DNA of 64,000 nt from Candidatus Staskawiczbacteria bacterium RIFOXYB1_FULL_38_37. GTDB lineage: Bacteria; Patescibacteriota; Minisyncoccia; Minisyncoccales; Staskawiczbacteraceae. Both the position numbers and the translations under genes were made by a program. The notes beneath the pieces are model-generated. The model was not told the DNA's origin and ran no database searches. It saw only the letters and a program-made list of their open reading frames with translations. This document shows positions 1 to 64,000 of this stretch, piece by piece. The stretch covers positions 9,437 through 73,436 of the forward strand of contig MHPK01000003.1 in assembly GCA_001822075.1 (NCBI GenBank). The letters run 5' to 3'. Every line of letters starts with the position of its first letter. Positions within the stretch are counted from its first letter, which is position 1.

Positions 1-405
1 CCTTGTGGTAATTCCAGACGGCTTTCGGACTATCATATGATAGTTTTCAAGTTAAATCAAGCCAAAATTAGCCAGCTCTCGCACGCTGAATGGGTTGCGA
101 GCAAAGGGATTTAGGGTTAACTTCTACGGGCGAGTTCTTCAAAAACTCAACGCCCGTGGAAGACCTGTTTAAGCAGGACAAAGGGATTTATATTATTCGG
201 AGATTTTCAAAAAACAGAGAATAGTAAATAAAATCGGCAAAAAATTAAAAAAACAAAAATATGACAAGTAAAAACAAGCCAAGAATTTATTGGGACGAGT
301 ACAGGCAATGCTACTACGTCACATTTTTTGAGGACACAGAATGCGATGAGATAGTATCTGCCTGGGAAAGGTTCAAAGGTCGTCCGTCAAAACAAAAAAG
401 AAAAC

Positions 406-621
406 ATGATACACATACCAATTAAAACAAAAGACGATGCTATGAAATTATTTAACTTGTTTAAGAAAAAAGAGTTAGAGGGTTTGGACAAGGCCTTGGC
501 GATGGGCATGATCACAGAAGAAGAAAAATTGAGAATCGCAGCCGCGAGGGCCACTGAAACATTGGATAAGTTTTTGGAGAAAAAAGGTCGACCAAAACAC
601 CAAACTGCGAGAAAATTGTGA
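406..621 (+). CDS. hypothetical small protein (71 aa)
   Basis: ORF track; charged helical sequence, no motif recognised; first of a run of short same-strand ORFs. Confidence 0.3.
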   Translation: MIHIPIKTKDDAMKLFNLFKKKELEGLDKALAMGMITEEEKLRIAAARATETLDKFLEKKGRPKHQTARKL

Positions 622-635
622 TTTCGCCTTGACTT

Positions 636-803
636 ATGAAAAGCTTTCGCACACCCTTTGACAGACGATTGAAAAATGGCAAGCGTGGGTTCAAAATGGG
701 GCAGTCCGATGAAAGAAGGTATCTGGTTGATTACCGCAAAGGAAAATACGTGATCATAGACTTAACATTAAAAAAACGAGGACACTCTCAAAAATTCAAA
801 TGA
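636..803 (+). CDS. hypothetical small basic protein (55 aa)
   Basis: Own reading: ATG 636, TGA 801-803; stop overlaps next ATG (800) as ATGA; below ORF-track length cutoff. Confidence 0.3.
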   Translation: MKSFRTPFDRRLKNGKRGFKMGQSDERRYLVDYRKGKYVIIDLTLKKRGHSQKFK

Positions 804-892
804 CTTACGAATTTTTTGTTGGTTTCATCGACGGGGTAGCTGCCGCAATAATATTATTCATATTTTTAACCTCAATACACAATGAATTGTAA
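800..892 (+). CDS. hydrophobic micro-protein (30 aa)
   Basis: Own reading: MTYEFFVGFIDGVAAAIILFIFLTSIHNEL, one TM helix; ATGA-coupled upstream, overlaps next ATG at 882. Confidence 0.3.
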   Translation: MTYEFFVGFIDGVAAAIILFIFLTSIHNEL

Positions 893-1151
893 TTTTTTAC
901 AGCCAGTAAATTATTTAGGCTTGCCTCCAGAAAAAGGTGACCCTTTTGCTTTCTCTCAAATGGTTTGTGACGGCACAATAGGCGAGGGATCAACAATAGA
1001 GCAGATTAATGGCACAGGCAATTTTTGGATCGCCAAACAGCTAGATTACGGGCAAGTTCTTATATTAACCTTTTTACTAATTTTCTTTGTCGGGTTTGTT
1101 GTAAAATTCCTTTGGAATTTCAACAAGCAGGACAGCGACCAAAAACTATGA
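882..1151 (+). CDS. small membrane protein (89 aa, C-terminal TM helix)
   Basis: ORF track; hydrophobic VLILTFLLIFFVGFVV; stop overlaps next ATG (1148) as ATGA. Confidence 0.4.
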   Translation: MNCNFLQPVNYLGLPPEKGDPFAFSQMVCDGTIGEGSTIEQINGTGNFWIAKQLDYGQVLILTFLLIFFVGFVVKFLWNFNKQDSDQKL

Positions 1152-1306
1152 CTTTTACAGATTCTAGTGTCAGCGAATTTTTAGGAATGATATTTTTCTA
1201 CCCGTTTGTTTTCTACACGCTGTTTTTACTTTTTACAGGCATTGAGGACGCAATCATTTTCTGGTTTCGCCGGAAGGATTACCCCTCAAAGCCATCTGAT
1301 TTATGA
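1148..1306 (+). CDS. small membrane protein (52 aa)
   Basis: In-frame ATG inside track ORF 1025..1306 (MTFTDSSVSEFLGMIFFYPFVFYTLFLLFTG...); ATGA coupling at both ends. Confidence 0.4.
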   Translation: MTFTDSSVSEFLGMIFFYPFVFYTLFLLFTGIEDAIIFWFRRKDYPSKPSDL

Positions 1307-1446
1307 TAACCACAGACGAAATTTTAATAAACGCCTTCTTTGCCTTTTTCTATTGCCTAGGCAGTGTAGTCGATTATATTTGGGCAGGGGCTTTTGCCGG
1401 ATCAATAGTTTTAACGATAACGAGGCTATTGGCCAAAAAAGATTAA
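1303..1446 (+). CDS. small membrane protein (47 aa)
   Basis: Own reading: MITTDEILINAFFAFFYCLGSVVDYIWAGAFAGSIVLTITRLLAKKD; ends 5 nt before the methylase ATG. Confidence 0.35.
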   Translation: MITTDEILINAFFAFFYCLGSVVDYIWAGAFAGSIVLTITRLLAKKD

Positions 1447-1451
1447 ATTAT

Positions 1452-2876
1452 ATGAAAACAACAAAGAAACTAATTTGGCATACTGAGAAGCGGAAAGTGG
1501 GCGAGCTAATCCCGTTTGAGCAGAACCCTAGGACAATGAGCGACAAGCAATTAGAAGATTTGAAGAAAAGTGTTTCAAAGTTTGATTTAGTTGAGATTCC
1601 GGCGATAGATACAGACAATAAGATTGTCGCCGGACACCAGCGGCTAAAAATTATGCAGCTGTTGGGCCGGAGCGAAGAAGAGATTGATGTCAGGATGCCG
1701 AACAGAAAATTAACTGAGGCGGAATTCAAGGAATACAATCTTCGCAGCAACAAAAATACCGGCGAGTGGAACTTCGACGAGCTGGCCAATTTTGATGAAG
1801 AACTTTTAAAAGAATTCGGTTTTAACGAAAATGAGTTGGACAACATTTTTGGATTAGAAAAAGCAGATGATTTTGATTCGGCAAAGGAAACAGAAAAAGC
1901 AATACAACATCCTCACGGCGTAAAAGCAGGGGACTTGTGGCAGTTGGGCGAGCATAAACTAATTGTGGGCAACGCAACAGATCCGAAAGCGTGGAAAAAG
2001 CTGATGGGCCAAGAAAAGTTTGATTTTATGTTTACGGATCCGCCGTATCGGTTGGCTTACTGCAAGAAACGAGTCCGCAAGGTGAAAACAAAAGACGGAT
2101 GGAAAATTAAAGCTGAAAGGGAATATGAAAGCGTTGGCCAAACAGACGCGATGGGTAAAGGATTCGGATATAAAGGCAACAGAAAATACGAAGGCGTTAT
2201 CCAAGCCGGCGGTGTTCCGGAGTTTGATGAATGGCTTTCAATAGCCAACCAGTTTAAGAACGAAAAAGGCTCAAACGTCATGGTGTTCGAGAATTGGAGA
2301 AACACTCCCGACCTTTGGGGAGCCATAGAAAAATACTGGGTGATTCAAAATATGGCTATATGGCACACGCCAAACAGGACACAGGGATTCTCGGCAAAGT
2401 ATAAATTCTTCAACAGGTTTGATGTCGCTCCGATTGCCGGTGACGGAGTTAATAATGAAATTGATGAGGAAGGATTTCAGGAATATTTGGAAAACAAAGG
2501 ACAAAAATTGTTAGACACTTACGAAATATCGCTTTACGGCAAACAGGGCAAACCGGACTGGAATAAAGGCAAAGGCACAAAGTTTTGGGTTATGGGCGAC
2601 CACATAACACATGCAACAGATTCGGCTTCTCAATCCGGACAGAACTTAATCTTTGGCACAAAGCCAATTCCAGTGCTTGTGCCGTACGTAAAAATACTTT
2701 CTCCAAGAAATGGAATTGTGATGGAGCCATTTGGCGGATCGGGTTCAACAATAATCGCATCTGAAATTATGAAAAGGAAGTGTAGGGCAATTGAATTGTC
2801 GCCTTTATACGCAGAAGTGATAATCGCGAGGTTTGAAAGGTTTACCGGTCAAAGGGCAATAAAAGCAACAAAGTAG
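1452..2876 (+). CDS. ParB-like nuclease domain fused to DNA N6-adenine/N4-cytosine methyltransferase
   Basis: N-terminal ParB/Srx-type segment (...EIPAIDTDNKIVAGHQRLKIM), motif IV FTDPPY, C-terminal AdoMet motif EPFGGSGST; start moved to ATG 1452 (aa 83 of track ORF 1206..2876). Confidence 0.85.
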   Translation: MKTTKKLIWHTEKRKVGELIPFEQNPRTMSDKQLEDLKKSVSKFDLVEIPAIDTDNKIVAGHQRLKIMQLLGRSEEEIDVRMPNRKLTEAEFKEYNLRSNKNTGEWNFDELANFDEELLKEFGFNENELDNIFGLEKADDFDSAKETEKAIQHPHGVKAGDLWQLGEHKLIVGNATDPKAWKKLMGQEKFDFMFTDPPYRLAYCKKRVRKVKTKDGWKIKAEREYESVGQTDAMGKGFGYKGNRKYEGVIQAGGVPEFDEWLSIANQFKNEKGSNVMVFENWRNTPDLWGAIEKYWVIQNMAIWHTPNRTQGFSAKYKFFNRFDVAPIAGDGVNNEIDEEGFQEYLENKGQKLLDTYEISLYGKQGKPDWNKGKGTKFWVMGDHITHATDSASQSGQNLIFGTKPIPVLVPYVKILSPRNGIVMEPFGGSGSTIIASEIMKRKCRAIELSPLYAEVIIARFERFTGQRAIKATK

Positions 2877-2937
2877 GGGATTTTGAGCAACCACAGAGGC
2901 TCCAAACAAGAGATTCGTGGTTGAGTGGGGTAAATAT

Positions 2938-3330
2938 ATGGGTCAGGAACAAATAACAAAAACACCTGATATATCAGGTAATAACAGGGAAAAAAGGGAT
3001 GATAATGGCAGGTTCAGGCCAGGGTTGAGCGGAAATCCAATCGGAAGGCCAACCGGCTGTGTTTCGATTACAGCAGAAATCAAAAAGAAGCTTCAAGAGG
3101 TGCCTGACGGCCAGCAGAAATCATACCTGGAATTACTAATCAACAGAATTTTAAAACAGGCAGTCGTTGACGGAAATGAGCAGATGATAAAACAAATTTG
3201 GAACTACATAGACGGCCCACCAAGGCAAGCTGATGATCCGGAACTAGTCGCCCCGATTGTGCATATTAGTCTTTTAAATAAAAACGGTATGGAAGTTCGG
3301 GAAGAGAGTAACGAAAAATTTTTAGCTTAA
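2938..3330 (+). CDS. phage-type small protein with GNPxGRPxG motif (DUF5681-like)
   Basis: NGRFRPGLSGNPIGRPTG motif typical of phage/plasmid small proteins; ATG 2938 preferred over GTG 2917. Confidence 0.45.
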   Translation: MGQEQITKTPDISGNNREKRDDNGRFRPGLSGNPIGRPTGCVSITAEIKKKLQEVPDGQQKSYLELLINRILKQAVVDGNEQMIKQIWNYIDGPPRQADDPELVAPIVHISLLNKNGMEVREESNEKFLA

Positions 3331-3501
3331 ATTTAGTTGCTTCCAACAAAAGAATAGTGTAAAATTAAGCAAGATTAAATAGGTGTTTTGATCTATCTAA
3401 TTTATGTTGGACGCAACAATGCTAAATAAAAATAAAAAAGTTAGTGGAGTAAAATCTGATGAGGATTTTGTTGTCTGTTCAGATAAATTATTGAATATTA
3501 T

Positions 3502-3891
3502 ATGTTTATAGATAAAAAAATTATCTTATCACCGTTAATAATTTTGTCCTTTTTGGCTATACTTATTTTGCCAAGTTTTTTTAATATGTGTATTCCAGAC
3601 GGCTGTACTTTCAGCCCGAATGTTTGTAGTGACGGTGCTTGCATTAATGAGACTATAGGACAACACCTAGGCGAAAAATCACAATTATTTAGCGCCATCA
3701 TTAAACTGCAGATGTTTGTTCTCATTAATTTTTTTGTTTTATCTTTTATTGCCAATAAATACTTAGAAGATAAAAAACTGGTTTATGCAAAATCGTACGC
3801 AAAACAATGGCCAACATCATATTCATTTAACGGGATTAATTATTTAATTGAGGCTTTTTCTAGGGGCATTGTAAATCCTAAAATTTTTTAA
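3502..3891 (+). CDS. membrane protein with Cys-rich loop
   Basis: ORF track; two hydrophobic helices flanking CIPDGCTFSPNVCSDGAC. Confidence 0.45.
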   Translation: MFIDKKIILSPLIILSFLAILILPSFFNMCIPDGCTFSPNVCSDGACINETIGQHLGEKSQLFSAIIKLQMFVLINFFVLSFIANKYLEDKKLVYAKSYAKQWPTSYSFNGINYLIEAFSRGIVNPKIF

Positions 3892-3972
3892 TACCTAAAA
3901 ACCGTCTTTGCTTACTTTATAGTAATCTCATAGGCGGTTTTTTATTAGAAGTAATTATAATTAAAATAATTT

Positions 3973-5013
3973 ATGAAAAATATAATAAACACAATCAAGA
4001 AGCTAAATAAAAACACAATAATCGTAGCAATTGCCGTAATAGGAATAATTGTTGTCGGCGTATTAATCGCAAAACCAAACTTTTCTAATCTAATCGGTTC
4101 TGGGGTGTCTGCAAAGGAGGTTGCGCAAAAATCATTAGATTATATAAATAACAATGGACTTAGTCAGACGCCAGCAACATTATCAGGAGAAGTGAGCGAA
4201 GAATCAGGATTAATAAAATTCAAGGTTAAAATGGGCGCCAACGAGTTTGACTCATATGCGACCAGAGACGGAAAATTGTTATTTCCACAGGTATTCAATA
4301 TGGGTGATAAAAAAGCAGAAACAGCAAGCAATCAGCCATCAGGTGAGCAAAAACAACAGGTAGCTTCTTCTGTAACAAAGTCTGACAACCCCGTTCTTGA
4401 ATCATATATAGTTGCAAGATGTCCGTATGGCTTGCAGATGCAAAGAGCGATGAGCGAGGCAATTAAGAGTATGCCCGATTTAGGCAAATATATGAAAGTT
4501 AGATATATTGGATCTGTTACAAACGATGGGAAGAATATAACCGCTATGCACGGGGAGGCTGAAGCAAAAGAAAATTTGAGGCAAATTTGCATAAGAGAAG
4601 AGCAACCTGAAAAATATTGGAATTATGCCGCTTGTCAAATGAAATCATCGGGTCAGGAAGTAGCCTGTGAAAAATCTACAGGAGTTGATTCTTCAAAACT
4701 TAATTCTTGTATGTCGGACTCGAACAGGGGCGTAGCTTACGCAAAGAAAGATTTTGAGGGGCAAGATAAATATAGTGTTTCTGGCTCGCCAACAATGGTT
4801 TTAGGAAATGCAGTAATATCTGAAGATAGTTTTGGGGGAAGGTCTGCTGACGGAATAAAATCGATGATTTGCTCTGGATTTAATAATCAGCCAAGCTTTT
4901 GCACAACAAAATTAAGCACAAGTCCGGCGGCAACAAGTTTTTCTGAAAGTGTAACATCGGGTTCCGCAGCTCCAGCTTCCAATAGCGGATCTGGTTGCCA
5001 CGCAGCACAGTAA
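3973..5013 (+). CDS. membrane-anchored thioredoxin-fold protein (monothiol CPYG)
   Basis: N-terminal TM helix; ARCPYG active-site-like motif and cis-Pro-type SGSPTMVLGN; Ser/Ala-rich tail. Confidence 0.55.
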   Translation: MKNIINTIKKLNKNTIIVAIAVIGIIVVGVLIAKPNFSNLIGSGVSAKEVAQKSLDYINNNGLSQTPATLSGEVSEESGLIKFKVKMGANEFDSYATRDGKLLFPQVFNMGDKKAETASNQPSGEQKQQVASSVTKSDNPVLESYIVARCPYGLQMQRAMSEAIKSMPDLGKYMKVRYIGSVTNDGKNITAMHGEAEAKENLRQICIREEQPEKYWNYAACQMKSSGQEVACEKSTGVDSSKLNSCMSDSNRGVAYAKKDFEGQDKYSVSGSPTMVLGNAVISEDSFGGRSADGIKSMICSGFNNQPSFCTTKLSTSPAATSFSESVTSGSAAPASNSGSGCHAAQ

Positions 5014-5017
5014 ATAG

Positions 5018-6229
5018 ATGATAGATGAAGTAAAAATAAGAAAAGATTTCCCGATATTTGATAAAAATATAAATGGCAAACCCGTTGTGTATTTCGATTC
5101 AGCCTGCATGAGTCTAAAGCCCAGACAGGTTGTTGAGGCGATGAGTGAATACTATTTTGACTACCCTGCGTGTGCAGGGAGAAGCTCTCATCGCCTCGGA
5201 GAAATGGCGACTAAAAAAATTAAAGAAACACGCCAGTCTGTAGCTCAATTCATAAACGCCAAGAGCGAAAAGGAGATTGTTTTTACCAGAAATACGACAG
5301 AGTCAATAAATTTAGTCGCCAACTCCTTTGATTTGAAGGCAGGGGATTTAGTCCTTACTACTGATAAAGAACATAATTCAAATCTTATTCCTTGGCAACT
5401 GTTATCAAAACGAAAATCAATAAGACATGAAATTGTAAAATCGAAAGAGGATGGCGAGTTTGATGTGGAATTGTTTAAGGAGATGGTTAAGGGAGCAAAA
5501 CTGGTTTCAATGGTACATAGGTCTAATCTGGATGGAACCGCCATTCCCGCCAAGGAAATTATTAAGATTGCACACGAGAATGGTGCGCTGGTTTTATTAG
5601 ATGCCGCTCAAAGCATTCCTCATCAAAAGGTTGACGTGAAAGATTTGGATGTTGATTTTCTTGCTTTTTCTGGGCATAAGATGCTGGGGCCGACCGGAAC
5701 AGGTGTTCTGTATGGAAAATATAAATTATTGGAGGAACTTGAGCCGTTTTTGGTTGGCGGAGATACAGTGGAATATTCCACATATAAAGAATACAAAATG
5801 CTTTTGCCTCCGGAAAAATTTGAGGCGGGGCTTCAGGATTACGCAGGGATCATCGGGCTGGGAGTGGCTGTAAAATACTTACAGTTAGTGGGGTTTGATG
5901 ATATCCAAGATCACGAGTTTAAGTTAAATAGATATATAACAGAAGAGTTAATTAAAATTCCCAGGATTAAGATTATTGGCCCTACTAATTCTGCCTTGAG
6001 ATCTGGTATTATTTCTTTTTATATAGAAGGCTTAAATATGAATCAGTTTGCTGTGATGTTAGATAGCATGTCTAATGTGATGATTCGCTCGGGGAGGCAC
6101 TGCGTGCATTCATGGTTTGATGCGAGGGGAATAATAAATTCAGCAAGAGTTTCCTTGTATTTTTACAATACAATGAAAGAAGCTAAAATTTTTGTTGAAA
6201 GCATTAACAAAATAATTAAAATTATATAA
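5018..6229 (+). CDS. sufS: cysteine desulfurase, class V aminotransferase (SufS/CsdA-like)
   Basis: PLP-lysine motif FSGHKMLGPTGTGVLY and catalytic-Cys motif RSGRHC. Confidence 0.9.
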   Translation: MIDEVKIRKDFPIFDKNINGKPVVYFDSACMSLKPRQVVEAMSEYYFDYPACAGRSSHRLGEMATKKIKETRQSVAQFINAKSEKEIVFTRNTTESINLVANSFDLKAGDLVLTTDKEHNSNLIPWQLLSKRKSIRHEIVKSKEDGEFDVELFKEMVKGAKLVSMVHRSNLDGTAIPAKEIIKIAHENGALVLLDAAQSIPHQKVDVKDLDVDFLAFSGHKMLGPTGTGVLYGKYKLLEELEPFLVGGDTVEYSTYKEYKMLLPPEKFEAGLQDYAGIIGLGVAVKYLQLVGFDDIQDHEFKLNRYITEELIKIPRIKIIGPTNSALRSGIISFYIEGLNMNQFAVMLDSMSNVMIRSGRHCVHSWFDARGIINSARVSLYFYNTMKEAKIFVESINKIIKII

Positions 6230-6233
6230 TTCA

Positions 6234-7166
6234 ATGATATGTATTATAGCCCTAGTGGTTTTTTCCATTGTGGGAATATTCAGCGCAACGCATAGGGCTT
6301 TGGCAAAAGAAGCTCTTGATTGCGTTCTACGCAGAGTAACTTTCCGACCGTGCAATACGGGATTCGATGAGAAGATGAAGGGAATGATTGTTGGTAGACT
6401 GCTAAATAGGTCTGTCTTCGCAGCTCGTTTTGTAAAAAAATACTTTGAGTTCATTTCTTGGGGATTTATTGTTTTGACACTAGTTAGCGGTTTTTATACA
6501 ATTCAGGGAGGATACAACTTCTATCTTTACGGAAGTTGCAATGGATTAAACCAAAGCGGATTTTGCGCTTTCGATCCAAAGGGAGAGAACAATAAGGTTA
6601 CCGACATAAGCCAGACGTGCGGCACTGAGGAAAAATCAGAAAAAAATGTTTCATTAAGTGGCGTTGATTTATCATCTTTTCCCTCAAAGAATGTCGGTTC
6701 TAAAGATACAGTAGTTCTAATTGGGTGTTATGAATGCGACTATACTAGAAAGGCATATCCTGATATTCAAAAACTAGTTCGAGAGAAAAAAACTAACTAT
6801 ATTTTTGCTCACTATCCGGCTAAAGAAAATACCAATTTTCTGTCTGAAGTCGGCTATTGCGTATACAAAGAGTACGGAGAAAGATTTTGGCCATTTAACG
6901 ATTATTTATTTACAGTCGATAAAGTGCAAATTTATCAACCCTCATATGTTGAGATGATATTGAGAAACTTTGATTTTGATGTTAATAAAATAAATGAATG
7001 CGTTGAGAATCCTGTAACTAAACAATTGGTTAGTGAACAGGTCGGTGAGTTAAGAAAAACTCATTTGTATGGAACACCCACAGTCTTTATAAATGGTAAG
7101 GCGTTTGTCGGGCCTAAACCTTATAGAGTGTATAAAAGTGTGCTTAATAAATTTATTATCTTTTAA
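6234..7166 (+). CDS. membrane-anchored DsbA/thioredoxin-like thiol:disulfide oxidoreductase
   Basis: N-terminal TM segments with paired Cys; CxxC (GCYECDY) and cis-Pro motif YGTPTVFINGK. Confidence 0.6.
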   Translation: MICIIALVVFSIVGIFSATHRALAKEALDCVLRRVTFRPCNTGFDEKMKGMIVGRLLNRSVFAARFVKKYFEFISWGFIVLTLVSGFYTIQGGYNFYLYGSCNGLNQSGFCAFDPKGENNKVTDISQTCGTEEKSEKNVSLSGVDLSSFPSKNVGSKDTVVLIGCYECDYTRKAYPDIQKLVREKKTNYIFAHYPAKENTNFLSEVGYCVYKEYGERFWPFNDYLFTVDKVQIYQPSYVEMILRNFDFDVNKINECVENPVTKQLVSEQVGELRKTHLYGTPTVFINGKAFVGPKPYRVYKSVLNKFIIF

Positions 7167-7170
7167 AAAT

Positions 7171-9105
7171 ATGGATGATTGCGATAGCTGTAAAAATATA
7201 GACCAAAATAAAATAAAACCAGCACATAGTAAAATTTGGTGGCTGGTGTTTGCGTTGTTGCTGATTGTTCCCCTGGAAATCCTTTCATTCTTTTCGGTTG
7301 ATTTAGGTTTGTGGCTCAAGCTGCCATTTTTCATTGCCATAATATTTATTTTTGGCAGAAAAATAATGGTGAGCGGATTTAAAAACCTGCTAAAGTTTAA
7401 TTTTTCTGATATTAATCTTTTAATGTCGATTGCCATTATCGGAGCGATAGTTTTGCAGAAATTTGAAGAAGCTTCTATTATCGTGGTTCTATTCGGTTTG
7501 GGCGAGGCTTTGGAAGAATATGGCATAAAACGCAGCCATTTAGCCTTGGAGAAATTAATTAATAATTCCCCAAAAACCGCCGAGCTCAAATCGGGCAATA
7601 TTAAAGTAGCCATAGAAAAGGTTAAAGTAGGAGAAATAATAATTATTCGTCCGGGAGATAAAATCGGCCTTGATGGCGAAGTGGTTTATGGCGACAGCTT
7701 GGTTGACCAATCAATGATCACGGGTGAGCCGCTACCGAAAAGTAAAATGATAGGCGACAAAGTATATGCTGGTTCAATCAACAATGGCGGCTATTTAGAA
7801 GTGAAAGTATTGAAAGAAGCTAAAAATTCTACATTAAATAAAATTGTTCAGCTAACCAGTGAAGCTGCCAAAAAAAAGGCAGACTCTCAAAAGTTTATTG
7901 AAAAATTTGCCCGTTATTACACGCCAGCGGTAACCTTTATAGCTTTAGCGTTATTTATTATACCAGTATTATTTTTTAACGGCTCGGCTCAATTCTGGCT
8001 AATACAATCCTTGACTCTGCTTCTTATTTCTTGCCCGTGTGCCTTAGTGATATCAACGCCGATTTCAGTCTTTTCAGCGCTTGGAAACGCAAGCCAGAAA
8101 GGAGTCTTGATTAAGGGTGGCAAAGTTATTGAAAATTTATCTCAAATAAAAGAGATTGGGTTTGATAAAACTAAAACGCTGACAGTCGGCAAGCCCGAAG
8201 TAACAAATATTATCCCATTTAATGGTTTTACCAAAGAAGAGGTGTTAAGTTGCTCTGCCGGCCTTGGAGAATTTTCCGAGCATCCGTTATCGCAAAGCGT
8301 CGTTGAAATGGCAAAAGAGGAAGGAATTGATATTCACAAATTTAATAATTTTGAATCAATCCAAGGGCAAGGAGTTTTAGGAGATTGCACTGTTTGCACA
8401 GATACCCGCCATTGTTTGGGAAAAATAGGAATGCTCGAAAATCAGTTTAACGGCGTTAATTTTAACAAGTTAATGGAAAATGAAAAAAATGAACTGGAAG
8501 GAGAGGGCAAAACAGTGATATTTTTAGGAGATAGCAAGCAAATAAAAGGGATGATTGCTTTGTCAGATAAAATTAAAAGCGATTCTAAACTAGTTATAGA
8601 TAAACTTCAAAAGTTAAATATTGGCTGTTATATGGTAACCGGTGATAACGACGGAGCGGCTCAATATGTCGCCAAAGCATTGAACATATCCGAAATATAT
8701 TCGGAAAAATTACCGGAGGATAAAGCCGACATCATCGTCGATAAATCAAAACAAAATATTAAGGTGGCAATGGTAGGTGATGGCATTAATGATGCACCAT
8801 CTTTGGCTAGCGCTAATGTTGGAATTGCCATGGGATCTCTCGGTTCTGATGTAGCCATTGAAAGCGCTGATGTAGCTTTAATGAATGACGATCTTAAAAT
8901 GATTCCGTATTTAATTGAATTGAGCAGAAAAACGGTAGCTAAAATAAAATTTAATACCTACTTTGCATTAAGCACAAAATTTGTCTTCTTGGCTCTAGCT
9001 GTCGCCGGTTTAAGCAACTTATCGCTAGCTATTTTTGCAGATGTCGGAGTTACATTATTGGTTGTTTTGAATGGTTTGAGTTTGTATAGATTTAAGGCTA
9101 GTTAA
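7171..9105 (+). CDS. heavy-metal translocating P1B-type ATPase
   Basis: TGEP, SCPC (CPC) membrane motif, SEHPL, TGDN, GDGINDAP; phosphorylation motif reads DKTKT; N-terminal CDSC; ATG 7171 is aa 27 of the track ORF, whose upstream part overlaps the previous gene. Confidence 0.9.
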   Translation: MDDCDSCKNIDQNKIKPAHSKIWWLVFALLLIVPLEILSFFSVDLGLWLKLPFFIAIIFIFGRKIMVSGFKNLLKFNFSDINLLMSIAIIGAIVLQKFEEASIIVVLFGLGEALEEYGIKRSHLALEKLINNSPKTAELKSGNIKVAIEKVKVGEIIIIRPGDKIGLDGEVVYGDSLVDQSMITGEPLPKSKMIGDKVYAGSINNGGYLEVKVLKEAKNSTLNKIVQLTSEAAKKKADSQKFIEKFARYYTPAVTFIALALFIIPVLFFNGSAQFWLIQSLTLLLISCPCALVISTPISVFSALGNASQKGVLIKGGKVIENLSQIKEIGFDKTKTLTVGKPEVTNIIPFNGFTKEEVLSCSAGLGEFSEHPLSQSVVEMAKEEGIDIHKFNNFESIQGQGVLGDCTVCTDTRHCLGKIGMLENQFNGVNFNKLMENEKNELEGEGKTVIFLGDSKQIKGMIALSDKIKSDSKLVIDKLQKLNIGCYMVTGDNDGAAQYVAKALNISEIYSEKLPEDKADIIVDKSKQNIKVAMVGDGINDAPSLASANVGIAMGSLGSDVAIESADVALMNDDLKMIPYLIELSRKTVAKIKFNTYFALSTKFVFLALAVAGLSNLSLAIFADVGVTLLVVLNGLSLYRFKAS

Positions 9106-9252
9106 TGCGGGTTTTTACAGAAAAATTAAAGTTTGAGTTAGTTAGAGTTAACTTGACTTTTGTGGAGGGGTCTGGTAGTGTCAAAAATAAGAGAAAATTA
9201 ATCAAATATTAACCATTTCCCCTAGGGGAGCGTGTGGCAGGTAGAAAACCTG

Positions 9253-9279
9253 TTGACATGGCTGCATGAGTGGTATAAT
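9253..9279 (+). promoter_or_regulatory. sigma70-type promoter (TTGACA / TGgTATAAT)
   Basis: TTGACA 9253-9258, 15-nt spacer, extended -10 TGGTATAAT ending 9279. Confidence 0.6.
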
Positions 9280-9285
9280 AAATAG

Positions 9286-9516
9286 CAAGAGGAGTAATCC
9301 TCGTGTCGTTAATTAAAACGACAAACTACTTACGCCACTAGCATGCAGCCGGTGGCGTTTGTGGTTTATGAAACTAGCAAATGCAAAAATTGAATGGATT
9401 GCATGGATTATTAGCAACCAATTTGGTTGCTTGAAGGACTTTTGTATCGAGTGGGAAAAGATTCAAATTAATAGGTTGGTTGTGCCGCCGATTCCGAAAG
9501 GATCGGCGGTTTTGTT
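9286..9516 (+). ncRNA. candidate structured transcript (or mRNA of a 54-aa ORF 9368..9532) upstream of the recombinase
   Basis: Follows a strong promoter. Hairpins: GAGGA-GTAA-TCCTC, GTCGTT/AACGAC, CGCCAC/GTGGCG, ATGCAA/TTGCAT, AGCAACC/GGTTGCT. Ends in a GAAA-looped hairpin plus T-run. Confidence 0.3.
9485..9516 (+). terminator. intrinsic terminator/attenuator hairpin
   Basis: CCGCCGAT(T)CC-GAAA-GGATCGGCGG followed by TTTTGTT; ends 3 nt before the recombinase ATG. Confidence 0.55.
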
Positions 9517-9518
9517 AT

Positions 9519-10421
9519 ATGAAACTATATGATGGGATAAAACAATTTAATCAGTGGCGGGCGCTAAAGGTGAAACGCATAGACGGATATGACCTTGATT
9601 TGAGGCAGTTTTGCATATTCGTAGGCAACAAGGAAATTGAGGACGTAACAATTCAAGAGATAGTGGCTTGGCTTGGCTGGTATAAAAAACTGGATTTTGC
9701 CGCTTGGACTGTGCTGAAAAAGGCAATGGCTCTGCGTAAATTCTTTGAGTACTATGGCAGAATGAAATTTGATGTTGTGGATTACTGGTTAATTCCAATG
9801 CCACGGAAGGAGTTTACAATGCCCCGTGTCTGCACAGAGCAGACGTATAGGCAACTATTAAGCGTTATACCAAAGAAAAGCACGACCTATTATCATCTAC
9901 GAAATAGGTGTTTGATAAATCTTGTTTGGGACACCGGAGCAAGGCTGGGTGAAATTGTCGCCTTGAACACGGGTGACTTGGATCTAAAAAATCATTCAAT
10001 AGTTATTAAAACGGAAAAGAGCCGAGGAATGCGACCATTCAGAAAAATACCTTACGGAAAAGAAAGTGCGGTTTCGATGAGAAAATGGATGAGAAAACGA
10101 ACGGAAATTGCGAAAGAGCGGGATTTGCCACAACCGGAAGCTTTGTTTATTGGACTGAAAGGCGGCAGTGGCATCGCCGGCAGAAGATTGGCAATGTGTG
10201 CGGCCGGAGAAATATTTAGAAAATATTCAAACAAAGCCGGCCTGCCGTACGTGAATGCACACTCGCTTAGGCATCACTTCGGCACGGATCTGGCCAAAAG
10301 GGGATTCAATAATTCGTTAATTTCAGAGGCACTGGGCCACAGCCAGCTGTCGTCATCATTCCAGTATACGCAAGTAAATAATGAGGATCTTGAGTTCGCA
10401 TTGCGAAAAAGGTTGAATTAA
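9519..10421 (+). CDS. tyrosine site-specific recombinase / integrase (XerC/D-like)
   Basis: N-terminal SAM-like domain; catalytic pattern ARLGEI (R), HSLRHHF (HxxR), LGHS (H), FQYTQ (Y); ATG 9519 used because the TTG 9480 extension lies in the hairpin. Confidence 0.85.
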   Translation: MKLYDGIKQFNQWRALKVKRIDGYDLDLRQFCIFVGNKEIEDVTIQEIVAWLGWYKKLDFAAWTVLKKAMALRKFFEYYGRMKFDVVDYWLIPMPRKEFTMPRVCTEQTYRQLLSVIPKKSTTYYHLRNRCLINLVWDTGARLGEIVALNTGDLDLKNHSIVIKTEKSRGMRPFRKIPYGKESAVSMRKWMRKRTEIAKERDLPQPEALFIGLKGGSGIAGRRLAMCAAGEIFRKYSNKAGLPYVNAHSLRHHFGTDLAKRGFNNSLISEALGHSQLSSSFQYTQVNNEDLEFALRKRLN

Positions 10422-10424
10422 AAT

Positions 10425-10452
10425 TTGACACGCGGTCTTGGCGGAGTATAAT
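10425..10452 (+). promoter_or_regulatory. sigma70-type promoter (TTGACA-16-TATAAT)
   Basis: TTGACA 10425-10430, TATAAT 10447-10452. Confidence 0.55.
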
Positions 10453-10480
10453 TATATAAAAGACGAAGGAGTTTGATAAT

Positions 10481-10561
10481 TTGGGTAGAAATTCTCTTTC
10501 GGTGTGTCTAAAATTTATTTCGTGGACTGCGAGAAATATGGGCATAGAAATTAAGGAATAA
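10481..10561 (+). CDS. possible 26-aa micro-ORF
   Basis: AAGGAG 10466-10471, 9-nt spacer, TTG start; (M)GRNSLSVCLKFISWTARNMGIEIKE; bounded by promoter and terminator. Confidence 0.2.
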   Translation: MGRNSLSVCLKFISWTARNMGIEIKE

Positions 10562-10580
10562 ACATAATAAATTACACTAA

Positions 10581-10607
10581 AACCGAGATTCAAATCTCGG
10601 TTTTTGG
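10581..10607 (+). terminator. intrinsic terminator
   Basis: AACCGAGAT-TCAA-ATCTCGGTT followed by T-run. Confidence 0.7.
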
Positions 10608-10671
10608 TTGTGTTAATGCTCAATTGAATTTTTATAGGATATTATGGTATACTAAAAATGAACCTAAAATT

Positions 10672-10965
10672 ATGAATGTAAACGAGATAAAAAATAAAAT
10701 AAAGAGCGAGGAGCCATTTTTAAGAGAAAACTTCCGAGTCAAAAAAATCGGCATTTTTGGCTCGTACTCGCGAGGCGAACAAAGGAAATCCAGCGACATT
10801 GATGTCTTGGTTGAATATTATGAAGCTCCCAGTATGTTTGAATATTTGGATTTGGAGGAATTTTTAAGCAAGATTTTGAATGGGATTAAGGTTGACCTGG
10901 TAATGAAAAATTCCTTGAAGCGCTACATTGGCGAACGCATATTAAGCGAAGTTATTTACATATGA
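10672..10965 (+). CDS. mntA: MNT-type nucleotidyltransferase (antitoxin of HEPN/MNT pair)
   Basis: GIFGSYSRGEQRKSSDIDVLV (GSxxRG...SDxD) motif; 4-nt ATGA overlap with downstream HEPN gene. Confidence 0.85.
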   Translation: MNVNEIKNKIKSEEPFLRENFRVKKIGIFGSYSRGEQRKSSDIDVLVEYYEAPSMFEYLDLEEFLSKILNGIKVDLVMKNSLKRYIGERILSEVIYI

Positions 10966-11339
10966 GAAAATCTTCACCAAAGAGAAGTTATAAGGATTAT
11001 TTGCTGGATATGGAAGACGCACTAAATAAAATTGAGAAATTTTCTGAAGGATTTGATTTTGAAAAATTTTGTGAAGATGAAAAAACTCAAGAAGCTATTA
11101 TTAGAAAGTTTGAAATAGTTGGCGAGGCTGTCGGAAAGGTTCCAGTAAAAGTCAAAAAAGAACATGCAAGTATTCCGTGGAAAAAAATATCAAACATGAG
11201 GAATAAGCTAATCCATGAGTATTTTGGAATTAATAAAGAAGTTGTTTGGAAAACAATAAAAGAAGATATTCCCACTCTCAAAGGCGAGATGCTAAAATTG
11301 ATGAAAAATTTGGATATTGAAAATAGTCGATTGGTTTGA
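10962..11339 (+). CDS. hepT: HEPN/DUF86 RNase toxin (HepT-like)
   Basis: Rx4H motif RNKLIHEY near the C-terminus; size and pairing with MNT. Confidence 0.85.
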   Translation: MRKSSPKRSYKDYLLDMEDALNKIEKFSEGFDFEKFCEDEKTQEAIIRKFEIVGEAVGKVPVKVKKEHASIPWKKISNMRNKLIHEYFGINKEVVWKTIKEDIPTLKGEMLKLMKNLDIENSRLV

Positions 11340-11410
11340 AATATAGCCTGCGAGGGCGTCAGTCTCTATCGGCATAGAAGTGAAAGATTAAAACGCAATA
11401 GATTTTGTAA

Positions 11411-11444
11411 AAATCAACCTTGAAATGGGGTTGATTTTTATTTT
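11411..11444 (+). terminator. intrinsic terminator
   Basis: AAATCAACC ... GGTTGATTT followed by T-run. Confidence 0.65.
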
Positions 11445-11504
11445 ACTAAGGTGGTAGAATGACTATACTAAATTATTAAATGTTCGCCGAGTGGCGGAAA
11501 CAAT

Positions 11505-12122
11505 ATGGAAAACCAAAAATATATTCGGCCGTCATGGGATGACTATTTTTTAAATTTAGTGGAGCCTGTAGGCAGCAGGGGAACTTGCGATAGGGGAAGA
11601 AGCGGAGCTATAATTGTTGGGCCGGGCCACACAATAATAGCAACAGGATATGTGGGGGCTGCCCCGGGCCAGCCTCATTGCGATGAAGTTGGACATTTGA
11701 TACGTACGATAATCGATGAAAACGGAAATCAATCTCAGCACTGCGTAAGAACTTTGCACGCTGAAGAAAATGCAATTCTACAATGCGCAAAAGACGGCAT
11801 CAACGTTCAGGGAGCTACTATTTATTGCAAAATGGTGCCTTGCTATAATTGCGCAATGAGAATTGTAAGGGTGGGAATCAAAAGGGTTGTAGCCCAAAAA
11901 AGGTATCACGCAGACCAAATGACAATAAAATTATTTAGGGATGCAGAAGTTAACTTGGTTGTTATGGATAACTCTGTTGAAGATTACAGCAATCAGGGCG
12001 TTAAACTGGAAAAAATAAAACCGGCAATAGACGAAGATGGATTTGTTTCAATTAAAGAAGTTTTAATGCAAGAAGGCAAAGTAGAAGATATAAATAACAA
12101 AGAAATAAGAGGATTTAATTAA
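11505..12122 (+). CDS. dCMP deaminase (cytidine/deoxycytidylate deaminase family) with C-terminal extension
   Basis: Zinc motifs HAEENA and PCYNCA. Confidence 0.85.
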   Translation: MENQKYIRPSWDDYFLNLVEPVGSRGTCDRGRSGAIIVGPGHTIIATGYVGAAPGQPHCDEVGHLIRTIIDENGNQSQHCVRTLHAEENAILQCAKDGINVQGATIYCKMVPCYNCAMRIVRVGIKRVVAQKRYHADQMTIKLFRDAEVNLVVMDNSVEDYSNQGVKLEKIKPAIDEDGFVSIKEVLMQEGKVEDINNKEIRGFN

Positions 12123-12123
12123 T

Positions 12124-12729
12124 ATGAATAAAGATAACGAACTTATTTTAGTTGTCCCGAGCAAAATAATTTTTAAAAATGGTGTTTGGCAGGGATTAAA
12201 AAAAGACAATTTGGATTATTATATTGATTTAATAAAAAATAATTGCCAATTCAAAAGAAGAGGGGACGTTGAAACAGACCCCTCTTTTCAGCAGATAATT
12301 CCATATATTGTTTTTAACTATCAAGATAAATATTTTTTGTATAAATATCTTCCGAAAGCTGGCGAAAAGAGATTGGTTGACACTTATCAGCTTGGAGTTG
12401 GAGGGCATATAAATCCAGAGGATGGAGACGAGAATAAAGATATTTTAGAAGTTGGCATGATGAGAGAATGGTCAGAAGAAGTGGATTTTAAAGGAAATTT
12501 TTTAAGCAAAAAATTAGTGGGAATTTTAAACGATGATTCGGCTCCGGTAGAACAAGTGCATTTGGGTTTAGTTTATAACTTTGAAGGTGATAGTCCCGAA
12601 ATTTCAATAAAAGAAACAGACAAAATGCAGGGCGAGCTAGTTGATATAAAAAGTGTGGGGGAGTATATAAAAGGCAACCCGGGCATTTGGGTGCGCATAG
12701 TTTATAACGAGTATTTAAGAAAATTATAA
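12124..12729 (+). CDS. divergent Nudix-like hydrolase (tentative)
   Basis: GGHINPE...REWSEEV resembles a Nudix box with an insertion; sits in the dTTP-synthesis gene block. Confidence 0.4.
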   Translation: MNKDNELILVVPSKIIFKNGVWQGLKKDNLDYYIDLIKNNCQFKRRGDVETDPSFQQIIPYIVFNYQDKYFLYKYLPKAGEKRLVDTYQLGVGGHINPEDGDENKDILEVGMMREWSEEVDFKGNFLSKKLVGILNDDSAPVEQVHLGLVYNFEGDSPEISIKETDKMQGELVDIKSVGEYIKGNPGIWVRIVYNEYLRKL

Positions 12730-13346
12730 TGATAAAAAATAATTATCCGGGAAAATTTATTGTTATTGAAGGATTGGACGGCTCTGGCAAGTCAGCCCAG
12801 GTTGATTTGGTAATTGATTATTTAAAACAAAACGAAAAAGATGTTGTTGTCACAAAAGAGCCGACTGTTGATTCAGAAGCCGGCAAAAAAGTAAAACAAG
12901 CTTTAAGACATGAAATTTCGGTAGAGCCCCTGGAATTGCAGGGTTTGTATGTGCAGGACAGAAAAGAGCATTTAGAAAATAAAGTTATTCCGGCCTTAAA
13001 AGACGGAAAATTTGTAGTTTCAAGCCGTTATGCTTTTTCAACTTTTGCTTACGGGTATTCTGACGGATTGGACGTTGATTTATTAATAAAAATGAACGAT
13101 AATTTTTTATTGCCAGACTTAACTATAATTGTGGATGTATCTCCGGAATCTTGCGTGCAAAGAATTGAAGGCAGGGGGGAGCCGAAAGAACTTTTTGAAA
13201 AATTGGAAAAACTTACAAAAGTGGGTGAGATTTATAAAAAATTGCCGAATATGTTTGAAAATGTTGTTATGGTTAACGGAGAAAGGCCTATTCCGGAAGT
13301 TTCTGAAGATATTAAAAAAACAATTAATTCTGAAATTTTAAAATAA
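12729..13346 (+). CDS. tmk: thymidylate kinase
   Basis: P-loop IEGLDGSGKS; size; context. Confidence 0.9.
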   Translation: MIKNNYPGKFIVIEGLDGSGKSAQVDLVIDYLKQNEKDVVVTKEPTVDSEAGKKVKQALRHEISVEPLELQGLYVQDRKEHLENKVIPALKDGKFVVSSRYAFSTFAYGYSDGLDVDLLIKMNDNFLLPDLTIIVDVSPESCVQRIEGRGEPKELFEKLEKLTKVGEIYKKLPNMFENVVMVNGERPIPEVSEDIKKTINSEILK

Positions 13347-13347
13347 T

Positions 13348-14811
13348 ATGAACGAGCAGAGAAGAATTTATACATTGCCGAATAGTTTAATGCCGGAAGT
13401 AAAAGCGGTTACTTTTGCAAAATGTTCAAGGTCTGCCGAACCTTTTGATAAAATTGCCCAAGAGCTCACAGATGAAAAATCAGCAGAGTTCCACGATAAG
13501 TGGGTTGTTGGCTTCGGCCATTCTTCAATTGCAGAGCACGCTGTAATTTCTCTGGCCGTTGAAAATGTTTCTAATATAGCAACAAAAATTATAGAAGATT
13601 CAAGGCTGGCATCTTTTACGGAAAAATCTTCAAGATACCAGATTTTTAATAAAGATAAGCTTTATATGCCAGAAAATGTTATAAATTCAGAGCTAAAAGA
13701 TGTTTATTTGGATGCTGTAAATTCATTAATGGATGTTTATGAAGTTTTAACAGAGCCAATGTCAGCTTTTATCAAGCAAAAATATCCCCGCCCCCAAGAG
13801 CAGGATGAAAAGCTTTATAACATGGTTTCAAAAGCCAGAACCTGCGATAATTTAAGGTATTTATTGCCCACAGCCGCTTTAACAAATCTTGGCATAACTA
13901 TTAACACAAGAGAGTTAGAGCACTTGATTAAAAAATTGCTTTCCCATCCATTAAAAGAAATGCAGGACATAGGAAAAGAAATAAAAGAAAAAACAATGGA
14001 GCAGGTTCCGACATTGATAAAATTTGCCGATAAAAATTTGTATATTGAAAAAACAAAACAGGAGTTGAAAAAAATTGCAGATTGGGAGCTGGGCAAAGAT
14101 GCCGGCCAGAATCAGGCAGTGACCATTGTTGGCTACGACCCTAAAGCTCAAAATAAATTAATTATAGCTTTACTTTATCCGTATTCTAATTTATCTTACA
14201 ACGAAATTTCAGAAAAAGTTTTGCGTTTGCCTGAAGAAAAAAAAGAAAGAATAATAGACGAAGCATTAAAGCGCAGAGATAAATTTGATGCTCCTTTAAG
14301 AGAATTAGAGCATGTTTATTACACTTTTGATATTTTATTAGATTACGGAGCTTTTAGAGACGTCCAGCGCCACAGAATGTGCACGCAATCTAACCAGCCG
14401 GTAACAGTGGCGCACGGATATGACTTGCCGCCGGAAATCAGGGAAGCAGGTTTTGAAAATAAGTTTAAAGAGGTGGCAGAAAAAGCAGTTGAGGCTTATA
14501 ATAAAATATATGAGGAGTTTCCCGAGGAGGCCCAATACGTTGTGCCGTTCTGTTTTAGAAAAAGAGTTTTAATAACATGGAACTTAAGAGAGCTTCATCA
14601 TTTTATATCTTTAAGGTCCGGCAAAAAAGGCCATGCCTCATACAGAAGAATTGCCCAGCAGTGCTGGAGAGAGTTAAATAAAATCCAGCCCTTATTGGCA
14701 AAATATATAAGAGTGGATATGGATGATATGAATGTTTCATGGGCAGCTTCATTAGAAAACAAAGATTTTTATTATAACCCATACGCAGCAAGGCAAAATC
14801 AAAATAAATAA
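13348..14811 (+). CDS. thyX: flavin-dependent thymidylate synthase, double-length (tandem) ThyX
   Basis: C-terminal half carries QRHRMCTQS (RHR motif); N-terminal half carries degenerate DSRLASFTEKSSRY (SxRY part); 487 aa, about two ThyX units. Confidence 0.85.
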   Translation: MNEQRRIYTLPNSLMPEVKAVTFAKCSRSAEPFDKIAQELTDEKSAEFHDKWVVGFGHSSIAEHAVISLAVENVSNIATKIIEDSRLASFTEKSSRYQIFNKDKLYMPENVINSELKDVYLDAVNSLMDVYEVLTEPMSAFIKQKYPRPQEQDEKLYNMVSKARTCDNLRYLLPTAALTNLGITINTRELEHLIKKLLSHPLKEMQDIGKEIKEKTMEQVPTLIKFADKNLYIEKTKQELKKIADWELGKDAGQNQAVTIVGYDPKAQNKLIIALLYPYSNLSYNEISEKVLRLPEEKKERIIDEALKRRDKFDAPLRELEHVYYTFDILLDYGAFRDVQRHRMCTQSNQPVTVAHGYDLPPEIREAGFENKFKEVAEKAVEAYNKIYEEFPEEAQYVVPFCFRKRVLITWNLRELHHFISLRSGKKGHASYRRIAQQCWRELNKIQPLLAKYIRVDMDDMNVSWAASLENKDFYYNPYAARQNQNK

Positions 14812-14814
14812 ATT

Positions 14815-16269
14815 ATGGCGTATAAAGCAACAATTGGATTAGAAATACACGCAGAGCTAAAAACAAATTCAAAAATGTTTTGCTCTTGTAAAAATGACCC
14901 GGATGAAAAACGGCCTAATTTTAATATCTGCCCGGTTTGTACTGCCCAGCCCGGAACCTTGCCTGTGGCCAACGAAGAAGCAATAAAAAAAGTTATAAAA
15001 ACCGGACTGGCTTTAAATTGCAAAATAGCCGAAGATTCAAAATTTGACCGCAAAAATTATTTTTATCCGGATCTTCCAAAAGGCTACCAGATTTCGCAAT
15101 ACGACCAGCCGTTATGCGAGGGAGGTTATTTAGAAGTTGAGGGACGGAAAATAAGAATTACAAGAATACACTTAGAAGAAGATACAGGGAGTTTGGTTCA
15201 CCCGGAAGGAGCAGATTATTCTTTGGTTAATTTAAATAGGGCTGGAATTCCTTTAATGGAACTGGTTACAGAACCCGACATAACATTTGGCAGAGAGGCA
15301 AGGTTATTTGCCCAAGAGTTCCAGTTTATTTTAAGGTACTTGGGAGTTTCTTCAGCTGATATGGAAAAGGGCCAAATGAGGGTGGAGGTTAATATAAGCA
15401 TAAGCAAAAATGATAAACTTGGAACGAAGGTTGAAATTAAGAATTTGAACTCTTTTAAAGTTGTTGAAAAAGCAGTTGATTTTGAAATTCAAAGGCAGAA
15501 AGAGCTTTTAGAAAATAAAGAAAAAATTATTCAGGAAACAAGAGGCTGGCATGATAAAAAAGAAATTACTTTTTCCCAGCGGGAAAAAGAAGGAGCGCAC
15601 GACTACAGATATTTTCCAGAGCCTGATTTACCGCCGATGCATTTTGACAAAGAATATATAAATGAGATAAAATTAAGTATGATAGAATTACCCGAACAAA
15701 GAAGAGAGAGATTCAAAAAAGAGTATGGTTTAGACGACCCCTCTGTTGAATTTTTTGTTGCAAACAAGGATTTGGGAGAATATTATGAAAAAGTTGTCTC
15801 TGAATTTGAAGAGTGGACTGAAGAGCAGGAAAATGATAAGGCTCACAAAAAGGCCGCCAAGCTTGTGGCAAATTATTTAATAACAGACATATTGGGGCTT
15901 TTGTCGGGCGCGCAATTTGTTGAGGCTGATTTTAAGATTACAGCAGAAAATTTTGCTGAATTTATAAAAATGATTTACAGGGATGAAGTTTCAAGCAAGA
16001 CAGCCAAAATGGTTTTAGCTGAAATGTTTAATACAGGGGGAGACCCCTCATCAATTGTTGACGAAAACAACTGGAGGCAGATGTCTGACGATTCAGAGCT
16101 GGAAAAAATTATAAAAGAAGTTATTGAAAAAAATCCAAACGCAGTTGAGGATTATAAGTCAGGCAAACAAAATTCTTTGCAATTTTTAGCAGGACAGGTT
16201 ATGAAAGAAACAAGGGGTACGGCAAAACCAGATAAAGTGCAAAAATTACTTTTAGAATTGCTGAATTAA
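14815..16269 (+). CDS. gatB: Asp/Glu-tRNA amidotransferase subunit B
   Basis: GLEIHAEL, CPVCTAQPGTLPV, C-terminal YqeY-like tail. Confidence 0.95.
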   Translation: MAYKATIGLEIHAELKTNSKMFCSCKNDPDEKRPNFNICPVCTAQPGTLPVANEEAIKKVIKTGLALNCKIAEDSKFDRKNYFYPDLPKGYQISQYDQPLCEGGYLEVEGRKIRITRIHLEEDTGSLVHPEGADYSLVNLNRAGIPLMELVTEPDITFGREARLFAQEFQFILRYLGVSSADMEKGQMRVEVNISISKNDKLGTKVEIKNLNSFKVVEKAVDFEIQRQKELLENKEKIIQETRGWHDKKEITFSQREKEGAHDYRYFPEPDLPPMHFDKEYINEIKLSMIELPEQRRERFKKEYGLDDPSVEFFVANKDLGEYYEKVVSEFEEWTEEQENDKAHKKAAKLVANYLITDILGLLSGAQFVEADFKITAENFAEFIKMIYRDEVSSKTAKMVLAEMFNTGGDPSSIVDENNWRQMSDDSELEKIIKEVIEKNPNAVEDYKSGKQNSLQFLAGQVMKETRGTAKPDKVQKLLLELLN

Positions 16270-16279
16270 TTACATAATC

Positions 16280-16303
16280 AAATACGTATTTAAATACGTA
16301 TTT
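16280..16303. repeat. tandem pair of a palindromic dodecamer AAATACGTATTT
   Basis: AAATACGTATTT at 16280-16291 and 16292-16303, each self-complementary. Confidence 0.8.
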
Positions 16304-16313
16304 CAAAAAAAGT

Positions 16314-16355
16314 AGCCCCGAATTTGCATCGTTGCAACGATGCAAATTCGGGGCT
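16314..16355. terminator. 42-nt perfect palindrome, likely bidirectional terminator
   Basis: AGCCCCGAATTTGCATCGT-TGCA-ACGATGCAAATTCGGGGCT between convergent gatB and 16372..16767; A-run upstream, T-rich downstream. Confidence 0.7.
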
Positions 16356-16371
16356 TTGTGTTGTGGGAGGG

Positions 16372-16767
16372 TCAGAACGGCCGGGGAATGGGGTCGCCGA
16401 AAGTCGGGCTGTACGCGTTGTTCGCCCTGTCCAAAATATGCAAACTATCAATGACGAACGCGTCCGGAAGATTGGTTACAGCTCCCGAACCTTTTGGGCA
16501 TATTTTCCGCAAAAAATGGCTAAAAGCCGGGTCAATCTCGCCATAACGTATCCTGACTTCGCCGTTTTCAAGAACGGCGACTGTAATGCGATTGCTATGC
16601 GACCATCGGCATAACGTTTTCCGGCTGGCATGGACAAACCCTTCCTCACCGTGCATGGTTTCGACCCATTGCAAGCCAGTGATGTTTACGAGCCCGAAGG
16701 AACGTAAATGGCGCTTAAGCTCGTGGAAAATGTGCCCTTCTTTTTTGTGGGCGAGGGTGTTGCGCAT
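16372..16767 (-). CDS. hypothetical protein (131 aa) in a GC-richer patch
   Basis: Longest ORF of the patch; strong SD (AAGGAG, 7-nt spacer) before ATG 16767; no motif recognised. Confidence 0.6.
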   Translation of the reverse strand: MRNTLAHKKEGHIFHELKRHLRSFGLVNITGLQWVETMHGEEGFVHASRKTLCRWSHSNRITVAVLENGEVRIRYGEIDPAFSHFLRKICPKGSGAVTNLPDAFVIDSLHILDRANNAYSPTFGDPIPRPF

Positions 16768-16824
16768 TATCTTTCTCCTTGTTTTGGAAGTTCTGAATGC
16801 CCCTTGTGTACTGAATTTAGTTTA

Positions 16825-17778
16825 TCATTTTTCAACAAATTTGTCAATAAGCCGTACTGCTTCCTCGCTGTTTCCAATCCAATTTATTTGTTTATCTTTT
16901 TTAAACCAAGTCATCTGACGTTTTGCAAAATGCCATGTGTTTGTTTTTATATTTTCTAAAGCTTTGTCTAATGTTATTTTTTTGGCCGCCCCGTTTTTTT
17001 CGGGGTTCAAAAAATTAATTATTTCCCGGTATCCTATAGCGTCAAAAGCCTGCTGTCCTGACCCAAATTTTTTTACTAATTTTTCTACTTCTCCAACTAA
17101 TCCTTGATTTGCCATTTGGTAAACGCGGATATTTATTATTTCCTTTAGTTTTTCTGGAGGTAAAGATATCCCAATTTCCAAGACGTCAAACAAGGGCTTG
17201 CCGGCTTTTCTTTGTTTAGAAAATGGTTTTTTGGTTAAACGGCAGACCTCTAAAGCCCTTACAACTCTTCTTGGGTTTTTAGAGTCAACAATATAAGCTG
17301 CCTCCGGGTCTAATTTTACTAATTTTTTAAAAACATAATCTAATCCGCGCTTTTCTATTTCTTTTTCAATTTTTTGGCGCAAAAGCAGATTGGTCTTTAC
17401 CTTTGGTATATTTAAATTTTCAACAACTGCTTTTATGTAAAGCCCTGTTCCGCCGGCCAAAATGGGCAGTTTGCCTTTTTTTTGTATATTTTTTATGGCT
17501 TTGACAGCATCTTTTTTGTATTCAGCTGCAGTGTAATTTTGGCTGGGATTTTTAATGTCTAAAAGCCAATGGGGTACGCCTTCCAAATCCAAGGGCTTGG
17601 CAGTTCCAATGTTCATGCCTTTATAAACCTGCCTTGAGTCAGCCGAAACCACCTCGCCATTATATTTTCTGGCAAGTTTAATAGCCAAATCAGTTTTCCC
17701 CGAAGCCGTCGGCCCCAAAATCACAATAAGCTTGTTATTTTTCACCCCGTTAGAAATTTTTTTATTTTTTATACTCAT
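16825..17778 (-). CDS. miaA: tRNA dimethylallyltransferase
   Basis: P-loop GPTASGKT and MiaA-wide similarity. Confidence 0.95.
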   Translation of the reverse strand: MSIKNKKISNGVKNNKLIVILGPTASGKTDLAIKLARKYNGEVVSADSRQVYKGMNIGTAKPLDLEGVPHWLLDIKNPSQNYTAAEYKKDAVKAIKNIQKKGKLPILAGGTGLYIKAVVENLNIPKVKTNLLLRQKIEKEIEKRGLDYVFKKLVKLDPEAAYIVDSKNPRRVVRALEVCRLTKKPFSKQRKAGKPLFDVLEIGISLPPEKLKEIINIRVYQMANQGLVGEVEKLVKKFGSGQQAFDAIGYREIINFLNPEKNGAAKKITLDKALENIKTNTWHFAKRQMTWFKKDKQINWIGNSEEAVRLIDKFVEK

Positions 17779-17798
17779 AGCTCAAATTCCCTTTATTT

Positions 17799-18881
17799 CT
17801 AACGGGGTTCATTAACTAATTCTATTAATATTTTTTCTCGACGTTTTTTTTCAGCCCAGGGCACGTTATCTTTCATTTTTGATGCAGCGGTGCCAGCGCG
17901 AGGGGAGTATTTATTTACAAAAGCCATATCAAAGCCGATTTCTTTTAATGTTTTTACAGTGTTCTGGAATTGTTTTTTTGTTTCGCCGGGAAACCCGACA
18001 ATTATATCAGTTGAAAGAGAAATATCGGGAATTGCCTTTCTAATTTTTTTAACCAAGGCCTTATATTGCGCGACAGTATACGGCCGGTTCATTTTTTTTA
18101 AAATTTCATCGTCTCCCGATTGAATTGGCAGGTTTAATCTTTTTGACAGCTTTTTGCAATTTTTCATTGTTTTTATCAATTCATCTGAAAAATCCTTTGG
18201 ATGGCTTGTTATAAAACAAAGCTTAAAATCGCCGGGAATATTGTTTGCCATTTTTAAAAGTTTTGGAAAGTTAGTTTTGCCGTCTTTATAGCTGTTTACA
18301 TTTTGGCCTAAAAGCCATATCTCTTTGTAATTTTTTTTTGATAAAATTTTTATTTCAGAAATTATTTCTTTAGCCTGTCTTGAAACTTCTCTGCCCCTGG
18401 TGTAGGGGACAACGCAGTACGAGCAAAAATTGTTGCACCCTGTCATTATGGGAACTGCTGCTGAAAATTCATTTGAGTATTTTGGAGTTATATCTAAATA
18501 GTTGCTATGCGCAAAAATTACGTTATCGCGTAATTTTTGCGCTTGGCGCGTTGGGCTTATTTTTAAAATTTCCGGCAGTTTTTTAATATCTTTTATATCA
18601 ATAACATAGTCAAAACTGTTTATAAATTTTTTTCTGTCTTTTTCTAATATGCAGCCGGTCAGAATAGTTTTTATTTTAGGGTTTAGTTTTTTGAATTTTT
18701 GAACAAGTCCGTGCACCCGGTCAACGGCCGACTGCCTTACAGAGCACATTGTAACTGCAATTAAATTCGCTTCATTTATATTTGAAGTTTTTTTGAAATT
18801 TATGCCCTCTAAAACCCCTGCAATCCTTTCAGAGTCCGATACATTCATTTGGCATCCGAAAGTAATGATGTGGTATTTCAT
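17799..18881 (-). CDS. MiaB/RimO-family radical-SAM methylthiotransferase, apparently without TRAM domain
   Basis: UPF0004 N-domain (ITFGCQMN), CNNFCSYC radical-SAM cluster; ends right after the radical-SAM core; ATG 18881 used because the TTG 18917 extension lies in the upstream terminator. Confidence 0.85.
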   Translation of the reverse strand: MKYHIITFGCQMNVSDSERIAGVLEGINFKKTSNINEANLIAVTMCSVRQSAVDRVHGLVQKFKKLNPKIKTILTGCILEKDRKKFINSFDYVIDIKDIKKLPEILKISPTRQAQKLRDNVIFAHSNYLDITPKYSNEFSAAVPIMTGCNNFCSYCVVPYTRGREVSRQAKEIISEIKILSKKNYKEIWLLGQNVNSYKDGKTNFPKLLKMANNIPGDFKLCFITSHPKDFSDELIKTMKNCKKLSKRLNLPIQSGDDEILKKMNRPYTVAQYKALVKKIRKAIPDISLSTDIIVGFPGETKKQFQNTVKTLKEIGFDMAFVNKYSPRAGTAASKMKDNVPWAEKKRREKILIELVNEPR

Positions 18882-18896
18882 CTTGTCTATTATGCA

Positions 18897-18922
18897 ATAA
18901 AAAACAGCTTTTTTCAAGCTGT
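18897..18922 (-). terminator. intrinsic terminator of 18935..19726
   Basis: Minus strand ACAGCTT-GAAAA-AAGCTGT followed by TTTTT. Confidence 0.7.
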
Positions 18923-18934
18923 CTTTTGTTCAAA

Positions 18935-19726
18935 TTATTGAGAAAGATTTTCTGTCTCTACAGAATTGTTATTTTGGATTTTTTGTTGTATTTTCCGCTG
19001 GATTCTTTCTTGAATTTTATTTTTAACATTAGCCCTTATGCTTTCTATTTTTCCTTTTATGTCTTCTGGCATTTTTTCTTTTATCCTGTCTAAAATTTCA
19101 GAATTGATTTCATCTCCGTTTTGAAGGGCATTTTTTACCCTTTCTGCAATTTTCTCTTTGTTATTTTCAAGCTTTTGCATTACCTGGCCGAATCTCTCCA
19201 AATGCCTTTCTCTCGCCTCTTCAATTTTTTCAAAAACTTGTTCTGGAACTTGTCCTTCTAATTTTTGCAATATTTTTTCGTGCAACACCTGTTGGTTTGT
19301 AAATTTTTCTAAAAATTTGCTTACATCTTCATTTTCTGAAGCTTTTTCTTTTATTTTTTCTGCCCTTTCCTTTATTTTATCTACCGCATTTTGATATTTT
19401 TCTGTGGCTTTTTCTATTATTGCCGGGTCAGAAGAATTATCAATAATCTTTTTTAACTCCACTAATTTTTCATTAGTAAATTTATTTTCCAGCTCTAACT
19501 TTTTAACATTATTAAAAATAAAAGTCAGCCTGATTTGCCTGCCCCATTCCTTTAAAAAATAAAAGGGGCTGTCGGGCAGCAGGGTGGGGTCAGATACCCC
19601 GAGGTCTTCAGCTGATGCGTCTTGTGTCTCGGCTGCCGTATTTTCCTGGGCCAAGGCTGTAACAGCCGGCATTAAAACAAAAAACAATACATAAAATATC
19701 AATATAAATTTTGCTGTTTTTGTCAT
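18935..19726 (-). CDS. secreted coiled-coil protein (DUF5667-like)
   Basis: Signal peptide ...AVTALAQE; SPFYFLKEWGR motif; Lys/Glu-rich helical remainder. Confidence 0.6.
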   Translation of the reverse strand: MTKTAKFILIFYVLFFVLMPAVTALAQENTAAETQDASAEDLGVSDPTLLPDSPFYFLKEWGRQIRLTFIFNNVKKLELENKFTNEKLVELKKIIDNSSDPAIIEKATEKYQNAVDKIKERAEKIKEKASENEDVSKFLEKFTNQQVLHEKILQKLEGQVPEQVFEKIEEARERHLERFGQVMQKLENNKEKIAERVKNALQNGDEINSEILDRIKEKMPEDIKGKIESIRANVKNKIQERIQRKIQQKIQNNNSVETENLSQ

Positions 19727-19801
19727 TTTATTTGATTGTTTGCTTAAACATTTAAGTAAACAATTATTAATAATTTTGCTATATATTATATTCTACCATA
19801 T

Positions 19802-21421
19802 TTAACGTATTTCGTCTTTTCTTTCTTTTATAAAATACCTCCATTTTTCCAAAAATTCCACAAGAGCTGAAAAAGGCATGTCTATTAAAACGTTAAAAAA
19901 CGCAGCTACGGCGTTATATTTTTTCCATTTGTTGGAAATCCATTTGCCAAGCCCCTGTATTGGCAGAAAAAACACATCTGATAAAAAGCTCACAAAATCT
20001 TCTTTTTCTTCTTCTATGGTAAGCTCTTGGGCCCTTTTTGAAACAGTGGTTCCCGCAAACAATATTAATGCAATAAATATTATGTTTATAATAATTGAGC
20101 TCAAAGGAAACCCAAAATAATCAAATATAAAATATATAGCTCCAAAAGAAGCAAGAGTTGATAAAGCATATATAAAAGAAATTACCATTCTTGTAATAAC
20201 CCCCCGTTTTTTTTTGGCTTTTATCTCATATATGTCACGTTCCTTCTTTTTATAAACTATTTTCATAGTTTCCATTACGGCAATATTCAAGTTATTTTTT
20301 GAAGGCCTTTTTATAGTCGAGACAATTAAAAACATTAAAAGAGTGGGAACTAAAACATCAGCCATCAATGTTATAGGGCTTACATGGCCTATGAATATTT
20401 TTGCAAGCAAAATTTCTAAAATTACTAAAGAAAGTATTTTGGTGGCAAAAATTGATATTGTAGAATAAAAGGCTGCCCGCTGCATTCTTTGTTTTAAGGT
20501 GGACAGCCTTTTTGAATAAGCTGATTTGATAAGCGGCTCTAAAAAAGACGGATCTGATATTTCATTAAGTTTTTCTGATTCGATTTGCGAGAGAATATCT
20601 CCAAGCAAAAGGTAAGGAGTATCATATTTTTCGCAAATTGCATAAAATTTTGCGCCAAAATGGTTTGCAAGGTCTTTTTCTATGCCGCGCCAGATTTTAT
20701 ATATATTTTGGGATATTTTAAGCAAAAATTGCTCGTCAGTTTTTTTCCATTGAGGATATTTATATTTTATTAAATTGTAGCTTATTATCGGCTTGTCTAA
20801 TTTAAAAAGCGCCAATTGCACAGCAATATAAATTTGTACGTCAACGTTTTCTTTTTTTAAAAAATTTGTTTCATAAACTTTTTCTGAAACATTTATTCTT
20901 TTTTTCATTTTAGAAAACATATATTCAATCAAGGACATCTCTCTTATGGAGGGGCAGAGGGCTTCTTCAATTTCGCAAGAACAAACTTCTATTAGCCAAT
21001 TATAAAATTGCAGGCCTGCCCGGCCCGCCTTGTTTTCTGGGTTATTTTTTAATATAAAAATATACTTGTCTATTATGTTTTGGACTTCCTGTATTTTTGA
21101 TTCTTCAATTTTATCATTGGGAAAATGGCCTCCTCTTATAAACTCTAAAAGCAGGGATTCTGCTGTATCTTCGGTTTTTGTAAAATCATTGAGCTCTAAA
21201 TCCAAAAATTTTCTTTTCAGTTTTCTTATTATTGCGGCTCTCCTCATTAAATGCTCTTCTTTCCAGTCTACGATGGTTCTTATTTGTTCATAAAAAGCGG
21301 CCACTTTTTGAGCGACTTCATCAACGTGTATTCTGGGTGTGTTTGCAACCAACTGCTCTGTGAGCTTGGCTAATTTATACTGCTGTATCAATTTTTTTGT
21401 TGATTCTGATAATTCAGCCAT
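19802..21421 (-). CDS. hypothetical multi-pass membrane protein (539 aa)
   Basis: ORF track; soluble N-terminal half, several TM helices in the C-terminal half. Confidence 0.6.
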   Translation of the reverse strand: MAELSESTKKLIQQYKLAKLTEQLVANTPRIHVDEVAQKVAAFYEQIRTIVDWKEEHLMRRAAIIRKLKRKFLDLELNDFTKTEDTAESLLLEFIRGGHFPNDKIEESKIQEVQNIIDKYIFILKNNPENKAGRAGLQFYNWLIEVCSCEIEEALCPSIREMSLIEYMFSKMKKRINVSEKVYETNFLKKENVDVQIYIAVQLALFKLDKPIISYNLIKYKYPQWKKTDEQFLLKISQNIYKIWRGIEKDLANHFGAKFYAICEKYDTPYLLLGDILSQIESEKLNEISDPSFLEPLIKSAYSKRLSTLKQRMQRAAFYSTISIFATKILSLVILEILLAKIFIGHVSPITLMADVLVPTLLMFLIVSTIKRPSKNNLNIAVMETMKIVYKKKERDIYEIKAKKKRGVITRMVISFIYALSTLASFGAIYFIFDYFGFPLSSIIINIIFIALILFAGTTVSKRAQELTIEEEKEDFVSFLSDVFFLPIQGLGKWISNKWKKYNAVAAFFNVLIDMPFSALVEFLEKWRYFIKERKDEIR

Positions 21422-21430
21422 TTTTTAAAA

Positions 21431-23245
21431 TTACTTTTTTTCTTGGATTTCTTTTTTAATTTTTTCAATAAATTTTTCTAAAGGCATTTGACCATCGTCT
21501 CCTTTTCCGCGGGCTCTTACAGAAACAGCAGAAGCTGAAATTTCTTTATCGCCCAAAATCAAAAGATAGGGGATTTTTTGCATTTCAGCTTCCCTGATTT
21601 TTTTACCCAAAGTTTCATTTTCATCTCTTAACTCAACGCGCAAATTATTATCTTTTAATTTTTTAATAATTTCTTTGGCATAGTCTGCGTGCTTTTCAGA
21701 AATAGGTATTACAGAAACCTGAATGGGGGACAGCCACAAAGGAAACGCCCCTTCGTATTTTTCAATCAAAAATGCCATTGTTCTTTCAACAGCCCCTATT
21801 GAAGAGCGGTGTATCACGATTGCTTCTTTTTCTTTGCCGTCTGAATCTGTGTAAACTAAATTAAATCTTTTTGGACCCACAAAATCATATTGCACAGTAA
21901 AGGCTGTATCTTCTTTGCCAGAAAAATTTTTCATTTGGATATCTATTTTTGGCCCGTAAAAAGCAGCCTCATTTTCTGCCTCAAAAAACGGGGCGTTCTT
22001 TTCTTTCAAAACTTTTCTTAAGATATTTTCTGCAAAATCCCATGCCCTATCATCTTTGTAATATTTTTTTGAATCTCTTTTATCTCCCAAAGACAATCTG
22101 TATCTGTAATCAACTCCGGATTTTAATTCAAATATGCCGGCCATATCTTCTATTAATTTAAGAGCCAAGTTTATTTCTTTTTCTGCCTGGTCTTTTTGGC
22201 AAATTATGTGAGAGTCGGCAAGGCAAAAACATCTTACCCTTGCCAGGCCGGTCAGTTCTCCAGATTTTTCATACCTGTATTGTTTAGCTAATTCTGCAAT
22301 TCTAAATGGCAGTTCTCTGTAAGACCTTGGTTTTGCCAAATAAAGCTGGTAGTGGTGGGGGCAGGTCATAGGCCTTAAAATAAGTTCTTCTTCGTCAACT
22401 TTCATCACAGGATACATGGTGTCTTTATAATAAGGATAGTGGCCGGATTTTTTAAATAAATCAACTTTTGCCAAATCCGGAGTGCATACATGTTTGTATC
22501 CTCTTTTTATTTCTTCGTCAACAATCAATCTTTCCAGCTCTCTTCTTATGGCAGTGCCCTTTTCTGTATATAGGGGTAATCCTTTTCCAACAATATCAGA
22601 AAATATGAACAGGTCTAGTTTTTTTCCTAAAACTCTATGGTCGCGTTTTTCTGCCTCCTCCTGCATTTTTACATAATCTGAAAGCTCTTTTTCAGTTGTA
22701 AAAGCCAAACCATAAATGCGGGTTAACATTTTATTTTTTTCAGAGCTCTTCCAGTAAGCCCCTGCAATTCTTGTGAGCTTAAAAGCTTTTGGGTTTATTT
22801 CTGAAGTGTTTTTTACATGAGGCCCTTTGCACAAATCTGTAAAAGCTGGTGGGATGTCCGACATCCCACCACTGGTGGGATGTCGGACATCCTTTAAAAC
22901 TATCGTGGTTATGTAAACAGAAACATTTTTGCCGGGCAGTTCTTTTATCAGTTCTAATTTGTATGGCTGGTCTTTAAATAATTTTTTGGCCGCCAGTTTT
23001 GTGATATCTTTTTTGATAAATTTTTGGTCTTGTAAAATCAGCTCTTTCATGCGAGCTTCAACTTTTTTGATAAACTCGTCTTGTCCGCCTTCGCTAATGG
23101 CTTGGGCGGGTAATAAAAAGTCGTAGTAAAATCCGTTTTCAATTGCCGGGCCCATTCCTAATTTTGCTTTTGGGTGCAATTCAAGCACAGCTTGCGCCAT
23201 TATATGCGATAGGGAATGACGAATGTTTTCAATATTTTCTGCCAT
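21431..23245 (-). CDS. thrS: threonyl-tRNA synthetase (no TGS domain)
   Basis: Editing-domain start HSLSHIMAQAV, DLCKGPH, class II core and anticodon-binding domain. Confidence 0.95.
   Translation of the reverse strand: MAENIENIRHSLSHIMAQAVLELHPKAKLGMGPAIENGFYYDFLLPAQAISEGGQDEFIKKVEARMKELILQDQKFIKKDITKLAAKKLFKDQPYKLELIKELPGKNVSVYITTIVLKDVRHPTSGGMSDIPPAFTDLCKGPHVKNTSEINPKAFKLTRIAGAYWKSSEKNKMLTRIYGLAFTTEKELSDYVKMQEEAEKRDHRVLGKKLDLFIFSDIVGKGLPLYTEKGTAIRRELERLIVDEEIKRGYKHVCTPDLAKVDLFKKSGHYPYYKDTMYPVMKVDEEELILRPMTCPHHYQLYLAKPRSYRELPFRIAELAKQYRYEKSGELTGLARVRCFCLADSHIICQKDQAEKEINLALKLIEDMAGIFELKSGVDYRYRLSLGDKRDSKKYYKDDRAWDFAENILRKVLKEKNAPFFEAENEAAFYGPKIDIQMKNFSGKEDTAFTVQYDFVGPKRFNLVYTDSDGKEKEAIVIHRSSIGAVERTMAFLIEKYEGAFPLWLSPIQVSVIPISEKHADYAKEIIKKLKDNNLRVELRDENETLGKKIREAEMQKIPYLLILGDKEISASAVSVRARGKGDDGQMPLEKFIEKIKKEIQEKK
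22848..22892. repeat. GC-rich palindrome GGTGGGATGTCCGACATCCCACC plus a partial second copy, in frame in thrS
   Basis: Read directly; translates on the minus strand as HPTSGGMSDIPPA, inserted before the conserved FTDLCKGPH. Confidence 0.85.
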
Positions 23246-23308
23246 ATTTTTTTATATTTAATAAGTATATTTTCTAATATTACCACCTTTATCAGCAAGC
23301 TTAAAGAC

Positions 23309-23337
23309 TTGACAATGGTGTTGTAATATGCTATGAT
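23309..23337 (+). promoter_or_regulatory. sigma70-type promoter (TTGACA-17-TATGAT)
   Basis: TTGACA 23309-23314; TATGAT 23332-23337. Confidence 0.6.
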
Positions 23338-23403
23338 TAATATAGTACACCAAAGCTCGATCCGAGCTGAAACAAACTGGTCATTTGAATGGAGGATACG
23401 GTT

Positions 23404-23679
23404 GTGAAAAAGAAGCAGAAGAAGCAGACCGTTTTGGAACATGTTATCGAGGTGGTTGCCGAACAGCTCCATATCAAAAAAAGTGACATTGCCCCTGATG
23501 ATGACATTGTCTATGATATGGGTGCCGAGTCTATCGACGTAGTAGAGATTCCAATGTATCTTGAGGAGGATTTTGACATCGATATCTCCTCAGACGAGTT
23601 CGATGGTGCGAGGAAAGTTAATGCCCTTGCCGATTTGGTTCAGCGGAAGTTGGATGAAAAGGTTAAGAGTAAAAAATAA
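23404..23679 (+). CDS. acyl carrier protein-like
   Basis: DMGAESIDVVEI matches the ACP LGxDSLDxVEL helix-II motif (Ser retained); GTG 23404 follows GGAGGA by 7 nt (track ATG 23389 lies inside the SD). Confidence 0.65.
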   Translation: MKKKQKKQTVLEHVIEVVAEQLHIKKSDIAPDDDIVYDMGAESIDVVEIPMYLEEDFDIDISSDEFDGARKVNALADLVQRKLDEKVKSKK

Positions 23680-23707
23680 TAGTTGGGACTGAGCAGGCCT
23701 ACTGCTT

Positions 23708-23745
23708 CCCGATATGTCTTTATGACCTCTATCGGGCTTTTTTTG
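23708..23745 (+). terminator. intrinsic terminator
   Basis: CCCGATA ... TATCGGG followed by CTTTTTTT. Confidence 0.6.
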
Positions 23746-23754
23746 TATAAAAAC

Positions 23755-23785
23755 AACGGCTCAACCTGTTTAAGAATGAGCCGTT
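23755..23785 (-). terminator. intrinsic terminator of dnaE
   Basis: Minus strand AACGGCTCA ... TGAGCCGTT followed by GTTTTT. Confidence 0.6.
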
Positions 23786-23801
23786 AAAATTTGTTAGAAT
23801 T

Positions 23802-26800
23802 TTATGCCTCGCGAGGAATAAGTATTTCCTGGACGTCGTCGGCAACTATTTTAATTTCGCCGTTGCGGTCGTCAACACGGCCGGCAACAAATACAATTTT
23901 GTTTTCCTGCAAGGCAACAGGATTTCTTTCCAACAAATTCGGGAAAATCACAACTTCTGTTTTTCCTGTTAAATCTTCCAGCTTAATAAATAACATAGGC
24001 TGGCCCTTTTTAGTGATAATTTTTTTAACAGAAGAGATTAATCCCCCCACAATAATTTTTTTGTTTACAAAAGCGCCGTCAATTTTTGAAATAGCAGTTG
24101 TTTTTGTTTCAAAAAGTTTTTTAAAATCGTTTAAAGGGTGCGAACTTACATAAAGCCCAAGCAGTTCTTTTTCCCAGCCAAGTTTTTCAAAATTAGTGGC
24201 GGCAGGGGAGGGCTCAAGTTTTATATCGTGGTTAATTTCCACATTTGTGTTTGCAAAAAGCCCCATTTGGTTTGTATTTTGTTTTTTATTGTTTTCTCTG
24301 GCTATCTCAAGCATTTTTTCTAAATTTTGTAGAAGCTGGTTTCTTTCTGCAAACTGGTCAAAAGCTCCGGCTTTAATTAAAGCCTCCATTGATTTTTTAT
24401 TAAGGTCTTTTGTTTTTATTCTGTTTATAAAGTCGCCAATTGATTTAAAGGGCCCGTTAGCTTTTTTTTCTTCCACAACTGCGTCAATTATATTTACGCC
24501 GACATTTTTAACTGCCAAAAGCCCGAAACGTATTTGGCTTTTGCCTTCCACAACCGTAAAGTTTTTTAAAGACTCATTTATGTTTGGCGGCAAAACTTCA
24601 ACATTCATTTTTTGGCATTCATCAATTAGAAATGCAATTCTTTCAACGTCGGCTTTTTCTGAAGTTAAAACAGACGCCATAAATTCAATAGGATAATGGG
24701 CTTTTAAATAAGCTGTCTGGTAGGCAATGGTGGCATAGGCCGCTGAATGCGACTTGTTAAACCCGTACGATGCAAAAGGCAAAATCCATTGCCATAATTC
24801 TTCTGCCACTTTTTTTGACGCGCCGTTTTTGACAGCTCCTTCAACAAATTTATGCTCTTGGGCATCTAAAAGTTCTTTTATTTTTTTACCAACTGCTTTT
24901 CTTAAAACATCAGCTTCTCCTAAAGTAAACCCGCACACCTCCTGGGCAATTTTCATTAATTGCTCCTGGTAAATACAAATGCCCTGGGTTTCTTTTAAAA
25001 TGGGCTCTAATTTTGGATGCAAATATTCTATTTTTTGGCGGGCATGCTTTCTTTCAATATAATCTGGTATAAACTGCATAGGCCCCGGCCGGTATAAAGC
25101 CACCATGGCTGTGATGTCTTCAAAGGTTGTGGGGTGAAGTTCTTTTAAATATCTTTTCATTCCATCGCTTTCAAGTTGGAATATCGATGTTGTAATGGCG
25201 CTTTGCAAAAGCTCAAAAGTTTTAGGGTCGTCTTCTGGAATTTTGTCCATATCAATTTTTAAATTATTATGCAAAACATAAATGCGAGCCAACGTGTCTT
25301 CTATTATTGTAAGGTTTTTTAAACCCAAAAAATCCATTTTCAAAAGCCCCAAGTCTTCAATGCTGTGCATTTCATATTGGGAAATAATATTTCCGTCTTC
25401 TTGGGTTGGCCGCTGCAGAGGCACAGAATCGGTTAGGGGGTCGGCTGATATCACAACTCCGCAGGCGTGCGTTGAAGCGTGGCGGGCAACGCCCTCCAAT
25501 TTTTTTCCCAGGTCAATCAGCCTTTTTGCCTGCTCGTCTGTCTGGTATTTTTCTTTGAATTCATCTACTTTTTCAAGAGTTTCAGCCAGATCCATTCCGA
25601 AAGGTATCATTTTTGCCAGCTGGTCGCAGTAAGAATATGTGTATTGCAAAGCCCTGCCTACATCTCTTACAACAGCTCTGGCAGCCATTGTTCCAAAAGT
25701 TATAATTTGAGCCACATGGTCTTGGCCGTATTTTTCTGCCACATATTTTATTACCTCGTCCCTTCTTCTGTCTGCAAAATCCAAATCAATATCTGGCATA
25801 GAAATTCTTTCTGGATTTAAAAATCTTTCAAAAAGCAGATTGTGCTTTAAGGGGTCAACGTTGGTAATATTTGTTAAGTAGGCAACCAATGAGCCGCCAG
25901 CTGACCCTCGGCCAGGGCCCACAATAATTCTGTTTTGCTTTGCCCAGTTTACAAAGTCCTGAACAATTAAAAAGTATCCGGCAAATCCGGTTTTTTCTAT
26001 AATAGATAATTCGTAATTTAATCTTTTTAAAACTTCAGGAGGGGGGTTTTTATCATACCTTTTTTCAAGGCCATGCTGGCACAATTCTTCTAAATATTTT
26101 TCTGCTGTTTTGCCTTCGGGCAGCGGGAAAACCGGAAGTTTTGTTCTGCCCAGCTCAAAATTAAAATTGCAGGCATCTGCAATTTTTTGGGTGTTTTCAA
26201 CAGCCTCGGGAATTTCCTTAAAAAATTCCGCCATTTCTTCAGGGCTTTTCATTGAAAAATCATCTTGCGTCATAGTCAATCTTTCCGGGTCATTCAAGTC
26301 AGACCCCGTGTTTATCAGCATTAAAACATCTTGGGCTTCTGAGTCATCTTTTTTTAAATAATGAATGTCGTTTGTGCAAACCAGAGGAATGCCGGTTTTT
26401 TTTGAAAGCTCAATAAGCTTTTTATTTAAAACTGCCTGGTCTGGAATGCTGGCATGATGCTGGAGCTCTAAATAAAAATTTCCTTTGCCAAAAAAAGATT
26501 CATATTTTTTTGCCAAAGCTTCTGCTTCCTCGTTTCTGTTAGATAATAAAAGGCGGGGGATTTTGCCTTGCAAGCAGGCAGACATTCCAATTAATCCTTC
26601 TGCGTGTTTTTCTAAAAGCTCGTCGTCAATTCTGGGCTTGTAATAAAATCCGTCTAAATGCGCTTTTGTAACAAGCTGGACCAAATTTTTGTATCCTTTT
26701 TCATTTTTTGCAAGCAAAATTAAGTGGTATCTCGGGCTGTCAATTCCAGGCCTTTTGTCTGAGCGCTTCTCAAAAGCGCAATAAACCTCGCATCCGATTA

Positions 26801-26984
26801 TAGGCTTTATTTTTTTTGACTTTGCTTTTTTAAAAAATTCAACAGCCCCGTACATTACTCCGTGGTCGGTTATTGCCACAGAATCCATTCCCAATTCTTT
26901 CACGTAATCTAAAAGCTCGTCGATTTTTGGCAAACCATCAAGCAGGGAATAGTGCGAGTGAACATGTAAATGAGTAAACTTCAT
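23802..26984 (-). CDS. dnaE: DNA polymerase III alpha subunit
   Basis: N-terminal PHP domain HLHVHSHYSLLDG; full-length DnaE architecture with C-terminal OB fold. Confidence 0.95.
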   Translation of the reverse strand: MKFTHLHVHSHYSLLDGLPKIDELLDYVKELGMDSVAITDHGVMYGAVEFFKKAKSKKIKPIIGCEVYCAFEKRSDKRPGIDSPRYHLILLAKNEKGYKNLVQLVTKAHLDGFYYKPRIDDELLEKHAEGLIGMSACLQGKIPRLLLSNRNEEAEALAKKYESFFGKGNFYLELQHHASIPDQAVLNKKLIELSKKTGIPLVCTNDIHYLKKDDSEAQDVLMLINTGSDLNDPERLTMTQDDFSMKSPEEMAEFFKEIPEAVENTQKIADACNFNFELGRTKLPVFPLPEGKTAEKYLEELCQHGLEKRYDKNPPPEVLKRLNYELSIIEKTGFAGYFLIVQDFVNWAKQNRIIVGPGRGSAGGSLVAYLTNITNVDPLKHNLLFERFLNPERISMPDIDLDFADRRRDEVIKYVAEKYGQDHVAQIITFGTMAARAVVRDVGRALQYTYSYCDQLAKMIPFGMDLAETLEKVDEFKEKYQTDEQAKRLIDLGKKLEGVARHASTHACGVVISADPLTDSVPLQRPTQEDGNIISQYEMHSIEDLGLLKMDFLGLKNLTIIEDTLARIYVLHNNLKIDMDKIPEDDPKTFELLQSAITTSIFQLESDGMKRYLKELHPTTFEDITAMVALYRPGPMQFIPDYIERKHARQKIEYLHPKLEPILKETQGICIYQEQLMKIAQEVCGFTLGEADVLRKAVGKKIKELLDAQEHKFVEGAVKNGASKKVAEELWQWILPFASYGFNKSHSAAYATIAYQTAYLKAHYPIEFMASVLTSEKADVERIAFLIDECQKMNVEVLPPNINESLKNFTVVEGKSQIRFGLLAVKNVGVNIIDAVVEEKKANGPFKSIGDFINRIKTKDLNKKSMEALIKAGAFDQFAERNQLLQNLEKMLEIARENNKKQNTNQMGLFANTNVEINHDIKLEPSPAATNFEKLGWEKELLGLYVSSHPLNDFKKLFETKTTAISKIDGAFVNKKIIVGGLISSVKKIITKKGQPMLFIKLEDLTGKTEVVIFPNLLERNPVALQENKIVFVAGRVDDRNGEIKIVADDVQEILIPREA

Positions 26985-27033
26985 ATTTTTGTCTAATATA
27001 CCATTTTACCTTTTGTAATGCTAAAATCAAGTA

Positions 27034-27669
27034 ATGATTTATCCGAATTTTAGTGAAGAAAAAAAGTTGTGGAAAAAGGGATATAAGTTGGTTGCAGGAT
27101 TAGATGAAGCCGGCAGAGGCCCTTTGGCTGGGCCAGTTGTGGCTGCGGCCGTAATTTTTAATTTTAAATTTCCAAATAAATTTTTAATTAAACAATTTCC
27201 AATGATAAAAGATTCCAAAAAAATGACAGTTAAACAACGGGAAGCTACGTATGAATTTTTGACTAATCACCCGGATATAAAGTGGGGAGTGGGCATAGTT
27301 TCAGAAAAAGTTATAGATAAAATAAATATTTTAGAAGCCACAAAACTGGCAATGAAAAAAGCAGTCGGTGGGGTGTCGGACACCCCACCGGACTTTTTGC
27401 TTTTAGACGGGAATTTTAAATTAGAGAATATTAATTTGCCGCAAAAAAGCATTATAAAAGGGGATTCAAAAGTTTTTTCAATTTCTGCCGCTTCCATTAT
27501 AGCAAAGGTGACGCGGGACAGAATAATGCAGAAATACCATAAAAAATATCCTGAATATAATTTTTTAAAACATAAGGGATATGGCACAAAAGCTCATTTT
27601 GCCAGCTTGCAAAAATTCGGGCCGTGTAAAATACACAGAAAAAGTTTTTACCCCGTTAAATTTTGTTGA
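27034..27669 (+). CDS. rnhB: ribonuclease HII
   Basis: GLDEAGRGPLAGPVV and LLLDGN motifs. Confidence 0.9.
   Translation: MIYPNFSEEKKLWKKGYKLVAGLDEAGRGPLAGPVVAAAVIFNFKFPNKFLIKQFPMIKDSKKMTVKQREATYEFLTNHPDIKWGVGIVSEKVIDKINILEATKLAMKKAVGGVSDTPPDFLLLDGNFKLENINLPQKSIIKGDSKVFSISAASIIAKVTRDRIMQKYHKKYPEYNFLKHKGYGTKAHFASLQKFGPCKIHRKSFYPVKFC
27366..27391. repeat. 26-nt GC-rich palindrome CGGTGGGGTGTCGGACACCCCACCGG, in frame in rnhB
   Basis: 12-bp arms; codon-checked translation GGVSDTPP; identical copy at 33897-33922. Confidence 0.9.
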
Positions 27670-27752
27670 GTTATCCACAGGCGCAAAAAATTGACAGGTT
27701 GTTTTGATAATCTAAAAGATATAAAATAAAGAAATATAATCAAAAATAAAAT

Positions 27753-28160
27753 ATGGATAAAAAAATATTGCTTTCAACGGTTCCCATAATTATAGCCTTA
27801 ATAGCGGGCGGAGTAATTGGAATGTATTTTCAGTTTCAGAAAGATTCTTTTGAAATTGACAAAGGCAAAAAAATGGCGGCTGTTTTAAATTCTTTGTCTT
27901 CAAGGGCAGTTCCGTCTGTTGTGGCTTTTGGCAGTGTTTCAAAAATAGACGGCAGAAGCATTACCTTAACCTATGGCGGAGAAAACATAACAATAAATAT
28001 TTCAGATGACGTTAAAATATATTCTTCTTCCGGAAACGAGCAGGCTATTGCGCCGTTTGAAATAATTAAAGTTGGAGATAATTTAAGCATTAACATAAAA
28101 GTTATTCCCGAAGGCCAATTGCAAGGCCAGTCTATTATTATACTAAGCGTTGCAAATTAA
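27753..28160 (+). CDS. small membrane-anchored protein (paralog A)
   Basis: N-terminal TM helix; shares AFGSVSKIDGRSITLTYGGE...I.I..D..IY core with 28184..28633. Confidence 0.6.
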   Translation: MDKKILLSTVPIIIALIAGGVIGMYFQFQKDSFEIDKGKKMAAVLNSLSSRAVPSVVAFGSVSKIDGRSITLTYGGENITINISDDVKIYSSSGNEQAIAPFEIIKVGDNLSINIKVIPEGQLQGQSIIILSVAN

Positions 28161-28183
28161 AATTAAAATCAAAAATTAATATT

Positions 28184-28633
28184 ATGAGCAGAACAATAGC
28201 AATTACTTTAATAGCAATAACAATTTTAATTTCTTTGGCTTTGGGCACGGGCATTGGAATTTTTTACCAAATGCAAAAAACCGCCCCGCAATTGGTTGTA
28301 GCTGAAAAGAACGCTGTAGCCGTAAAGGGTTTAAGCTCGGCCTTGGTTCTTTCAGCTGTGGCCTATGGCCAGGTTTCAGCTATTGACGGAAGAAAGATTA
28401 CTTTGACCTATAAAGGCGAAACTATGCAGATAGAAATTGCCAAAGATGCTTTGATTTATTACTTGCCAACTACCGGCGGGAGCCTCAAATTGACCGAAGC
28501 TAATGTTCAAAAAGCAAAAATTAGCGATATCAAAAAAGGAGACTTGTTAAACATTACAATAACAGTTTCTTCAGACGGGGTTTTGACAGGGAACAATGTC
28601 AGCATTGTAAGCTCTGCCGCAGAAATTAAATAA
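28184..28633 (+). CDS. small membrane-anchored protein (paralog B)
   Basis: N-terminal TM helix; AYGQVSAIDGRKITLTYKGE core shared with 27753..28160. Confidence 0.6.
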   Translation: MSRTIAITLIAITILISLALGTGIGIFYQMQKTAPQLVVAEKNAVAVKGLSSALVLSAVAYGQVSAIDGRKITLTYKGETMQIEIAKDALIYYLPTTGGSLKLTEANVQKAKISDIKKGDLLNITITVSSDGVLTGNNVSIVSSAAEIK

Positions 28634-28659
28634 TTTTTAAACTTTTAAAGTCATCACCT

Positions 28660-31600
28660 ATGAAAAAAAACTCATTGGTAATAATTATAGGTATACTATT
28701 TTTTTTGGCAGCCGCAGGAATAGGAGTTTTTTATTACACACATAATAATTTTGCAAAAGCTGCTATGCTCGGCGAACAATGTGGTAAGGGACTAGGAGCC
28801 GTAGAAAATTGTAGCACTTTGCCTCCGCCGGAAAATGTTTGCGCGCCAGGTTATACTTTAGTATATTATGGTTGCTCGAACAATGAAATATGCGATCCAT
28901 CTGGTTACAATTGTACGTGTTCGTCTAGGTGTGACCAAACACCACCATGTTCTTTTCTTGGATGTATGACGAGTTGGGCAAATTCAATAACGCTTTGCGA
29001 TACCTATTGTCTTGAAGGTGACTGTTGCTGGAGAGCAACTCCGGAAAGTCCGTGGGATTGTAGTACAGAAGTTTTTAATGATACTTCTAAGGTTAAAATG
29101 TGTGTGGATACCACTCCCGTAGAATGTGCAACTGATGATGATTGTCCAGCCGACGAGCAGACATGTGTTAATAATGACGTACAGACAACTACATATAGTT
29201 GTATTTTTAATGTTTGCCAACCCAATACAACTACAACAGATTGCCTTGAAGATGTTTGGTATGATAACTATCCATGCAGTTGTGAAGATTCTGTGTGTAA
29301 GATTTATCAAACAGGGCGAGATAGAGGTTGTCGTGTAATTGCAAGCGGGGGATCGTTTGCTGAATGTTTTGACGATCCTTTGGAGCAGTGGATCCATACA
29401 TGTAATGCCCCATATTCAACTGCTGATTATTGTAAGGACAACAGCGTCTATTATGATGTGGTGTCTGAAGTTTGCCCGCCCTTAAGGACAGACACGTCTT
29501 GTTATGTGCAAACCAATGACCACAAAAAACAAACCTGTGGCGCTTGTAGCCCAACAGGCAACAAAAGATGCGGGTCATTTACACCCCCTATTTGTGATGA
29601 CCCAATACTCCAACAGCAATGTATGGCTTTTCCCAATGGTCCGTTGTGCGACACTTGCGCGACCCCGTCTTCTGGCATACAAGGAGAATATATTTGTACA
29701 ATATGTTCCGGCGGCGATTGCGTGCCTGGACCGACTCAATGGAAAAACGAATTAAGCTGTGGCACTCCGAGCGATGTTGAATTTACATGGTGCGCAAAGT
29801 CACAGCCGGCAGCTCCTGGTATTAAATGCACCCTTACAGCAAGTTATTCTGCTCAATGCGTTGAAGAACCTAATCCTATTTGCCAGGCGCCGACAATAGA
29901 TATTCAATGCAGCGGCGAATGCAATGATAACTCTGGCGCTCCAGGCGGTGATGGGGGTGGTGGGCTCGGCGGCGAAGATGGAGAAGATGGCGATGATGGC
30001 GGTGAAGGTTATTGGGGCGGACCGGATGAACCGGGCGGTCCAGGTGGCGATGGCGGTGCCGGCGGCGGTGGCGGAGGCGGTACAGGAGACCCTCCTGGTC
30101 CTGGTGGTGATGGCGGCGGTGGAGGCGACGGCGGAGGCGGCGGTCCAGGAAACCCTCCTGGTCCTGGTGGTGATGGTGGCAATGGCGGTCCTCCTGGGCC
30201 CGGTTTCCCTCCCGGAGATCCTGGCCCTCCAGGCCAACCAGGCCCTCCAGGCCCGATAATTCCTGTAGTTGATTACCATACTGAATGTTTTGGGGACAAA
30301 TGTTTATATATTCCAGGCATTGGTGTTAATGATTGCAATAAAAACGCTGATTGCCAAAATAGTTCGCATTATAAATGCAATACTCAAAAGCAGTGCGAGT
30401 TGAAGCCAGAGCCTGGCGTTAGCAACTGTACAACTAATGAAGACTGCGAAAATTATACCCATAATGACTGCAATGACCAAAATCAATGCGAAGTTGCGCC
30501 TGGCATAGGCAGGGACCGCTGTTTTGTTGATGCTAATTGCTTGAATACACAATATAATGCATGCACCATATTTGGAACCTGCATGCCAGTGTATAGGCCG
30601 GGAATTGGCGATTGCGCTTCAGCATCAGAATGTCTTATTGGAGTAGACATCCACACAGACTGCAGTACAGAAAAACAGTGCGTTGTTCTTGATGGCCCCG
30701 GAGATATTGTGTGCCAAGACAATGCATTTTGCCAAAATAATTTTATTGTTCATAACGAATGCATTGATGGTCAATGCGTGGTTGTAGACGGCCCGGGCAT
30801 AGATTTGTGCCAACAGCCGTGTGATTGCAATCCTCTTATTGATAGCCATACAACATGCACAGTGCAAAAATTTTGCCAGTCAGTGCCCGGCCCGGGGTTT
30901 AACATTTGCCCCGACTCTTCGTGGTGCCGCGCCAACACCCACAATATATGCAGCGGGGTTGATGGAAATACTTGCACGGTTGTGCCAGGGGCTGGTTCAG
31001 ACGCATGTTATGGCGACACCCCCGATGATTTCTGTATAGATGACATGGATAACCAGCGCGCTGTATGCACAATAGATGACAGATGCGAGTATTCATACGA
31101 GTCAGGAGGAATTAATGAGTGTCTGACTCCAAATGGATTATATTCTCAAAATTGCGCAGACAATTATCATAATGAATGCCTCGGAGAAACCTGCGTGCCT
31201 ATAAAAAATTCAGTTCCTGGTGTTGACGAGCAAAATGAATGTCTTGATGATGCATTTTGTATAAGCCAAGACAATCCTCCTGAAGCTAGCCAGCTGCAAA
31301 TTTTACAATACGATTACTGTATAGGTGTGCCCGGAGCAAGAATGCTTTCATTTGCTTGGCAATATAAAGACAATGATGTACCTCTTGAGCCCGAAACATA
31401 TTTTGTACTTGAAATAGATACTAATAGCGGATTTGATTCTTCTGATAAAGTTACGTATTTGCAAAACGTAAATGGATTGTTGTCAGGGTCAATAAATCAG
31501 GCGCAAATTTATATGGTGTCTCCCGGGGGTTCAGTGAAGGGAGATTATATTTATTACGGAGTTAATTATTATTGGAGGGTAATGGTTTTCAATGCAAAGG

Positions 31601-32031
31601 GAAACTCTGACTGGACCTATTACGACGGTTCTGTCGGGACTATAATTCAAAACGATGCGCAAACTTTTGTATATAACGGGCATTCTGCCCCATGGCCAGC
31701 TTATACAATTGACCTTGACCCTGCCACAGGCGAGGCCACATTTGCAGACAATAATTCAAAGTGCTACGACGGCGCAAATCCTCTTGGTTATTTTTGCAGA
31801 GAAAACAAAGGCGGCTATAGCTGGTGGTATGGCGATCCAAATCTTCCGCCTGCTTCAGCTGACGATACAGATTATTTAGGCACATCTCATACTTATACAT
31901 CGGGAACATACCAAACATGGCTTCGGGTTTGCGACCCAGATGGCATGTGCTGTTCAGTGTCAAAGGATGTAATACTAAGAGAGCCTGGAACTTCTAACTT
32001 GCCAGACTGGAAGGAAATTTCTCCATTTTAA
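28660..32031 (+). CDS. giant Cys-rich surface/secreted protein with G/P/D low-complexity linker, about ten 4-Cys modules and a PKD-like C-terminus
   Basis: N-terminal anchor IIIGILFFLAAAGIGVFYY; Cys-rich N-domain; GGDGGG/PPGPGG linker; repeated H..C...C..PG.G...C....C units; C-terminal SHTYTSGTYQTWLRVCDPDG (PKD-type). Confidence 0.8.
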   Translation: MKKNSLVIIIGILFFLAAAGIGVFYYTHNNFAKAAMLGEQCGKGLGAVENCSTLPPPENVCAPGYTLVYYGCSNNEICDPSGYNCTCSSRCDQTPPCSFLGCMTSWANSITLCDTYCLEGDCCWRATPESPWDCSTEVFNDTSKVKMCVDTTPVECATDDDCPADEQTCVNNDVQTTTYSCIFNVCQPNTTTTDCLEDVWYDNYPCSCEDSVCKIYQTGRDRGCRVIASGGSFAECFDDPLEQWIHTCNAPYSTADYCKDNSVYYDVVSEVCPPLRTDTSCYVQTNDHKKQTCGACSPTGNKRCGSFTPPICDDPILQQQCMAFPNGPLCDTCATPSSGIQGEYICTICSGGDCVPGPTQWKNELSCGTPSDVEFTWCAKSQPAAPGIKCTLTASYSAQCVEEPNPICQAPTIDIQCSGECNDNSGAPGGDGGGGLGGEDGEDGDDGGEGYWGGPDEPGGPGGDGGAGGGGGGGTGDPPGPGGDGGGGGDGGGGGPGNPPGPGGDGGNGGPPGPGFPPGDPGPPGQPGPPGPIIPVVDYHTECFGDKCLYIPGIGVNDCNKNADCQNSSHYKCNTQKQCELKPEPGVSNCTTNEDCENYTHNDCNDQNQCEVAPGIGRDRCFVDANCLNTQYNACTIFGTCMPVYRPGIGDCASASECLIGVDIHTDCSTEKQCVVLDGPGDIVCQDNAFCQNNFIVHNECIDGQCVVVDGPGIDLCQQPCDCNPLIDSHTTCTVQKFCQSVPGPGFNICPDSSWCRANTHNICSGVDGNTCTVVPGAGSDACYGDTPDDFCIDDMDNQRAVCTIDDRCEYSYESGGINECLTPNGLYSQNCADNYHNECLGETCVPIKNSVPGVDEQNECLDDAFCISQDNPPEASQLQILQYDYCIGVPGARMLSFAWQYKDNDVPLEPETYFVLEIDTNSGFDSSDKVTYLQNVNGLLSGSINQAQIYMVSPGGSVKGDYIYYGVNYYWRVMVFNAKGNSDWTYYDGSVGTIIQNDAQTFVYNGHSAPWPAYTIDLDPATGEATFADNNSKCYDGANPLGYFCRENKGGYSWWYGDPNLPPASADDTDYLGTSHTYTSGTYQTWLRVCDPDGMCCSVSKDVILREPGTSNLPDWKEISPF
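29935..30255 (+). repeat. GC-rich Gly/Pro/Asp low-complexity coding repeat
   Basis: Includes a 60-nt period: CCCTCCTGGTCCTGGTGGTGATGG occurs near 30089 and 30151. Confidence 0.8.
30271..31272 (+). repeat. about ten tandem ~31-33-aa four-cysteine modules (coding)
   Basis: e.g. HTECFGDKCLYIPGIGVNDCNKNADCQN / HYKCNTQKQCELKPEPGVSNCTTNEDCEN / HNDCNDQNQCEVAPGIGRDRCFVDANCLN. Confidence 0.75.
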
Positions 32032-32046
32032 GAAATTGTAAAAATA

Positions 32047-32078
32047 ACGCCCCAGACAACGTCTGGGGCGTTTGCTAT
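32047..32078 (+). terminator. intrinsic terminator
   Basis: ACGCCCCAGAC-AAC-GTCTGGGGCGT followed by TTGCTATT. Confidence 0.75.
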
Positions 32079-32106
32079 TGCAAAAAAAGATATTTTTTGT
32101 TATACT
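32078..32106 (+). promoter_or_regulatory. sigma70-type promoter (TTGCAA-17-TATACT)
   Basis: TTGCAA 32078-32083; TATACT 32101-32106; 8 nt before the rpmF ATG. Confidence 0.5.
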
Positions 32107-32114
32107 ATATTTAT

Positions 32115-32402
32115 ATGGCAGTTCCAAGACACAGTCACACAAGGTCAAAAGTGGGCAAGACCCGCATGCATAAACACATAAAACGTGTGCTTTTAAATGT
32201 TTGTCCAAAATGCAAAAAACCTATTTTATCTCACACAGTTTGCAAAAATTGCGGATATTACAAGGGCGCCCAGATAATTGATGTTTTGTCAGACCTTACA
32301 AAAAAAGAAAAAAAGATAAAAGAAAAAGAATTTAAGCAGGCAGAACAGGAAGCCAGCCAGGATAGGCCATTGACAATGGAAGAATTATCAAAAAAATCTT
32401 AA
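32115..32402 (+). CDS. rpmF: ribosomal protein L32 with C-terminal extension
   Basis: MAVPRHSHTRSKVGKTRMH..., zinc ribbon CPKC...CKNCGYYKG; ATG 32115 is aa 7 of the track ORF. Confidence 0.9.
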   Translation: MAVPRHSHTRSKVGKTRMHKHIKRVLLNVCPKCKKPILSHTVCKNCGYYKGAQIIDVLSDLTKKEKKIKEKEFKQAEQEASQDRPLTMEELSKKS

Positions 32403-32419
32403 TTAGAATAATTTAGTTT

Positions 32420-32845
32420 ATGGCAAGCCGGCACCTATCACGTTCAATCGTAATGCAGTCTTTATATGAATGGGATTTTTATGGTAAACAGCATGATTTA
32501 AAGAAAATTGCTGAAAGAAATATCAAAGATTTTGGACCCGGCTTGGAAGATGTAAGCTTTATTTTTGAGCTTGTTGAAGGTGTGAAAGAGCACATGGTTT
32601 CCATTGATAAAATAATTGAAAAAGCAGCTCCCGAGTGGCCGATTGCCCAAATACCAATTGTTGACAGAAATGTTTTAAGAATAGGCCTGTGCGAGCTTTT
32701 ATACGCAGACAAAGAAGAGGTTCCGCCAAAAGTTGCAATAAATGAGGCAATTGAGCTTGCTAAAACATTTTCTGGCCAAACCTCTGGAAAATTTGTTAAC
32801 GGAGTTTTGGGAACAGTATATAAACAACTAAGCGAAGAAAAATAA
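32420..32845 (+). CDS. nusB: transcription antitermination factor NusB
   Basis: [14 protein letters not shown] start and NusB-length helical protein; context before rnc. Confidence 0.85.
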
Positions 32846-33538
32846 ATGAAGGAGTTTGAAAAACTTGAAAAAAAATTAGGATTGGATTTTAAAAATAAAA
32901 AGCTTTTAATGCAGGCATTTGTCCACAGGTCTTATCTTAACGAAAATCCAAGTTTTGAGTTAGAGCACAATGAAAGGCTGGAATTTTTGGGAGACGCCGT
33001 AATGGAGCTTATTGTAACAGAAAACCTTTATAAAAAGCATCCAGAAAAAGCAGAAGGGGAGCTGACCAATTGGCGGGCAGCTTTAGTTAATGCAAAAATG
33101 CTGACTTCTGTGGCAGAAGGGCTGGGTTTTAATGATTTTCTTTTGTTATCAAGAGGAGAAACCAAAGAAACAGGCAAAGCAAGAGCATATATTTTAGCCA
33201 ATACTTTTGAGGCCTTGGTGGGAGCTCTATATCTTGATTCAGGATATGATATTACAGCAAAATTTCTTAAAAAATATTTACTTGTGAATTTGGCAGAAAT
33301 TATAAAAACCGGCTCTTATAAAGATTCAAAATCGCATTTTCAGGAGTTGGCGCAGGAAAAAGCGGGTATTACACCTTCATATAAAGTTGCAAAAGAGTCG
33401 GGTCCCGACCACGAGAAAAAATTTATAGTAGGAATTTTTCTGCAAGACGAAATGGTGGCTGAAGGAGAGGGCTCTTCAAAGCAGGAGGCAGAAGAAGCAG
33501 CGGCAACAGAGGCGTTAAAAGTAAAAAAGTGGAAATAA
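32846..33538 (+). CDS. rnc: ribonuclease III
   Basis: Signature NERLEFLGDAV; C-terminal dsRBD. Confidence 0.95.
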   Translation: MKEFEKLEKKLGLDFKNKKLLMQAFVHRSYLNENPSFELEHNERLEFLGDAVMELIVTENLYKKHPEKAEGELTNWRAALVNAKMLTSVAEGLGFNDFLLLSRGETKETGKARAYILANTFEALVGALYLDSGYDITAKFLKKYLLVNLAEIIKTGSYKDSKSHFQELAQEKAGITPSYKVAKESGPDHEKKFIVGIFLQDEMVAEGEGSSKQEAEEAAATEALKVKKWK

Positions 33539-33549
33539 AATAAAATAAA

Positions 33550-34095
33550 ATGCTTACAATAAGATTAACAAGAAAAGGTAAAAAAAATCAGCCGTTTTTC
33601 AGGGTGGTTTTAATAGACAAAAGGAGGTCTGCCAAAGGCGGAAGGGCTGTTGAGGCGCTTGGAAATGTTGACCCTCTTACAAAAAGAAAAAATTTAAAAA
33701 AAGACAGAATTTTATACTGGATTTCAAAGGGAGCGCAAACTTCAGACACAGTGCATAATTTGTTGATTTCTGAAAAAATTATAGAAGGCAAGAAAATTCA
33801 TGTTTCAAAATTAAGCAAGAAGAAACAGGCAGACCTGGCTGCGCAGGCAGGTCTGGCTGCGCAGGCAGGAATAGCCAAAGAAAAATCCGCAAAAAGCGGT
33901 GGGGTGTCGGACACCCCACCGGCTAAAGAGTCAAAAACAGCAGAAGCAAAAGCCCTAGAAACCGGAGCTCCGGTTGAAATACTGCCAGCCCCAGTTGAAC
34001 CAGCCGCGGCTGAAACTCCAGCAGAACCCGAAAAACCGGCAGAACCCGCCTCCGCTGAAAGCTCCGGCGAGGCAAAGCAGCCCCCAACAGCATAA
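33550..34095 (+). CDS. rpsP: ribosomal protein S16 with ~100-aa repeat-built C-terminal extension
   Basis: MLTIRLTRKGKKNQPFFRVV start; Ala/Glu/Pro-rich tail. Confidence 0.9.
   Translation: MLTIRLTRKGKKNQPFFRVVLIDKRRSAKGGRAVEALGNVDPLTKRKNLKKDRILYWISKGAQTSDTVHNLLISEKIIEGKKIHVSKLSKKKQADLAAQAGLAAQAGIAKEKSAKSGGVSDTPPAKESKTAEAKALETGAPVEILPAPVEPAAAETPAEPEKPAEPASAESSGEAKQPPTA
33827..33871 (+). repeat. 18-nt direct repeat x2.5 (CAGGCAGRYCTGGCTGCG) in the rpsP tail
   Basis: Codon-checked: encodes QADLAAQAGLAAQAG; CAGACCTG and CAGGTCTG are reverse complements. Confidence 0.85.
33897..33922. repeat. second copy of the 26-nt palindrome, in frame in rpsP
   Basis: Identical to 27366-27391; translates GGVSDTPP. 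Confidence 0.9.
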
Positions 34096-34120
34096 GAGAA
34101 TAAGCTAAAACAGCTAAAAT

Positions 34121-34141
34121 TCTCCTTTAAGGAGAGTTTTT
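34121..34141 (+). terminator. short hairpin plus T-run after rpsP
   Basis: TCTCC-TTTAA-GGAGA followed by GTTTTT. Confidence 0.5.
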
Positions 34142-34170
34142 AGTTTAGTGTCTAAAAAGGGCGCAGACAC

Positions 34171-34199
34171 TTGACAAGGTGTCTTAAATATGCTATTAT
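34171..34199 (+). promoter_or_regulatory. sigma70-type promoter (TTGACA-17-TATTAT)
   Basis: TTGACA 34171-34176; TATTAT 34194-34199; -35 embedded in GTGTCT/AGACAC/GTGTCT alternative hairpins. Confidence 0.55.
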
Positions 34200-34205
34200 T
34201 AAAAT

Positions 34206-34362
34206 ATAGGGTGAAATAAGGCTTTTGGGAGATTTCTCTTTCATAATCGGTTTAGCAGCTCCGGCTTCTGAATGCGAGAATGAGGTTCAATAAAAAGTTC
34301 AATAACTTTTTAAGAGAACAAAGAGAAATCCCCCAAGCGCCTTGAAATTTTTTCCTTTTTTT
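34206..34362 (+). ncRNA. candidate ~155-nt structured RNA, unassigned
   Basis: Long closing helix GGCTTTTGGGAGATTTCTCTTT (34220-34241) / AAAGAGAAATCCCCCAAGCGCC (34320-34341); internal AAAAAGTT-CAAT-AACTTTTT hairpin; T-runs after the helix. Confidence 0.35.
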
Positions 34363-34406
34363 CAAATCATTAGTTCAATACAGGAAACAACAGAACATCA
34401 GATTCA

Positions 34407-34461
34407 CCCAGTTAAATAATCCTGCTTCGGCAGGATTAGCGCGGAGCGCTATTTAACCGGG
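34407..34461 (+). ncRNA. candidate compact three-way-junction RNA motif
   Basis: Outer stem CCCAGTTAAATA/TATTTAACCGGG (11 of 12 pairs) enclosing ATCCTGC-TTCG-GCAGGAT and AGCGC-GGA-GCGCT. Confidence 0.35.
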
Positions 34462-34540
34462 GTAAATTCTTGATTTTCCAGAAGTTATAATTTTTCTGTC
34501 CTGAGTTTATCAAAGGGTTTAGTGGTTTGAAAAAAGGGAA

Positions 34541-34568
34541 TTGACAAGTTTTTATAAGAGAGTATAAT
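34541..34568 (+). promoter_or_regulatory. sigma70-type promoter (TTGACA-16-TATAAT) for the KH gene
   Basis: TTGACA 34541-34546; TATAAT 34563-34568. Confidence 0.55.
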
Positions 34569-34645
34569 ATAAATATATCGCTACGCTAATTGCGATTATA
34601 ACCTAAAGGTCGTAAAGAATAATGAATAAATGAACACAAGAAATT

Positions 34646-34960
34646 ATGGCAAAAGAAAATGATAAAGAATTTCTTGAGTACATTGTCAAAGAGTTAGTTG
34701 ACCACCCAAAAGACGTCAAAGTTGACAGAAAAGTTGACGAAATGGGAGTATTGCTTTCTTTGAAAGTAAACCCAGAAGATATGGGTCAAATCATTGGAAG
34801 AGAAGGCTCAACTGCCAAGGCAATCAGGAACTTAGTCCGAATTGTCGGATTAAAGAACCACGCCAGAGTGAACCTCAAAATTGAGGAACCAGAAGGCGGA
34901 CGTGCTCCAAGGCCTGAAAGAAAAGAAGTTTCTTCAGACATAGATAACATTTCTCTGTAA
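34646..34960 (+). CDS. KH-domain RNA-binding protein (YlqC/UPF0109-like)
   Basis: GQIIGREGSTAKAIRNLV (GxxG KH motif); position between rpsP and trmD. Confidence 0.85.
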   Translation: MAKENDKEFLEYIVKELVDHPKDVKVDRKVDEMGVLLSLKVNPEDMGQIIGREGSTAKAIRNLVRIVGLKNHARVNLKIEEPEGGRAPRPERKEVSSDIDNISL

Positions 34961-34978
34961 TTTACAGAAAAACAAAAA

Positions 34979-35008
34979 AGCGTTATTATAAATCAACGCT
35001 TTTTGTTT
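34979..35008 (+). terminator. intrinsic terminator
   Basis: AGCGTT ... AACGCT followed by TTTTTG. Confidence 0.6.
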
Positions 35009-35013
35009 TCTGG

Positions 35014-35087
35014 CATAACACATAACATAGAACACATAACAAAAAACTCCGTCGTTTTGTTCCATGTTTTATGTTCCATGTTCCATG
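35014..35087 (+). repeat. heptad-repeat element copy A (CATAACA-type arm, spacer, ATGTTCC-type arm)
   Basis: CATAACACATAACATAGAACACATAACA ... TTTTGTTCCATGTTTTATGTTCCATGTTCCATG; its last ATG is the trmD start. Confidence 0.85.
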
Positions 35088-35825
35088 ATAAAGTTTGATA
35101 TTATTACAATTTTTCCGGAAATTTTTAAGTCCTATTTAGGCGAGAGTTTAATTGCGCGGGCGCAGAAAAAAAAGCTTATAAAAATAAATATTCATAATTT
35201 AAGAAAATGGACAAATGACAGCCATAAAACTGTTGATGACAGGCCGTTTGGCGGGGGATTGGGAATGGTTCTAAAAGTAGAACCAATTTTTAAAGCAGTA
35301 AAACAAATAAAAAAAAGTCCCGCCGCAGCGGGATCCCGCTATGGCGGGACAAAAGTAATTTTATTTACTCCGCGCGGAAAAAAGTTTGACCAAAAATTAG
35401 CTAATAAGCTTTCTAAATTAGACCAAATAATTTTTATTTGCGGAAGATACGAGGGCGTTGATGAAAGGGTGGCAAAAAAAATAGCTGACATGGAAATTTC
35501 AATTGGAGACTACGACTTAATGGGCGGGGAATTGCCAGCTATGGTGGCAATAGAAACAATTTCCAGATTAATTCCAGGAGTTTTGGGCAAGCCCCAATTA
35601 TTAAAAGAGAGAATAACAAAATCCGGCGGATTTATTGAATATGCCCAATACACCCGCCCGCCAAAATTTTTTGTTAACCTGCCAAAATTTCAAAAGAAAT
35701 TTAGAGGGGCAAAAAAATTTAGGCGGGCGAAGCCCGAAGTTTGGTCTGTCCCTAGAGTGCTCTTGTCTGGAGACCACAAAAAAATAGAGGAATGGAAAAA
35801 AAAGCATAACAAAATCATTGAATAA
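35085..35825 (+). CDS. trmD: tRNA (guanine37-N1)-methyltransferase
   Basis: FDIITIFPEIF, GRYEGVDERV, GGELPAMV motifs; ATG 35085 is aa 8 of the track ORF. Confidence 0.95.
   Translation: MIKFDIITIFPEIFKSYLGESLIARAQKKKLIKINIHNLRKWTNDSHKTVDDRPFGGGLGMVLKVEPIFKAVKQIKKSPAAAGSRYGGTKVILFTPRGKKFDQKLANKLSKLDQIIFICGRYEGVDERVAKKIADMEISIGDYDLMGGELPAMVAIETISRLIPGVLGKPQLLKERITKSGGFIEYAQYTRPPKFFVNLPKFQKKFRGAKKFRRAKPEVWSVPRVLLSGDHKKIEEWKKKHNKIIE
35317..35350. repeat. 34-nt GC-rich nested palindrome in frame in trmD
   Basis: GTCCCGCC-GC-AGCGGGATCCCGCT-AT-GGCGGGAC; codon-checked translation SPAAAGSRYGGT in the variable loop before KVILFTPRG. Confidence 0.85.
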
Positions 35826-35857
35826 CATTAATTTTTGTGTTATAAATTTAAATGTGG

Positions 35858-35940
35858 GGGCGTGTGGCTGAGCAGCAAAGGCATCAGACTGTAAATCTGA
35901 CGAGGTCTCCTCTTCGCAGGTGCAAGTCCTGCCGCGCCCA
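35858..35940 (+). tRNA. tRNA-Tyr (GTA), long variable arm, no encoded CCA
   Basis: Acceptor GGGCGTG/CGCGCCC, anticodon arm TCAGA-CTGTAAA-TCTGA, variable-arm stem GAGG/CCTC, T-arm GCAGG-TGCAAGT-CCTGC (G at position 55 is non-canonical). Confidence 0.8.
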
Positions 35941-35984
35941 CTTTGCAAAGCAAAGTGTCCTGAGCTTGTCGAAGGGCACAGAGT

Positions 35985-36056
35985 GCCGATGTAGCTCAGT
36001 GGCAGAGCAACTCCATGGTAAGGAGTAGGTCGCCGGTTCAAATCCGGCCATCGGCT
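35985..36056 (+). tRNA. tRNA-Thr (GGT)
   Basis: Acceptor GCCGATG/CATCGGC, D-arm GCTC-AGTGGCA-GAGC, anticodon arm ACTCC-ATGGTAA-GGAGT, T-arm GCCGG-TTCAAAT-CCGGC. Confidence 0.9.
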
Positions 36057-36063
36057 CAAAATA

Positions 36064-36138
36064 CATAACACATAACATAGAACATATAACAGCACGATTT
36101 TTTCGTTTTGTTCCATGTTCCATGTTTCATGTTCCATG
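36064..36138 (+). repeat. heptad-repeat element copy B
   Basis: CATAACACATAACATAGAACATATAACA ... TTTTGTTCCATGTTCCATGTTTCATGTTCCATG; ends 5 nt before the rpmG ATG. Confidence 0.85.
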
Positions 36139-36142
36139 ATGG

Positions 36143-36304
36143 ATGGCGGCAAAAAAACCATTTTTAAAGATGCAATGCTCTGTTTGCAAAACAACAAACT
36201 ATTTTACAAAAAAGAGCAAAGCAACAGCAGAAAAAAAACTTGAGCTTAAAAAGTTTTGCAAAAAGTGCAAAAAACACACCATGCACAAAGAAGGCAAGAG
36301 ATAA
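36143..36304 (+). CDS. rpmG: ribosomal protein L33
   Basis: Own reading (53 aa, below track cutoff): MAAKKPFLKMQCSVCKTTNYFTKKSKATAEKKLELKKFCKKCKKHTMHKEGKR; two CxxC pairs, LELKKFC..C.KHT.HKE signature. Confidence 0.85.
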   Translation: MAAKKPFLKMQCSVCKTTNYFTKKSKATAEKKLELKKFCKKCKKHTMHKEGKR

Positions 36305-36340
36305 TTAAATAACTCAACAGCCTGTTGAGTTATTCAGAAA

Positions 36341-36370
36341 ACCTGGGTGTTCAACCCGGGTTTTTGTTTT
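36341..36370 (+). terminator. intrinsic terminator
   Basis: ACCTGGGT-GTTCA-ACCCGGGT followed by TTTTTGTTTTT. Confidence 0.75.
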
Positions 36371-36401
36371 TGTGATATAATAGAATAATGTTTTAAAAAT
36401 A

Positions 36402-38111
36402 ATGTTAACTGAAATTATAATTGTAATTGTATTTATAATATTGGCTGTTATTTTGGCAGTTGAGCTTTTTATTTTCTTTAAAAACAAAAAACTGGCGCAG
36501 GATTTGCAAAATAGGGAAGAGTCAGCAAAGTATAAAATGTATGAAATTGAAATTTTAAACAGGCTTTCAGAAAAAACAGGCTATTCTTTAAGCGCGCAGA
36601 ATGTTGTTGAAGTTATAATAGAGTCTTTGCCTGATTTGATTGACTATAGTTGCGCCTCATATATGCTTTTTTTGCCCGAAAAAATAAATTTTAGGGTTTA
36701 TCTCAAAAATTCTGTTTCCGGAGAATTTGTGGAAGAAGTAAAGTTAAAAATGTTAGAATCCTCGCCGGTTGATTTTAAAAATAAAAAAGTAGACCAGATG
36801 CTTTGGGGCGCTGATATGAGCGCAGAAATAGAAGATTCTGTTGGCTCTTTTTTAAATATTCCCTTGGTAATATCTGGAAAAACCGTGGGCTATTTTTCTC
36901 TAGCTGACGCAAGGCCTAATTTTTTCAAAGAAAAAGAGATTTTAGCTGTAACCGAGATAGCAAAAAGAGCAACGGATGCATTTACAAAGCTCCAAGATGC
37001 TGTTGAATCTGAAAACAACAAAATGAATTCTTTGGTTTCAAGCATGACAGACGGCGTGCTCATGACAGACATGGATTACAGGCTTCTTGTGGTAAATTCA
37101 GCCGCCCGCAGGGCGGCCGGCCTTGAAAATAAGGCAGACTTGTCAGTGCTGGATTTTGCAGAAAGCTTGAAAGAAAAGTTTGATTTAAAAGATAAAATTG
37201 AAGAAAGCATCAGGCTTGATAAAGTTTTTACGTCAGAAGAGTTTTCAAGAAACGTTGGCTTTTTTAAAGTTTTGGTGTCTTCTGTAAGAGACAAGTACAA
37301 ACCCTTAGGTTGCGTGGTTGTTTTCCGCGACATTACAAAAGAAAAAGAAATAGAACAAATTAAAGAAGATTTTATCTCTATGATAGTGCACGAACTCCGC
37401 TCTCCGTTAGATTCAATTAAAAAAATGATAGAATTAATGAGGGCTGCAGAAATGAAAAAAGCAAAAAGGCAAGAGTGCTATCAGATGATACACAGCAGCT
37501 CTTCTGATATGTTAGAGCTTGTTAACAATCTTTTGGACATGGCCAAAATTGAAGCTGGCAAGTTTGAGCTTAAAAAACAAACGTCTAATATTGCAGAAAT
37601 AATTAAGACCCGCGTTTTGTTTTTTGACATATCAGCTAAAGATGCTAAAGTTAAAATAACAAGCCAACTTGGAGCTGGCATTCCAGACAAAGTTGAGTTT
37701 GACCCGCACACAATTTCGCAAGTTTTGAACAATCTTATTTCCAACGCTATAAAATTTAACAAAGAAAACGGCGCAATCCAAATTCAAGCATTATTTCATA
37801 AAAAAGGAGCCAGTCTACAAAAAGAAGCAGTGGACTCTGGCATTGACTGGTTTATTAAAAAAGACATAAATATTCCAGACTCATTGTTTGTGGCAGTAAC
37901 AAACACAGGCGAGGGCATAGCCGAAGAGCAGATAAACAAGCTTTTTAACAAATTTGTTCAGGTAAAAACCGTTTTTGCCAAAAAAGGAGGAACAGGACTT
38001 GGCCTGGCAATTACAAAAAGCATTATTGAATCTCACGGAGGCGTTGTTGGGGCAGATTCTGTTGAAGGCCATGGAGCAACATTTTATTTTACGTTGCCTG
38101 TAAAACAATAA
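36402..38111 (+). CDS. sensor histidine kinase (TM, GAF/PAS-like, HisKA, HATPase)
   Basis: N-terminal TM helix; H-box HELRSPL; N/G boxes NLISNAIKFN, GTGLGLAI. Confidence 0.9.
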   Translation: MLTEIIIVIVFIILAVILAVELFIFFKNKKLAQDLQNREESAKYKMYEIEILNRLSEKTGYSLSAQNVVEVIIESLPDLIDYSCASYMLFLPEKINFRVYLKNSVSGEFVEEVKLKMLESSPVDFKNKKVDQMLWGADMSAEIEDSVGSFLNIPLVISGKTVGYFSLADARPNFFKEKEILAVTEIAKRATDAFTKLQDAVESENNKMNSLVSSMTDGVLMTDMDYRLLVVNSAARRAAGLENKADLSVLDFAESLKEKFDLKDKIEESIRLDKVFTSEEFSRNVGFFKVLVSSVRDKYKPLGCVVVFRDITKEKEIEQIKEDFISMIVHELRSPLDSIKKMIELMRAAEMKKAKRQECYQMIHSSSSDMLELVNNLLDMAKIEAGKFELKKQTSNIAEIIKTRVLFFDISAKDAKVKITSQLGAGIPDKVEFDPHTISQVLNNLISNAIKFNKENGAIQIQALFHKKGASLQKEAVDSGIDWFIKKDINIPDSLFVAVTNTGEGIAEEQINKLFNKFVQVKTVFAKKGGTGLGLAITKSIIESHGGVVGADSVEGHGATFYFTLPVKQ

Positions 38112-38129
38112 TCTTAATTTTTTAAAAAA

Positions 38130-38504
38130 ATGCCAAATATAGATAAAAAAATTTTAGTTGTGGAAGACACGAAAAATTATCTTTGGCTTATTTCCCAAAA
38201 GCTTACGTTGGAGGGCTTTAATGTTATAACAGCCGAAGACGGCCAAGAGGGATTGGATGCCGCAAAAAAAGAAAAGCCAGATTTAATGCTTTTAGATATT
38301 GAAATGCCAAAAATGACTGGCATTGAAATGGCGAAAAAATTAAAAGAAGAGGGTATAATCATTCCAACTATTTTTTTAACAAATATGAGCGATATGAAGC
38401 ATATGAGCCAGGCAATGGAAAACGCTTCAGATTATATAATTAAGTCTGACATGGATATAGACAGCCTTGTTGCCAGAGTCAAGGAAAGGCTTCGCATAAA
38501 GTAG
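38130..38504 (+). CDS. single-domain response regulator (receiver only)
   Basis: LVVED..., LMLLDIEMPKMTG phospho-acceptor region; no output domain. Confidence 0.85.
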   Translation: MPNIDKKILVVEDTKNYLWLISQKLTLEGFNVITAEDGQEGLDAAKKEKPDLMLLDIEMPKMTGIEMAKKLKEEGIIIPTIFLTNMSDMKHMSQAMENASDYIIKSDMDIDSLVARVKERLRIK

Positions 38505-38587
38505 GGCACGGGCTTCTCTATTGACCTCTTGTTTTGCAGGTATAAAATAAAGCAATAGGGTTAATTACAAGTAAATAATGAAATTTT

Positions 38588-38971
38588 ATGCAAAAAATAA
38601 ATAAAAAAGTTTTAATCGTAGATGACGAGGATAGTGTTTTAGTTCCTCTCAAAGACGCTTTTTCTGAAGCTGGATTTGATGTAGTTTTAGCCAAAGACGG
38701 CCAAGAGGGGTTGGATGCCGCAAAAAAAGAAAAGCCGAATATAATGATTGTAGATATTAAAATGCCAAAAATGGATGGCATAGAAATGACAAAAAAATTG
38801 AAGGAAGCAGGCATAAGCATCCCGACTATATTTTTGACCGCCCTAAAAGACACAACCCATATTGCCGACGCCATGGAAGCCTATAGGCCTGATTCAGATT
38901 ACATTATAAAAACAGAAATAAGTTTAGACGAAATAGTCCGCAGGGCAAAAGCAAAATTGGGCTTGGAATAA
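38588..38971 (+). CDS. single-domain response regulator (paralog)
   Basis: LIVDDE..., IMIVDIKMPKMDG; shares DGQEGLDAAKKEKP with 38130..38504, with near-identical DNA. Confidence 0.85.
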   Translation: MQKINKKVLIVDDEDSVLVPLKDAFSEAGFDVVLAKDGQEGLDAAKKEKPNIMIVDIKMPKMDGIEMTKKLKEAGISIPTIFLTALKDTTHIADAMEAYRPDSDYIIKTEISLDEIVRRAKAKLGLE

Positions 38972-38977
38972 TTATTT

Positions 38978-39730
38978 ATGAAAGGAGGAGAGCCGATTTT
39001 TATAGACAAAAAATCAAAAATAGGAATCTTGATGCTCCATGGTTTTTCAAGCACTCCCAACCAGTTTAAAGAACTGGCTGATTTTATTTCAAAAAAAGAG
39101 TTTAATGTTTCAGCGCCGCTTATTGCGGGCCATGGCACATGTCCTGACGACTTGGCAAAAACTTCCGGCGAAGACTGGAAAAAATCAGCGGAAGAAGCTT
39201 ATTTAAAATTAAAAAAAATTTCTGAAAAAGTTTTTATAATAGGCAACTCTTTCGGCTCAAACCTGGGGCTCTGGCTTGTCCAAAAATTTAACAACGAGCA
39301 AGAGGGCATTGTCACTTTGGGCGCGCCTGTTTTTTTAAGGTTCCATAAAATATTGATTTTGCGCATTTACACTTACGGCTGGTTTAAAAAATATTATGGA
39401 AAGCCCGCCAGAATTTATGAAACAGATAACATAGATTTGTCAGATGAGGTTACGTATCCTGTAATTCCCATAAAGTCTTTGCGCGATTTTTTCAGGTTTA
39501 TAAAAAAAGATACCATTCCGATTCTGCCAAAAATAAAAATACCAGCTTTAATATGCAATTCTGTTTCAGATAAAGTGGTGCACCCGAGAAGCGCAACACA
39601 TATTTACAAACGCATATCATCTGCGTCAAAAAAGATTTATCTGTATCCCTCAGACGCCCACACAATAATGTCTGGCGCGCACAAAGAAGACTTGTTCCAA
39701 AAAATACAAGAATTTATCAAACATGTATAA
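38978..39730 (+). CDS. alpha/beta hydrolase (esterase/lipase-like)
   Basis: Nucleophile elbow GNSFGS; HGFSSTP oxyanion region; C-terminal D/H positions. Confidence 0.75.
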   Translation: MKGGEPIFIDKKSKIGILMLHGFSSTPNQFKELADFISKKEFNVSAPLIAGHGTCPDDLAKTSGEDWKKSAEEAYLKLKKISEKVFIIGNSFGSNLGLWLVQKFNNEQEGIVTLGAPVFLRFHKILILRIYTYGWFKKYYGKPARIYETDNIDLSDEVTYPVIPIKSLRDFFRFIKKDTIPILPKIKIPALICNSVSDKVVHPRSATHIYKRISSASKKIYLYPSDAHTIMSGAHKEDLFQKIQEFIKHV

Positions 39731-41462
39731 AACAATACCCGAGCTTTTTTTTGAAACAGCAGAAAAATACCATTCAAAGCCAGCCCTTTTATATAAAAAA
39801 GAAAGTGTTTATTTTCCAATTTTATACAAAGAGCTTTCAACCAAAGTGCAAATTTTTGCTTCAGCCTTGCAGAAGTTGGGAATTGTGGAAGGCGACAAAG
39901 TGGCCATTTTTTCAGAAAACAGGCCAGAATGGGCAGTGTCAGATTTGGCAATAATGTCTTTGGGGGCTATATCGGTTCCCCTGCACACAACCTTCAGCCC
40001 AAAAGCTGTATGCACTGTCTTGAACCACTCACAAGCAAAAGTTCTTATTGTTTCAAACAGCGATTTTTTAAACAGGGTTTTGCTGGGCCAGAAACAGTTA
40101 AAGCACTTGAAAAAAATCATAGTCATAGATAATTTAGCATCAGCTCAAACAGAGACTTTTTCAGGAAAAGTTTTGAGCTACAAGGCGCTTTTCAGGATGC
40201 ACCGCAACGACGACTATGAAAAAACATTTCTTGACCCAGATAACGTTTGCAGCATAATTTACACTTCCGGCACCACGGGAAAACCCAAAGGCGTGCTTTT
40301 AACCCATAGAAATTTTTTGAGCAATGTGGAGGCTGTCAATGAAATAATTCCAGTAAAAGAGAATGATGTGTTTTTGTCTTTTTTGCCATTATCCCATGTT
40401 TTAGAAAGAATGGCGGGCTATTATATGGCTCTTTTCCATGGGGCTTCAATAGCTTATGCAGAAAGCATAAAACAGCTGCCCCTGAACTTAAAAGAAGTAA
40501 AGCCCACTATTTTAATTTCAGTGCCGCGTATTTTTGACAAGTTTCACGACGTTGTTTGGGACAAGGTAAACTCGTCTTCCGGCTTTCAAAAAAAAGTTTT
40601 CAAATGGGCTTTAAAGCAAAAAAAACAGAGTTTGAGGTATAGGCTGGCTGACTTTTTGGCTTTTAAAAAAATAAAAAAGCAAATGGGCGGAAGGTTAAGA
40701 TTGGCAATTTCCGGCGGAGCTTCATTAAACGAAAAAATCGGCAGATTTTTTGCAAAAATTGGAATTATGATTTTAGAAGGTTACGGCTTAACAGAAACCT
40801 CTCCTGTAATTTCAGCTAACAGGGAATCAGATTGCATTTTTGGCACAGTGGGCAAAATAGTGCCCGGGGTAAAAGTTAAAATTGCAGATAACAAAGAAAT
40901 TTTAGTTAAGGGCCCCAATGTCACACAGGGCTATTATAAAAATAAAAAAGCAACAAAACAGGCTTTTGACAGAGACGGCTGGTTTTGCACAGGAGATTTG
41001 GGCTTTGTAGACAGGCAGGGGCATTTGACTGTAATTGGCAGGGCAAAAGAAATGATTGTAACTTCGGGCGGCAAAAACGTGTGGCCGGAAGCCGTTGAAA
41101 ACTTGCTTAATGACGACAAATTTATTGCCCAGTCAATTATAATTGGAAACAAAAGAAAATTCATTTCTGCTTTAATAGCGCCCGACTGGCAGGAAGTTGA
41201 AATTTATATGAAAGAAAACAATATGCGCCTGTTTAGCCATGAAAGAATGGTAAGAAGCTTGGAGCTTTTGGCAATATTTCAAAAAAGAATTGACGAAAAA
41301 ATAAACCCCAAGCTTTCCCATCACGAAAAAATCCAGAAATTCAGGCTGGCGCCGCAGGAATTTACCCAAGAGCAAGACGAACTCACCCCAACCTTAAAAT
41401 TGCGCAGGCACATTATAGAAAAACACAATCACAAAGGCATTGAGAAGATGTACAACAGCTAA
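39723..41462 (+). CDS. long-chain acyl-CoA synthetase (AMP-forming)
   Basis: AMP-binding motif YTSGTTGKPKGV, GYGLTE, TGD. Confidence 0.9.
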   Translation: MYKTIPELFFETAEKYHSKPALLYKKESVYFPILYKELSTKVQIFASALQKLGIVEGDKVAIFSENRPEWAVSDLAIMSLGAISVPLHTTFSPKAVCTVLNHSQAKVLIVSNSDFLNRVLLGQKQLKHLKKIIVIDNLASAQTETFSGKVLSYKALFRMHRNDDYEKTFLDPDNVCSIIYTSGTTGKPKGVLLTHRNFLSNVEAVNEIIPVKENDVFLSFLPLSHVLERMAGYYMALFHGASIAYAESIKQLPLNLKEVKPTILISVPRIFDKFHDVVWDKVNSSSGFQKKVFKWALKQKKQSLRYRLADFLAFKKIKKQMGGRLRLAISGGASLNEKIGRFFAKIGIMILEGYGLTETSPVISANRESDCIFGTVGKIVPGVKVKIADNKEILVKGPNVTQGYYKNKKATKQAFDRDGWFCTGDLGFVDRQGHLTVIGRAKEMIVTSGGKNVWPEAVENLLNDDKFIAQSIIIGNKRKFISALIAPDWQEVEIYMKENNMRLFSHERMVRSLELLAIFQKRIDEKINPKLSHHEKIQKFRLAPQEFTQEQDELTPTLKLRRHIIEKHNHKGIEKMYNS

Positions 41463-41510
41463 TAATAAGTGTTATTAAAAACCTAAGCCTAACATAAAAC
41501 ACTATAAATT

Positions 41511-41720
41511 ATGGAAGAGAAAAAACCTATAGATCTTTTAGCAGCAGCGCCGTTTCTTTTTTTATTTGCTTTAGCGGCATTTTTAGTTGATAACGGCAAA
41601 TGGATAAGAGAATTTTTATCTTTGCCGCCAAAGCATATTTTTACTTATTTGGGAGTATTATTTGTGGTTTTAGTGGCAATTGCAGTTAAAGTTTTTTTGT
41701 CGTTCATGAACTCCGCTTAA
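41511..41720 (+). CDS. small membrane protein (69 aa, two TM helices)
   Basis: ORF track; hydrophobic profile. Confidence 0.45.
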   Translation: MEEKKPIDLLAAAPFLFLFALAAFLVDNGKWIREFLSLPPKHIFTYLGVLFVVLVAIAVKVFLSFMNSA

Positions 41721-41786
41721 TGGCTGGCTGGCTGTTGCATGTTACGTGACTTTGACTTTTTTGAAAGTTGAGGGCAAACTAAAATA

Positions 41787-44700
41787 ATGGAAAAAGATAA
41801 GTTGAACGTCGCTAAAAGAATCTTTGTAAAGCTCAATGTTTTGCTGCTGATTTTTGGTTTCTTGTTTCAGCCGCCAGCTGGCGTTTTTGCGCAAAACGAA
41901 ACAAATGAAAAGCCGCCCACTTCTATACAAATAAGCGATAAGGCCGACAAAACAAAAACCCAGCTTGATAAAGCGCTTGAAGAGGTTCAGCCTAAAGACG
42001 AAAATAAAAATTTTGAGAAAGAGCAGAGCCAAGAAGATTCTTCAGCCGCAGAGCCTGTAGAGCAAGCCTCTGCCGTCGAGGACGAAAAAACTTCTAATTC
42101 AAACCGCATAACTATTGATGTTGATTATGCGACAGGCGCTTTTTCATATAAATATAAGCTTGACATTCCTGCTGGGCGCAATAGCTTAAACCCTATAATA
42201 GATTTAAAATATAATTCCGAAGATAAAAACAATGCCTCGGAAATAGGTTTTGGGTGGTCTTTGTCTATTCCAAAAATTAAAAGGCTCAATAAAAGGGGAG
42301 TTAATTTGCTGTATGAAAGCAACGATTTTTATTCATCGCTCTCTGGCGAACTCGAAAAAATATCCGAAAGCGCTTTTGGCGCAAAAATTGATGATGGCTC
42401 AATGTTGGATTACCAATTAAACAATAATGTTTGGACAGTTACAGCAAAGGATGGAACAAAATATATATTTGGCGGAGAGACGTCTGCCATGCTTGAAGAC
42501 CCTTCTGATTTGTCAAAGGTTTACGAATGGTATTTAAGCAGAATTGAAGACACAAACGGAAATTTTATTTCATACAATTATTATGATGACACAGCCAACA
42601 ACGTTGTTTACCCCGATTCGATTACTTACACAAATTATGGCGGAAGCGCAGGTATTTATGAAATTGATTTTATAAAAGAGGCAAGGCCAGATGAATATTT
42701 TAGTTATGCTCCCGGATTTTTAACAAAGACAACAAAAAGAACTGCCCAAATTCAAGTTTTAACCAATGGATTATGGACTAGAAAATATGTATTAGGATAT
42801 GAACAGGGCGATAATGGTTACCGCTCCATGCTCAATTCTGTAACTGAATACGGCAGAGATGAAGCGGGTGCAATAACCGCTTTGCCCGAAATGAGCATGT
42901 TATACAGCGCAGGAGAAAACAGCTTAGTTAATAACAGCAATAATAATTTTCCATGGCCCGAATCTCAAAACCAGCCGGCCTCTCCTTTTTCTCTTGCCGA
43001 CGGATATCTGCGCGTAATGGATTTAAACGGCGACGGATTAAAAGACATCGCCAAATCATACAATATCCAGATAAACGGAATTGATAAGCCGGTATTTTGG
43101 GTTTTGGTTAACACCGGCCACGGCTGGGCGCAAGACACCAGCTGGACCCAGCCTATTTACTCTTTTGTTGATGGACAGGGCAGAACCATTGAAGGAAAAT
43201 TTGTTTTTTCAGGAATTGACACAGGAGATTGGAATGGAGACGGTAAAGATGACTTAATCAGGTTTTGGAGAGAAGACTTGGGCGGAGGCAGGGATTTGCA
43301 GCACGTTGTGGTTCTTTTGAATAATGGCTCTGGTTGGACGCAAGATAAAAATGTTTCAATTGATAATATTACATATTCTAATGCTTGTACTGGCGGCAGC
43401 ATATATATTATGTCTGGAAATTCGGGCGGACGTTTTGTTGATTTAAACGGCGATGGTTTTTTAGATTATGTTTATGCTTATAATATACAAATCAATGGCG
43501 TACACTGTCCGATATTTGCAGTGCTTTACAATGAAGGAGGAAACTTAAAATGGGACCAAAGCGTTACTGTGCCCTGGGTAAATAATGGCTCTGGCAGCGC
43601 CCCGCTTTCCCTAAACGACAGCATAAAAGCTCTTGATTTAAACGGCGATGGTTTGCTTGATTTTATATGGGCCTTGGATAACTCCAATCCTTATTTTTGG
43701 GTTTTGATAAACACCGGCCACGGCTGGGCGCAAGACACCAGCTGGACCCAGCCCACATACACATATTTAAGTCCATCAGGGGCTCCTCAAAATGGATACT
43801 TCATAACTTCGTCTGGAGCTGGCTGGCGGCCCATGGAAATAAATGGGGATAATTTGGTTGATTTTGTGAGACTTTGGACCATTGACATCGGAGGCGGGCA
43901 TTCAGTTGGCCGAAGCGCTGTTTTGGTTAACACCGGCCACGGCTGGGCGCAAAACGATTCTCTGCTTGCTGTTGGCAATTATACGGCCAGCAATAACGCA
44001 ACTGGCTATCCTATAACAACTAAAATGTCAGCAACCATAATTTTTGATGCTAATGGCGATGGAATGGACGACATAATGCATACAGCAGTTTCGCAGACAA
44101 ACGGAGTTTATGATGTAACAGACTGGCTTATGCAAAATACAGGGCATTCTGCCAATCTTGTAGAAAAAATAACTCTTCCTGAAGGCGGAAACTTTTCGTT
44201 TGATTATAAGGCAAGCACAAGCTACACAGACCAATCTGGCAATCTTTTAAACCCAAATCTTCCAATAACCTATAACACATTAAAATCTGTAACAAGTAAC
44301 GATGGCTTTGGAAATCAGGCAGTTACAACTTACGAATATGCAGATGGAAGCTATTTTTATAATAACGTCTATGACCGCAGGTTTGCCGGATACGGAAAAA
44401 TTACAGTTCAAGACCCTGTTGGCAATAAAACTATAATTTATAATCATTTAGGCAATGGCTTGCAGGCGGGAGAAACGGGTTCTGACCCGGCTGACGGAAG
44501 CTTAATAGGCAAAGCTTACAAAACGCAACGTTATGATGCTTCAGGAAACCTGTTTTCTGAAGCATATACAGATTGGGTGAGTTATGATTTAGGAAATAAT
44601 AGAGATTTTACGTATAAGGCAAAAGAAGTGTCCAATGAATCCGGAAAACAGAGCGCTGTTGAATATATTTATAATACAACCACAGGAAATTTAACAAACC

Positions 44701-47700
44701 AAACCAATTATGGCAAAGTATTGGCTTTGGCTGGCAATTTTACTGACATAGAAGCAGACAAGCGCGCAGCAAACTACACCTATACAGCAGCAGGCCCCAT
44801 ATTGCCCTCAACATTAGAAATTCTTAACCATACAGGCAACAAAGTCAGCCAGAAAAAATTTTATTATGATAACCAGCCGCTCGGCGCAGCTGTTAAGGGA
44901 AACCAGACAAAAATTGAATTTTGGCTATCGGGCGGCGCATACATTAACTCTCAAAAAACCTATACCAACAATGGTCTGGTGAAAACAGAAACCGACCCAA
45001 TGGGCAACGTCACAGAATACTTTTATGATGCTTATGATATGTATCCTGAAGTTGTTACCAATCCGTTATCTCAAAGCGCTTATTATGTTTATGATTATGG
45101 CATTGGAAAACCAAAACAAATCACGGACGCCAACGGGAATATATTTAAAAATTATTTTGACGGCTTGGGCAGAATTTTAAGGGCAGAACAGCCGGACGAA
45201 ACTAACCCTGCAGTTTTAGTTATTAAAACATCTTATATTTATAATAATGCCTCGCAAGCCGTGAGCATCCAAAAAACAGATTATCTGGATTCCTCAAATT
45301 TTGTTTCCAGTTATAATTATTACGACGGCTTGGGCAGAATTATCCAAACAAAAAAATCTGCTGAAAATAATAATTTTTCAACAAAAGATTTTGTTTATGA
45401 TAACCGTGGAAATTTGCAAAAAGAATCTTTGCCGTATTTCTCAAATATTTCAGCAAGAACAGCATCCAGCTCAACGTCGCAGCTTTATACAACTTATGTT
45501 TACGATGCTTTAAATCGTAAAATCAGCGAAACAAACGCAGTTGGTGCAACTTCTTTTGCATACCAAAACTGGCAGACAACAATTACAGACGCAAACAACA
45601 AACAAAAAGATTATGTTTATGACGCATATAATAATTTAATCCAGGTAAAAGAGCATAAAAGAGCTTACACATATATAACCTCTTATGTTTATGATGCAGC
45701 CGGAAATTTAATAAACATCACAGATGCTTTGGGAAATGTGCGCAATTTTAGCTATGACAAATTAGGCAGAAGGTTAACATCCCAAGATTTGCGCAGCCCG
45801 GCGGATTCTGTTTTTGGCGCGTGGAGATATTTTTATGACCGCAACGGAAATTTAATCAGTTCAATTAATCCTGAAAGGCAGATAATTGTTTATACCTACG
45901 ACGCATTAAACCGCAAAACTAGCGAAAACGATACTAGCCAAACAGGCGCAGAGTTAGTTTTGAGATATGACGATTGCAAAAATGGCGCAGGAAAGCTTTG
46001 TTATGCAGCTCCATTCGGGCTAAAAGAAAATTTTGAATATTCGCCAACGGGAAACACAACTAAAGACACAAAAAGAATTGCTGATACGTTTGTAGCCAGA
46101 ATTTTTGCAACAGAATATGCTTACGACCGCCAGGGCAATCAAACTTTAATTACAAACCCTGATTTATCGCAAATAAAATACCAATATAATATGGGAGGCT
46201 ATCCGGAAAAAGTTTTGTATAAAGAATCGAGCGGCGCAGATTTTGCAGAAATTGTAAGCAACTTTGATTATACGTCTGCAGGCCAAATTTCAGACATTTA
46301 TTATGCCACCGGCGCCCACACAACAAACACTTATGACGCAAACAAGCTTTATAGATTAACAAAAAAATTATCTGTTTCCGGAGACGTTAATCTGCAGGAT
46401 ATTTCTTACCAATATGACAATGTTGGAAATATAAAACAGATAATTGATAATTCCAGCACAGATGCCAGAAAAACCGTGGTTTATGTTTACGACGATTTAT
46501 ACAGATTAACTTCAGCTTCGGCAACCAACACAGCCAACAGCCAGAATTATACTGAAAGTTTTGTTTACGACGCAATAGGAAATATATTGTCAAAAAAAAT
46601 AAATGGAGAAAAAATAAATTACAGATACAAAGGAAATTTAAACAATACTGGCTCTGATTATGCAAACCCTGACGCCGCGACAGAAATAGCAGGAGATGTT
46701 TCAACCAGCTATAAATACGACCGCAACGGGAATATGACCGGCCAAGGATTGAATATATACAAGTATGACTATAACAATCGGCTGTTATCTTTTACTGCGC
46801 CGGGCGACCCCGCCCCTTATGATGGAAGAATAGATTATGCCTATGACCACACAGGTCAGAGAATAAAAACAAGAAAATTCGCCAGCGATGGAATTTTTGT
46901 GACATATTATCCAACTATGTATTACAACAAATTGCGGGACGAAATCACAAAGCATATTTTTGCAAACGGCTTAAATCTTGCTACAATAGAAGTAACAGGG
47001 GACACAGCAAAAACATATTTTAACTTTTCAGACTCCCTTCAAAGCTCAAGTGTGATGACCGACCAAACCGGAGCTGTTGTGGAAACAATGGATTACTACC
47101 CGTTTGGCGAAATACGGCTAGACAGCAAAACAGCAGATTTTGCAGAACAGCGCAAATACATAGGTCAGGAATACGACGAGGACACAGGGCTCAACTACCT
47201 TAATGCCAGATACTACAACTCCGCCATAGCAAGGTTCGTGACCCAAGACCCGATGTTTTGGAACTTTGACAGTTCATGGCTGGCAGACCCCCAAAACCAA
47301 AATGCGTACGCATACGCGCGGAACAACCCGATAACATTGTCAGACCCCTCTGGCGAAAAAGCATGGATAGAGTCTAAGTCAGTTTTTGATGTAAGGGGAA
47401 ATGCTGTTGGAATTCATACTTATTTTAAAGCAGTTCCAAATCATCCCGACGAAATTAATATTCAGGGTTTGCCCAAAGGAGCAGAGGGATTTACTATGGG
47501 CGGATATAACAGCAGTAATTTTGGTCCGACTAACAAGTTGATAAAAAATATGGGAACCACTGAAACGAGCTGGGATAAAGATACAGCTTTTGGTGATGGG
47601 GTGAAAATAAATAGCATGGAGATTAATCCGCCCGAAGGTCAAAATGACACTCAATTTATTAATAATCTCGGAAAGATTTATAATGAAACTGACTTGTCGG

Positions 47701-47975
47701 GAATGAATTATTTTAGTCTTGGTAATGTTAGAATAGGGAACACAAGTCTCTTTTATGATGCAAACTGCAACAATTTTTCTTACACACTAGGCGTAAAGGC
47801 AGGAGTAAAAGACCAAATGGATTCATTTGATCCAGGTCCTGGCGTATCTAGATCTATAGGTGAATATGGTTATAAGACAACCCTACCAACGACAAGTGTG
47901 TATAGAGAAATTAAGAATCAAATAAACTCATTAAAAGAAAGAGTTGGTAGTTTTATTAGTTCATTAAATAAATAA
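41787..47975 (+). CDS. SpvB/FG-GAP(VCBS)/RHS-repeat polymorphic toxin (2062 aa)
   Basis: Signal peptide; SpvB-type GFGWSLSIP; six DxNGDGxxD repeats; many YD repeats (YxYDxxGN); RHS core ...YLNARYYNSAIARFVTQDP...NNPITLSDPSGE; ~205-aa unassigned C-terminal domain. Confidence 0.9.
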   Translation: MEKDKLNVAKRIFVKLNVLLLIFGFLFQPPAGVFAQNETNEKPPTSIQISDKADKTKTQLDKALEEVQPKDENKNFEKEQSQEDSSAAEPVEQASAVEDEKTSNSNRITIDVDYATGAFSYKYKLDIPAGRNSLNPIIDLKYNSEDKNNASEIGFGWSLSIPKIKRLNKRGVNLLYESNDFYSSLSGELEKISESAFGAKIDDGSMLDYQLNNNVWTVTAKDGTKYIFGGETSAMLEDPSDLSKVYEWYLSRIEDTNGNFISYNYYDDTANNVVYPDSITYTNYGGSAGIYEIDFIKEARPDEYFSYAPGFLTKTTKRTAQIQVLTNGLWTRKYVLGYEQGDNGYRSMLNSVTEYGRDEAGAITALPEMSMLYSAGENSLVNNSNNNFPWPESQNQPASPFSLADGYLRVMDLNGDGLKDIAKSYNIQINGIDKPVFWVLVNTGHGWAQDTSWTQPIYSFVDGQGRTIEGKFVFSGIDTGDWNGDGKDDLIRFWREDLGGGRDLQHVVVLLNNGSGWTQDKNVSIDNITYSNACTGGSIYIMSGNSGGRFVDLNGDGFLDYVYAYNIQINGVHCPIFAVLYNEGGNLKWDQSVTVPWVNNGSGSAPLSLNDSIKALDLNGDGLLDFIWALDNSNPYFWVLINTGHGWAQDTSWTQPTYTYLSPSGAPQNGYFITSSGAGWRPMEINGDNLVDFVRLWTIDIGGGHSVGRSAVLVNTGHGWAQNDSLLAVGNYTASNNATGYPITTKMSATIIFDANGDGMDDIMHTAVSQTNGVYDVTDWLMQNTGHSANLVEKITLPEGGNFSFDYKASTSYTDQSGNLLNPNLPITYNTLKSVTSNDGFGNQAVTTYEYADGSYFYNNVYDRRFAGYGKITVQDPVGNKTIIYNHLGNGLQAGETGSDPADGSLIGKAYKTQRYDASGNLFSEAYTDWVSYDLGNNRDFTYKAKEVSNESGKQSAVEYIYNTTTGNLTNQTNYGKVLALAGNFTDIEADKRAANYTYTAAGPILPSTLEILNHTGNKVSQKKFYYDNQPLGAAVKGNQTKIEFWLSGGAYINSQKTYTNNGLVKTETDPMGNVTEYFYDAYDMYPEVVTNPLSQSAYYVYDYGIGKPKQITDANGNIFKNYFDGLGRILRAEQPDETNPAVLVIKTSYIYNNASQAVSIQKTDYLDSSNFVSSYNYYDGLGRIIQTKKSAENNNFSTKDFVYDNRGNLQKESLPYFSNISARTASSSTSQLYTTYVYDALNRKISETNAVGATSFAYQNWQTTITDANNKQKDYVYDAYNNLIQVKEHKRAYTYITSYVYDAAGNLINITDALGNVRNFSYDKLGRRLTSQDLRSPADSVFGAWRYFYDRNGNLISSINPERQIIVYTYDALNRKTSENDTSQTGAELVLRYDDCKNGAGKLCYAAPFGLKENFEYSPTGNTTKDTKRIADTFVARIFATEYAYDRQGNQTLITNPDLSQIKYQYNMGGYPEKVLYKESSGADFAEIVSNFDYTSAGQISDIYYATGAHTTNTYDANKLYRLTKKLSVSGDVNLQDISYQYDNVGNIKQIIDNSSTDARKTVVYVYDDLYRLTSASATNTANSQNYTESFVYDAIGNILSKKINGEKINYRYKGNLNNTGSDYANPDAATEIAGDVSTSYKYDRNGNMTGQGLNIYKYDYNNRLLSFTAPGDPAPYDGRIDYAYDHTGQRIKTRKFASDGIFVTYYPTMYYNKLRDEITKHIFANGLNLATIEVTGDTAKTYFNFSDSLQSSSVMTDQTGAVVETMDYYPFGEIRLDSKTADFAEQRKYIGQEYDEDTGLNYLNARYYNSAIARFVTQDPMFWNFDSSWLADPQNQNAYAYARNNPITLSDPSGEKAWIESKSVFDVRGNAVGIHTYFKAVPNHPDEINIQGLPKGAEGFTMGGYNSSNFGPTNKLIKNMGTTETSWDKDTAFGDGVKINSMEINPPEGQNDTQFINNLGKIYNETDLSGMNYFSLGNVRIGNTSLFYDANCNNFSYTLGVKAGVKDQMDSFDPGPGVSRSIGEYGYKTTLPTTSVYREIKNQINSLKERVGSFISSLNK

Positions 47976-47984
47976 AAATAAAAT

Positions 47985-48278
47985 ATGAGAGAGAAATTTA
48001 ACAATTTAATAAATCAAATTAGAAAATTGTTTTTTGGAATATTGTTCGGTTTTGGTATAGAGCTTTTTTTTGGAGTGGGATTGTCCTATTTCTTAGAAAA
48101 ATTTATCACAAATGATTTTGATCAACAATTGTTTGTGATACATTATCCATTATCGGCAATTTTAATTTTGAGTACGTATCTTATCTTTTGGAAAAAACAA
48201 TATACAATAGTTGCCGGCATTTTTTTAGGTGCCATTCTTTTTATTTTTTTATTGGCATTTTTGCTTACGGGTGTTTAG
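47985..48278 (+). CDS. small 3-TM membrane protein, candidate immunity protein
   Basis: Starts 9 nt after the toxin stop; three hydrophobic helices; position typical of Rhs immunity genes. Confidence 0.5.
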   Translation: MREKFNNLINQIRKLFFGILFGFGIELFFGVGLSYFLEKFITNDFDQQLFVIHYPLSAILILSTYLIFWKKQYTIVAGIFLGAILFIFLLAFLLTGV

Positions 48279-48412
48279 TTCGTGGCATAAATGGGGTCAT
48301 GTGATAAATGGGGACAATAAATGAATAAATGGGGACAGCCACCATTTATTTGCTACAATATGTGGTAATTGTGTGGTAATTGGTAATTGGGACAGCCACC
48401 ATTTCAGTCAGA

Positions 48413-48578
48413 GTTAAAGGGGTCAGGTACCTTTGATTGTCATTCTAATCGTGATACACTTAATTAATGCCAAGGGTTTTACGAGTATAAGGGTTAAGGG
48501 GAGGGTTAAGGGGTCAGGTACCTTTGATTGTCATTCTAATCGTGATACACTTAATTAATGCCAAGGGTTTTACGAGTA
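48413..48578 (+). repeat. tandem duplication (75 + 74 nt, ~92-nt period) of the RayT left end
   Basis: GTTAA(A)GGGGTCAGGTACCTTTGATTGTCATTCTAATCGTGATACACTTAATTAATGCCAAGGGTTTTACGAGTA occurs twice. Copy 2 carries the real ATG (48558). In copy 1 the same ATG is followed by a stop after 7 codons. Confidence 0.9.
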
Positions 48579-49245
48579 GATATTGGAAATCAAATTTACC
48601 ATGTCCTTAATCGGGCAAATGCCCGTTTGCCGATTTTTTTTAAAGAACAAGATTATCAGTTGTTTGAGAACATTCTTGAAAATGGCCGTGAAAAGTTTGA
48701 TATGCGTATTTTAGCTTACTGCTTGATGCCGAATCATTTTCACTTAGTCTTGCAACCTAAGGAAGATGGCGGTTTGCAAAGGTTTATGCAGTGGGCGACC
48801 TTAACACACACGCAACGTTGGCACAGCCAAAACAAAACCATAGGCTCGGGGCACCTGTATCAGGGCAGATACAAATCGTTTATCATACAAGAAGACAACC
48901 ACTTATTGGCAGTCATCAGATATGTGGAGCGCAACCCGCTCCGAGTTAATATTGTCAAACAAGCAGAAGATTGGCGCTTTTCAAGTTTGTACCGCAGGAT
49001 GTTTCCAAAAGAATTTAAAATGCATAAAAGAATTTTGTCAGACCTGCCGATTGATATGCCCAAAGATTATCTCGCTTTTGTTAACCAACCGCAAACAAAC
49101 GAAGAAATCGCGGCTATACGTTATTCGGTTAACCGCGGCAGACCTTTTGGCAATTGTGAGTGGGCTGATAAAATTATTAAGGCGTTCGGGCTTGAATCAA
49201 CCGTACGGAGCAGGGGCAGGCAAATCAAAGGTACCTGACCCCTTT
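48416..49245 (+). mobile_element. RayT gene bracketed by 23-bp inverted repeats
   Basis: AAAGGGGTCAGGTACCTTTGATT (48416-48438, and one A shorter at ~48508-48529) versus its exact reverse complement AATCAAAGGTACCTGACCCCTTT (49223-49245); each holds the AGGTACCT palindrome. Confidence 0.65.
48558..49238 (+). CDS. REP-associated / IS200-like Y1 (HUH) tyrosine transposase (RayT-like)
   Basis: YHVLNRANARLPIF, HUH motif LMPNHFHLVL, catalytic-Tyr region IRYVERNPL. Confidence 0.85.
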   Translation: MPRVLRVDIGNQIYHVLNRANARLPIFFKEQDYQLFENILENGREKFDMRILAYCLMPNHFHLVLQPKEDGGLQRFMQWATLTHTQRWHSQNKTIGSGHLYQGRYKSFIIQEDNHLLAVIRYVERNPLRVNIVKQAEDWRFSSLYRRMFPKEFKMHKRILSDLPIDMPKDYLAFVNQPQTNEEIAAIRYSVNRGRPFGNCEWADKIIKAFGLESTVRSRGRQIKGT

Positions 49246-49336
49246 GTTTGACCCCTTTGTTCGACCCCCCCTTTGTTCGACCCCTTTGTTCCTTTGTTCT
49301 TTGTTCCCTTCTTTGTTCCCTTTGTTCCTTTGTTCA
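49238..49336 (+). repeat. degenerate pyrimidine-rich short tandem repeats (GACCCCTTTGTT decaying to CCTTTGTT)
   Basis: Read directly; directly upstream of the 49340 promoter. Confidence 0.8.
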
Positions 49337-49339
49337 CAT

Positions 49340-49367
49340 TTGACGTGCTTGTATGAAAAAGTATAAT
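49340..49367 (+). promoter_or_regulatory. sigma70-type promoter (TTGACG-16-TATAAT), near-leaderless
   Basis: TATAAT ends 49367, ATG at 49375, no SD. Confidence 0.6.
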
Positions 49368-49374
49368 TAAATAT

Positions 49375-49611
49375 ATGAAAGAAGATTTTACAGAATTAGT
49401 TGAATATTTGGATGAGAAATTTGGCAAAGTTGCAGAAGATTTTAAGGAATTAAAAGATAATTTTAATTTACTGCAAAATTCTGTTGATGCTTACGCAGTA
49501 AAAGCCGATACATATTTTCAGGAGATGACCATGCTGTCTGAAAAGGTTAACCGCCACGATAAGTGGCTTTTACAAATTGCTGAAAAATTAGGCATTAAAT
49601 TAGAATACTAA
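49375..49611 (+). CDS. small coiled-coil protein, twin paralog 1 (78 aa)
   Basis: MKEDFTELVEYLDEKF... ...QIAEKLGIKLEY; both ends identical to 51372..51626. Confidence 0.65.
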   Translation: MKEDFTELVEYLDEKFGKVAEDFKELKDNFNLLQNSVDAYAVKADTYFQEMTMLSEKVNRHDKWLLQIAEKLGIKLEY

Positions 49612-49653
49612 GTAAAAAAGGGATCAGGGGACTTTAATAACAAACAATTTTTA

Positions 49654-49690
49654 ACGGCTCAACCCTATTTAGGTTGAGCCGTTGGCGTTT
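49654..49690 (+). terminator. intrinsic terminator
   Basis: ACGGCTCAACC-CTATTTA-GGTTGAGCCGT followed by TGGCGTTTT. Confidence 0.55.
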
Positions 49691-49793
49691 TGGGGCTGGT
49701 TTTGCGCTTGCTGAAAATTTGACTAATTGTGATTATTCTGGCAGAATAAAATACAAATCATTCAATCAGTATAAAATTATAAAAGCAGTAAAA

Positions 49794-50177
49794 ATGAAAG
49801 TAAATGAACTTATGGCATCAAATCAAAAAAAGTCAGCCATAGACGTAAAATACATTAAATGGTGCCGGAAGATTGCTAAAACAAACAATGAAGTTGAACT
49901 TATATCTCATTTTAGAGAACACGCTTATAAGCACTTCAATCGGCATAAACACGAAGGAGAACTTGGTTTAAGAATTTGGTTAATTGGAGTTTTTAATTTT
50001 ATGTATATCCTAAGAGAAAAATACCCAAAAATTACCACAGACGATATGCTGTTTAAGCTTTGTTCATACTATAAAGATTATAAAAGAGGGTCTAAGCCAT
50101 CTTTTAATATTGATAAATTTATGAGAAAATACAAGGGAGACATTAAAGATTATTATTATGAATATCAGGCAAAATAA
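49794..50177 (+). CDS. hypothetical protein (127 aa)
   Basis: In-frame ATG (aa 41) of track ORF 49674..50177, whose upstream part lies in the terminator; no motif recognised. Confidence 0.5.
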   Translation: MKVNELMASNQKKSAIDVKYIKWCRKIAKTNNEVELISHFREHAYKHFNRHKHEGELGLRIWLIGVFNFMYILREKYPKITTDDMLFKLCSYYKDYKRGSKPSFNIDKFMRKYKGDIKDYYYEYQAK

Positions 50178-50622
50178 GAAAATTTTGTATATAGATATGG
50201 ATGGCGTGTTGGCTGACTTTGATTCTGAAATCGCAAAAATTGATGCTGGCACGCTTAAAAAATATAACGGTAATTTTTGCAGTATTCCGGGTATTTTTTC
50301 AAAAATGTCCCCGATGCCCGGCGCAATTGAAGCCTATGAAAAATTATCACAAAAATTTGATACATATATTTTATCAGCTGCGCCATGGGATAATTCTTCC
50401 GCCTGGTCTGATAAACTGCAATGGGTAAAAAAGCATTTGGGAGAGGCAGCATATAAACGGTTAATAATTACTTGCCATAAAAACTTAAATAAAGGAGATT
50501 ATTTAATAGATGATACAAACAAAAACGGCGCTGGAAAATTTGCAGGCGAACTTATTTTATTTGGTTCGGCAAAATTTTTAAATTGGAAAAGCGTTTTAGA
50601 ATATTTGTTGAAAAAGGAATAG
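50158..50622 (+). CDS. 5'(3')-deoxyribonucleotidase (HAD, NT5C-like)
   Basis: YIDMDGVLADF (DxDxV/T HAD motif I), later K and DD motifs; size. Confidence 0.75.
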   Translation: MNIRQNKKILYIDMDGVLADFDSEIAKIDAGTLKKYNGNFCSIPGIFSKMSPMPGAIEAYEKLSQKFDTYILSAAPWDNSSAWSDKLQWVKKHLGEAAYKRLIITCHKNLNKGDYLIDDTNKNGAGKFAGELILFGSAKFLNWKSVLEYLLKKE

Positions 50623-50652
50623 TTCTTTAACTAACAAGAAAGGCGGTGGCAA

Positions 50653-51201
50653 ATGCCAACACGCATAGTTGTGGGAGGGGTAGCAAATTGTGGTAAATCT
50701 ACACTTACGGCATCTATTTACAGAGAGATGCAAGCCAGAGGCATTAATGTGGGCATTCACGAGTTGGATGTTTTTGAAAATACCATTCCTTATATTCTTG
50801 GCATTGAAAGCTGGGGACAGAGGATAAAAGTAAAGTCGGGCGATTGGGCAAACCCATGCATTAGCCAGGCAATCGCCACTTTTACAAGAGACAAACGTCA
50901 TTTTGTTTTAGGAGACCTTACGGGCATAATAGACGGTCTTTTAGAAAAAATGGTTGAAAAGGCAGATTTGGCCATTGCTATTGGAAAAGACCAGCAAAGT
51001 CTTCAAGATTGGCTTGATTTTTTTAAATCTCAAAAAATTCCGGTAATAATAAAAGTTATTTCTTATGTTGGCGACACCTTGCCCCAGTGTTCTTTTGAGG
51101 ATGTAATTTTTGTTGGAAACTTAAAAAGGAAAGTCTTAAAAAACGATGAGATTTATCGGGTCGTTAATCAGTTACTCATAGTGTGTAATCATGCGGATTG
51201 A
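50653..51201 (+). CDS. P-loop NTPase, unassigned
   Basis: Walker A GGVANCGKST, Walker-B-like FVLGDLTG. Confidence 0.55.
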   Translation: MPTRIVVGGVANCGKSTLTASIYREMQARGINVGIHELDVFENTIPYILGIESWGQRIKVKSGDWANPCISQAIATFTRDKRHFVLGDLTGIIDGLLEKMVEKADLAIAIGKDQQSLQDWLDFFKSQKIPVIIKVISYVGDTLPQCSFEDVIFVGNLKRKVLKNDEIYRVVNQLLIVCNHAD

Positions 51202-51237
51202 TGTTAAAATATCATCCGCTTTTTTTATTTTGTTTAG
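51193..51237 (+). terminator. intrinsic terminator
   Basis: GCGGAT ... ATCCGC followed by TTTTTTTATTTT; 5' arm overlaps the stop codon. Confidence 0.6.
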
Positions 51238-51254
51238 ATTGATATAATAAAAAA

Positions 51255-51335
51255 ATGGTGGCTGACCCCCATTTCATTTCACATTTCCCATTTCCCCCAT
51301 TCTTTTCACATTATTCACTCACCCCATTATTCGCT
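51255..51335 (+). repeat. degenerate pyrimidine-rich repeats (CCCATTT-type) starting with ATGGTGGCTGACCCCCATTT
   Basis: Read directly; the first 20 nt are the near reverse complement of AAATGGGGACAGCCACCAT at 48328-48346. Confidence 0.7.
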
Positions 51336-51336
51336 A

Positions 51337-51364
51337 TTGACCTGTCCATAGGAAGAAGTATAAT
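51337..51364 (+). promoter_or_regulatory. sigma70-type promoter (TTGACC-16-TATAAT), near-leaderless
   Basis: TATAAT ends 51364, ATG at 51372; same geometry as 49340-49375. Confidence 0.6.
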
Positions 51365-51371
51365 CAAATAT

Positions 51372-51626
51372 ATGAAAGAAGATTTTACAGAATTAGTTGA
51401 ATATTTGGATGAGAAATTTTCTAATATAGACAGACAATTAGAAAATTTGAAAGAGAATAAAACAGATAAGTCTGATATGAATACTTTGTTCAATGCGGTT
51501 GACGCTTACGCCCAAAAAGCCGATGCGTTTTTTCAGGAATTAGTGATGCTTTCTCACCAAATAAACCGTCACGAAAAATGGCTACACCAAATTGCCGAAA
51601 AATTAGGCATTAAACTGGAATATTAA
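51372..51626 (+). CDS. small coiled-coil protein, twin paralog 2 (84 aa)
   Basis: In-frame ATG (aa 40) of track ORF 51255..51626; the upstream part is the repeat/promoter region. Confidence 0.65.
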   Translation: MKEDFTELVEYLDEKFSNIDRQLENLKENKTDKSDMNTLFNAVDAYAQKADAFFQELVMLSHQINRHEKWLHQIAEKLGIKLEY

Positions 51627-51640
51627 GAGGAAAAGAATCA

Positions 51641-51667
51641 AAAAGCCCGCATTTCGCGGGCTTTTTG
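51641..51667 (+). terminator. intrinsic terminator
   Basis: GCCCGC-ATTTC-GCGGGC followed by TTTTT, A-run upstream. Confidence 0.75.
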
Positions 51668-51717
51668 GTTGTTGCAAAATACCCGAATCAGTGGTTTAAT
51701 AAATAAAAATATAAAAT

Positions 51718-52266
51718 ATGGCAACAGAAATAGAATTTAGGGGACCGTTAACAAAAAATGAATTTCAAAAATTGTTAAACTTCTTTAAAAAAGAGGCCAA
51801 GTTTGTTAAGAAAATGAAAAGAAAAACATTTGTGTTTGAAAATAAAGATAAAACATTAGACCTTAAAGTAAGAACAACCGACGGAATTCTGGAGATAGTT
51901 CTTAAAAAAGGTTTTATGGGAGCCGTAAGAAGAGAAGAAATAATTTTACCGCTTAAAACAGATTTTATAAAAGAGGCAGTAAGATTATTTTCTCTTTTGG
52001 GACATAATAAAGGGATAATCGCCACAAGAGACAATTATATTTTTAACTATAAAAATATAGAGTTTGCCTTGGTAAAGTGCCCTGGCGGATATTGTTTTTA
52101 CGAAGCCGAATTGATTAATAACAAAAAAATAAAAAATCCGGAAAAACATATTAAAGAAGTTTTGAAATCATTAAATCTTAAAGCGTGGTCGGAAAAAGAA
52201 GTTTACGAATTTATGATGTATTGCAAAAAAAATATTGACGAACACTTTGAGTATAAAAATAAATAA
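51718..52266 (+). CDS. CYTH-like domain protein (tentative)
   Basis: N-terminal EIEFRG (ExExK-like), later ...CPGGYCFYEAEL resembling the CYTH C-terminal strand. Confidence 0.45.
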   Translation: MATEIEFRGPLTKNEFQKLLNFFKKEAKFVKKMKRKTFVFENKDKTLDLKVRTTDGILEIVLKKGFMGAVRREEIILPLKTDFIKEAVRLFSLLGHNKGIIATRDNYIFNYKNIEFALVKCPGGYCFYEAELINNKKIKNPEKHIKEVLKSLNLKAWSEKEVYEFMMYCKKNIDEHFEYKNK

Positions 52267-52271
52267 AAATT

Positions 52272-52874
52272 ATGGAGATAGAATATGAGGCGACATTTTT
52301 GGATATAAATAAGGAAGAAATAAAGGAAAAATTAGAATCAGCTGGCGCGAAACTTGTGAAGCCCGAGTTTATGCAAAAGAGGGTTGTTTTTAATTTACCT
52401 GCTGGCCACGAAAAAGCGCATGCTTGGCTAAGGGTTAGAGACGAACAAGACAAAATAACAATGAGCTATAAAGAAACGGGTACAAGCAAAATAGACGACC
52501 AAAAAGAAATATGTTTAGAGATAAACGATTTTAAAGCTGGCGAAGAATTTTTAAAATCAATCGGTTGTGAAAAAAAATCATATCAAGAAACAAAAAGAGA
52601 AATTTGGGAATTAGATGGCGTTGAAATTTGTATTGACGAATGGCCATTTTTGGAACCATTTGTGGAAGTAGAAGGAAAATCAGAAAAAGAGGTAAAAACG
52701 GTTTCTGAAAAAATCGGGTTTGATTATTCTAAGACATTATTTTGCGGAGTCACACCTATTTATGCAATGAAATATGATATTAAATTCGAAGTGATTAATA
52801 ATCAAACCCCAAGAATAACTTTTGATATGGAAAACCCGTTTCTGAAATTAAACAAGAAAAAGCATGACAGATAA
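52272..52874 (+). CDS. CYTH-domain protein (class IV adenylate cyclase / triphosphatase family)
   Basis: MEIEYEATF, WLRVRDE..ITMSYK, CIDEWPFLEPFVEVEG pattern. Confidence 0.65.
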   Translation: MEIEYEATFLDINKEEIKEKLESAGAKLVKPEFMQKRVVFNLPAGHEKAHAWLRVRDEQDKITMSYKETGTSKIDDQKEICLEINDFKAGEEFLKSIGCEKKSYQETKREIWELDGVEICIDEWPFLEPFVEVEGKSEKEVKTVSEKIGFDYSKTLFCGVTPIYAMKYDIKFEVINNQTPRITFDMENPFLKLNKKKHDR

Positions 52875-53397
52875 AAAAATAAAGATAGAAAGTTTTTATA
52901 AAAAATACTTTGGCTCAAATAAGGAAGTTGTTGAGCTTCCTTTGAAGGCATTGCGAGGACTGAAAAAAGAGGGTGTCAGTATTGAACAGTTTTTGGATTA
53001 TTTATGTCAAAAACAAGGATTACTGCTTCACGGTTCAATTCATCAAGCAAAAAATGGCAAATTAACCTCAAAGAGTAATAAGATTTTTGCATCAAATAAA
53101 TCTGCAATCGCCATAATGAGGTCTTTATATTCTAATGCAGATGTAAATTTGCAGTATTCATATTTCATTGACGATAGAAATCCGTTGACATTAAAAATAC
53201 ATACGCCGGCGAATGGAAAATTTACAAAAAAAGATTCAGGGTTTGTTTATATTGTAAAGAGTGAGGGATTCAAAAATGAGCCAAAAGGTTCTTGGCAATT
53301 TGTTAAAGAAACTGAAGAAATTGATTTTATTGCAGTTGTTGAAACAGAAAATGATGATTTCACCTATTCCGTAGAAATTTTTAATGACTTTGATTAA
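52864..53397 (+). CDS. hypothetical protein (177 aa)
   Basis: ORF track; 11-nt overlap with the upstream CYTH gene; no motif recognised. Confidence 0.5.
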   Translation: MTDKKIKIESFYKKYFGSNKEVVELPLKALRGLKKEGVSIEQFLDYLCQKQGLLLHGSIHQAKNGKLTSKSNKIFASNKSAIAIMRSLYSNADVNLQYSYFIDDRNPLTLKIHTPANGKFTKKDSGFVYIVKSEGFKNEPKGSWQFVKETEEIDFIAVVETENDDFTYSVEIFNDFD

Positions 53398-53416
53398 AAA
53401 TAATGTAAATAAAAAT

Positions 53417-54406
53417 ATGGAAAAAATTTATCCGCAAAAGTTAAGAATAGGGGATGAGGTAAGAATTATTGCGCCGTCGCGTTCCATGGCAATAATTTCA
53501 AAAGAAACAAGAGAAATAGCCAACAAACGTTTTGCTGATTTGGGTTTGAAATTAAGTTTTGGCAAACACATAGAAGAAAGCGACGAATTTATTTCTTCAA
53601 GCATAAAATCCCGCATAGAAGATTTTCATGATGCGTTTTCTAATAAAAACGTAAAAGCAGTTATCACGGCAATAGGCGGCTTTAACAGCAATCAACTTTT
53701 AAGGTATTTGGACTGGGATTTGATTAAAGAGAATCCTAAGATTTTTTGCGGATATTCGGATATAACTGCTTTAAATAACGCAATATTGGCTAAAACAGGT
53801 TTAGTTTCTTATTCCGGTCCACATTACTCAACATTCGGCCAGGAGCTCTATTTTGACTATACTTTGGAATATTTCAAAAAATGTTTATTTTCTGATGAGC
53901 TGTTTGAGATAGAACCAAGCGAGGAATGGAGCGATGATATGTGGTATAAAAATCAAAAAGAAAGGAATCTCATTAAAAATGACGGATTTTTAGTCATCAA
54001 CGAGGGCAAGGCATTGGGCACATTGCTTGGAGCAAACCTTTGCACGTTTAATTTATTGCAAGGCACGGAATATTTTCCGGAATTTCCCGAGAACACAATT
54101 CTTTTTGTAGAAGACGATGAAATGTCTAACGCAGTTACCTTTGACCGTGATTTGCAATCTCTTATACATCTACCCGAGTTCGAAAGTGTAAAAGGCATTG
54201 TAATTGGCAGGTTTCAAAACGCAAGTCAAATGACAAATGAACTTTTGATTAAAATTATTAAAACTAAAAAAGAATTAAATAATTTGCCGGTAATAGCAAA
54301 TGTTGATTTTGGCCATACAGACCCAAAAATTACTTTCCCAGTAGGCGGAGAAGTTAGTCTAGAAGTTAGAAATGGAGAAATAAAGTTAAGTATATCAAAA
54401 CATTAG
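53417..54406 (+). CDS. ldcA: LD-carboxypeptidase (peptidase S66, LdcA-like)
   Basis: Nucleophile motif CGYSDITAL, C-terminal VDFGHTDP; ATG 53417 is aa 12 of the track ORF. Confidence 0.8.
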   Translation: MEKIYPQKLRIGDEVRIIAPSRSMAIISKETREIANKRFADLGLKLSFGKHIEESDEFISSSIKSRIEDFHDAFSNKNVKAVITAIGGFNSNQLLRYLDWDLIKENPKIFCGYSDITALNNAILAKTGLVSYSGPHYSTFGQELYFDYTLEYFKKCLFSDELFEIEPSEEWSDDMWYKNQKERNLIKNDGFLVINEGKALGTLLGANLCTFNLLQGTEYFPEFPENTILFVEDDEMSNAVTFDRDLQSLIHLPEFESVKGIVIGRFQNASQMTNELLIKIIKTKKELNNLPVIANVDFGHTDPKITFPVGGEVSLEVRNGEIKLSISKH

Positions 54407-54414
54407 ATAATAAA

Positions 54415-54990
54415 ATGCAAAAAATAATTTTAGCGTCGCAGTCGCCGAGAAGGAGAGACCTGCTTAAACAAATTGGCTTGGAGTTTGAAATAGACCCAAG
54501 TAACTACGAGGAAGATATGACTTTAGACATGGAGCCGAGAAAATTGGCGGAGTATTTATCTTTAGGAAAGACAAAAGATGTGGCACAAAGGCACAAGGAT
54601 TCAATTATTATTTCGGCAGATACAATTATTGCTGTTGATAATGAGGTGTTTGGAAAACCGAAGACTCCGGAAAAAGCAAAATATATGTTGCAGAAACTTA
54701 GCGGGAGAGCTCATTCTGTTATAACTGGTTTTACTATAATTAATACAGAAATAAACAAACAAATTTCAAAATCAGTTGAGACCAAAGTTTATTTTAAAAA
54801 TATTTCAGAAGAAGAAATGGATGCATATATTGCTACGGGTGAACCATTGGATAAGGGGGGAGGTTATGCTATACAAGGCATGGCAGCTTTATTTGTGGAA
54901 AAAATAGAAGGAGATTATTTTAATATTGTAGGTCTTCCCATTATTGCGATAGTTGACGAGCTGAAAAATTTCGGTATTAAAATTTTATAA
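54415..54990 (+). CDS. maf: Maf-family nucleoside triphosphate pyrophosphatase
   Basis: ILASQSPRRRDLL, SADT, GGYAIQG motifs. Confidence 0.9.
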   Translation: MQKIILASQSPRRRDLLKQIGLEFEIDPSNYEEDMTLDMEPRKLAEYLSLGKTKDVAQRHKDSIIISADTIIAVDNEVFGKPKTPEKAKYMLQKLSGRAHSVITGFTIINTEINKQISKSVETKVYFKNISEEEMDAYIATGEPLDKGGGYAIQGMAALFVEKIEGDYFNIVGLPIIAIVDELKNFGIKIL

Positions 54991-54992
54991 AC

Positions 54993-55499
54993 ATGGAAAA
55001 AATATTACTTAAGGTAAAACCCTTTCAGGAAACGCTGCAAGCAGATATGTGCGGGCCGGCTTCGCTTAAAATAGTTTTGGATTATTACGGAATAGAAAAA
55101 TTAGAAAAAGAACTCGCAAAATTATGCAAAATAAAAAAAGGTTTGGGTTGGAATGATAAAGACATTAAAAAAGTAGCTGAAAAGCTTGGATTTAAAGTTG
55201 AAATAAAAAATAATAGCAGTTTTAAAGATATTGAAAAATGGCTTAAAAAAGGGGCGCCGGTTATAGTTGACTGGTTTACGCGGGGCAGGAATGATTATCC
55301 GGAATCAGAAACAGCCGACGGACATTATTCGGTTGTTTGCGGTCTAGACGATAAATTTATTTATCTGCAAGACCCGGAAATCGGAAAAATAAGGAAAATT
55401 AAAAGAGATGATTTTATGAGAGTTTGGTTTGATTTTAGCGGGGAATATATAAAGGTGGAAGAACTTATTGTGCGACAGATTATCGCAATATATAAGTAA
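54993..55499 (+). CDS. C39-like papain-fold cysteine peptidase domain protein
   Basis: ADMCGPASLKIVLDYYG (Cys) and DGHYSVVCG (His). Confidence 0.65.
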   Translation: MEKILLKVKPFQETLQADMCGPASLKIVLDYYGIEKLEKELAKLCKIKKGLGWNDKDIKKVAEKLGFKVEIKNNSSFKDIEKWLKKGAPVIVDWFTRGRNDYPESETADGHYSVVCGLDDKFIYLQDPEIGKIRKIKRDDFMRVWFDFSGEYIKVEELIVRQIIAIYK

Positions 55500-55509
55500 A
55501 ATTTATTGA

Positions 55510-55558
55510 GGCATTGACAGGGCAGTTTAATGTGATAAGATAAATTATCATTGAAAAT
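55510..55558 (+). promoter_or_regulatory. promoter/operator block, copy 1
   Basis: GGCATTGACA..., extended -10 TGATAAGAT, near-palindrome TGATAAGATAAATTATCA, ...ATCATTGAAAAT; 49-nt block repeated at 56306-56354. Confidence 0.6.
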
Positions 55559-55742
55559 ATGATACAAAAAATCGTCCAATCAATTTTGCAATCAACCAGC
55601 ACCTCTGCTGTGTCTTATTATTATTCACGCCCTTCCACGAGGTTAGTTTTAAGGTGCCGAAATAATAGTATGGACAATCTATAAACACTATCTACTAAAA
55701 TTTCGACTTTTAAAACTGGTCTCGCGTGAGACCAGTTTTTTG
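55548..55742 (+). ncRNA. ~195-nt promoter-to-terminator transcript (sRNA or mRNA of a 43-aa ORF from ATG 55559)
   Basis: Bounded by block copy 1 and a strong terminator; possible peptide MIQKIVQSILQSTSTSAVSYYYSRPSTRLVLRCRNNSMDNL has no SD. Confidence 0.3.
55714..55742 (+). terminator. intrinsic terminator
   Basis: AACTGGTCTC-GCGT-GAGACCAGTT followed by TTTTT. Confidence 0.8.
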
Positions 55743-55803
55743 TTCTTTGACAAAGTCCTCGTAAGAGGCAAACTCCGGCTATGCCGGGAAAGGTTGGTGT
55801 AGG

Positions 55804-56193
55804 ATGTCACAGTGTGAAAGAATCAGTGGTGGGCCCGATAAGTTTGATCTGGTGGTTGCTTTGTTCACAGGAAGAAGGGTTTGGTTTAGGTTGGAATCAA
55901 AACCAGATGGAGAGAAATTGGCAGTCATAATAACCTCAATAATGCTGGAAGAGGCTCTGCCAGAAGTGCATATGGTGCCGATGGAGGGTAGGTATGACCA
56001 CCTTATTATCGGCGGATACTTTGTGCTTCCTTGCAAGGAGGGCGAAGCCTTCAAATATCAGGACTTTAAGGGATTTTATAATCCCGGGCCTGCATATAAG
56101 AATGGTTATCTCGACATCGAAGATTCCGTCACTGTTGGGGACCTCACCGGCACCAGTAATGATGGTGGTTTTAGTTCTTACCTTGGCGAGTGA
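55804..56193 (+). CDS. hypothetical protein (129 aa), GC-richer island
   Basis: ORF track; followed by a terminator; no motif recognised. Confidence 0.55.
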   Translation: MSQCERISGGPDKFDLVVALFTGRRVWFRLESKPDGEKLAVIITSIMLEEALPEVHMVPMEGRYDHLIIGGYFVLPCKEGEAFKYQDFKGFYNPGPAYKNGYLDIEDSVTVGDLTGTSNDGGFSSYLGE

Positions 56194-56210
56194 CTCGTCG
56201 CTTTTACCCA

Positions 56211-56240
56211 GCCCGCATCACAAGATGCGGGCCTTTTTTA
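56211..56240 (+). terminator. intrinsic terminator
   Basis: GCCCGCAT-CACAAG-ATGCGGGC followed by CTTTTTTA. Confidence 0.8.
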
Positions 56241-56305
56241 TTCCAGCTACTAAGTGCAACACACAACCCATCACGGATCAAACGCATATTTTATTGTGCG
56301 ACAAA

Positions 56306-56354
56306 GGCATTGACAATGCCTTCTGATGTGATAAGCTAAATAATCATTGAAAAT
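56306..56354 (+). promoter_or_regulatory. promoter/operator block, copy 2
   Basis: GGCATTGACA (TTGACA 56310-56315), TGATAAGCT extended -10, ...TAAATAATCATTGAAAAT; same length and geometry as copy 1. Confidence 0.6.
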
Positions 56355-56695
56355 TATTAAAACCATTGATTCATGTCCCTGAGGCGTCAGCCGAAGGGGT
56401 GGGCATGATTCGCCCCGTCATTCGACAGGGCAAGGTGGCTTATGCATTAGTGTAAGCCCGGCTTCCTCCGTAATCATAGGATAATCGTTGGAGTCCGCCT
56501 CCGCTAAAGCTATGGCGCGACAAAGTCGATGAGAGTGTCCGTAAATTTTATTTGCGGAAACAAAGGTGGTACCGCGAGATAACCTCTCGTCCTTTGAGCA
56601 TAATTTATTTATGCCTAAAGGATGGGAGGTTTTTTGTTTTTGGGAGCATCCCAAGAGAACTTTCCAATAGCTCTTTTCCAATAAGGGGAAAAGCC
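56345..56695 (+). ncRNA. ~350-nt GC-rich structured leader / RNA element, unassigned
   Basis: Hairpins GGGGTG...CGCCCC (56396-56416), GGCTTA...TAAGCC (56437-56458), GGAG-TCCGC-CTCC, CGAGA-TAACC-TCTCG; no convincing ORF. Confidence 0.35.
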
Positions 56696-57184
56696 ATGAG
56701 TACCGTTTCTTCTGACAGGTTTCGGGTTTGGAAGATCATTGTGGCCGGACCAGGAATTAGAGAGTGTTTCCGTAGGGTGCTTAGCGAGGCCGGGCGCGCT
56801 GTAATTCCCGAGGAAACTCAATTTGATCTGGTCAAGGTTACGGTTGCTGACCTCGGATTTAAAGAGGGCGCACAACTTAATCAAATTTATGTTCGTGCTG
56901 AGAAGTTAGGGTTGGAATTATGTCCGCCTGAAGTTGGCGAGCAGCTGGAGTTTCAGTATGATGGGCAGTGTATAAAGCAATCCGAAGGCGCGTCGATTCT
57001 TATTGCCATGGAGGCCATCTATCTTGCGAATGTCCCCGGATACGCTGGTCACTATGTCGTATTCTTCTTGGCCGACGAGTCGACCGACCAGTATGCCAAG
57101 GCTCAACTTTTCCGCAAATTCATTAATCCAGGCCATGTTTGGGCTCCAGATGATGAATGGGTGTTTGTCCTTCCGCACAAATAG
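56696..57184 (+). CDS. hypothetical protein (162 aa), GC-richer island
   Basis: In-frame ATG (aa 49) of track ORF 56552..57184, preceded by AAGGGGA; the upstream part runs through the structured leader. Confidence 0.55.
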   Translation: MSTVSSDRFRVWKIIVAGPGIRECFRRVLSEAGRAVIPEETQFDLVKVTVADLGFKEGAQLNQIYVRAEKLGLELCPPEVGEQLEFQYDGQCIKQSEGASILIAMEAIYLANVPGYAGHYVVFFLADESTDQYAKAQLFRKFINPGHVWAPDDEWVFVLPHK

Positions 57185-57202
57185 CGAGTAGTTGCAAAAG
57201 GT

Positions 57203-57234
57203 TGGGAGTAATCCTTTAAAACTCCCATTTTTTT
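57203..57234 (+). terminator. intrinsic terminator
   Basis: TGGGAGT ... ACTCCCA followed by TTTTTTT. Confidence 0.7.
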
Positions 57235-57268
57235 CAACAGTCCCCTTTATGTTCAATGGAGGTGTGTT

Positions 57269-57472
57269 ATGTCTCGCGATCGAAAAGTGTCAGTTCGTTT
57301 TGCCACGGTTGTCTCGCAGAATTTGCCCGACATTTCTGTTGAAAAGATGGAATGGCTCATGAAACATCCCAAGATTTTGCGCATATTCTTGGCGCCAATT
57401 TCGTCTCGGAGATTTTTTAGGGAGACAAGAGAAAAATTGGCAAAAAAGAGATGTGAAAATGGAAGAGAGTGA
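57269..57472 (+). CDS. hypothetical small protein (67 aa)
   Basis: Strong SD GGAGGT 7 nt before the ATG. Confidence 0.5.
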   Translation: MSRDRKVSVRFATVVSQNLPDISVEKMEWLMKHPKILRIFLAPISSRRFFRETREKLAKKRCENGRE

Positions 57473-57680
57473 AAAATTACCGGAATATAATCCGGAGCAG
57501 ACGTGTAAAAAGTGTGGCAAATCTCTTCCTATTTGGCGGCTCCATCTTTTTTCGGGGGAGAAAAGGAAAAGACTGGCGCACAACTTCTGCCCGTCAAGCG
57601 AAGCTATCAAAGGCAGGATTGTGGAAATTTGCATGAAGTGCAAAATGGATGAGATTGTTAAAAAATGGGAAAACCCATAA
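57453..57680 (+). CDS. small zinc-ribbon protein (75 aa)
   Basis: CKKCGK ... CMKCK (two CxxC pairs); GTG 57453 or ATG 57459; overlaps the upstream ORF. Confidence 0.45.
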   Translation: MKMEESEKLPEYNPEQTCKKCGKSLPIWRLHLFSGEKRKRLAHNFCPSSEAIKGRIVEICMKCKMDEIVKKWENP

Positions 57681-57683
57681 CGC

Positions 57684-57715
57684 GAGCGCTGGCCCAATAA
57701 CCAGCGCTCTTTTTT
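57684..57715 (+). terminator. intrinsic terminator
   Basis: GAGCGCTGG-CCCAATAA-CCAGCGCTC followed by TTTTTT. Confidence 0.8.
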
Positions 57716-57750
57716 GTGTTTGCGACGGCTAGACCTGCATAAGATGAGAT

Positions 57751-58863
57751 ACATAGGTAACACCCCCATTTTACCAAAAACTGGTAAGATTAGGACAAAT
57801 GTTAACTTATCTCATCAACATGGTATATGAAACCTATTGGGCCGCCCTCAAACGGGCACAAGCCCCTTTTGATAAAGCAGTTCACTGGCGCAAAGTCGCC
57901 AAAGCATTAAAGCTAAGCCAAAAAGCCTGCGGTCGTCTTGAATGGATGATATTTTATCAATTCACAGCAGAGAACAACGCCTCTTTAACCTGTCGTCATT
58001 TCGGCATCAACCGCAAGCTCTTTTACACATGGCTTAGCCGTTTCGACGATTCTAATTTAAAAACCCTGGAAGACAAAGACAAAGCTCCAAAACATGTCAG
58101 GCAAAAAGAAATTACGCAGACAGAAGAGAGCAGGATAATTGAATTAAGAAAGAAATATATCCGTTGGGGTAAAATCAAACTGAAAACTCTTTACAAAAAC
58201 ATTTATTCAGAAGAAATCTCTTCGTGGAAAATCCAATACACAATTAAGAAATACAAGTTGTATTACCACCCGATAAAAAACGAAAAGATGCAAAAGAAAA
58301 GGAAGCGAAACCAAAAGAAGAAACGCATTACCGAACTTGCAAAGAAACAACAGCCGGGCTTCCTCATCAGTTTTGATACCATTGTGATATACTGGAATGG
58401 GATAAAGAGATATATATTCACCGGCATTGATTCCGTCTCCAAAGTTGCTTTTGCCAGGATGTACACAACCAAATCTTCTTACAACGCTCGAGATTTCCTT
58501 CAAAGAATGCATTATCTGCTTGAAGGGAAGATGTTGAATGCCGGACACGATAACGGATCTGAATTCTGCAAGCTGTTTCAACAACAACTAAAAGAACTTG
58601 ACATTACCCAGTATCTTTCCAGGCCGCACACTCCGACAGACAATCCGGTTTGCGAGAAATTCAACCAAACCTTGCAACAAGAATTCATTGACCTCGGCAA
58701 CTTCACGCCCGACTGCGCAGAATTCAACCGTTTGCTTACCGAGTGGTTGATAGAATACAACTTTGTCAGACCCCACCAAGCGCTCGGATATTCAACGCCA
58801 ATACAATTTACCGAGAAAACATTAAAAGTGTTACCTATGTGGCCGTCTCGTGCAAGACCTTGA
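57751..58863 (+). mobile_element. IS481-like insertion sequence
   Basis: 13-bp terminal inverted repeat ACATAGGTAACAC (57751-57763) / GTGTTACCTATGT (58828-58840) around a DDE transposase whose stop lies just beyond the right repeat; no target duplication seen. Confidence 0.6.
57799..58863 (+). CDS. DDE transposase, integrase-core (rve) type, IS481-like
   Basis: N-terminal HTH; DTIVIYW..., HDNGSEF, NPVCEKFNQTLQQEF (D, D, E), YNFVRPHQALGYSTP. Confidence 0.85.
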   Translation: MLTYLINMVYETYWAALKRAQAPFDKAVHWRKVAKALKLSQKACGRLEWMIFYQFTAENNASLTCRHFGINRKLFYTWLSRFDDSNLKTLEDKDKAPKHVRQKEITQTEESRIIELRKKYIRWGKIKLKTLYKNIYSEEISSWKIQYTIKKYKLYYHPIKNEKMQKKRKRNQKKKRITELAKKQQPGFLISFDTIVIYWNGIKRYIFTGIDSVSKVAFARMYTTKSSYNARDFLQRMHYLLEGKMLNAGHDNGSEFCKLFQQQLKELDITQYLSRPHTPTDNPVCEKFNQTLQQEFIDLGNFTPDCAEFNRLLTEWLIEYNFVRPHQALGYSTPIQFTEKTLKVLPMWPSRARP

Positions 58864-58909
58864 CATGGTTTTATAATCTGCTATACTTACTTTAGTTAAG
58901 TAAAGTGAT

Positions 58910-59236
58910 ATGACTACTAAAAAAGATAACAAAAAAATAAAGGAGTTAACGGAAGCTGTTTTAGCATTAAAAACTCGCAATGAAGCGAGGAGATTTTTTC
59001 GTGATTTGCTTACAGAAAAAGAGCTTATTGAATTTGGCAACAGATGGAAAGCCGCGAAAATGTTATCAAAAAATATTAAATATACAGAAATAGAAAAAGA
59101 GACAGGCTTAAGTTCAACAACAGTCGCCCGTGTTTCAAAATGGCTAAATTCCGGCAAGGGTGGCTATAAGCTGATGTTAAAAAGATTAAATCATCAACAC
59201 AACTTTCTCTTGCGAGAAGAGAATGGTTGTGGTTAG
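58910..59236 (+). CDS. TrpR-related YerC/YecD-family DNA-binding protein
   Basis: FFRDLLTEKELIEFGNRW...YTEIEKETGLSSTTVARVSKWL. Confidence 0.75.
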   Translation: MTTKKDNKKIKELTEAVLALKTRNEARRFFRDLLTEKELIEFGNRWKAAKMLSKNIKYTEIEKETGLSSTTVARVSKWLNSGKGGYKLMLKRLNHQHNFLLREENGCG

Positions 59237-59272
59237 TTTTTAATAGAATTATTTTATTTATCCACGCCCGTT

Positions 59273-59295
59273 CCCTTCTCAGAAGGGATTTTTTA
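59273..59295 (+). terminator. intrinsic terminator
   Basis: CCCTTC-TCA-GAAGGG followed by ATTTTTT. Confidence 0.65.
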
Positions 59296-59336
59296 TTCCC
59301 TGGAAGGAAATGTTCTTTTACAAAAGGAGAAACGCT

Positions 59337-59693
59337 ATGGTGCCAAAGTTTAGGAGGGTTATGTTTTACTACGACCCGGTAAAAAACGGGATGGCGTATA
59401 TGGAAATTATCGCCGCCAATATTTTTGATGCCAAAACCAGGGAACACCTGATTGCAGCGTCAATGAATTTTCAAGCATGGGGGCTGACTATGCGGACGAG
59501 AATTCTTCATCTTTGGTCAACCCAAAGGAATGAGTTGTGGCACAAGGGAGCGACTTCCGGAAACGAAATGGAAGTTGTCGAGGCATTCCTTGACTGCGAC
59601 CGTGATGCAGTTGACGTTTACGTCAATGTCAAAGGCGATGGCATCGCTTGCCACACAGGGGAAAGAAGTTGTTTTTACAATAAAGTCTCATAA
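59337..59693 (+). CDS. hisI: phosphoribosyl-AMP cyclohydrolase-like (HisI family)
   Basis: LWHKGATSGN, DCDRDA, ACHTGERSCFY motifs; AAGGAG 7 nt before ATG 59337. Confidence 0.8.
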   Translation: MVPKFRRVMFYYDPVKNGMAYMEIIAANIFDAKTREHLIAASMNFQAWGLTMRTRILHLWSTQRNELWHKGATSGNEMEVVEAFLDCDRDAVDVYVNVKGDGIACHTGERSCFYNKVS

Positions 59694-59701
59694 GATATTC
59701 A

Positions 59702-59733
59702 AGTCCCTTAGCTAATGTTAGGGGACTTTTTTT
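59702..59733 (+). terminator. intrinsic terminator
   Basis: AGTCCCTT ... AGGGGACT followed by TTTTTT. Confidence 0.65.
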
Positions 59734-59803
59734 GTTTGACATTTTTGTTTATTTGTTTTAGTATAAAGCATTGGCGGTTTATCACTTTGTTCTTTGAAAG
59801 GAA

Positions 59804-60358
59804 ATGGCGATGGCAAGGTATCGAATAGTCAAAAAGTTCCGTTCAAACGGAGAAGAGGTCATAATTCGCTATCCTAAGATTAGTGATGGCGACGACTTGC
59901 TTCGCAATATCAATTCTCTTGTTGAGGAACGCGCATTTATCGCTCTTGAAAAGAAGCAGACAAAAGCCGGCGAAAAAAAATGGCTGGCCACTCTGTTAAA
60001 AAATGTAAGGGGCAAAAAGATTGTAGCCTTAGTTGCAGAAATCAACGGAAAAGTGGTTGGCCTATCGCAGGTTGAAAAGAACTCAAAAGATGCCTTTTCT
60101 CATGTCGGAGGCTTTGGAATCAGTTTGATTAAAGAAGCAAGAGGCAGGCATATCGGGGAACGTTTGGCTAAAGCCGTTATTGCAGAGGCGAAAAGGGTTC
60201 TTAAGGTCAGAATTGTTACCCTCGGCGCTTATGCATGTAATCGGCCTGCAGTCGACTGTTATCGCAAATGCGGATTTGTAAAAACCGAAATTATGAAAGG
60301 AGGTATAAAATATCACGGAAAGTTTTTGGACCGCATTCGCATGGTAAAATACCTTTGA
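59804..60358 (+). CDS. GNAT-family N-acetyltransferase
   Basis: Acetyl-CoA-binding-type segment RGRHIGERLAKAVIAEAK; size. Confidence 0.7.
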   Translation: MAMARYRIVKKFRSNGEEVIIRYPKISDGDDLLRNINSLVEERAFIALEKKQTKAGEKKWLATLLKNVRGKKIVALVAEINGKVVGLSQVEKNSKDAFSHVGGFGISLIKEARGRHIGERLAKAVIAEAKRVLKVRIVTLGAYACNRPAVDCYRKCGFVKTEIMKGGIKYHGKFLDRIRMVKYL

Positions 60359-60377
60359 AAAAGCCCTCTTCTGAGGC

Positions 60378-60400
60378 CCGAGCATCTGCTCGGTTTTTTT
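60378..60400. terminator. hairpin between convergent genes
   Basis: CCGAGC-ATCT-GCTCGG followed by TTTTTTT. Confidence 0.7.
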
Positions 60401-60409
60401 ATTATGCGA

Positions 60410-61825
60410 CTAAACAACATCCTTTGCGCAGCGAAAACCGAGATTGTCGTATTTTTTGTCGGCGAGTTCGAACTGCTTGTAAAAACATTGGGCAGTTTTT
60501 TCGTTGTCTGACCATGAGCCGCCCTTTATAATATAGGATTTTTTTTCATCGTCTGGGGTATCTGTCCATTCCCAAACATTTCCCGCCATATCGTATAAAC
60601 CATAATAACTTCTGCCCAAAAGATATTTTTCAACAGGGGTAGCGCCCTTATTTTTTCTCAATATATTGCAAAAATTAACGTCAAAATTATTGCCCCATGG
60701 ATATAATCTTTTGTCGGTTCCTCTTGCCGCCTTTTCCCATTCTTCCTCTGTGGGCAATCTTTTGCCGGCCCATAAGGCATAGGCTTCAGCATCGTACCAT
60801 GAAATATTATAAACCGGATGCTTTTCTTCGCCTTTTCGCGGACTTCCATTTTTCCAATGCTCCGGAAAATGATATCCGCTTGCTTTGATAAATTTTTGGT
60901 AATCTCCGTTAGTTACTGGCGTTTTATCTATTAAAAACGAATCCAAAAATATTTTTTTAGCGTTCGGTTCTTCACCAGAATAAAAATATCCACCTGGAAT
61001 TAACTGCATGTCAGCTGGAAATATTTTTTTATCGTTATTGTTTTTTTGTTCTGAATAAATGGTTTTTTCCCAAAGAAGCAGAAAGAGAGATAAATACGTT
61101 TGTCTTATTGTTTCATCGGAAATCATAAGACCTTTTTGATCCTGGGAATTCCATGAAAACATAAATAAAAATTTGTCAGAAATCAAAAGTCCGTTTGAAA
61201 AGGGATAATCACTTTTTTCTAAAAATTTTACTTTTATTGACTGTCGGTTCCACGCATTATTTTTTGCAGGATTTTCGTCTTTTGGAACCAATGTGTACAG
61301 GGTTATTTTTCTTTTCGCCAATTCTTTTAAAAAAGAATTAAAGAATTTTTTCCCGTAAATATTATACGGGTCGTCAACGCTGGCTATTAAATACATTTTT
61401 GATTTTGAACTATCAATGGCTTTATACATCATTTGCCTTAAAGATAGGGAAGTGCTGAGAGTTTCCACAGAAAGAAGATTGTCATCCGGTTGTATTTTTT
61501 TATTAAGCGAGAGCCCTTGAAGCTGTTTTTGTATCTCGGATATTTGTTTTTGTTTTTCCATAAGCATTCCGTTTATTTCCTCTAAGGACACGGAATTAAA
61601 CAGTTGCTTCTTTCCAGAAATATTTTCTTTTTGCAGAACATTTTTTTCTATCAGCTGGTTTATAATTTGATAGACAGCAGCCCTGTTTATATTTAGCTCC
61701 TTGGCAATGGTTGAAGCGGGAAGCGGGCCATCAAAAAAACAGAGAGCATAAACATCTCTTTCCTTTCCGCGCAGGCCAAGAATATTTGAAAGATTTTCTA
61801 ATTGTTGGTTTTTATTAACTGCCAT
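60410..61825 (-). CDS. TrmB-like winged-HTH regulator fused to a formylglycine-generating-enzyme (FGE/SUMF1) domain
   Basis: N-terminal ASTIAKELNINRAAVYQIINQLIEKNVL; C-terminal PVTNGDYQKF, RLPTEEEWEKAARG, GNVWEWT, FRC. Confidence 0.75.
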   Translation of the reverse strand: MAVNKNQQLENLSNILGLRGKERDVYALCFFDGPLPASTIAKELNINRAAVYQIINQLIEKNVLQKENISGKKQLFNSVSLEEINGMLMEKQKQISEIQKQLQGLSLNKKIQPDDNLLSVETLSTSLSLRQMMYKAIDSSKSKMYLIASVDDPYNIYGKKFFNSFLKELAKRKITLYTLVPKDENPAKNNAWNRQSIKVKFLEKSDYPFSNGLLISDKFLFMFSWNSQDQKGLMISDETIRQTYLSLFLLLWEKTIYSEQKNNNDKKIFPADMQLIPGGYFYSGEEPNAKKIFLDSFLIDKTPVTNGDYQKFIKASGYHFPEHWKNGSPRKGEEKHPVYNISWYDAEAYALWAGKRLPTEEEWEKAARGTDKRLYPWGNNFDVNFCNILRKNKGATPVEKYLLGRSYYGLYDMAGNVWEWTDTPDDEKKSYIIKGGSWSDNEKTAQCFYKQFELADKKYDNLGFRCAKDVV

Positions 61826-61942
61826 AAAGCAATTCTATTCTTTATTATAATATATACCTTATTTTTTGGCTAGTGTCAAGAAAGTCAAGATTGTTGTCGC
61901 AACTCTTGACAACACTTTATATTTAATATAACCTTAAATAAT

Positions 61943-62332
61943 ATGAAGCGAGGGGTTAATATTATTATAACCAATAATCAGGGGAAAATTCTTATTTTAA
62001 GAAGAAGCCCAAAAGAAAAGTTTTTTCCGGGGCTTTGGGATTTGCCTGGGGGCAAGGTAGAAAATGGCGAAACTTTAGGGGAAGCCGCAGAAAGAGAGAC
62101 AAAAGAAGAAAGCGGGTTGGCGATAAGTCTAGAACAAAAATATTTTTATATTTTTCACTGCCAAGACAGAGAACTTAATATCTACGGATTCAAAGCGCGC
62201 TCAACTTTTGGCGACATATCACTAAGCAACGAACATTCAGATTTTAAATGGATTTTTAAAGACGAATATAAAAGTTTTGAATATACTCCGAGCGTAAAGA
62301 CAACAATTGAAGAATTCTTTTTTAAAAAATAA
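61943..62332 (+). CDS. Nudix hydrolase
   Basis: Nudix box GGKVENGETLGEAAERETKEESGL. Confidence 0.85.
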   Translation: MKRGVNIIITNNQGKILILRRSPKEKFFPGLWDLPGGKVENGETLGEAAERETKEESGLAISLEQKYFYIFHCQDRELNIYGFKARSTFGDISLSNEHSDFKWIFKDEYKSFEYTPSVKTTIEEFFFKK

Positions 62333-62363
62333 TTGATAAATTAGTAAACGCAAAAAATATAAA

Positions 62364-62921
62364 ATGGAGAACAATAACATAGAAACTGAATTGAAATTCC
62401 TTCTTTTGGAATTTCCGGAATTATTTCTTAATAAATTCAACGGCTCGGGAAAAAGAGTTTATCAAAAAACTGTTATGTTTGATAATAAACAAGAATTAAT
62501 GCAAAAAACCAATGGAAGGATAAGATTACGACAAGATGATGACATAACTACTTTATCGTATAAATTACCAATACCCTCCGATACTGTTAAAAAAGAGATT
62601 GAATGGGAGACTAAAATTGATAATTGGCAAGTGGGGGAAGAACTACTTAAAGCAATGGGTTTTGAAGAATCCACTTCTTATGAAAAATATAGGACAAGTT
62701 TTAGATATAAGGATTCGAAAATAGAAGTTGACGAATATCCGTTTGCTAATTTTGTTGAAATTGAAGGCGATGAAGATAGTGTTAAAAAAATCGCGTTAGA
62801 TTTAGGATTTGATCTTGCAAAGGCGCTTATTAAACCATGCGACACACTATTTAATGAATGGAGGGCAAAAAAAGGTCTTTTGTCAACTAATAAAATGTTT
62901 TTTTCAAATTATGACAAATAA
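62364..62921 (+). CDS. CYTH-domain protein
   Basis: ETELKF (ExExK), RIRLRQ...TLSYK, VDEYPFANFVEIEG. Confidence 0.7.
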   Translation: MENNNIETELKFLLLEFPELFLNKFNGSGKRVYQKTVMFDNKQELMQKTNGRIRLRQDDDITTLSYKLPIPSDTVKKEIEWETKIDNWQVGEELLKAMGFEESTSYEKYRTSFRYKDSKIEVDEYPFANFVEIEGDEDSVKKIALDLGFDLAKALIKPCDTLFNEWRAKKGLLSTNKMFFSNYDK

Positions 62922-63507
62922 AGAACAAGCAATTAACAAAATTTCTGAAATTCTTTATGGCTATTTAAAAATACCATTAAGCGATGAATTTAAAGATACT
63001 CCTAAGAGAATTATTTCTGCTTGGGAAGAGTTTTGTTCTCTTGAGCCAGACAAAATTGATAAAGAGATAGAAAAAATTACTGAAACTGTTTTTAAGACAG
63101 ATAATGGTGGAATGATAATTGTTTCGCCACTAACCGTCACTGCCTTGTGCGCCCATCATCTTTTTCCCATCTCTTACCAGATATCATTTGGCTATATACC
63201 GAGAAAAAATAAAAATACATTTATAGCAATTGGATTAAGCAAAATTTTGGAAGTCATTCAGTTAATAGCTAGAAAAAGGCCTCATGGACAGGAGAATTTT
63301 ACAAAATCAATTGTAAATGTTTTTGAAAAAGCTCTTAATCCTCAAGGAATGGGTATTATTGTTTTAGGAGTTCATGAATGCATTCGTTGTCGAAAAAATA
63401 ATGGCTTTAAAACAATAACGACTTCAATGCAAGGAAGTTTTACAAACCTAAAAACAAGGATGGAATTTTTAGAATTATTGAAAAAAAATGACGTGGGCAT
63501 TGTCTAA
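62911..63507 (+). CDS. folE: GTP cyclohydrolase I-like (tunnel-fold, FolE family)
   Basis: DTPKRI, ALCAHHLFP (CEHH variant), GLSKI, GVHECIRCR; ATG 62911 is aa 35 of the track ORF and overlaps the CYTH gene by 11 nt. Confidence 0.7.
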   Translation: MTNKEQAINKISEILYGYLKIPLSDEFKDTPKRIISAWEEFCSLEPDKIDKEIEKITETVFKTDNGGMIIVSPLTVTALCAHHLFPISYQISFGYIPRKNKNTFIAIGLSKILEVIQLIARKRPHGQENFTKSIVNVFEKALNPQGMGIIVLGVHECIRCRKNNGFKTITTSMQGSFTNLKTRMEFLELLKKNDVGIV

Positions 63508-63564
63508 TAGGTAAGATGCCAACTTTCCAAGTTGGAGATGGAGGTTCAAGTCCTCTTGCCCGCT
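63493..63564 (+). tRNA. tRNA-Gly (TCC)
   Basis: Acceptor GTGGGCA/TGCCCGC, D-arm GTCT-AATAGGTA-AGAT, anticodon arm CCAAC-TTTCCAA-GTTGG, T-arm GGAGG-TTCAAGT-CCTCT, discriminator T. Confidence 0.85.
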
Positions 63565-63571
63565 CTTTCTT

Positions 63572-64000
63572 ATGAATAATCTTTGGATGAAAATTGAACC
63601 CAACTTGGCGAAAAATTGGCATACGAGATATACTATTAAGGCCTTAACTTATGGAGACTATGATACTGCAATAGCTGTTTTTTGTCCTTCATATAAAAAG
63701 GATGGAGAAATTGGTTTTAGACGGAAAATTGGAGAAAGTACAAAAGAATGGCTTACTTTTATGAGAGGTTTGTCCGTAGAGAATAAAATTTTGCTTTATT
63801 GGGATTTATGTTTAGAGAATTGGGAAAAATTGACAGATAACGACATGGAATATCTTGATGATTGTTGGCAAGATTTCAAAAAGAACAGTGGAGATTTTTT
63901 AACAGTTTTTCGATTATCTGATTTCGAAGAATTTGTTGAAAAAATCACACAAGAAGGGAAAATAGCAAAAATTCCTGAAAAATATGAAAAATCACTAATG
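63572..64000 (+). CDS. hypothetical protein, 3'-truncated by the window end
   Basis: Own reading: ATG 63572, open to the window edge (143 codons): MNNLWMKIEPNLAKNWHTRYTIKALTYGDYDTAIAVF... Confidence 0.45.
   Translation, partial: MNNLWMKIEPNLAKNWHTRYTIKALTYGDYDTAIAVFCPSYKKDGEIGFRRKIGESTKEWLTFMRGLSVENKILLYWDLCLENWEKLTDNDMEYLDDCWQDFKKNSGDFLTVFRLSDFEEFVEKITQEGKIAKIPEKYEKSLM

Follow-up and report, generated by a model that had tools for sequence, protein, structure and literature searches.

The window analysed here, 64,000 nt of contig MHPK01000003.1 from Candidatus Staskawiczbacteria bacterium RIFOXYB1_FULL_38_37, carries the genes trmD, tRNA-Tyr, tRNA-Thr and rpmG in this order (Table 1). Two 75-nt elements built of 7-nt units lie among them, copy A ahead of trmD and copy B occupying the whole spacer between tRNA-Thr and rpmG. 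The two copies thus bracket trmD and both tRNA genes, in agreement with the initial annotation. Copy A is preceded by the intrinsic terminator of khpA, whose loop holds the -10 of a TTTACA-17-TATTAT promoter, the sole promoter-like site there and one that lies upstream of the element. Copy B is preceded by a tRNA, and a stop codon precedes neither. The last ATG of copy A (35085-35087) had been taken as the start codon of trmD, and alignment supports this, with an ATG at the same position in 80 of 80 orthologues, nearly all of which start ATGAT(T/A/C/G)AA(A/G)TT(T/C)GA. For copy B an end just short of rpmG had been described, and 4 nt indeed separate its CCATG from the rpmG ATG at 36143.

Table 1. 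Features of the trmD-rpmG region and the transposase gene found in the same window.
Feature	Position	Strand	Remarks
Conserved module upstream of copy A	34961-35009	+	khpA intrinsic terminator: stem GCGTT..AACGC and T-run
Copy A left arm	35014-35041	+	CATAACA CATAACA TAGAACA CATAACA; TAA/TAG stop triplets inside
Copy A spacer	35042-35057	+	AAAAACTCCGTCGTTT; tip of the central stem AACAAAA/TTTTGTT
Copy A right arm	35058-35088 including terminal TGA (heptads 35058-35085)	+	TGTTCCA TGTTTTA TGTTCCA TGTTCCA
trmD (tRNA m1G37 methyltransferase)	35085-35825	+	Starts at the last ATG of copy A; Pfam tRNA_m1G_MT, E 5e-50
tRNA-Tyr	35858-35941	+	
tRNA-Thr	35985-36057	+	
Copy B left arm	36064-36091	+	CATAACA CATAACA TAGAACA TATAACA; begins 6 nt past the tRNA-Thr 3' end
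Copy B spacer	36092-36108	+	GCACGATTTTTTCGTTT; includes small hairpin CACGA...TCG
Copy B right arm	36109-36139 including terminal TGA (heptads 36109-36136)	+	TGTTCCA TGTTCCA TGTTTCA TGTTCCA
rpmG (ribosomal protein L33)	36143-36304	+	Directly downstream of copy B
RAYT-like Y1 (HUH) transposase gene	48558-49238	+	Flanked by its own 21-nt inverted repeats

Both copies have one architecture, in which four NNNAACA heptads are followed by a spacer of 16-17 nt and four TGTTNNN heptads ending in ATGA. The common layout first proposed for 35014-35087 and 36064-36138 was borne out, with four heptads on each arm, and TRF gave a period of 7, each of the four arms holding 4.0-4.3 copies. The arms are nearly identical between the copies and the spacers are different. 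The copies are in direct orientation, 1050 bp apart. Arm queries (21-22 nt, up to 3 mismatches) matched copies A and B only, with 0.00 matches expected from shuffled sequences, and neither a third copy nor a solo arm was found in the 64-kb window. The arms had been called only partly complementary, and this is correct, since on the + strand the AACA and TGTT cores pair and the variable triplets (CAT vs CCA) mostly mismatch. Folding z-scores range from -2.5 to -3.7. The left arms contain TAA or TAG in two frames, the right arms offer at most a 7-codon in-frame run or a 5-codon uORF (ATGTTCCATGTTCCATGA), and no small ORF runs through either unit. No -35/-10 match was found within the element.

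When one genome per species was scanned for the exact pattern, the architecture turned up in 82 stretches belonging to about two dozen assemblies, almost all of them Patescibacteria MAGs, while viral contigs held zero copies. The 84 elements comprise 55 asymmetric ones ('type 1', polar; 19 assemblies), the subtype to which the window copies belong, and 29 symmetric ones. The latter are mostly a burst of similar copies in the MAG JBAZBH01, several of them nested inside a larger palindromic repeat. The family is best described as TCA-(YRNAACA)3-5, a short spacer (often ..ACG.CGTCGT..TTT) and (TGTTNYR)3-5-TGA over 60-90 bp, the invariance of AACA and TGTT being partly imposed by the detection regex. 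The unit is extragenic, palindromic and hairpin-forming. Its terminal inverted repeats are (NNNAACA)n and (TGTTNNN)n arrays that mirror each other and have TCA and TGA at their ends. As in omega/RHH heptad operators, contiguous 7-bp units with a conserved core stand in direct or inverted orientation. Likeness is 0.81 within genomes and 0.74 between genomes, an excess so slight that it gives no sign of recent bursts outside JBAZBH01. Searches of Rfam at gathering and at permissive/E-value thresholds returned tRNAs only and no match for the element. No description of it was found in the literature by exact strings or as a heptad, MITE or CPR repeat, and PMC6851277 proved not relevant to it. Both copies are members of a dispersed, previously undescribed palindromic repeat family of Patescibacteria (Parcubacteria-group genomes).

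With orientation set by sequence alone, the TGTTCCA end adjoins a gene start in 43 of the 55 polar elements (46 on inspection), compared with 12/55 for the opposite end and 19.5% for random positions. There is therefore a genuine link with translation starts, and the initial annotation's own counter-scenario of random microsatellites with no positional bias fails. Of the 55, 52 have a terminal ATG, and in 41 of these 52 elements an A comes next, versus 25 of 56 ordinary genes. The downstream start codon is either this last ATG (offset 0: rplX, rplD, rplC, rplB, rplW, rpsF, rpmE, frr, tsf, ssb, clpP, trpS, fusA, trmD) or lies no more than 17 nt from it (offset 4-17: rpsM, rpmG, rplK, rpmF, secY, greA, rnc), and altogether about 40 unrelated genes are preceded by an element. 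In about 30 of the 55, the stop codon of an upstream gene on the same strand falls 2-6 nt before the arm or 1-5 nt into the first heptad, where it is usually the TAA of that heptad. Most elements lie inside operons and not at promoters, and they often interrupt ribosomal-protein operons (e.g., rplN|rplX, rplC|rplD, rplW|rplB and rpmJ|rpsM).

The layout is polar, with the CATAACA-rich arm and its TAA stops facing an upstream stop codon, tRNA or terminator, and the TGTTCCA-rich arm, in which an ATG recurs at 7-nt steps and stops are absent, adjoining the downstream gene. From this we infer that the transcribed element forms the leader of trmD in copy A and the spacer between tRNA-Thr and rpmG in copy B. 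A rule of a 'three-frame stop array' did not hold, since the left arm in the window shuts two frames and other families (CGAAATC arrays) are without stops. Shine-Dalgarno (SD) sequences are rare (9/56 genes). An altered anti-SD matching the right arm was rejected, as the one 16S 3' end (locus L055) is the canonical CACCTCCTT. General leaderless transcription was not seen in the window, where -10-like hexamers have no positional peak.

At orthologous sites the element is seldom found. It precedes trmD in 1 of 80 orthologous loci (L125), and the tRNA-Thr|rpmG site holds it in none of these 80 and only in the window and in locus L071. In the remaining relatives the sites are empty or filled with unrelated inserts, and 409 kb of unbiased relatives contained one element only. 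The order trmD-tRNA-Tyr-tRNA-Thr-rpmG is syntenic in relatives without the repeats. Where the trmD site is empty, the trmD ATG directly follows the khpA terminator module; in L149 and L161 the rpmG ATG is ~1-2 nt past tRNA-Thr. Comparison of filled (window, L125) with empty (L122) sites showed no target-site duplication, and the TCA..TGA flanks of the element are inverted, not direct. Orthologous copies keep their arms better than the spacer, which could equally be compatible with a host function. The implied idea that trmD and rpmG are served by a conserved cis-element was not upheld, given the mostly empty or unrelated orthologous sites, the ~40 unrelated downstream genes, and the lack of covariation and of an Rfam match. 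The copies are best explained as insertions or turnover-prone fillers of intergenic junctions, and not as ancestral trmD/rpmG leaders or dedicated regulators.

Folding of the polar elements showed that the sense RNA is weaker than the antisense RNA in 54/55 (means -20.4 vs -28.5 kcal/mol), and the antisense fold is also more stable with DNA parameters. Covariation between the arms was not detected (71.7% of cells paired vs 71.6% after shuffling), and there was none at heptad level. The same sense-weaker trend was observed for other heptad families (27 to 12). Period-7 arrays dominate the short tandem repeats of the relatives (79 vs 10 of period 6 and 79 vs 20 of period 8), and many unrelated heptad sequences use the same architecture and junctions. 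Within ribosomal-protein operons, a junction that holds the element in one genome holds a different periodic palindrome in another. Some heptad palindrome is present in almost every long tRNA-Thr|rpmG spacer and at many ribosomal-protein junctions, which looks more like a required feature than sporadic parasitism.

HUH transposases of the Y1/RAYT type are encoded in the window and in locus L017. The window gene shows that the genome carries enzymes of the REP-mobilising type, and it is no more than context for the heptad element. A RAYT/IS200 mobiliser was rejected, as the genes are flanked by other hairpins, GGGGTCAGGTACC... in the window and GTCGAGGACCGTCCTCGAC in L017. Neither an autonomous partner element, nor an IS sharing the terminal inverted repeats, nor a cognate transposase was seen within 8-kb genome blocks. 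The 5' GTAG tetranucleotide is absent from the hairpin foot; GTAG appears in some spacers only (..CGTCGTAGTTTT) and in neither window copy.

Several known systems resemble the element in part. Eukaryotic Foldback (FB) transposons are kilobase-scale and have transposase-encoding relatives; they share inverted arms built from short tandem subrepeats on either side of a central loop, an architectural analogy only. The omega (RHH) repressor of inc18 plasmids binds contiguous WATCACW heptads in direct or inverted order, and the RNase III sites of phage T7 are hairpins that contain internal loops and lie between the cistrons of polycistronic mRNA. Both may serve as models of how the element could work, not as groups to which it would belong. 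Like REP/REPIN (BIME) sequences and MITEs (Correia, ERIC, Nezha), the element is a short, non-coding, multi-copy, extragenic and imperfect palindrome that can form a hairpin. As with them, it is transcribed together with its neighbours, some orthologous sites are filled and others empty, one genome has a burst of similar copies, and RAYT-type Y1 transposase genes are found in the same genomes. Unlike them, its arms are tandem 7-nt units and not a unique terminal inverted repeat or GC-rich REP stem, it is without target-site duplication, GTAG tetranucleotide, cognate transposase or IS, its gene polarity is near-absolute, and its boundaries are set at codon level (stop|element|ATG).

The mycobacterial interspersed repetitive units (MIRU; Supply 1997, as summarised in PMC3184786) are 40-100-bp units that are tandemly repeated and contain a small ORF. 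Like the heptad element, they fill intercistronic gaps of operons within polycistronic mRNA, overlap stop and start codons with their ends, and are missing from homologous sites of relatives. The heptad element differs from MIRU in consisting of one foldback unit that has heptads inside and lacks a through-ORF, and in belonging to a different phylum. Neisseria REP2 and the Borrelia upstream inverted repeats are likewise dispersed, directly upstream of genes, and donate the ATG and 5'-UTR sequence (PMC3184786). REP2 additionally brings a promoter and RBS (PMC3184786), whereas no promoter or SD is detectable in the heptad element.

Microsatellites arisen by chance, or direct repeats at the borders of a trmD-tRNA segment that was integrated or duplicated, would fit two direct copies at this distance around the tRNAs. 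This reading is scarcely conceivable and is refuted by the zero chance matches expected, the identical architecture in many genomes, and the synteny of relatives without repeats. A conserved cis-regulatory RNA specific to trmD and rpmG (leader, riboswitch or ribosomal-protein autoregulatory site) would explain the position at the start codons of two translation-related genes and the folding z-scores. It is most improbable and effectively refuted by the orthologue comparison. The element is lacking in 79 of 80 trmD orthologues and at every other rpmG site but one, precedes so many unrelated genes, and has neither an Rfam match nor covariation. The stabler antisense fold, which holds with DNA parameters too, would suit a minus-strand hairpin acting as a one-way terminator or antisense RNA. 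This is very improbable, since no U-run would follow (at least 6 A in 10 nt in only 4/55 left flanks), the stems are AU-rich, and no antisense promoter is evident.

The initial annotation had suggested iterated protein-binding sites. In such a reading, a small oligomerising DNA-binding protein would recognise the 7-bp units one after another, in direct and inverted orientation, and act as a roadblock, regulator or nucleoid/partition site. The 4-bp core in strict 7-bp phase, mirrored on the arms without pairing covariation, is compatible with this, as are the dominance of period-7 arrays and the leftmost unit AATCACA, which fits the omega consensus WATCACW. We consider it unlikely, since the many unrelated heptads sharing architecture and junctions argue against one sequence-specific binder and would require many cognate proteins in roughly 1-Mb genomes, the position within essential operons and the junctions set at codon level speak for constraints on translation, and no candidate protein was identified. 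A functional intercistronic or leader RNA device in an SD-poor lineage is somewhat less unlikely, though still improbable: the stem feet would hold stop and AUG for termination-reinitiation, or an RNase III cut would release near-leaderless cistrons. In favour of this, the element reaches exactly from stop to start, shows enrichment within operons at genes for ribosomal proteins and translation, and is substituted by other heptad palindromes at the same junctions; the genome is largely without SD sequences, rnc lies in the window, and a processed near-leaderless rpmG mRNA is plausible because of the short tRNA-Thr-rpmG distance in L149 and L161. Against it stand the absence of compensatory covariation, a sense hairpin that is systematically the weaker strand, opposite to the prediction for a selected mRNA helix, the same junctions without the element in most relatives, a window without a general leaderless promoter signal, and out-of-frame upstream AUGs in the right arm.

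We favour, as probable but well short of certain, a MITE/REPIN-like foldback DNA repeat that is co-transcribed and shaped for translation compatibility, with the copies as junction insertions or turnover-prone fillers. Against this reading count the lack of a target-site duplication, partner element and cognate transposase, the absence of signs of recent bursts outside JBAZBH01, the better conservation of arms than spacer, and the heptad palindromes present in almost every long tRNA-Thr|rpmG spacer. The palindrome would matter as DNA, through propagation or maintenance of a hairpin-forming repeat by a putative agent. Different 'synonymous' heptads on the two arms would keep the sense-strand RNA weakly structured, and the arms would also furnish stop and start codons; insertion between cistrons of an SD-poor genome would thus be tolerated. 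A positive host role for this foldback repeat, such as juxtaposing stop and start for re-initiation or providing a processing site, is possible. A bolder and rather doubtful extension is that heptad foldback cassettes, of which CATAACA/TGTTCCA would be one 'dialect' of many, are a lineage-wide required punctuation of polycistronic mRNA in SD-poor Patescibacteria. They would fill the stop-to-start or tRNA-to-start gap and act by stop/start re-initiation or by excision to near-leaderless cistrons, with the 7-nt unit imposed by a putative heptad-reading machine (a protein oligomer or a replication/recombination process).

Patescibacteria (CPR) account for a large part of the diversity of bacteria, and their tiny genomes leave little space for junk. 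Yet periodic palindromes of 60-130 nt break up their most conserved operons (S10/spc ribosomal-protein genes, tRNA-rpmG, trmD). With the family defined, gene starts can be corrected where ORF callers run genes into the ATG-rich arm (e.g., MFYVPCSM-TrmD), and uncultured lineages gain a marker of genome dynamics and for strain typing. The period-7 excess is a quantifiable bias that points to some molecular process, and the family offers a concrete system for internal-cistron translation where Shine-Dalgarno sequences are rare.

The initial annotation had described two ~75-nt heptad-repeat elements, copy A upstream of trmD and copy B upstream of rpmG, and the sequence bears out the architecture claimed for both. 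The arms of the two copies are nearly identical, while their spacers differ. TRF finds a period of 7 with 4.0–4.3 units in every arm. Queries of 21–22 nt made from the arms, with up to 3 mismatches allowed, matched copies A and B only (0.00 expected from shuffles), and a relaxed search of the window gave no additional copies and no solo arms.

Heptad elements and transposase gene in the window
Feature	Position	Description
Copy A left arm	35014–35041	CATAACA CATAACA TAGAACA CATAACA
Copy A spacer		16 nt between arms
Copy A right arm	35058–35085	TGTTCCA TGTTTTA TGTTCCA TGTTCCA, then TGA
Copy B left arm	36064–36091	
Copy B spacer		17 nt between arms
Copy B right arm	36109–36136	followed by TGA
RAYT-like Y1 (HUH) transposase gene	48558–49238	226 aa; Pfam Y1_Tnp, E 1e-16

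The terminal ATG of copy A is indeed the trmD start codon (35085). The protein read from it is tRNA_m1G_MT, and in 80/80 trmD orthologs the aligned codon is ATG, the sequence being ATGAT(T/A/C/G)AA(A/G)TT(T/C)GA in nearly all. The rpmG gene (Ribosomal_L33) has its ATG at 36143, beginning 5 nt past the CCATG of copy B. As had been proposed, trmD, tRNA-Tyr and tRNA-Thr lie between the two elements. Upstream of copy A lies the intrinsic terminator of khpA (KH-domain gene, 34646–34960), a module conserved in relatives, and its loop holds the -10 of a TTTACA-17-TATTAT promoter. As copy A follows this terminator/promoter module, it most likely forms the greater part of the 5′ leader of trmD. Copy B begins 6 nt past the 3′ end of tRNA-Thr and occupies the spacer up to rpmG. 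An SD-like motif was seen upstream of only 9 of 56 window genes; upstream regions are A/T-rich, and translation initiation is apparently SD-independent.

The overlapping terminator/promoter (34961–35009) is also conserved in the 80 orthologous loci (L083–L162), with the trmD promoter -10 (TATTAT/TATAAT) in the khpA hairpin loop, and in many relatives the trmD ATG directly follows the T-run of the khpA terminator. Between rpsP and khpA lie 550 nt of non-coding sequence, which contain a region (34171–34365) with a strong promoter-like site, TTGACA-17-TATTAT (11/12), followed by ~140 nt that include a long-range pairing (34218–34241 with 34320–34343) and a T-run. This region has no Rfam match and could encode a small RNA that is missing from the annotation. 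The GC-rich perfect palindrome CGGTGGGGTGTCGGACACCCCACCG recurs at 27366–27391, 33897–33922 and 22847–22898, and one copy falls within the rpsP 3′ extension; the palindrome resembles a REP or a terminator.

Scanning one genome per species with the pattern CATAACAYATAACA-N15-45-TGTTCCATGTT gave 82 matching stretches (L001–L082), nearly all from MAGs named Patescibacteria or Parcubacteria (Staskawicz-, Azam-, Moranbacteria and further bins). Two bins labeled Gammaproteobacteria and Ignavibacteria are probably mis-binned. A generic detector identified 84 elements with the shared plan TCA-(NNNAACA)3-5-spacer-(TGTTNNN)3-5-TGA, often with ACG.CGTCGT(AG)TTT in the spacer; the invariance of the AACA/TGTT cores is partly by construction, since the detector demands them. 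Two subtypes can be distinguished. Type 1 (n = 55, 19 assemblies), which includes copies A and B, is asymmetric, with a CATAACA-rich left arm and a TGTTCCA-rich right arm. Type 2 (n = 29) is symmetric and comes mostly from the MAG JBAZBH01, where many copies have a near-identical spacer and several lie inside a larger palindromic repeat; these copies are a MITE/REP-like burst. One type 2 element of this MAG (L055, 59–330) is found ~150 nt past the 3′ end of the 16S rRNA, apparently in the rRNA spacer, and this 16S rRNA ends in the canonical anti-SD CACCTCCTT. Copy likeness is only slightly higher within genomes (0.81) than between them (0.74). Arms are better conserved than spacers in orthologous copies (window and L125, window and L071, L042 and L081), a difference that gene conversion, a host function or demands of the propagation machinery could explain.

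With type 1 orientation set from the sequence alone, and a start defined as the initiation codon, no more than ~20 nt away, of a reading frame of 80 or more codons, a gene start adjoins the TGTTCCA end in 43/55 elements and the opposite end in 12/55, compared with 19.5% for random positions. Three of the cases scored as misses do have a genuine start: two concern short rpmG genes, and the third a locus truncated at its end. The element ends in an ATG in 52/55 cases, and an A follows this ATG in 41/52, compared with 25/56 ordinary window genes; the terminal TGA is therefore part of the palindrome, as the mirror of TCA. This last ATG is the start codon of genes for L24, L4, L3, L2, L23, S6, L31, RRF, EF-Ts, SSB, ClpP, TrpRS, EF-G, TrmD and others. 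For S13, L33, L11, L32, SecY, GreA, RNase III, PilB, PilC and PilT the start lies 4–17 nt beyond this ATG, often 7–8 nt. About 30/55 elements also have a same-strand upstream stop 2–6 nt before the left arm or within its first heptad (usually its TAA), and here the element is the entire intercistronic gap (e.g., rplN|rplX, rplC|rplD, rplW|rplB, rpmJ|rpsM and rplO|secY).

A TrmD metagenome scan provided the 80 orthologous loci (68–81% amino-acid identity, 409 kb in total). CATAACA-family elements occur once in the entire 409 kb, at the trmD site of L125. Many relatives (L088, L093, L098, L122, L137 and L143) have an empty site, with the ATG right after the terminator/promoter module, and others have unrelated palindromic inserts at the same site. 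Apart from the window, L071 (CAZREI01) is the only locus with the element in its tRNA-Thr|rpmG spacer; this site is empty in L125. Orthologous sites thus mostly lack the element, which speaks against gene-specific regulation of trmD and rpmG. Comparison of filled and empty sites revealed no target-site duplication (TSD).

Another small palindromic repeat, CCCAGTTAAATAAT...TATTTAACCGGG, is present at 34405–34463. Its terminal-repeat family also occurs at trmD or rpmG junctions (L083/84, L105, L111, L122 and L151) and, in L045 and L046, has inserted into CATAACA elements or truncated them. A further palindromic insert, GTCGTCATTGCGAGGAGCC...CCTCGCAATGACAA, lies at the trmD junction of L086 and L130. 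L071 (540–1270) has a GIY-YIG nuclease ORF between tRNA-Tyr and tRNA-Thr, and its tRNA-Thr is split by a ~200-nt insertion, probably an intron.

Both window copies are able to fold into a hairpin (RNA, -17.5 and -22.5 kcal/mol; z-scores -2.5 and -3.7). In type 1, pairing is limited to the AACA/TGTT cores and a central stem, and on the sense strand most of the variable triplets (CAT vs. CCA) stay unpaired. Across 33 distinct 4+4 elements, mirrored pairing (71.7% of cells) equaled that of shuffles (71.6%), with no covariation excess. The antisense strand folds better than the sense strand in 54/55 elements (means -28.5 vs. -20.4 kcal/mol), because mismatches that read A.C or C.A in the sense strand are G.U or U.G in its complement. 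Folding with DNA parameters points the same way, and the trend is weaker in other heptad families (27 to 12). Such sense-strand-specific weakening is not expected of a selected mRNA helix. We therefore infer that the palindrome is kept for a DNA-level reason and that selection keeps transcript structure weak near the start codon. The antisense hairpin would have no U-run behind it and is therefore unlikely to be a terminator.

Heptad repeats come in many "dialects," of which the CATAACA family is one. The 45 distinct tRNA-Thr|rpmG spacers comprise 17 short ones (1–55 nt) and 28 of 60 nt or more; 19 of these 28 contain period-7 arrays of quite different sequence (e.g., TAGGTTT, CATGAAA/CGTAAAA, TAGCGTC, TAGAAAA, GATTTAT, CTAAATC and AATTTGA). 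Those examined typically consist of an array, a spacer and an inverted array, and stop a few nt short of the ATG. Similar palindromes precede rpmF and rpsP and also occupy junctions in ribosomal-protein operons, where one genome has a CATAACA element and another a different periodic palindrome. Short tandem arrays of period 7 dominate both the unbiased 409 kb (79, with 10 of period 6 and 20 of period 8) and the pattern-selected loci (289, 12 and 65, respectively). Most of these arrays are intergenic; in the unbiased sample this holds for 56 of the 79, even though a crude ORF mask leaves only ∼35% of the sequence as non-coding. Non-CATAACA heptad palindromes adjoin a gene start in 43/70 cases, and 27 of these 43 also adjoin an upstream stop. 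Given this dominance and the varied families, the 7-nt period is a lineage-wide property.

Viral contigs contained no copies, and no related IS was seen in the 8-kb genome blocks covered. The best NCBIfam match of the window's transposase gene is the REP-associated tyrosine transposase (73 bits, cut-off 80), and L017 has a RAYT-like gene and an IS200 TnpA. The flanks of the window and L017 genes contain other hairpins and no heptad arrays; the window gene is flanked by a 21-nt inverted repeat, AAGGGGTCAGGTACCTTTGAT/ATCAAAGGTACCTGACCCCTT (flanks 48417–48578 and 49226–49246). HUH-type ssDNA mobilization of the heptad elements is a reasonable candidate model in view of the hairpin, the lack of a TSD and the strand asymmetry. 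Upstream of the window gene is a perfect 71-nt tandem duplication that includes its first 7 codons. Arrays of GACCCCTTTGTTC (×3) and then CCTTTGTTC (×6) at 49237–49335, and a CATTTCC array at 51265–51325, each lie directly 5′ of a leaderless-type promoter, TTGAC(G/C)-17-TATAAT-7-ATG, serving two paralogous genes with starts at 49377 and 51374.

Rfam has no family matching the element, and the literature searched contained no paper with its sequence. Eukaryotic Foldback elements have arms built of tandem subrepeats, and the resemblance is an architectural analogy only. Other known kinds that come closest are REP/REPIN elements and bacterial MITEs; MIRUs, repeats located between cistrons with ends that overlap codons of neighboring genes; and the repeats found upstream of genes in Neisseria (REP2) and Borrelia, which supply an ATG (PMC3184786). 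Strict membership fails in each case tested: the heptad element has no TSD (MITE), no cognate RAYT or GTAG (REPIN), no through-ORF (MIRU) and no promoter or RBS (REP2). It is therefore classed among the interspersed palindromic repeats, as a new variant. Of the initial annotation, the positional link to gene starts holds, whereas the gene-specific regulatory reading does not; the elements may also contribute positively to intercistronic translation or processing. The evidence best fits a polar foldback repeat built of heptads, which would insert or turn over at gene boundaries, be co-transcribed, and be shaped for compatibility with translation in an SD-poor genome.

What the first reader, a model, noticed from the sequence alone, without database searches (positions are those of the whole stretch)
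35317..35350. Second family of in-frame GC-rich palindrome, inside trmD
GTCCCGCC-GC-AGCGGGATCCCGCT-AT-GGCGGGAC has an 8-bp outer stem and a 7-bp inner perfect palindrome. It translates as SPAAAGSRYGGT in the variable loop preceding KVILFTPRGKKFDQ. Its sequence is unrelated to the GGVSDTPP element, but the behaviour is the same: a GC-rich hairpin, in frame, in a housekeeping gene, in a tolerant loop. Two families raise the odds of a general mechanism.
Basis: partly seen in the sequence, partly recalled or inferred. Interest (0 to 1): 0.6.

Follow-up and report, generated by a model that had tools for sequence, protein, structure and literature searches.

The report
Double-hairpin repeat inserted in trmD
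The GC-rich palindrome inside trmD is real: it is one copy of a previously undescribed 32-base "double-hairpin" repeat found between genes and, in frame, in flexible loops of several housekeeping genes of CPR bacteria (ultra-small, uncultured bacteria). It resembles the selfish palindromic elements of Rickettsia and of yeast mitochondria.

Summary
Window 35317-35350 is a 34-nt palindrome in frame in trmD (SPAAAGSRYGGT), unique in the window and far more stable than shuffled sequence.

It is better described as two tandem 16-nt hairpin units, TCCCGC-N4-GCGGGA (35318-35333 and 35334-35349). I call this a double hairpin (DH).

The same DH, with identical stems and free loop bases, occurs in 63 loci of the genome collection and 40 metagenome loci. 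Most copies are intergenic. Several lie in frame at linkers, loops or tails of RuvA, UvrD, a GuaA-like protein, a MiaB-like protein, an RluA-type synthase, a probable ArgRS and TrmD, using all three reading frames. A tRNA-Gln fragment shows a clean 32-nt insertion with no target duplication.

In five trmD orthologues, all 8 stem codons are identical while synonymous sites elsewhere are near saturation (P about 4e-7). TrmD's two surface loops in this clade hold many unrelated hairpin inserts. GC-rich hairpins in the window's coding sequences exceed a codon-shuffle null (12 against 4.5).

Best reading: a tolerated insertion of a dispersed, selfish palindromic repeat, kept intact at the nucleotide level. 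How it moves is unknown. A REP-associated tyrosine transposase (RAYT)-like gene lies 13 kb away, but I could not link it to the DH. I class this as a new variant of a known kind.

The parts
35318..35349 (.). 32-nt double-hairpin (DH) core: TCCCGCC-GCA-GCGGGA|TCCCGC-TAT-GGCGGGA
   Evidence: The core is shared, with identical stems, by all copies found in the collection scans. The 32-nt boundaries come from the clean insertion into a tRNA-Gln fragment in L092.
35318..35333 (.). Hairpin unit 1: TCCCGC-CGCA-GCGGGA (6-bp stem, 4-nt loop)
   Evidence: The loop bases vary among orthologues while the stem does not.
35334..35349 (.). Hairpin unit 2: TCCCGC-TATG-GCGGGA
35317..35350 (.).
   Evidence: G at -1 and C at +1 are the commonest flanking bases among 41 unique copies.
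35316..35351 (+). The twelve codons AGT...ACA, encoding SPAAAGSRYGGT
   Evidence: In the AlphaFold model this stretch is a coil between helix 65-75 and strand 89-95, with pLDDT below 50 for residues 79-86.
35085..35825 (+). Host gene trmD (tRNA m1G37 methyltransferase). The start is taken at MIKFD, as in the homologues.
   Evidence: Homologues carry PF01746 and one is 100% identical over 246 aa. Solved TrmD structures match at E = 1.7e-50.
35309..35316 (+). A8 run of Lys codons directly upstream of the element. On the minus strand it forms a T8 tail behind the hairpin.
   Evidence: The minus-strand site is flagged as terminator-like.
35724..35736 (+). Second, unrelated small GC hairpin CGGGCGAAGCCCG in trmD loop 2 (encodes RRAKPE), showing that this gene has two hairpin hot spots
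48558..49238 (+). RAYT-like Y1 (HUH) transposase gene. It is only a candidate enzyme for moving hairpin elements; no link to the DH was shown.
   Evidence: Pfam Y1_Tnp at 61.5 bits. NCBIfam REP_Tyr_transpos at 73.2 bits, below the 80-bit cut-off. It is flanked by 23-nt inverted repeats that are not the DH.

Best explanation
The palindrome is one copy of a dispersed, non-coding, GC-rich repeat. The repeat is a 32-nt double hairpin (DH) made of two units, TCCCGC-N4-GCGGGA. It entered the disordered surface loop between a helix and a strand of TrmD.

The copy persists for two reasons. The fixed part of the element has no stop codon in any frame. In this frame it encodes a short Pro/Ala/Gly/Ser/Arg peptide that a flexible loop tolerates. 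The protein therefore carries it as a passenger.

**Shown**
- The DH is a family: identical stems in many genomes and contexts.
- It lies between genes and in frame within genes.
- In one case it is a clean 32-nt insertion with no target-site duplication.
- Its stems are held constant at synonymous sites while the loop bases drift.

**Inferred**
- The trmD copy descends from one old insertion, accompanied by small indels in the flanking A-runs to restore the frame.
- The stems are maintained either by selection on the element or by self-templated correction among its four equivalent arms.
- Copies spread as a folded single-stranded DNA hairpin handled in trans by a structure-specific enzyme. 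An HUH/Y1 transposase of the REP-associated (RAYT) or IS200/IS605 type is the leading candidate, and one is encoded in this window. This last step is the weakest.
For: **Same element elsewhere.** There are 63 genome-collection loci and 40 metagenome loci, against fewer than about 2 expected by chance on my own rough composition estimate, which was not run as a tool. The element is multi-copy in two Lentisphaeria metagenome-assembled genomes, where it is the core of a MITE-like repeat of about 105 nt. It is also present in Verrucomicrobia, Omnitrophota and many Patescibacteria.

**In-frame copies in other proteins.**
- RuvA: the linker before domain III.
- UvrD: exactly between the two Pfam domains.
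- GuaA-like protein: between the GATase and PP-loop domains.
- MiaB-like protein: a loop within the radical-SAM domain.
- RluA-type pseudouridine synthase.
- A probable ArgRS: the N-terminus. This was recognised from sequence motifs only and was not scanned against Pfam.
- DsbD_2 and PHP proteins: the C-terminal tails.

All three reading frames are used.

**Clean insertion.** In L092, GCCGGGTCGTCTAATGG[32 nt]TAGGACA compares with the intact tRNA-Gln sequence ...TAATGGTAGGACA. Of 41 unique copies, 34 have no flanking direct repeat at all.

**Nucleotide-level constraint.** All 8 stem codons are identical in five trmD orthologues. Outside the element, only 10 of 64 four- or six-fold degenerate codons with an invariant amino acid are identical in all five (P about 3.6e-7). 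Only the two internal trinucleotides vary.

**Tolerant site.**

**General excess of hairpins in coding sequence.** Other TrmD loop inserts are also hairpins.

**Candidate enzyme.** A RAYT-like gene lies in the window. Homologues lie on two other DH-bearing CPR contigs.
Against: - No enzyme is linked to the DH. The window's RAYT-like gene is flanked by a different inverted repeat, and none of the Lentisphaeria loci shows a Y1 motif.
- No target-site consensus appears beyond a weak TTG...CAA flank preference.
- Copy number in CPR genomes is low: 1 in this 64-kb window and 1-2 exact copies per genome in the scan. That is unlike a proliferating element.
- A 32-nt insertion cannot be in frame on its own. 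The net length differences from DH-free alleles are +21 nt (L117), +24 nt (L007) and +6 nt (RuvA), so extra indels or a replacement-type event must be assumed.
- Perfect stem conservation at saturated synonymous divergence is more than a decaying selfish passenger would show. It leaves room for a function.
- The collection scans required exact stems, so the apparent invariance across phyla is partly by construction.
Confidence: 0.68

Rival explanations
1. The double hairpin is a functional cis-acting signal kept by selection where it sits. It could be a recognition site for a conserved DNA- or RNA-binding protein. It could instead act as an RNA structure that pauses ribosomes, stabilises the mRNA, or terminates antisense transcription.
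For: - The stems are perfectly conserved at synonymous sites in five trmD orthologues whose other synonymous sites are near saturation.
- The sequence of the stems is conserved, not merely their pairing, and this holds across phyla.
- The RNA hairpin is very stable at -28.4 kcal/mol.
- On the minus strand the hairpin is followed by C plus T8 and is flagged as terminator-like.
Against: - The same element sits in unrelated genes, in three reading frames, in protein tails and between genes, with no common neighbour.
- Most intergenic copies have a T-run before and an A-run after the hairpin, the wrong order for a terminator on either strand.
- The T8 tail is specific to this allele; other trmD alleles have mixed A/G flanks.
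- Closest relatives do without the element: a TrmD 92% identical, and the minimal-loop forms.
- At least two RuvA copies carry a change that breaks a stem (PTK variants).
Confidence: 0.2
2. The peptide SPAAAGSRYGGT is a selected loop of TrmD, and the palindrome is a by-product of Ala, Gly, Ser and Arg codons being reverse complements of each other.
For: The loop is present in several TrmD lineages with the conserved residues P-A-x-A-G-S-R-x-G-G. GCG GGA and TCC CGC are reverse complements, which can be seen directly in the sequence.
Against: - Codon choice is fixed at all 8 stem codons despite free synonymous alternatives, and several are minority codons in this genome.
- The same DNA occurs in two other reading frames and outside genes.
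- The two residues encoded by the internal trinucleotides vary freely: A/T/K and Y/P/K/L.
- The insert is modelled as disordered and is absent from the nearest relatives.
Confidence: 0.03
3. Independent, recurrent insertions of an active element into a preferred target in trmD, so the stems look conserved only because each copy is young.
For: The six DH-bearing TrmD sequences are scattered on a loop-masked neighbour-joining tree. The nearest relatives of the window's protein lack the element (92% identical P0002). The same 24-nt tRNA fragment carries the DH at two different positions in different lineages.
Against: - All five sequenced trmD copies sit at exactly the same nucleotide and in the same frame, yet no target consensus exists elsewhere.
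- A 32-nt insertion would need the same frame-restoring change each time.
- The tree is a quick NJ tree of a short protein, without support values.
Confidence: 0.07
4. Chance, or an assembly artefact.
For: None beyond the general tendency of GC-rich codons to pair.
Against: No shuffle reaches the observed match or stability. The identical protein is recorded on 36 contigs from several sources. The element recurs in independent assemblies.
Confidence: 0.01

Closest known systems
Rickettsia palindromic elements (RPE)
   Same: They are non-coding palindromic repeats that are often inserted in frame into unrelated housekeeping genes. They add a peptide at positions compatible with the protein fold, and they also occur between genes (review PMC10969869, read).
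   Different: RPEs are about 100-150 bp, occur dozens of times per genome, fall into ten families and are confined to Rickettsia. The DH is 32 nt, present in one or a few copies per CPR genome, and found in several phyla. Sequence similarity to RPEs was not tested.
Mobile GC clusters of yeast mitochondria (for example GC42), and the double-hairpin elements of Allomyces mitochondria
   Same: They are short GC-rich hairpin elements in an AT-rich genome. Their stems are conserved well below the synonymous rate while their loops vary, and no linked transposase is known (PMC4478555, read, which also cites Paquin et al. 2000 for the double-hairpin elements).
   Different: They are organellar. GC42 is 42 nt and is associated with an AG target dinucleotide. 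Most copies are intergenic. There is no sequence relationship to the DH.
REP / REPIN elements mobilised by REP-associated tyrosine transposases (RAYT)
   Same: They are short imperfect palindromes, often arranged as doublets that fold into a longer hairpin. They are presumed to move as single-stranded DNA without target duplication (PMC3116915, abstract seen; the rest is from my general knowledge of REP/RAYT). A RAYT-like gene is present in the window.
   Different: The DH has no conserved GTAG head. It is not mostly extragenic, is not high-copy in CPR genomes, and does not flank the RAYT-like gene.
MITEs, including IS200/IS605-derived palindrome-associated elements
   Same: They are small, non-autonomous and palindromic. 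In Lentisphaeria the DH is embedded in a repeat of about 105 nt with imperfect terminal inverted repeats.
   Different: There is no target-site duplication, no parent insertion sequence has been identified, and at 32 nt the DH is far below the usual size of a MITE.
Coding palindromes in mitochondrial genes of Nematomorpha
   Same: They are inverted repeats embedded in frame in protein-coding genes (PMC6649704, abstract seen).
   Different: They are up to 284 bp, gene-specific and organellar. They are not a dispersed family sharing one sequence.

Membership tests
REP/REPIN-RAYT system | Short imperfect palindrome (about 20-40 nt), often as a doublet that folds into a longer hairpin | tested here: met
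   Two 16-nt hairpin units fold either separately (about -20.6 kcal/mol) or as one long hairpin (-28.4 kcal/mol).
REP/REPIN-RAYT system | Conserved GTAG-type tetranucleotide at the 5' end of each REP | tested here: not met
   The flanks of 41 unique copies show only a weak TTG...CAA preference and no GTAG. GTAG does appear next to single CCCGC-N4-GCGGG hairpins in Verrucomicrobia loci.
REP/REPIN-RAYT system | The cognate RAYT gene is flanked by its own REP sequences | tested here: not met
   The RAYT-like ORF at 48558-49238 is flanked by the inverted repeat AAAGGGGTCAGGTACCTTTGATT, not by the DH. In L083 the RAYT-like gene is flanked by hairpins with a GTCGGAC loop, not by the DH.
REP/REPIN-RAYT system | Tens to hundreds of copies per genome, overwhelmingly extragenic | tested here: not met
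   There is one copy in this 64-kb window, and 1-2 exact copies per CPR genome in the collection scan. A large share of CPR copies lie within genes. Whole genomes could not be read.
Rickettsia palindromic elements | In-frame insertion in unrelated ORFs at structurally tolerant positions | tested here: met
   Found in TrmD, RuvA, UvrD, GuaA-like, MiaB-like, RluA-type and probable ArgRS proteins, and in DsbD_2 and PHP tails. The TrmD insert is modelled as a coil.
Rickettsia palindromic elements | Length of about 100-150 bp, and homology to one of the ten RPE families | tested here: not met
   The length is 32-34 nt. Homology to RPE sequences was not tested because no RPE sequence was available in the tools.
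MITE | Terminal inverted repeats plus a target-site duplication | tested here: not met
   The insertion into the tRNA-Gln fragment is clean, with no duplication. Of 41 copies, 34 have no flanking direct repeat.
IS200/IS605-type single-strand elements (palindrome-associated elements) | A hairpin at each end, no target duplication, and insertion next to a specific tetra- or pentanucleotide | tested here: inconclusive
   Two hairpins and no duplication fit. No specific target sequence is seen, and the element ends at the feet of the hairpins with no guide sequence.
Intrinsic (Rho-independent) terminator | GC-rich hairpin followed directly by a T-run on the transcribed strand | tested here: not met
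   On the trmD sense strand the hairpin is followed by ACAAAAG. The minus strand does fit in this allele only. Intergenic copies are typically T-run, hairpin, A-run.
Known RNA families (Rfam) | A match to a curated covariance model | tested here: not met
   No family matches at the DH in the window or in 17 related loci. There are only weak sub-threshold hits at E of 0.1 or more.

The most novel reading that the evidence does not exclude
The 32-nt double hairpin is not merely selfish DNA. It is a conserved recognition signal shared by Patescibacteria, the PVC phyla (here Lentisphaeria and Verrucomicrobia) and Omnitrophota, read by a still unidentified structure-specific DNA or RNA enzyme. It is held under nucleotide-level purifying selection even inside essential genes. 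CPR genomes then accommodate the signal by placing it in protein linkers.
Probability: 0.2. Interest if true: 0.8.

Novelty: new variant of a known kind. Interest (0 to 1): 0.6.

Why it matters
It shows that the reduced, AT-rich genomes of CPR bacteria carry tiny GC-rich hairpin elements that enter essential genes in frame. This explains part of the puzzling length variation and the Ala/Gly/Pro/Ser/Arg-rich stretches seen in loops of their proteins.

It provides a bacterial counterpart, outside Rickettsia, to two known cases: the Rickettsia palindromic elements and the mitochondrial GC clusters.

It offers a sharply defined 32-nt substrate with which to look for the enzyme that moves or maintains such elements.

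In practice, these inserts can mislead alignments and phylogenies of marker genes, and they are useful presence/absence markers.

Tried and rejected
- **More copies in the window.** Searches for the whole element within 3 mismatches, a single unit within 1 mismatch, and half-sites all found only the trmD copy.
- **Rfam.** Gathering-threshold and E-value scans of the window and 17 loci found only tRNAs, 6S RNA and LOOT RNA elsewhere.
- **Phage origin.** There was a single hit in 2.9 million viral contigs, in a GC-rich context, so I rejected this.
- **A linked gene.** All-against-all clustering of ORFs within 1.2 kb of DH copies found no recurrent neighbour apart from orthologous loci. The only transposase- or nuclease-type gene among them is the GIY-YIG ORF of the dnaX / GIY-YIG / tRNA-Gln locus. 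A GIY-YIG motif search of the window found nothing. A Y1 transposase motif scan of all loci hit only two CPR contigs.
- **Variants with compensatory stem changes.** A structure-only scan of 776 kb of fetched sequence found only decayed canonical copies. The test is underpowered because the loci were fetched using exact stems.
- **Codon-choice probability given the peptide.** The value is 1e-7.9. This is not informative on its own, so I replaced it with the synonymous-conservation and codon-shuffle tests.
- **Exact path of the trmD insertion.** The nearest DH-free alleles (L117, L118) differ by several indels or by a replaced segment, so the path cannot be reconstructed.
- **Literature.** Four full-text searches, including one for the core sequence string, found no description of this element or of palindromic inserts in CPR genes.
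- **Link to the GGVSDTPP hairpin.** It has no copy in any fetched locus and a different architecture.

Full report
**The observation**

The window is AT-rich, about 37% GC. TrmD from this window is 100% identical to a protein annotated from a Candidatus Staskawiczbacteria genome (Patescibacteria, also called the Candidate Phyla Radiation or CPR). That identical protein is recorded on 36 contigs from several sources.

The reported sequence GTCCCGCCGCAGCGGGATCCCGCTATGGCGGGAC is at 35317-35350. It lies in frame in trmD (35085-35825). Codons 35316-35351 read SPAAAGSRYGGT, directly before KVILFTPRGKKFDQ.

The element is unique in the window, and no shuffle of the window produces anything within three mismatches. 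As RNA it folds at -28.4 kcal/mol (z = -7.3, 0 of 200 shuffles as stable). As DNA it folds at -15.7 kcal/mol (z = -5.8).

**Anatomy**

The element is best read as two adjacent 16-nt units, TCCCGC-N4-GCGGGA, at 35318-35333 and 35334-35349. Each unit is itself a hairpin. The pair can therefore fold in two ways:
- as one long hairpin with a small internal loop, which is the minimum-energy fold in every copy tested;
- as two 6-bp hairpins, at about -20.6 kcal/mol.

I call it a double hairpin (DH).

**The loop of TrmD**

Among 120 TrmD clusters that are 71-100% identical, the segment after KAVKQIKK ranges from a minimal KQIKKSKKAKVI to inserts of 20-30 residues. A second loop, after YTRPE.F, behaves the same way.

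The inserts fall into recurring types: LRQAQGK, IRNPKFEIRN, TPxxRRxGV and SAKASAxRR in loop 1, and FRRA[KSR]PEVW, ACPPKSS and CPTPGVGRKTPGV in loop 2. They combine in a mosaic fashion.

Seven clusters carry the DH type, SPA[AT]AGSR[YKLP]GGT. At the DNA level, other inserts are also hairpins. Examples are CACTCCTAC...GTAGGAGTG in L114 and a fold of -29 kcal/mol in loop 2 of L115.

A solved TrmD structure lacks 8 residues at this point. In an AlphaFold model (mean pLDDT 66) the insert is a coil between helix 65-75 and strand 89-95, with pLDDT below 50 for residues 79-86.

**Nucleotide-level conservation**

I fetched DNA for four other DH-bearing trmD genes and compared them with the window.
- The stems are identical in all five, third codon positions included.
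- The two internal trinucleotides differ: GCA/TAT, ACA/CCT, GCA/AAA, AAG/CTT, ACA/TAT.
- Flanking synonymous sites differ freely.

Outside the element, only 10 of 64 four- or six-fold degenerate codons with an invariant amino acid are identical in all five genes. Within the stems the figure is 8 of 8 (P about 3.6e-7). These five genes were found through whole-protein similarity, not through the DNA pattern, so this test carries no ascertainment bias.

**A dispersed family**

- A scan of one genome per species for CCCGC-N4-GCGGGATCCCGC-N4-GCGGG gave 63 loci. By my own rough composition estimate, which was not run as a tool, chance would give fewer than about 2.
- At least 12 contigs in each of two Lentisphaeria genomes carry it. 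It is also in Verrucomicrobia, Omnitrophota and many Patescibacteria lineages. A few hits in high-GC actinomycete genomes are probably chance.
- A metagenome scan for the CPR-type variant gave 40 loci.
- A viral scan gave only one.
- In Lentisphaeria the DH is the core of a repeat of about 105 nt with imperfect terminal inverted repeats and two further hairpins.
- Single units are also common in the same loci. In Verrucomicrobia they sit next to GTAG, as REP (repetitive extragenic palindrome) sequences do.

**In-frame copies in other genes**

| Protein | Position of the DH |
|---|---|
| RuvA | linker before domain III, in several species |
| UvrD-type helicase | exactly between its two Pfam domains |
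| GuaA-like protein | between the GATase and PP-loop domains |
| MiaB-like radical-SAM enzyme | a loop within the domain |
| RluA-type pseudouridine synthase | within the domain |
| probable ArgRS (recognised from motifs only; no Pfam scan) | N-terminus |
| DsbD_2 membrane protein | C-terminal tail |
| PHP-domain protein | C-terminal tail |

All three reading frames are used: PAxAGSRxGGT, SRxxGIPxxRE and PPQRDPAxAG. The fixed part of the element contains no stop codon in any frame, which can be seen directly in the sequence.

**Element boundaries**

Upstream of a small GIY-YIG gene and an intact tRNA-Gln, several CPR contigs carry a 24-nt copy of the 5' end of that tRNA, interrupted by the DH.
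- In L092 the sequence is GCCGGGTCGTCTAATGG[32 nt]TAGGACA, against ...TAATGGTAGGACA in the intact tRNA. This is a clean 32-nt insertion with no target duplication.
- In another lineage the DH sits at a different position in the same fragment.
- Among 41 unique copies, 34 have no flanking direct repeat. The flanks show only a weak TTG...CAA preference, which extends the palindrome.

A 32-nt piece cannot be in frame by itself. The nearest DH-free trmD alleles differ by +21 nt (L117) and +24 nt (L007), and L118 has a replaced segment. In RuvA the net difference is only +6 nt. Extra indels or a replacement-type event must therefore be assumed, and I could not reconstruct the path.

**One insertion in trmD, or several?**

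On a loop-masked neighbour-joining tree without support values, the six DH-bearing TrmDs are scattered. The nearest relatives of the window's protein lack the element, including one that is 92% identical.

Against that, all five sequenced copies sit at the same nucleotide and in the same frame, and no target specificity is seen elsewhere. I therefore favour one old insertion followed by repeated overwriting of this hypervariable loop. If that is right, the stem conservation reflects a real constraint. Recurrent targeted insertion remains possible.

I took 54 long ORFs as stand-ins for coding sequences and shuffled synonymous codons within each gene.
- Hairpins with a perfect stem of 7 or more, at least 70% GC and a loop of 24 or less: 12 observed against 4.5 +/- 1.9.
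- Stems of 8 or more: 7 observed against 1.1 +/- 0.95.
- No shuffle out of 200 reached either observed value.

The refuting outcome did not occur.

**Mechanism**

Shown:
- The DH is a family.
- It lies both within and between genes.
- It ends precisely and makes no target duplication.
- Its stems are constant while its loops vary.

The loop bases are mostly unconstrained. Four of 29 distinct loop pairs are perfectly complementary, against 0.45 expected. That fits an origin as a perfect palindrome, or correction of one arm against another.

Inferred: the element spreads as a folded single strand, handled in trans.

The window encodes a REP-associated tyrosine transposase (RAYT)-like Y1 protein at 48558-49238. 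It scores 61.5 bits on Pfam Y1_Tnp, and 73.2 bits on NCBIfam REP_Tyr_transpos, just under that model's cut-off of 80. Homologues lie on two other DH-bearing CPR contigs.

However, this gene is flanked by a different 23-nt inverted repeat. In L083 the homologue is flanked by hairpins of the other family, the one with a GTCGGAC loop that includes the window's GGVSDTPP element. No Y1 motif appears in the Lentisphaeria loci. The enzyme that acts on the DH is therefore unknown.

**Rival explanations**

- **A functional signal selected in place** is the main rival. The strength of the stem conservation supports it, and so does the terminator-like configuration on the minus strand of this allele. Against it are the variety of contexts, the wrong order of T- and A-runs at most intergenic copies, and the absence of the element from close relatives.
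- **A selected peptide** is excluded by the fixed codon choice and by the copies in other frames and between genes.
- **Chance and assembly error** are excluded.

**Comparison with known systems**

The closest parallels are:
- the Rickettsia palindromic elements, which insert in frame into housekeeping genes (PMC10969869);
- the yeast mitochondrial GC clusters, short GC-rich hairpins in an AT-rich genome with conserved stems and variable loops (PMC4478555);
- REP/REPIN elements.

The DH fails the defining tests for membership of each:
- REP/RAYT: no GTAG head, not flanking the RAYT gene, low copy number.
- MITE: no target duplication.
- RPE: wrong length.

No Rfam family matches. Four literature searches found no description of it. 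I rate it a new variant of a known kind.

Noticed in passing
window 48558-49238 (+), with flanks 48416-48438, 49223-49245, 48417-48578 and 49241-49335: A REP-associated tyrosine transposase-like (Y1/HUH) gene. It is flanked by perfect 23-nt inverted repeats (AAAGGGGTCAGGTACCTTTGATT). There is also a 71-nt direct duplication that includes the gene's first codons, and a run of CCTTTGTTC-type tandem repeats downstream.
   Followed up: partly
window 27366-27390 (inside the RNase HII ORF 27034-27669) and 33897-33921 (S16 tail); L083 4692-4713, 4934-4957 and 5486-5507; L110 near 11534: The GGVSDTPP hairpin belongs to a family with a conserved GTCGGAC loop and variable stems, the opposite pattern to the DH. 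In L083 such hairpins flank a RAYT-like gene, and one lies in frame inside it. This family, rather than the DH, looks like the partner of that transposase.
   Followed up: partly
L092 1467-1845 (minus strand); also L048, L064, L079, L097, L103, L109: A conserved CPR locus next to dnaX. It contains a 24-nt 5' fragment of tRNA-Gln interrupted by the DH, then a small GIY-YIG nuclease ORF (truncated in L048), then an intact tRNA-Gln. The DH is at two different positions in the fragment in different lineages. The fragment of one lineage matches the intact tRNA of another.
   Followed up: partly
window 35676-35745 (trmD loop 2): The second variable loop of TrmD has an internal duplication (PKFFVNLPKFQKKF...KKFRRAKPE) and the hairpin CGGGCGAAGCCCG. 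Relatives carry other recurring inserts here (ACPPKSS, CPTPGVGRKTPGV, LRQGYGG).
   Followed up: partly
window 35318-35333, minus strand: On the strand antisense to trmD, the hairpin is followed by C plus T8 and is flagged as an intrinsic-terminator-like site. This depends on the A8 Lys-codon run of this allele and is weaker in the other trmD alleles.
   Followed up: partly
window 34990-35090 and about 36060-36200: Short degenerate repeats of the CATAACA / GTTCCATG type lie upstream of trmD, overlapping alternative start codons. Judging only from the translation of a minus-strand ORF, similar repeats also follow the two tRNA genes (35858-35940, 35985-36056). Comparable AT-rich mini-repeats flank DH copies in Saccharibacteria contigs (L020, L026), where they form larger inverted repeats around the DH.
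   Followed up: no
window 37101-37117, 33828-33870, and 43122-43153 with 43722-43753: Further GC-rich features inside ORFs. GCCGCCCGCAGGGCGGC lies in the histidine-kinase ORF. A tandem repeat encoding ADLAAQAGLAAQAG lies in the S16 tail. A duplicated hairpin occurs twice, 600 nt apart, in the 2062-aa ORF.
   Followed up: no
RuvA homologues P0126-P0240 and TrmD homologues: The same peptide types (for example SAKASA / KPASARG) recur in the RuvA linker and in TrmD loop 1 of different CPR genomes. This suggests that more short GC-rich cassettes are shared between unrelated proteins.
   Followed up: no
window 57799-58863 and 9480-10421: An rve-type integrase ORF and a tyrosine recombinase ORF. The latter has a GC hairpin (9485-9509) at its very start.
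   Followed up: no

Follow-up and report, generated by a model that had tools for sequence, protein, structure and literature searches.

Results

The rhs locus

The longest open reading frame of the window (the whole 64,000-nucleotide stretch analysed here) lies at 41787..47975 on the forward strand, as do all features described below, and encodes a protein of 2062 amino acids from an ATG start, in agreement with the first-pass annotation, which had named it the largest gene; the next longest ORFs encode 1123 and 1060 amino acids. NCBI labels the product "hypothetical", and we describe it here as a fused TcB/TcC-like Rhs polymorphic toxin (rhs gene). The gene is intact: the identical 2062-residue protein was assembled independently many times (62 index blocks, contigs of up to 0.2–1 Mb), and the deposition of these proteins as Candidatus Staskawiczbacteria MAG proteins bears out the CPR-like context read earlier from the DNA. 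The host is thus a very small groundwater bacterium of the candidate phyla radiation (CPR). A scan for promoters and terminators at the locus gave results at chance level.

Nine nucleotides past the rhs stop begins a candidate immunity gene (47985..48278) encoding 97 amino acids with three predicted transmembrane (TM) helices. Just upstream of rhs lies an ORF of 69 amino acids with two TM helices (41511..41720), which is present in all same-species loci and whose membership of the system is uncertain. No extra copy of the Rhs core, tip or immunity gene was found elsewhere in the window. In close relatives the rhs locus adjoins genes for a lysophospholipase-like hydrolase and a FadD-type acyl-CoA ligase; distant loci do not keep the FadD-like linkage and have serine recombinases there instead, so we read it as synteny that close relatives share.

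Domain architecture

The N-terminus (residues 1–35, 41787..41891) was read by eye as a predicted Sec signal peptide, as had been proposed, with a K/R-rich n-region, a hydrophobic core and a cleavage site of the form VFA|Q (...AGVFA|QN), and is followed by a linker rich in E, K, Q and S that runs to about residue 110. An SpvB/TcB-type N-terminal domain occupies about residues 115–390 (42129..42956; Pfam SpvB, 1.1e-14), carries the motif GFGWSLSIP at residue 154 and weakly resembles the YenB/TcdB1 N-termini in the PDB (E 1.2e-3). It is followed by a six-bladed FG-GAP β-propeller at about residues 400–790 (42984..44156; Pfam FG-GAP_3, 5.5e-9), in which all six of the integrin-like repeats noted at first pass were located as D/ExNGD[GN]xxD motifs at residues 412, 481, 552, 617, 684 and 754; one copy (EINGDNLVD) is degenerate. 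The YD/RHS-repeat shell spans about residues 800–1769 (44184..47093; Pfam RHS_repeat, PF05593, 1.6e-32), with additional NCBIfam matches to RHS_core and YD_repeat (YD_repeat_2x, TIGR01643, 1.9e-11) and matches to the PDB Rhs proteins 7q97 (2.6e-22) and 8qja; nine strict YD motifs are found in the whole protein. The SpvB, FG-GAP and RHS assignments of the first-pass annotation are thus all recovered by profile searches, and the TcdB_toxin_midN and midC regions were unmatched in the 2062-residue protein at E<=0.01 (Pfam).

The shell is followed by an Rhs-associated core at residues 1770–1856 (47094..47354), which matches NCBIfam Rhs_assc_core (TIGR03696) at 9.8e-19, above the cut-off, over model positions 1–75 of 76. 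The core carries NNPITLSDPSGE at residue 1846 and closes in ...NNPITLSDPSG, with SDPSG at residues 1852–1856 directly before the C-terminal domain (the tip). The cleavage motif of Rhs cores has been described (PMC8636562), and the core is predicted to be an aspartyl autoprotease plug.

A repeated patch in the propeller

Three copies of a short patch are found in the propeller: copy 1 in blade 1 (43095..43160; FWVLVNTGHGWAQDTSWTQPIY), copy 2 in blade 4 (43695..43760) and copy 3 in blade 5 (43920..43955; 97% identity over 36 nt). Copies 1 and 2 agree at 92% of 66 nt and share an exact run of 44 nt, and the 24-nt core of the patch occurs three times against 0.00 expected from shuffles. The first-pass annotation had attributed the repeat to recent internal duplication or gene conversion. 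The copies and the second of these origins stand. A recent duplication of a three-blade unit would fit the spacing between copies 1 and 2, which is exactly 600 nt or about three blades; however, 30-nt windows compared at offset 600 are ~93–100% identical inside a patch of ~60 nt (about 43095–43155) and fall to 10–40% immediately on either side of it, blades 2/5 and 3/6 show no similarity, and copy 3 sits 219 nt after copy 2, so that we regard duplication as extremely improbable. Because identity is only 10–40% right outside it, the ~60-nt patch in blades 1, 4 and 5 is best explained as the footprint of short-tract gene conversion. A diversity-generating retroelement (DGR) was also weighed as the origin of the patch and discarded, since the copies are not long enough, their differences are not adenine-specific, and the scanned ORFs gave no match to a reverse transcriptase.

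The tip family and its membrane partner

The tip comprises the last 206 residues (1857–2062, 47355..47972) and has no Pfam or PDB sequence match; a tip profile searched against PDB sequences gave zero matches even at E<=10, and Pfam searches of 36 tip-family members gave noise-level matches only. A search of 1.84 billion proteins defined the family as 43 cluster representatives at E<=1e-3, and in every member that has upstream sequence the tip domain is preceded by an Rhs core. Four of the five full-length tip carriers were scanned, and all four have the SpvB, FG-GAP and RHS architecture. A related-locus search with alignment A1 returned two GTDB genomes only, both Patescibacteria; distant family members sit on contigs with 50–60% GC. 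Judged from its sequence, the tip is an undescribed toxin domain family, and the rest of the architecture is of an already known kind.

A homologous three-TM ORF lies directly 3' of the tip in six loci, stand-alone orphan cassettes included, with homologues of the 97-residue protein standing behind the tip family at L001, L006, L007/L008, L009 and L012; identity to the window's protein is 33% for the L001 homologue (E 4e-13) and 50 of 89 residues for that of L012. Membrane ORFs stand behind distant tips as well; they are multi-TM at L010 and L017 and single-TM at L016. The 97-residue protein is therefore likely to be the immunity protein of the tip, and its three TM helices point to an envelope or membrane target.

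Tip exchange between strains

In a sister strain (locus L013, protein P0055) the DNA is 99.99% identical through residue 1822 and unrelated downstream, which places the recombination breakpoint at 47252..47253, after the first DP of the Rhs core. Beyond it, L013 encodes a different tip and a different partner gene, and the tip of the present strain is found there as a downstream orphan cassette. At a syntenic locus of another Patescibacterium the main gene bears an α/β-hydrolase tip and the 206-residue tip is again an orphan; related loci also bear α/β-hydrolase or lipase-like tips with membrane immunity proteins. As read from the strain comparison, the L013 pattern is textbook Rhs toxin displacement within a CPR population. 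The polymorphic-toxin reading of the first-pass annotation, which had called for comparison among strains, is strengthened by this shared body with a swapped tip and by the conserved downstream membrane ORF.

Secretion partners and the role of the protein

The partners suggested at first pass were not found: no T6SS, VgrG, PAAR or TcA gene was present among the window ORFs scanned, no Pfam or NCBIfam match to PAAR, a VgrG-interacting N-terminus or T6SS/Eag was obtained for the protein or its scanned neighbours, a TcA-like gene was absent from all related loci examined as well, and no T7SS partner was seen.

That no secretion-system partner was found in the window would suit a protein whose chief role is host attachment, as an adhesin or a teneurin-like surface protein, its C-terminal domain and the small ORF not forming a toxin–immunity pair. 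The signal peptide, the integrin-like propeller and a YD shell of the sort also found in teneurins fit such a role, and a life attached to hosts is generally assumed for CPR bacteria. The complete Rhs core with its cleavage motif speaks against it, as do the wholesale replacement of the tip together with its downstream gene and the orphan cassettes, which are the behaviour of toxin–immunity pairs, and we consider an adhesin improbable. We give still less weight to a classical Tc (ABC) toxin complex in which the protein is the BC subunit and a TcA pentamer, encoded elsewhere, injects the tip into eukaryotic cells. The SpvB N-domain, propeller and RHS shell are as in TcB–TcC, the YenB/TcdB1 matches are in keeping with it, and two relatives (P0013 and P0023) match TcdB_toxin_midN; however, the search for TcA-like genes described above was negative both among the window ORFs scanned and in the related loci examined, and a toxin with its own immunity gene is more likely to be aimed at bacteria.

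Predicted structure and candidate active site of the tip

The AlphaFold2 (AF2) model of the tip reached a pLDDT of 92.1 and a pTM of 0.85; with a 6-sequence alignment the pLDDT had been 36, and it rose to 92 after the alignment was deepened by exhaustive representative search. The near-invariant residues of the family, in tip numbering, are H21, D74, N137, [C/S]138 and N139, the last three within the motif N-[C/S]-N-x-F, and Cys138 is the sole cysteine of the domain. In the model, H21 is placed in strand 2 (residues 17–27) and C138 at the start of a helix (138–148) that comes after the β-sheet. This is the layout of permuted papain-like enzymes (PPPDE, LRAT, C92, DUF3750), in which the histidine sits on a strand and a Cys or Ser further along opens a helix, and it suggests a circularly permuted papain-like Cys/Ser-His hydrolase. 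Candidate catalytic residues from the conservation pattern are His1877, Cys1994 (Ser in most relatives), Asp1930 and Thr1903. The tip is hydrophilic and has no hydrophobic helices.

The hhalign comparisons place Cys138 in register with the catalytic cysteines of PLAAT3, DESI1 and DESI2, and the real score was reached by 0/100, 0/100 and 6/100 shuffles, respectively; these tests are not independent, as the comparison families were picked after the motif was noticed. The alignments are limited to the Cys-helix motif (E 0.0084–0.093, probability 0.6–4.7%), and the His motif stayed unaligned, including in greedy and global modes against PPPDE. One of the 36 family members gave a weak match to DUF3750 (E 0.056) over the same N-[C/S]-N-x-F motif; DUF3750 is a Ser-based papain-like family (PMC10318531). 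The cluster II (NlpC/P60-like) signature pairs GD on strand 1 with Arg on strand 5 (PMC10318531), and no conserved GD was found in strand 1 of the tip alignment A2.

Compared with the permuted papain-like enzymes PPPDE/C97 (DeSI-1, 2WP7/3EBQ), LRAT/PLAAT (4DOT) and Ser-based DUF3750, the tip shares the histidine ahead of the nucleophile, the alternation of Cys and Ser, and a nucleophile set in N-C-N-x-F-S/V at the N-terminus of a helix past the β-sheet. Unlike them, it is larger (206 residues), has a His–Cys spacing of 117, lacks GD...R, has an extra C-terminal amphipathic helix and gives no significant HMM, HH or Foldseek match. Foldseek of the model against the PDB and BFVD returned nothing at E<=1e-3; the best PDB match had an E of 0.28 and a TM of about 0.1–0.26, and PLAAT and PPPDE lay outside the top 50 though their structures are present in the PDB.

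A confident model that finds no Foldseek match could instead represent a truly new fold, or a Ser/Cys-His-Asp hydrolase outside the papain group such as one that cleaves peptidoglycan or the lipid II stem peptide, with the permuted-papain resemblance a coincidence of motif. The near-invariant Asp74 between the histidine and the nucleophile, the unaligned His motif and the lack of any match to Pfam LRAT, PPPDE or NLPC_P60 at E<=1 in any of the 36 members are all in line with such a mechanism. Against coincidence, the N-C-N-x-F-S helix motif stays in register when aligned to three permuted papain-like proteins, at scores above shuffles, the order of secondary structure agrees with the permuted papain-like fold, and Cys/Ser alternation has precedent among papain-like families. 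We keep the other mechanism as a tentative alternative, and the tip is most likely a soluble enzyme, a circularly permuted papain-like hydrolase or acyltransferase of the PPPDE/LRAT/DUF3750 neighbourhood, which would use His1877 and Cys1994 (or Ser). Its site of action is probably the outer side of the cytoplasmic membrane or the envelope of the target cell, with a lipid or lipid-linked molecule as substrate, and this would account for an integral-membrane immunity protein. PLAAT enzymes work at the membrane–water interface.

Discussion

As a gene type the locus is ordinary, since Rhs toxins are familiar and often turn up with new tips. With the Rhs polymorphic toxins (enterobacterial Rhs; Photorhabdus laumondii Rhs1, PDB 7Q97) it has in common the YD shell, a core whose DPxG cleavage motif bounds a variable tip, a partner gene closely linked downstream, orphan cassettes of core, tip and immunity gene, and tip replacement between strains. 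Unlike those toxins it has no PAAR, VgrG or T6SS context, a Sec signal peptide and TcB-type N-terminus standing in their place, and it combines a CPR host, an undescribed tip family and a three-TM membrane immunity candidate. The TcB–TcC cocoons (YenB/YenC, TcdB2-TccC3) and the polymorphic toxins classed as 'TcdB/TcaC' by Zhang et al. (2012, PMC3482391) share the SpvB N-domain, the FG-GAP propeller, the RHS shell, the core protease and the hypervariable C-terminal toxin, here all in one chain. The present protein differs from them in that TcdB_toxin_midN is unmatched, no TcA is seen and a cognate immunity candidate is present.

The signal peptide, YD repeats, variable tip and downstream immunity gene are also shared with the Sec-dependent WapA-type Rhs toxins of Gram-positive bacteria, and delivery between cells without an outer membrane would be common to both. 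WapA has cell-wall-binding repeats rather than an SpvB domain and propeller, and those of its tips that are known are tRNases whose immunity proteins are soluble. Small integral-membrane immunity proteins encoded next to a membrane-acting toxin are familiar from pore-forming colicins (3–4 TM) and T6SS membrane disruptors; unlike these toxins the present tip is hydrophilic and enzyme-like, and the 97-residue protein has no detectable sequence relationship to their immunity systems.

We put at about three in four the probability that the locus encodes a Sec-exported, fused TcB/TcC-type Rhs polymorphic toxin with an enzymatic tip of a new family, a three-TM immunity protein and swappable modules. 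By analogy with established Rhs/Tc biology, the YD shell would enclose the tip, the aspartyl protease of the core would cut after DPSG(E), and the freed tip would poison neighbouring cells, with the membrane ORF product shielding the producer and related cells. Tip and immunity modules would be traded through homologous recombination in the core-coding sequence that the genes share.

The findings describe, for a CPR bacterium, a complete polymorphic-toxin locus with main gene, immunity candidate, orphan cassettes and a strain-level tip swap, and imply that reduced CPR genomes still spend about 6 kb on contact or proximity warfare. An Rhs toxin may suit a cell that lives attached to others, as was suggested at first pass. 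They also define a rare toxin–immunity family with a confident toxin model that has no solved structural relative, in which the candidate catalytic pair His1877 and Cys1994 is directly testable. The delivery route is of mechanistic interest, as Sec export is joined to a cocoon of the TcB/TcC type and no partner of the TcA, T6SS or T7SS kind was seen. A more far-reaching reading, which we consider doubtful, is that the tips form a structurally new Cys/Ser-His enzyme family, specialised for the Sec-secreted, TcA-independent TcB/TcC cocoons of ultra-small CPR bacteria, and that this family attacks the membrane lipids of a neighbour or host from outside. CPR bacteria are generally thought unable to make lipids. 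If this reading were true, the system could serve both competition and the harvest of host lipids, a dual role suggested by the lipase-like tips and by the lysophospholipase-like and FadD-type neighbours in relatives.

Architecture and integrity of the rhs gene

The longest gene in the window is, as the first-pass annotation had it, an ORF at 41787–47975 (+) encoding 2062 aa; the runners-up encode 1123 and 1060 aa. The SpvB, FG-GAP and RHS domains claimed for its product were recovered with Pfam (SpvB 1.1e-14, FG-GAP_3 5.5e-9 and RHS_repeat 1.6e-32), and the NCBIfam Rhs-associated core model matched residues 1770–1856 over its whole length (9.8e-19), in line with the RHS core proposed earlier; NCBIfam also matched the YD repeats. 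GFGWSLSIP (residue 154) and NNPITLSDPSGE (residue 1846) were both located, and the six integrin-like repeats were counted as D/ExNGD[GN]xxD motifs, alongside nine strict YD motifs. A signal peptide had been proposed, and the N-terminus, judged by eye, resembles one of the Sec type, with putative cleavage between VFA and Q after residue 35. Sequence matches in the PDB were Rhs proteins (7q97, 2.6e-22; 8qja; Tse5; Tre23), and the N-terminal region weakly matched the TcB proteins YenB and TcdB1 (E 1.2e-3). The TcdB_toxin_midN model, suggested as a further check, gave no Pfam match in the protein.

The toxin reading calls for an undisrupted gene, and the ORF is intact. The exact 2062-aa product recurs in 62 index blocks, on contigs up to 0.2–1 Mb, so that the gene is neither an assembly artefact nor disrupted. 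The CPR context was borne out as well: an identical protein has been deposited from several Candidatus Staskawiczbacteria MAGs (OGZ63390.1 and others), annotated "hypothetical protein", and these MAGs also carry the window's GatB. The neighbourhood consists of chromosomal housekeeping genes (DnaE, ThrRS, GatB, ThyX, RNase III, S16 and TrmD). An ORF of 69 aa, predicted to form two TM helices and without a family match, lies 66 nt upstream of rhs (41511–41720, +) and is called in L004, L005 and L013, all same-species loci. Elsewhere in the window, the 1123-aa Cys-rich ORF (28660–32031, +) is hydrophobic near its N-terminus and includes a long linker rich in Gly and Pro, in a region of 42–47% GC versus 38% for the window; it has no Pfam match and its exact sequence is absent from the protein collection searched. 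A stand-alone 168-aa C39-like papain-fold peptidase is encoded at 54993–55499 (+), and an rve-type integrase (IS element) at 57799–58863 (+), in a region of higher GC.

A repeated patch in the propeller

The near-identical segments reported within the gene, 43095–43160 and 43695–43760, lie exactly 600 nt apart and share 92% identity across 66 nt, 44 of them in one unbroken exact match; the third copy lies at 43920–43955 (97% over 36 nt). Three occurrences of a 24-nt core were counted, where 0.00 were expected. This pattern had been attributed to recent internal duplication or gene conversion, of which the second fits better. At an offset of 600, identity in 30-nt windows is ~93–100% but only within ~43095–43155, collapsing to 10–40% directly on either flank. 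The patch is sharply bounded and common to blades 1, 4 and 5, and we rejected a recent three-blade duplication as its source. Short-tract gene conversion between blade-coding repeats is the best explanation. Positions 43110–43154 have 69% GC within a 39% GC gene, with GC-rich codons atypical for the genome.

The orthologue in L001, the syntenic locus of another Patescibacterium, shows repetition in its blade DNA too (248 nt at 67–78% identity) and, in its shell, an inserted tandem array. The array (L001:5809–7614) repeats a 204-nt unit five or six times, at spacings of 243–543 nt, in the shell region of this 2712-aa protein, and probably accounts for much of the protein's ~650 extra residues. 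Repeats in both genes indicate that repeat dynamics characterise the gene family.

The tip family and its predicted fold

The C-terminal tip (residues 1857–2062; 47355–47972) has no Pfam match even at E≤1. A word-indexed search of 5.8 billion proteins gave eight relatives, those named being Patescibacteria or Staskawiczbacteria and the majority being ~300-aa "Rhs core + tip" proteins. When 1.84 billion cluster representatives were searched exhaustively with a profile, the family grew to 43 members at E≤1e-3, a few of them repeat proteins judged spurious, and 28 at E≤1e-10. The tip is preceded by an Rhs core in every representative with upstream sequence present, and SpvB, FG-GAP and RHS domains occur together in all four of the five full-length carriers (~2000–2300 aa) that were scanned. 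Two distant full-length carriers (L016:4324–5850 and L017:905–2362) sit on 50–60% GC contigs; genes for large serine recombinases lie immediately upstream of them, suggesting that they belong to mobile islands.

In the 36-sequence family alignment, His21, Pro28, Pro31, Phe46-Thr47, Asp74, Asn103, Tyr119, Gly123, Asn137, position 138, Asn139, Gly150, Gln154 and Phe158 (tip numbering) are near-invariant. Position 138 is Cys in the window protein, where it is the sole Cys of the domain (residue 1994), and in its closest relatives, and Ser in most other members. The tip is hydrophilic (GRAVY −0.57), with no hydrophobic stretch. AF2 modeling reached a pLDDT of 36 with six sequences and 92.1 (pTM 0.85) with the full alignment. 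The latter model has five β-strands, the second bearing His21 and the third Phe46-Thr47, followed by helices; residue 138 is placed at the N-terminus of helix 138–148, and a long helix forms the C-terminus.

This predicted order of elements, with His on a strand, a third conserved residue on the next strand and a nucleophile at a helix N-terminus, is that of the permuted papain-like enzymes, and the tip motif N-C-N-N-F-S-Y-T-L resembles N-C-N-T/H-F-S of PPPDE peptidases and N-C-E-H-F-V of LRAT/PLAAT proteins. Comparison sequences were checked against the PDB, where PLAAT3 and DESI1 match entries essentially in full and the DESI2 sequence shows no more than homology to PPPDE entries. The hhalign comparisons with PLAAT3, DESI1 and DESI2 gave short local alignments (E 0.033, 0.0084 and 0.093; probability <5%), all three aligning Cys138 with the catalytic Cys and outscoring 100/100, 100/100 and 94/100 shuffled controls, respectively; the His motif stayed unaligned, greedy mode included. 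One family member has a weak Pfam DUF3750 match (E 0.056) over the same N-C/S-N region, DUF3750 being a papain-like family with Ser replacing Cys (PMC10318531). Membership of this group found no backing in the fold search: Foldseek with the tip model returned nothing at E≤1e-3 in the PDB (best E 0.28) or BFVD. The alignment profile had zero matches at E≤10 among PDB sequences, and the family had no convincing Pfam match. A circularly permuted papain-like fold is our leading, unproven hypothesis, held to a probability of roughly 0.45–0.5, a little short of even, because the comparison families were chosen after the motif had been noticed and the fold search was negative. The tip fits no family described so far.

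Tip exchange and the candidate immunity gene

Relative to the window protein, the cluster member P0054 has 1 residue changed and P0056 has 3. P0055 (2061 aa), encoded by the sister strain at L013, is identical up to residue 1822 and unrelated beyond. Over 39019–47252 the L013 contig shows a single mismatch in 8234 nt (99.99% identity), and it diverges thereafter. The breakpoint falls between QDP and MFW, immediately after the first DP of the core, which is the classical Rhs tip boundary. Beyond it, L013 encodes a different tip, a 324-aa DUF695+HTH protein and an orphan cassette of core plus window-type tip, 86.8% identical to 47139–47670; the window has no orphan cassette. In L013:8235–9948, the alternative tip has moderately hydrophobic segments and no Pfam match, and the 324-aa DUF695 and winged-helix protein behind it is an unusual candidate immunity protein. 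In L001, from Hainich groundwater, an acyl-CoA ligase gene is followed by the 2712-aa Rhs gene (41% identical over residues 9–1635; α/β-hydrolase tip, Abhydrolase_8, 3.1e-5), a 263-aa gene, the orphan P0004 (window-type tip, 68% identical) and a 98-aa 3-TM ORF. The first cassette of L012 (L012:10–1309) has weak Lipase_3/PGAP1 matches and precedes a 100-aa multi-TM ORF; such other tips in related CPR loci (this one and L001:785–9718) look, by their sequences, like lipases or α/β hydrolases.

The candidate immunity ORF (47985–48278; 97 aa, three predicted TM helices) begins 9 nt after the rhs stop. Homologues sharing the motifs G-I-E, Y-P-L and W-K-K-Q-Y lie 5–45 nt downstream of the tip in L001, L006, L007/L008 and L009, at 33% identity (E 4e-13 for L001). 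The L012 homologue has 50/89 residues in common, and the L012 tip has Ser at position 138. Distant tips (25–35% identity) precede other membrane ORFs (L010, 131 aa, multi-TM; L017, 102 aa, 3 TM), and that of L016 is followed by an 83-aa single-TM, Cys-rich ORF. An immunity gene is classically recognised by being inherited together with its tip in orphan cassettes, and the 97-aa family shows this pattern. With an integral membrane protein as its partner, the tip is more likely to act at the membrane or envelope than in the cytoplasm.

Directly downstream of the pair, a Y1 (IS200/RAYT-like) tyrosine transposase gene (48558–49238) lies in an element (48416–49245) flanked by perfect 23-nt inverted repeats, and a perfect 71-nt direct duplication (48417–48487/48508–48578) precedes the gene and takes in its start. 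The REP-like motif GGGACAGCCACCATTT occurs at 48332–48347, 48389–48404 and 51253–51268 (−), three times against 0.04 expected; 42 nt around the first copy are 93% identical to L013:10008–10049, just upstream of the sister-strain orphan cassette, and the motif may mark cassette boundaries. Units resembling CCTTTGTTC form a short tandem array immediately past the transposase gene (49241–49335).

Proposed mechanism and significance

Every defining feature of an Rhs polymorphic toxin that could be tested was found at the window locus. The protein differs from T6SS Rhs proteins in having neither PAAR nor VgrG and is therefore not of that type. In architecture it is a fusion of the TcB/TcC kind, but it has no midN match, and no TcA was seen among the window ORFs scanned or in the related loci. 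We propose that Sec exports the protein and that the YD shell would enclose the tip, closed by the propeller and N-domain at one side and the core plug at the other. Aspartyl autoproteolysis would cut after DPSG(E), a cleavage motif as described in PMC8636562. At a neighbouring cell, the freed tip may hydrolyse or transfer an acyl or peptidyl group at the membrane interface, with the 3-TM protein protecting the producer, and tip and immunity modules would be swapped through recombination across core-coding homology.

Candidate phyla radiation, RHS repeat and toxin are named together in a single paper of the literature searched. Novel tips on Rhs proteins are frequent, which makes the system as a whole of moderate interest; its added value lies in a testable toxin–immunity pair without structural match, and in a CPR context with a documented strain-level tip swap.
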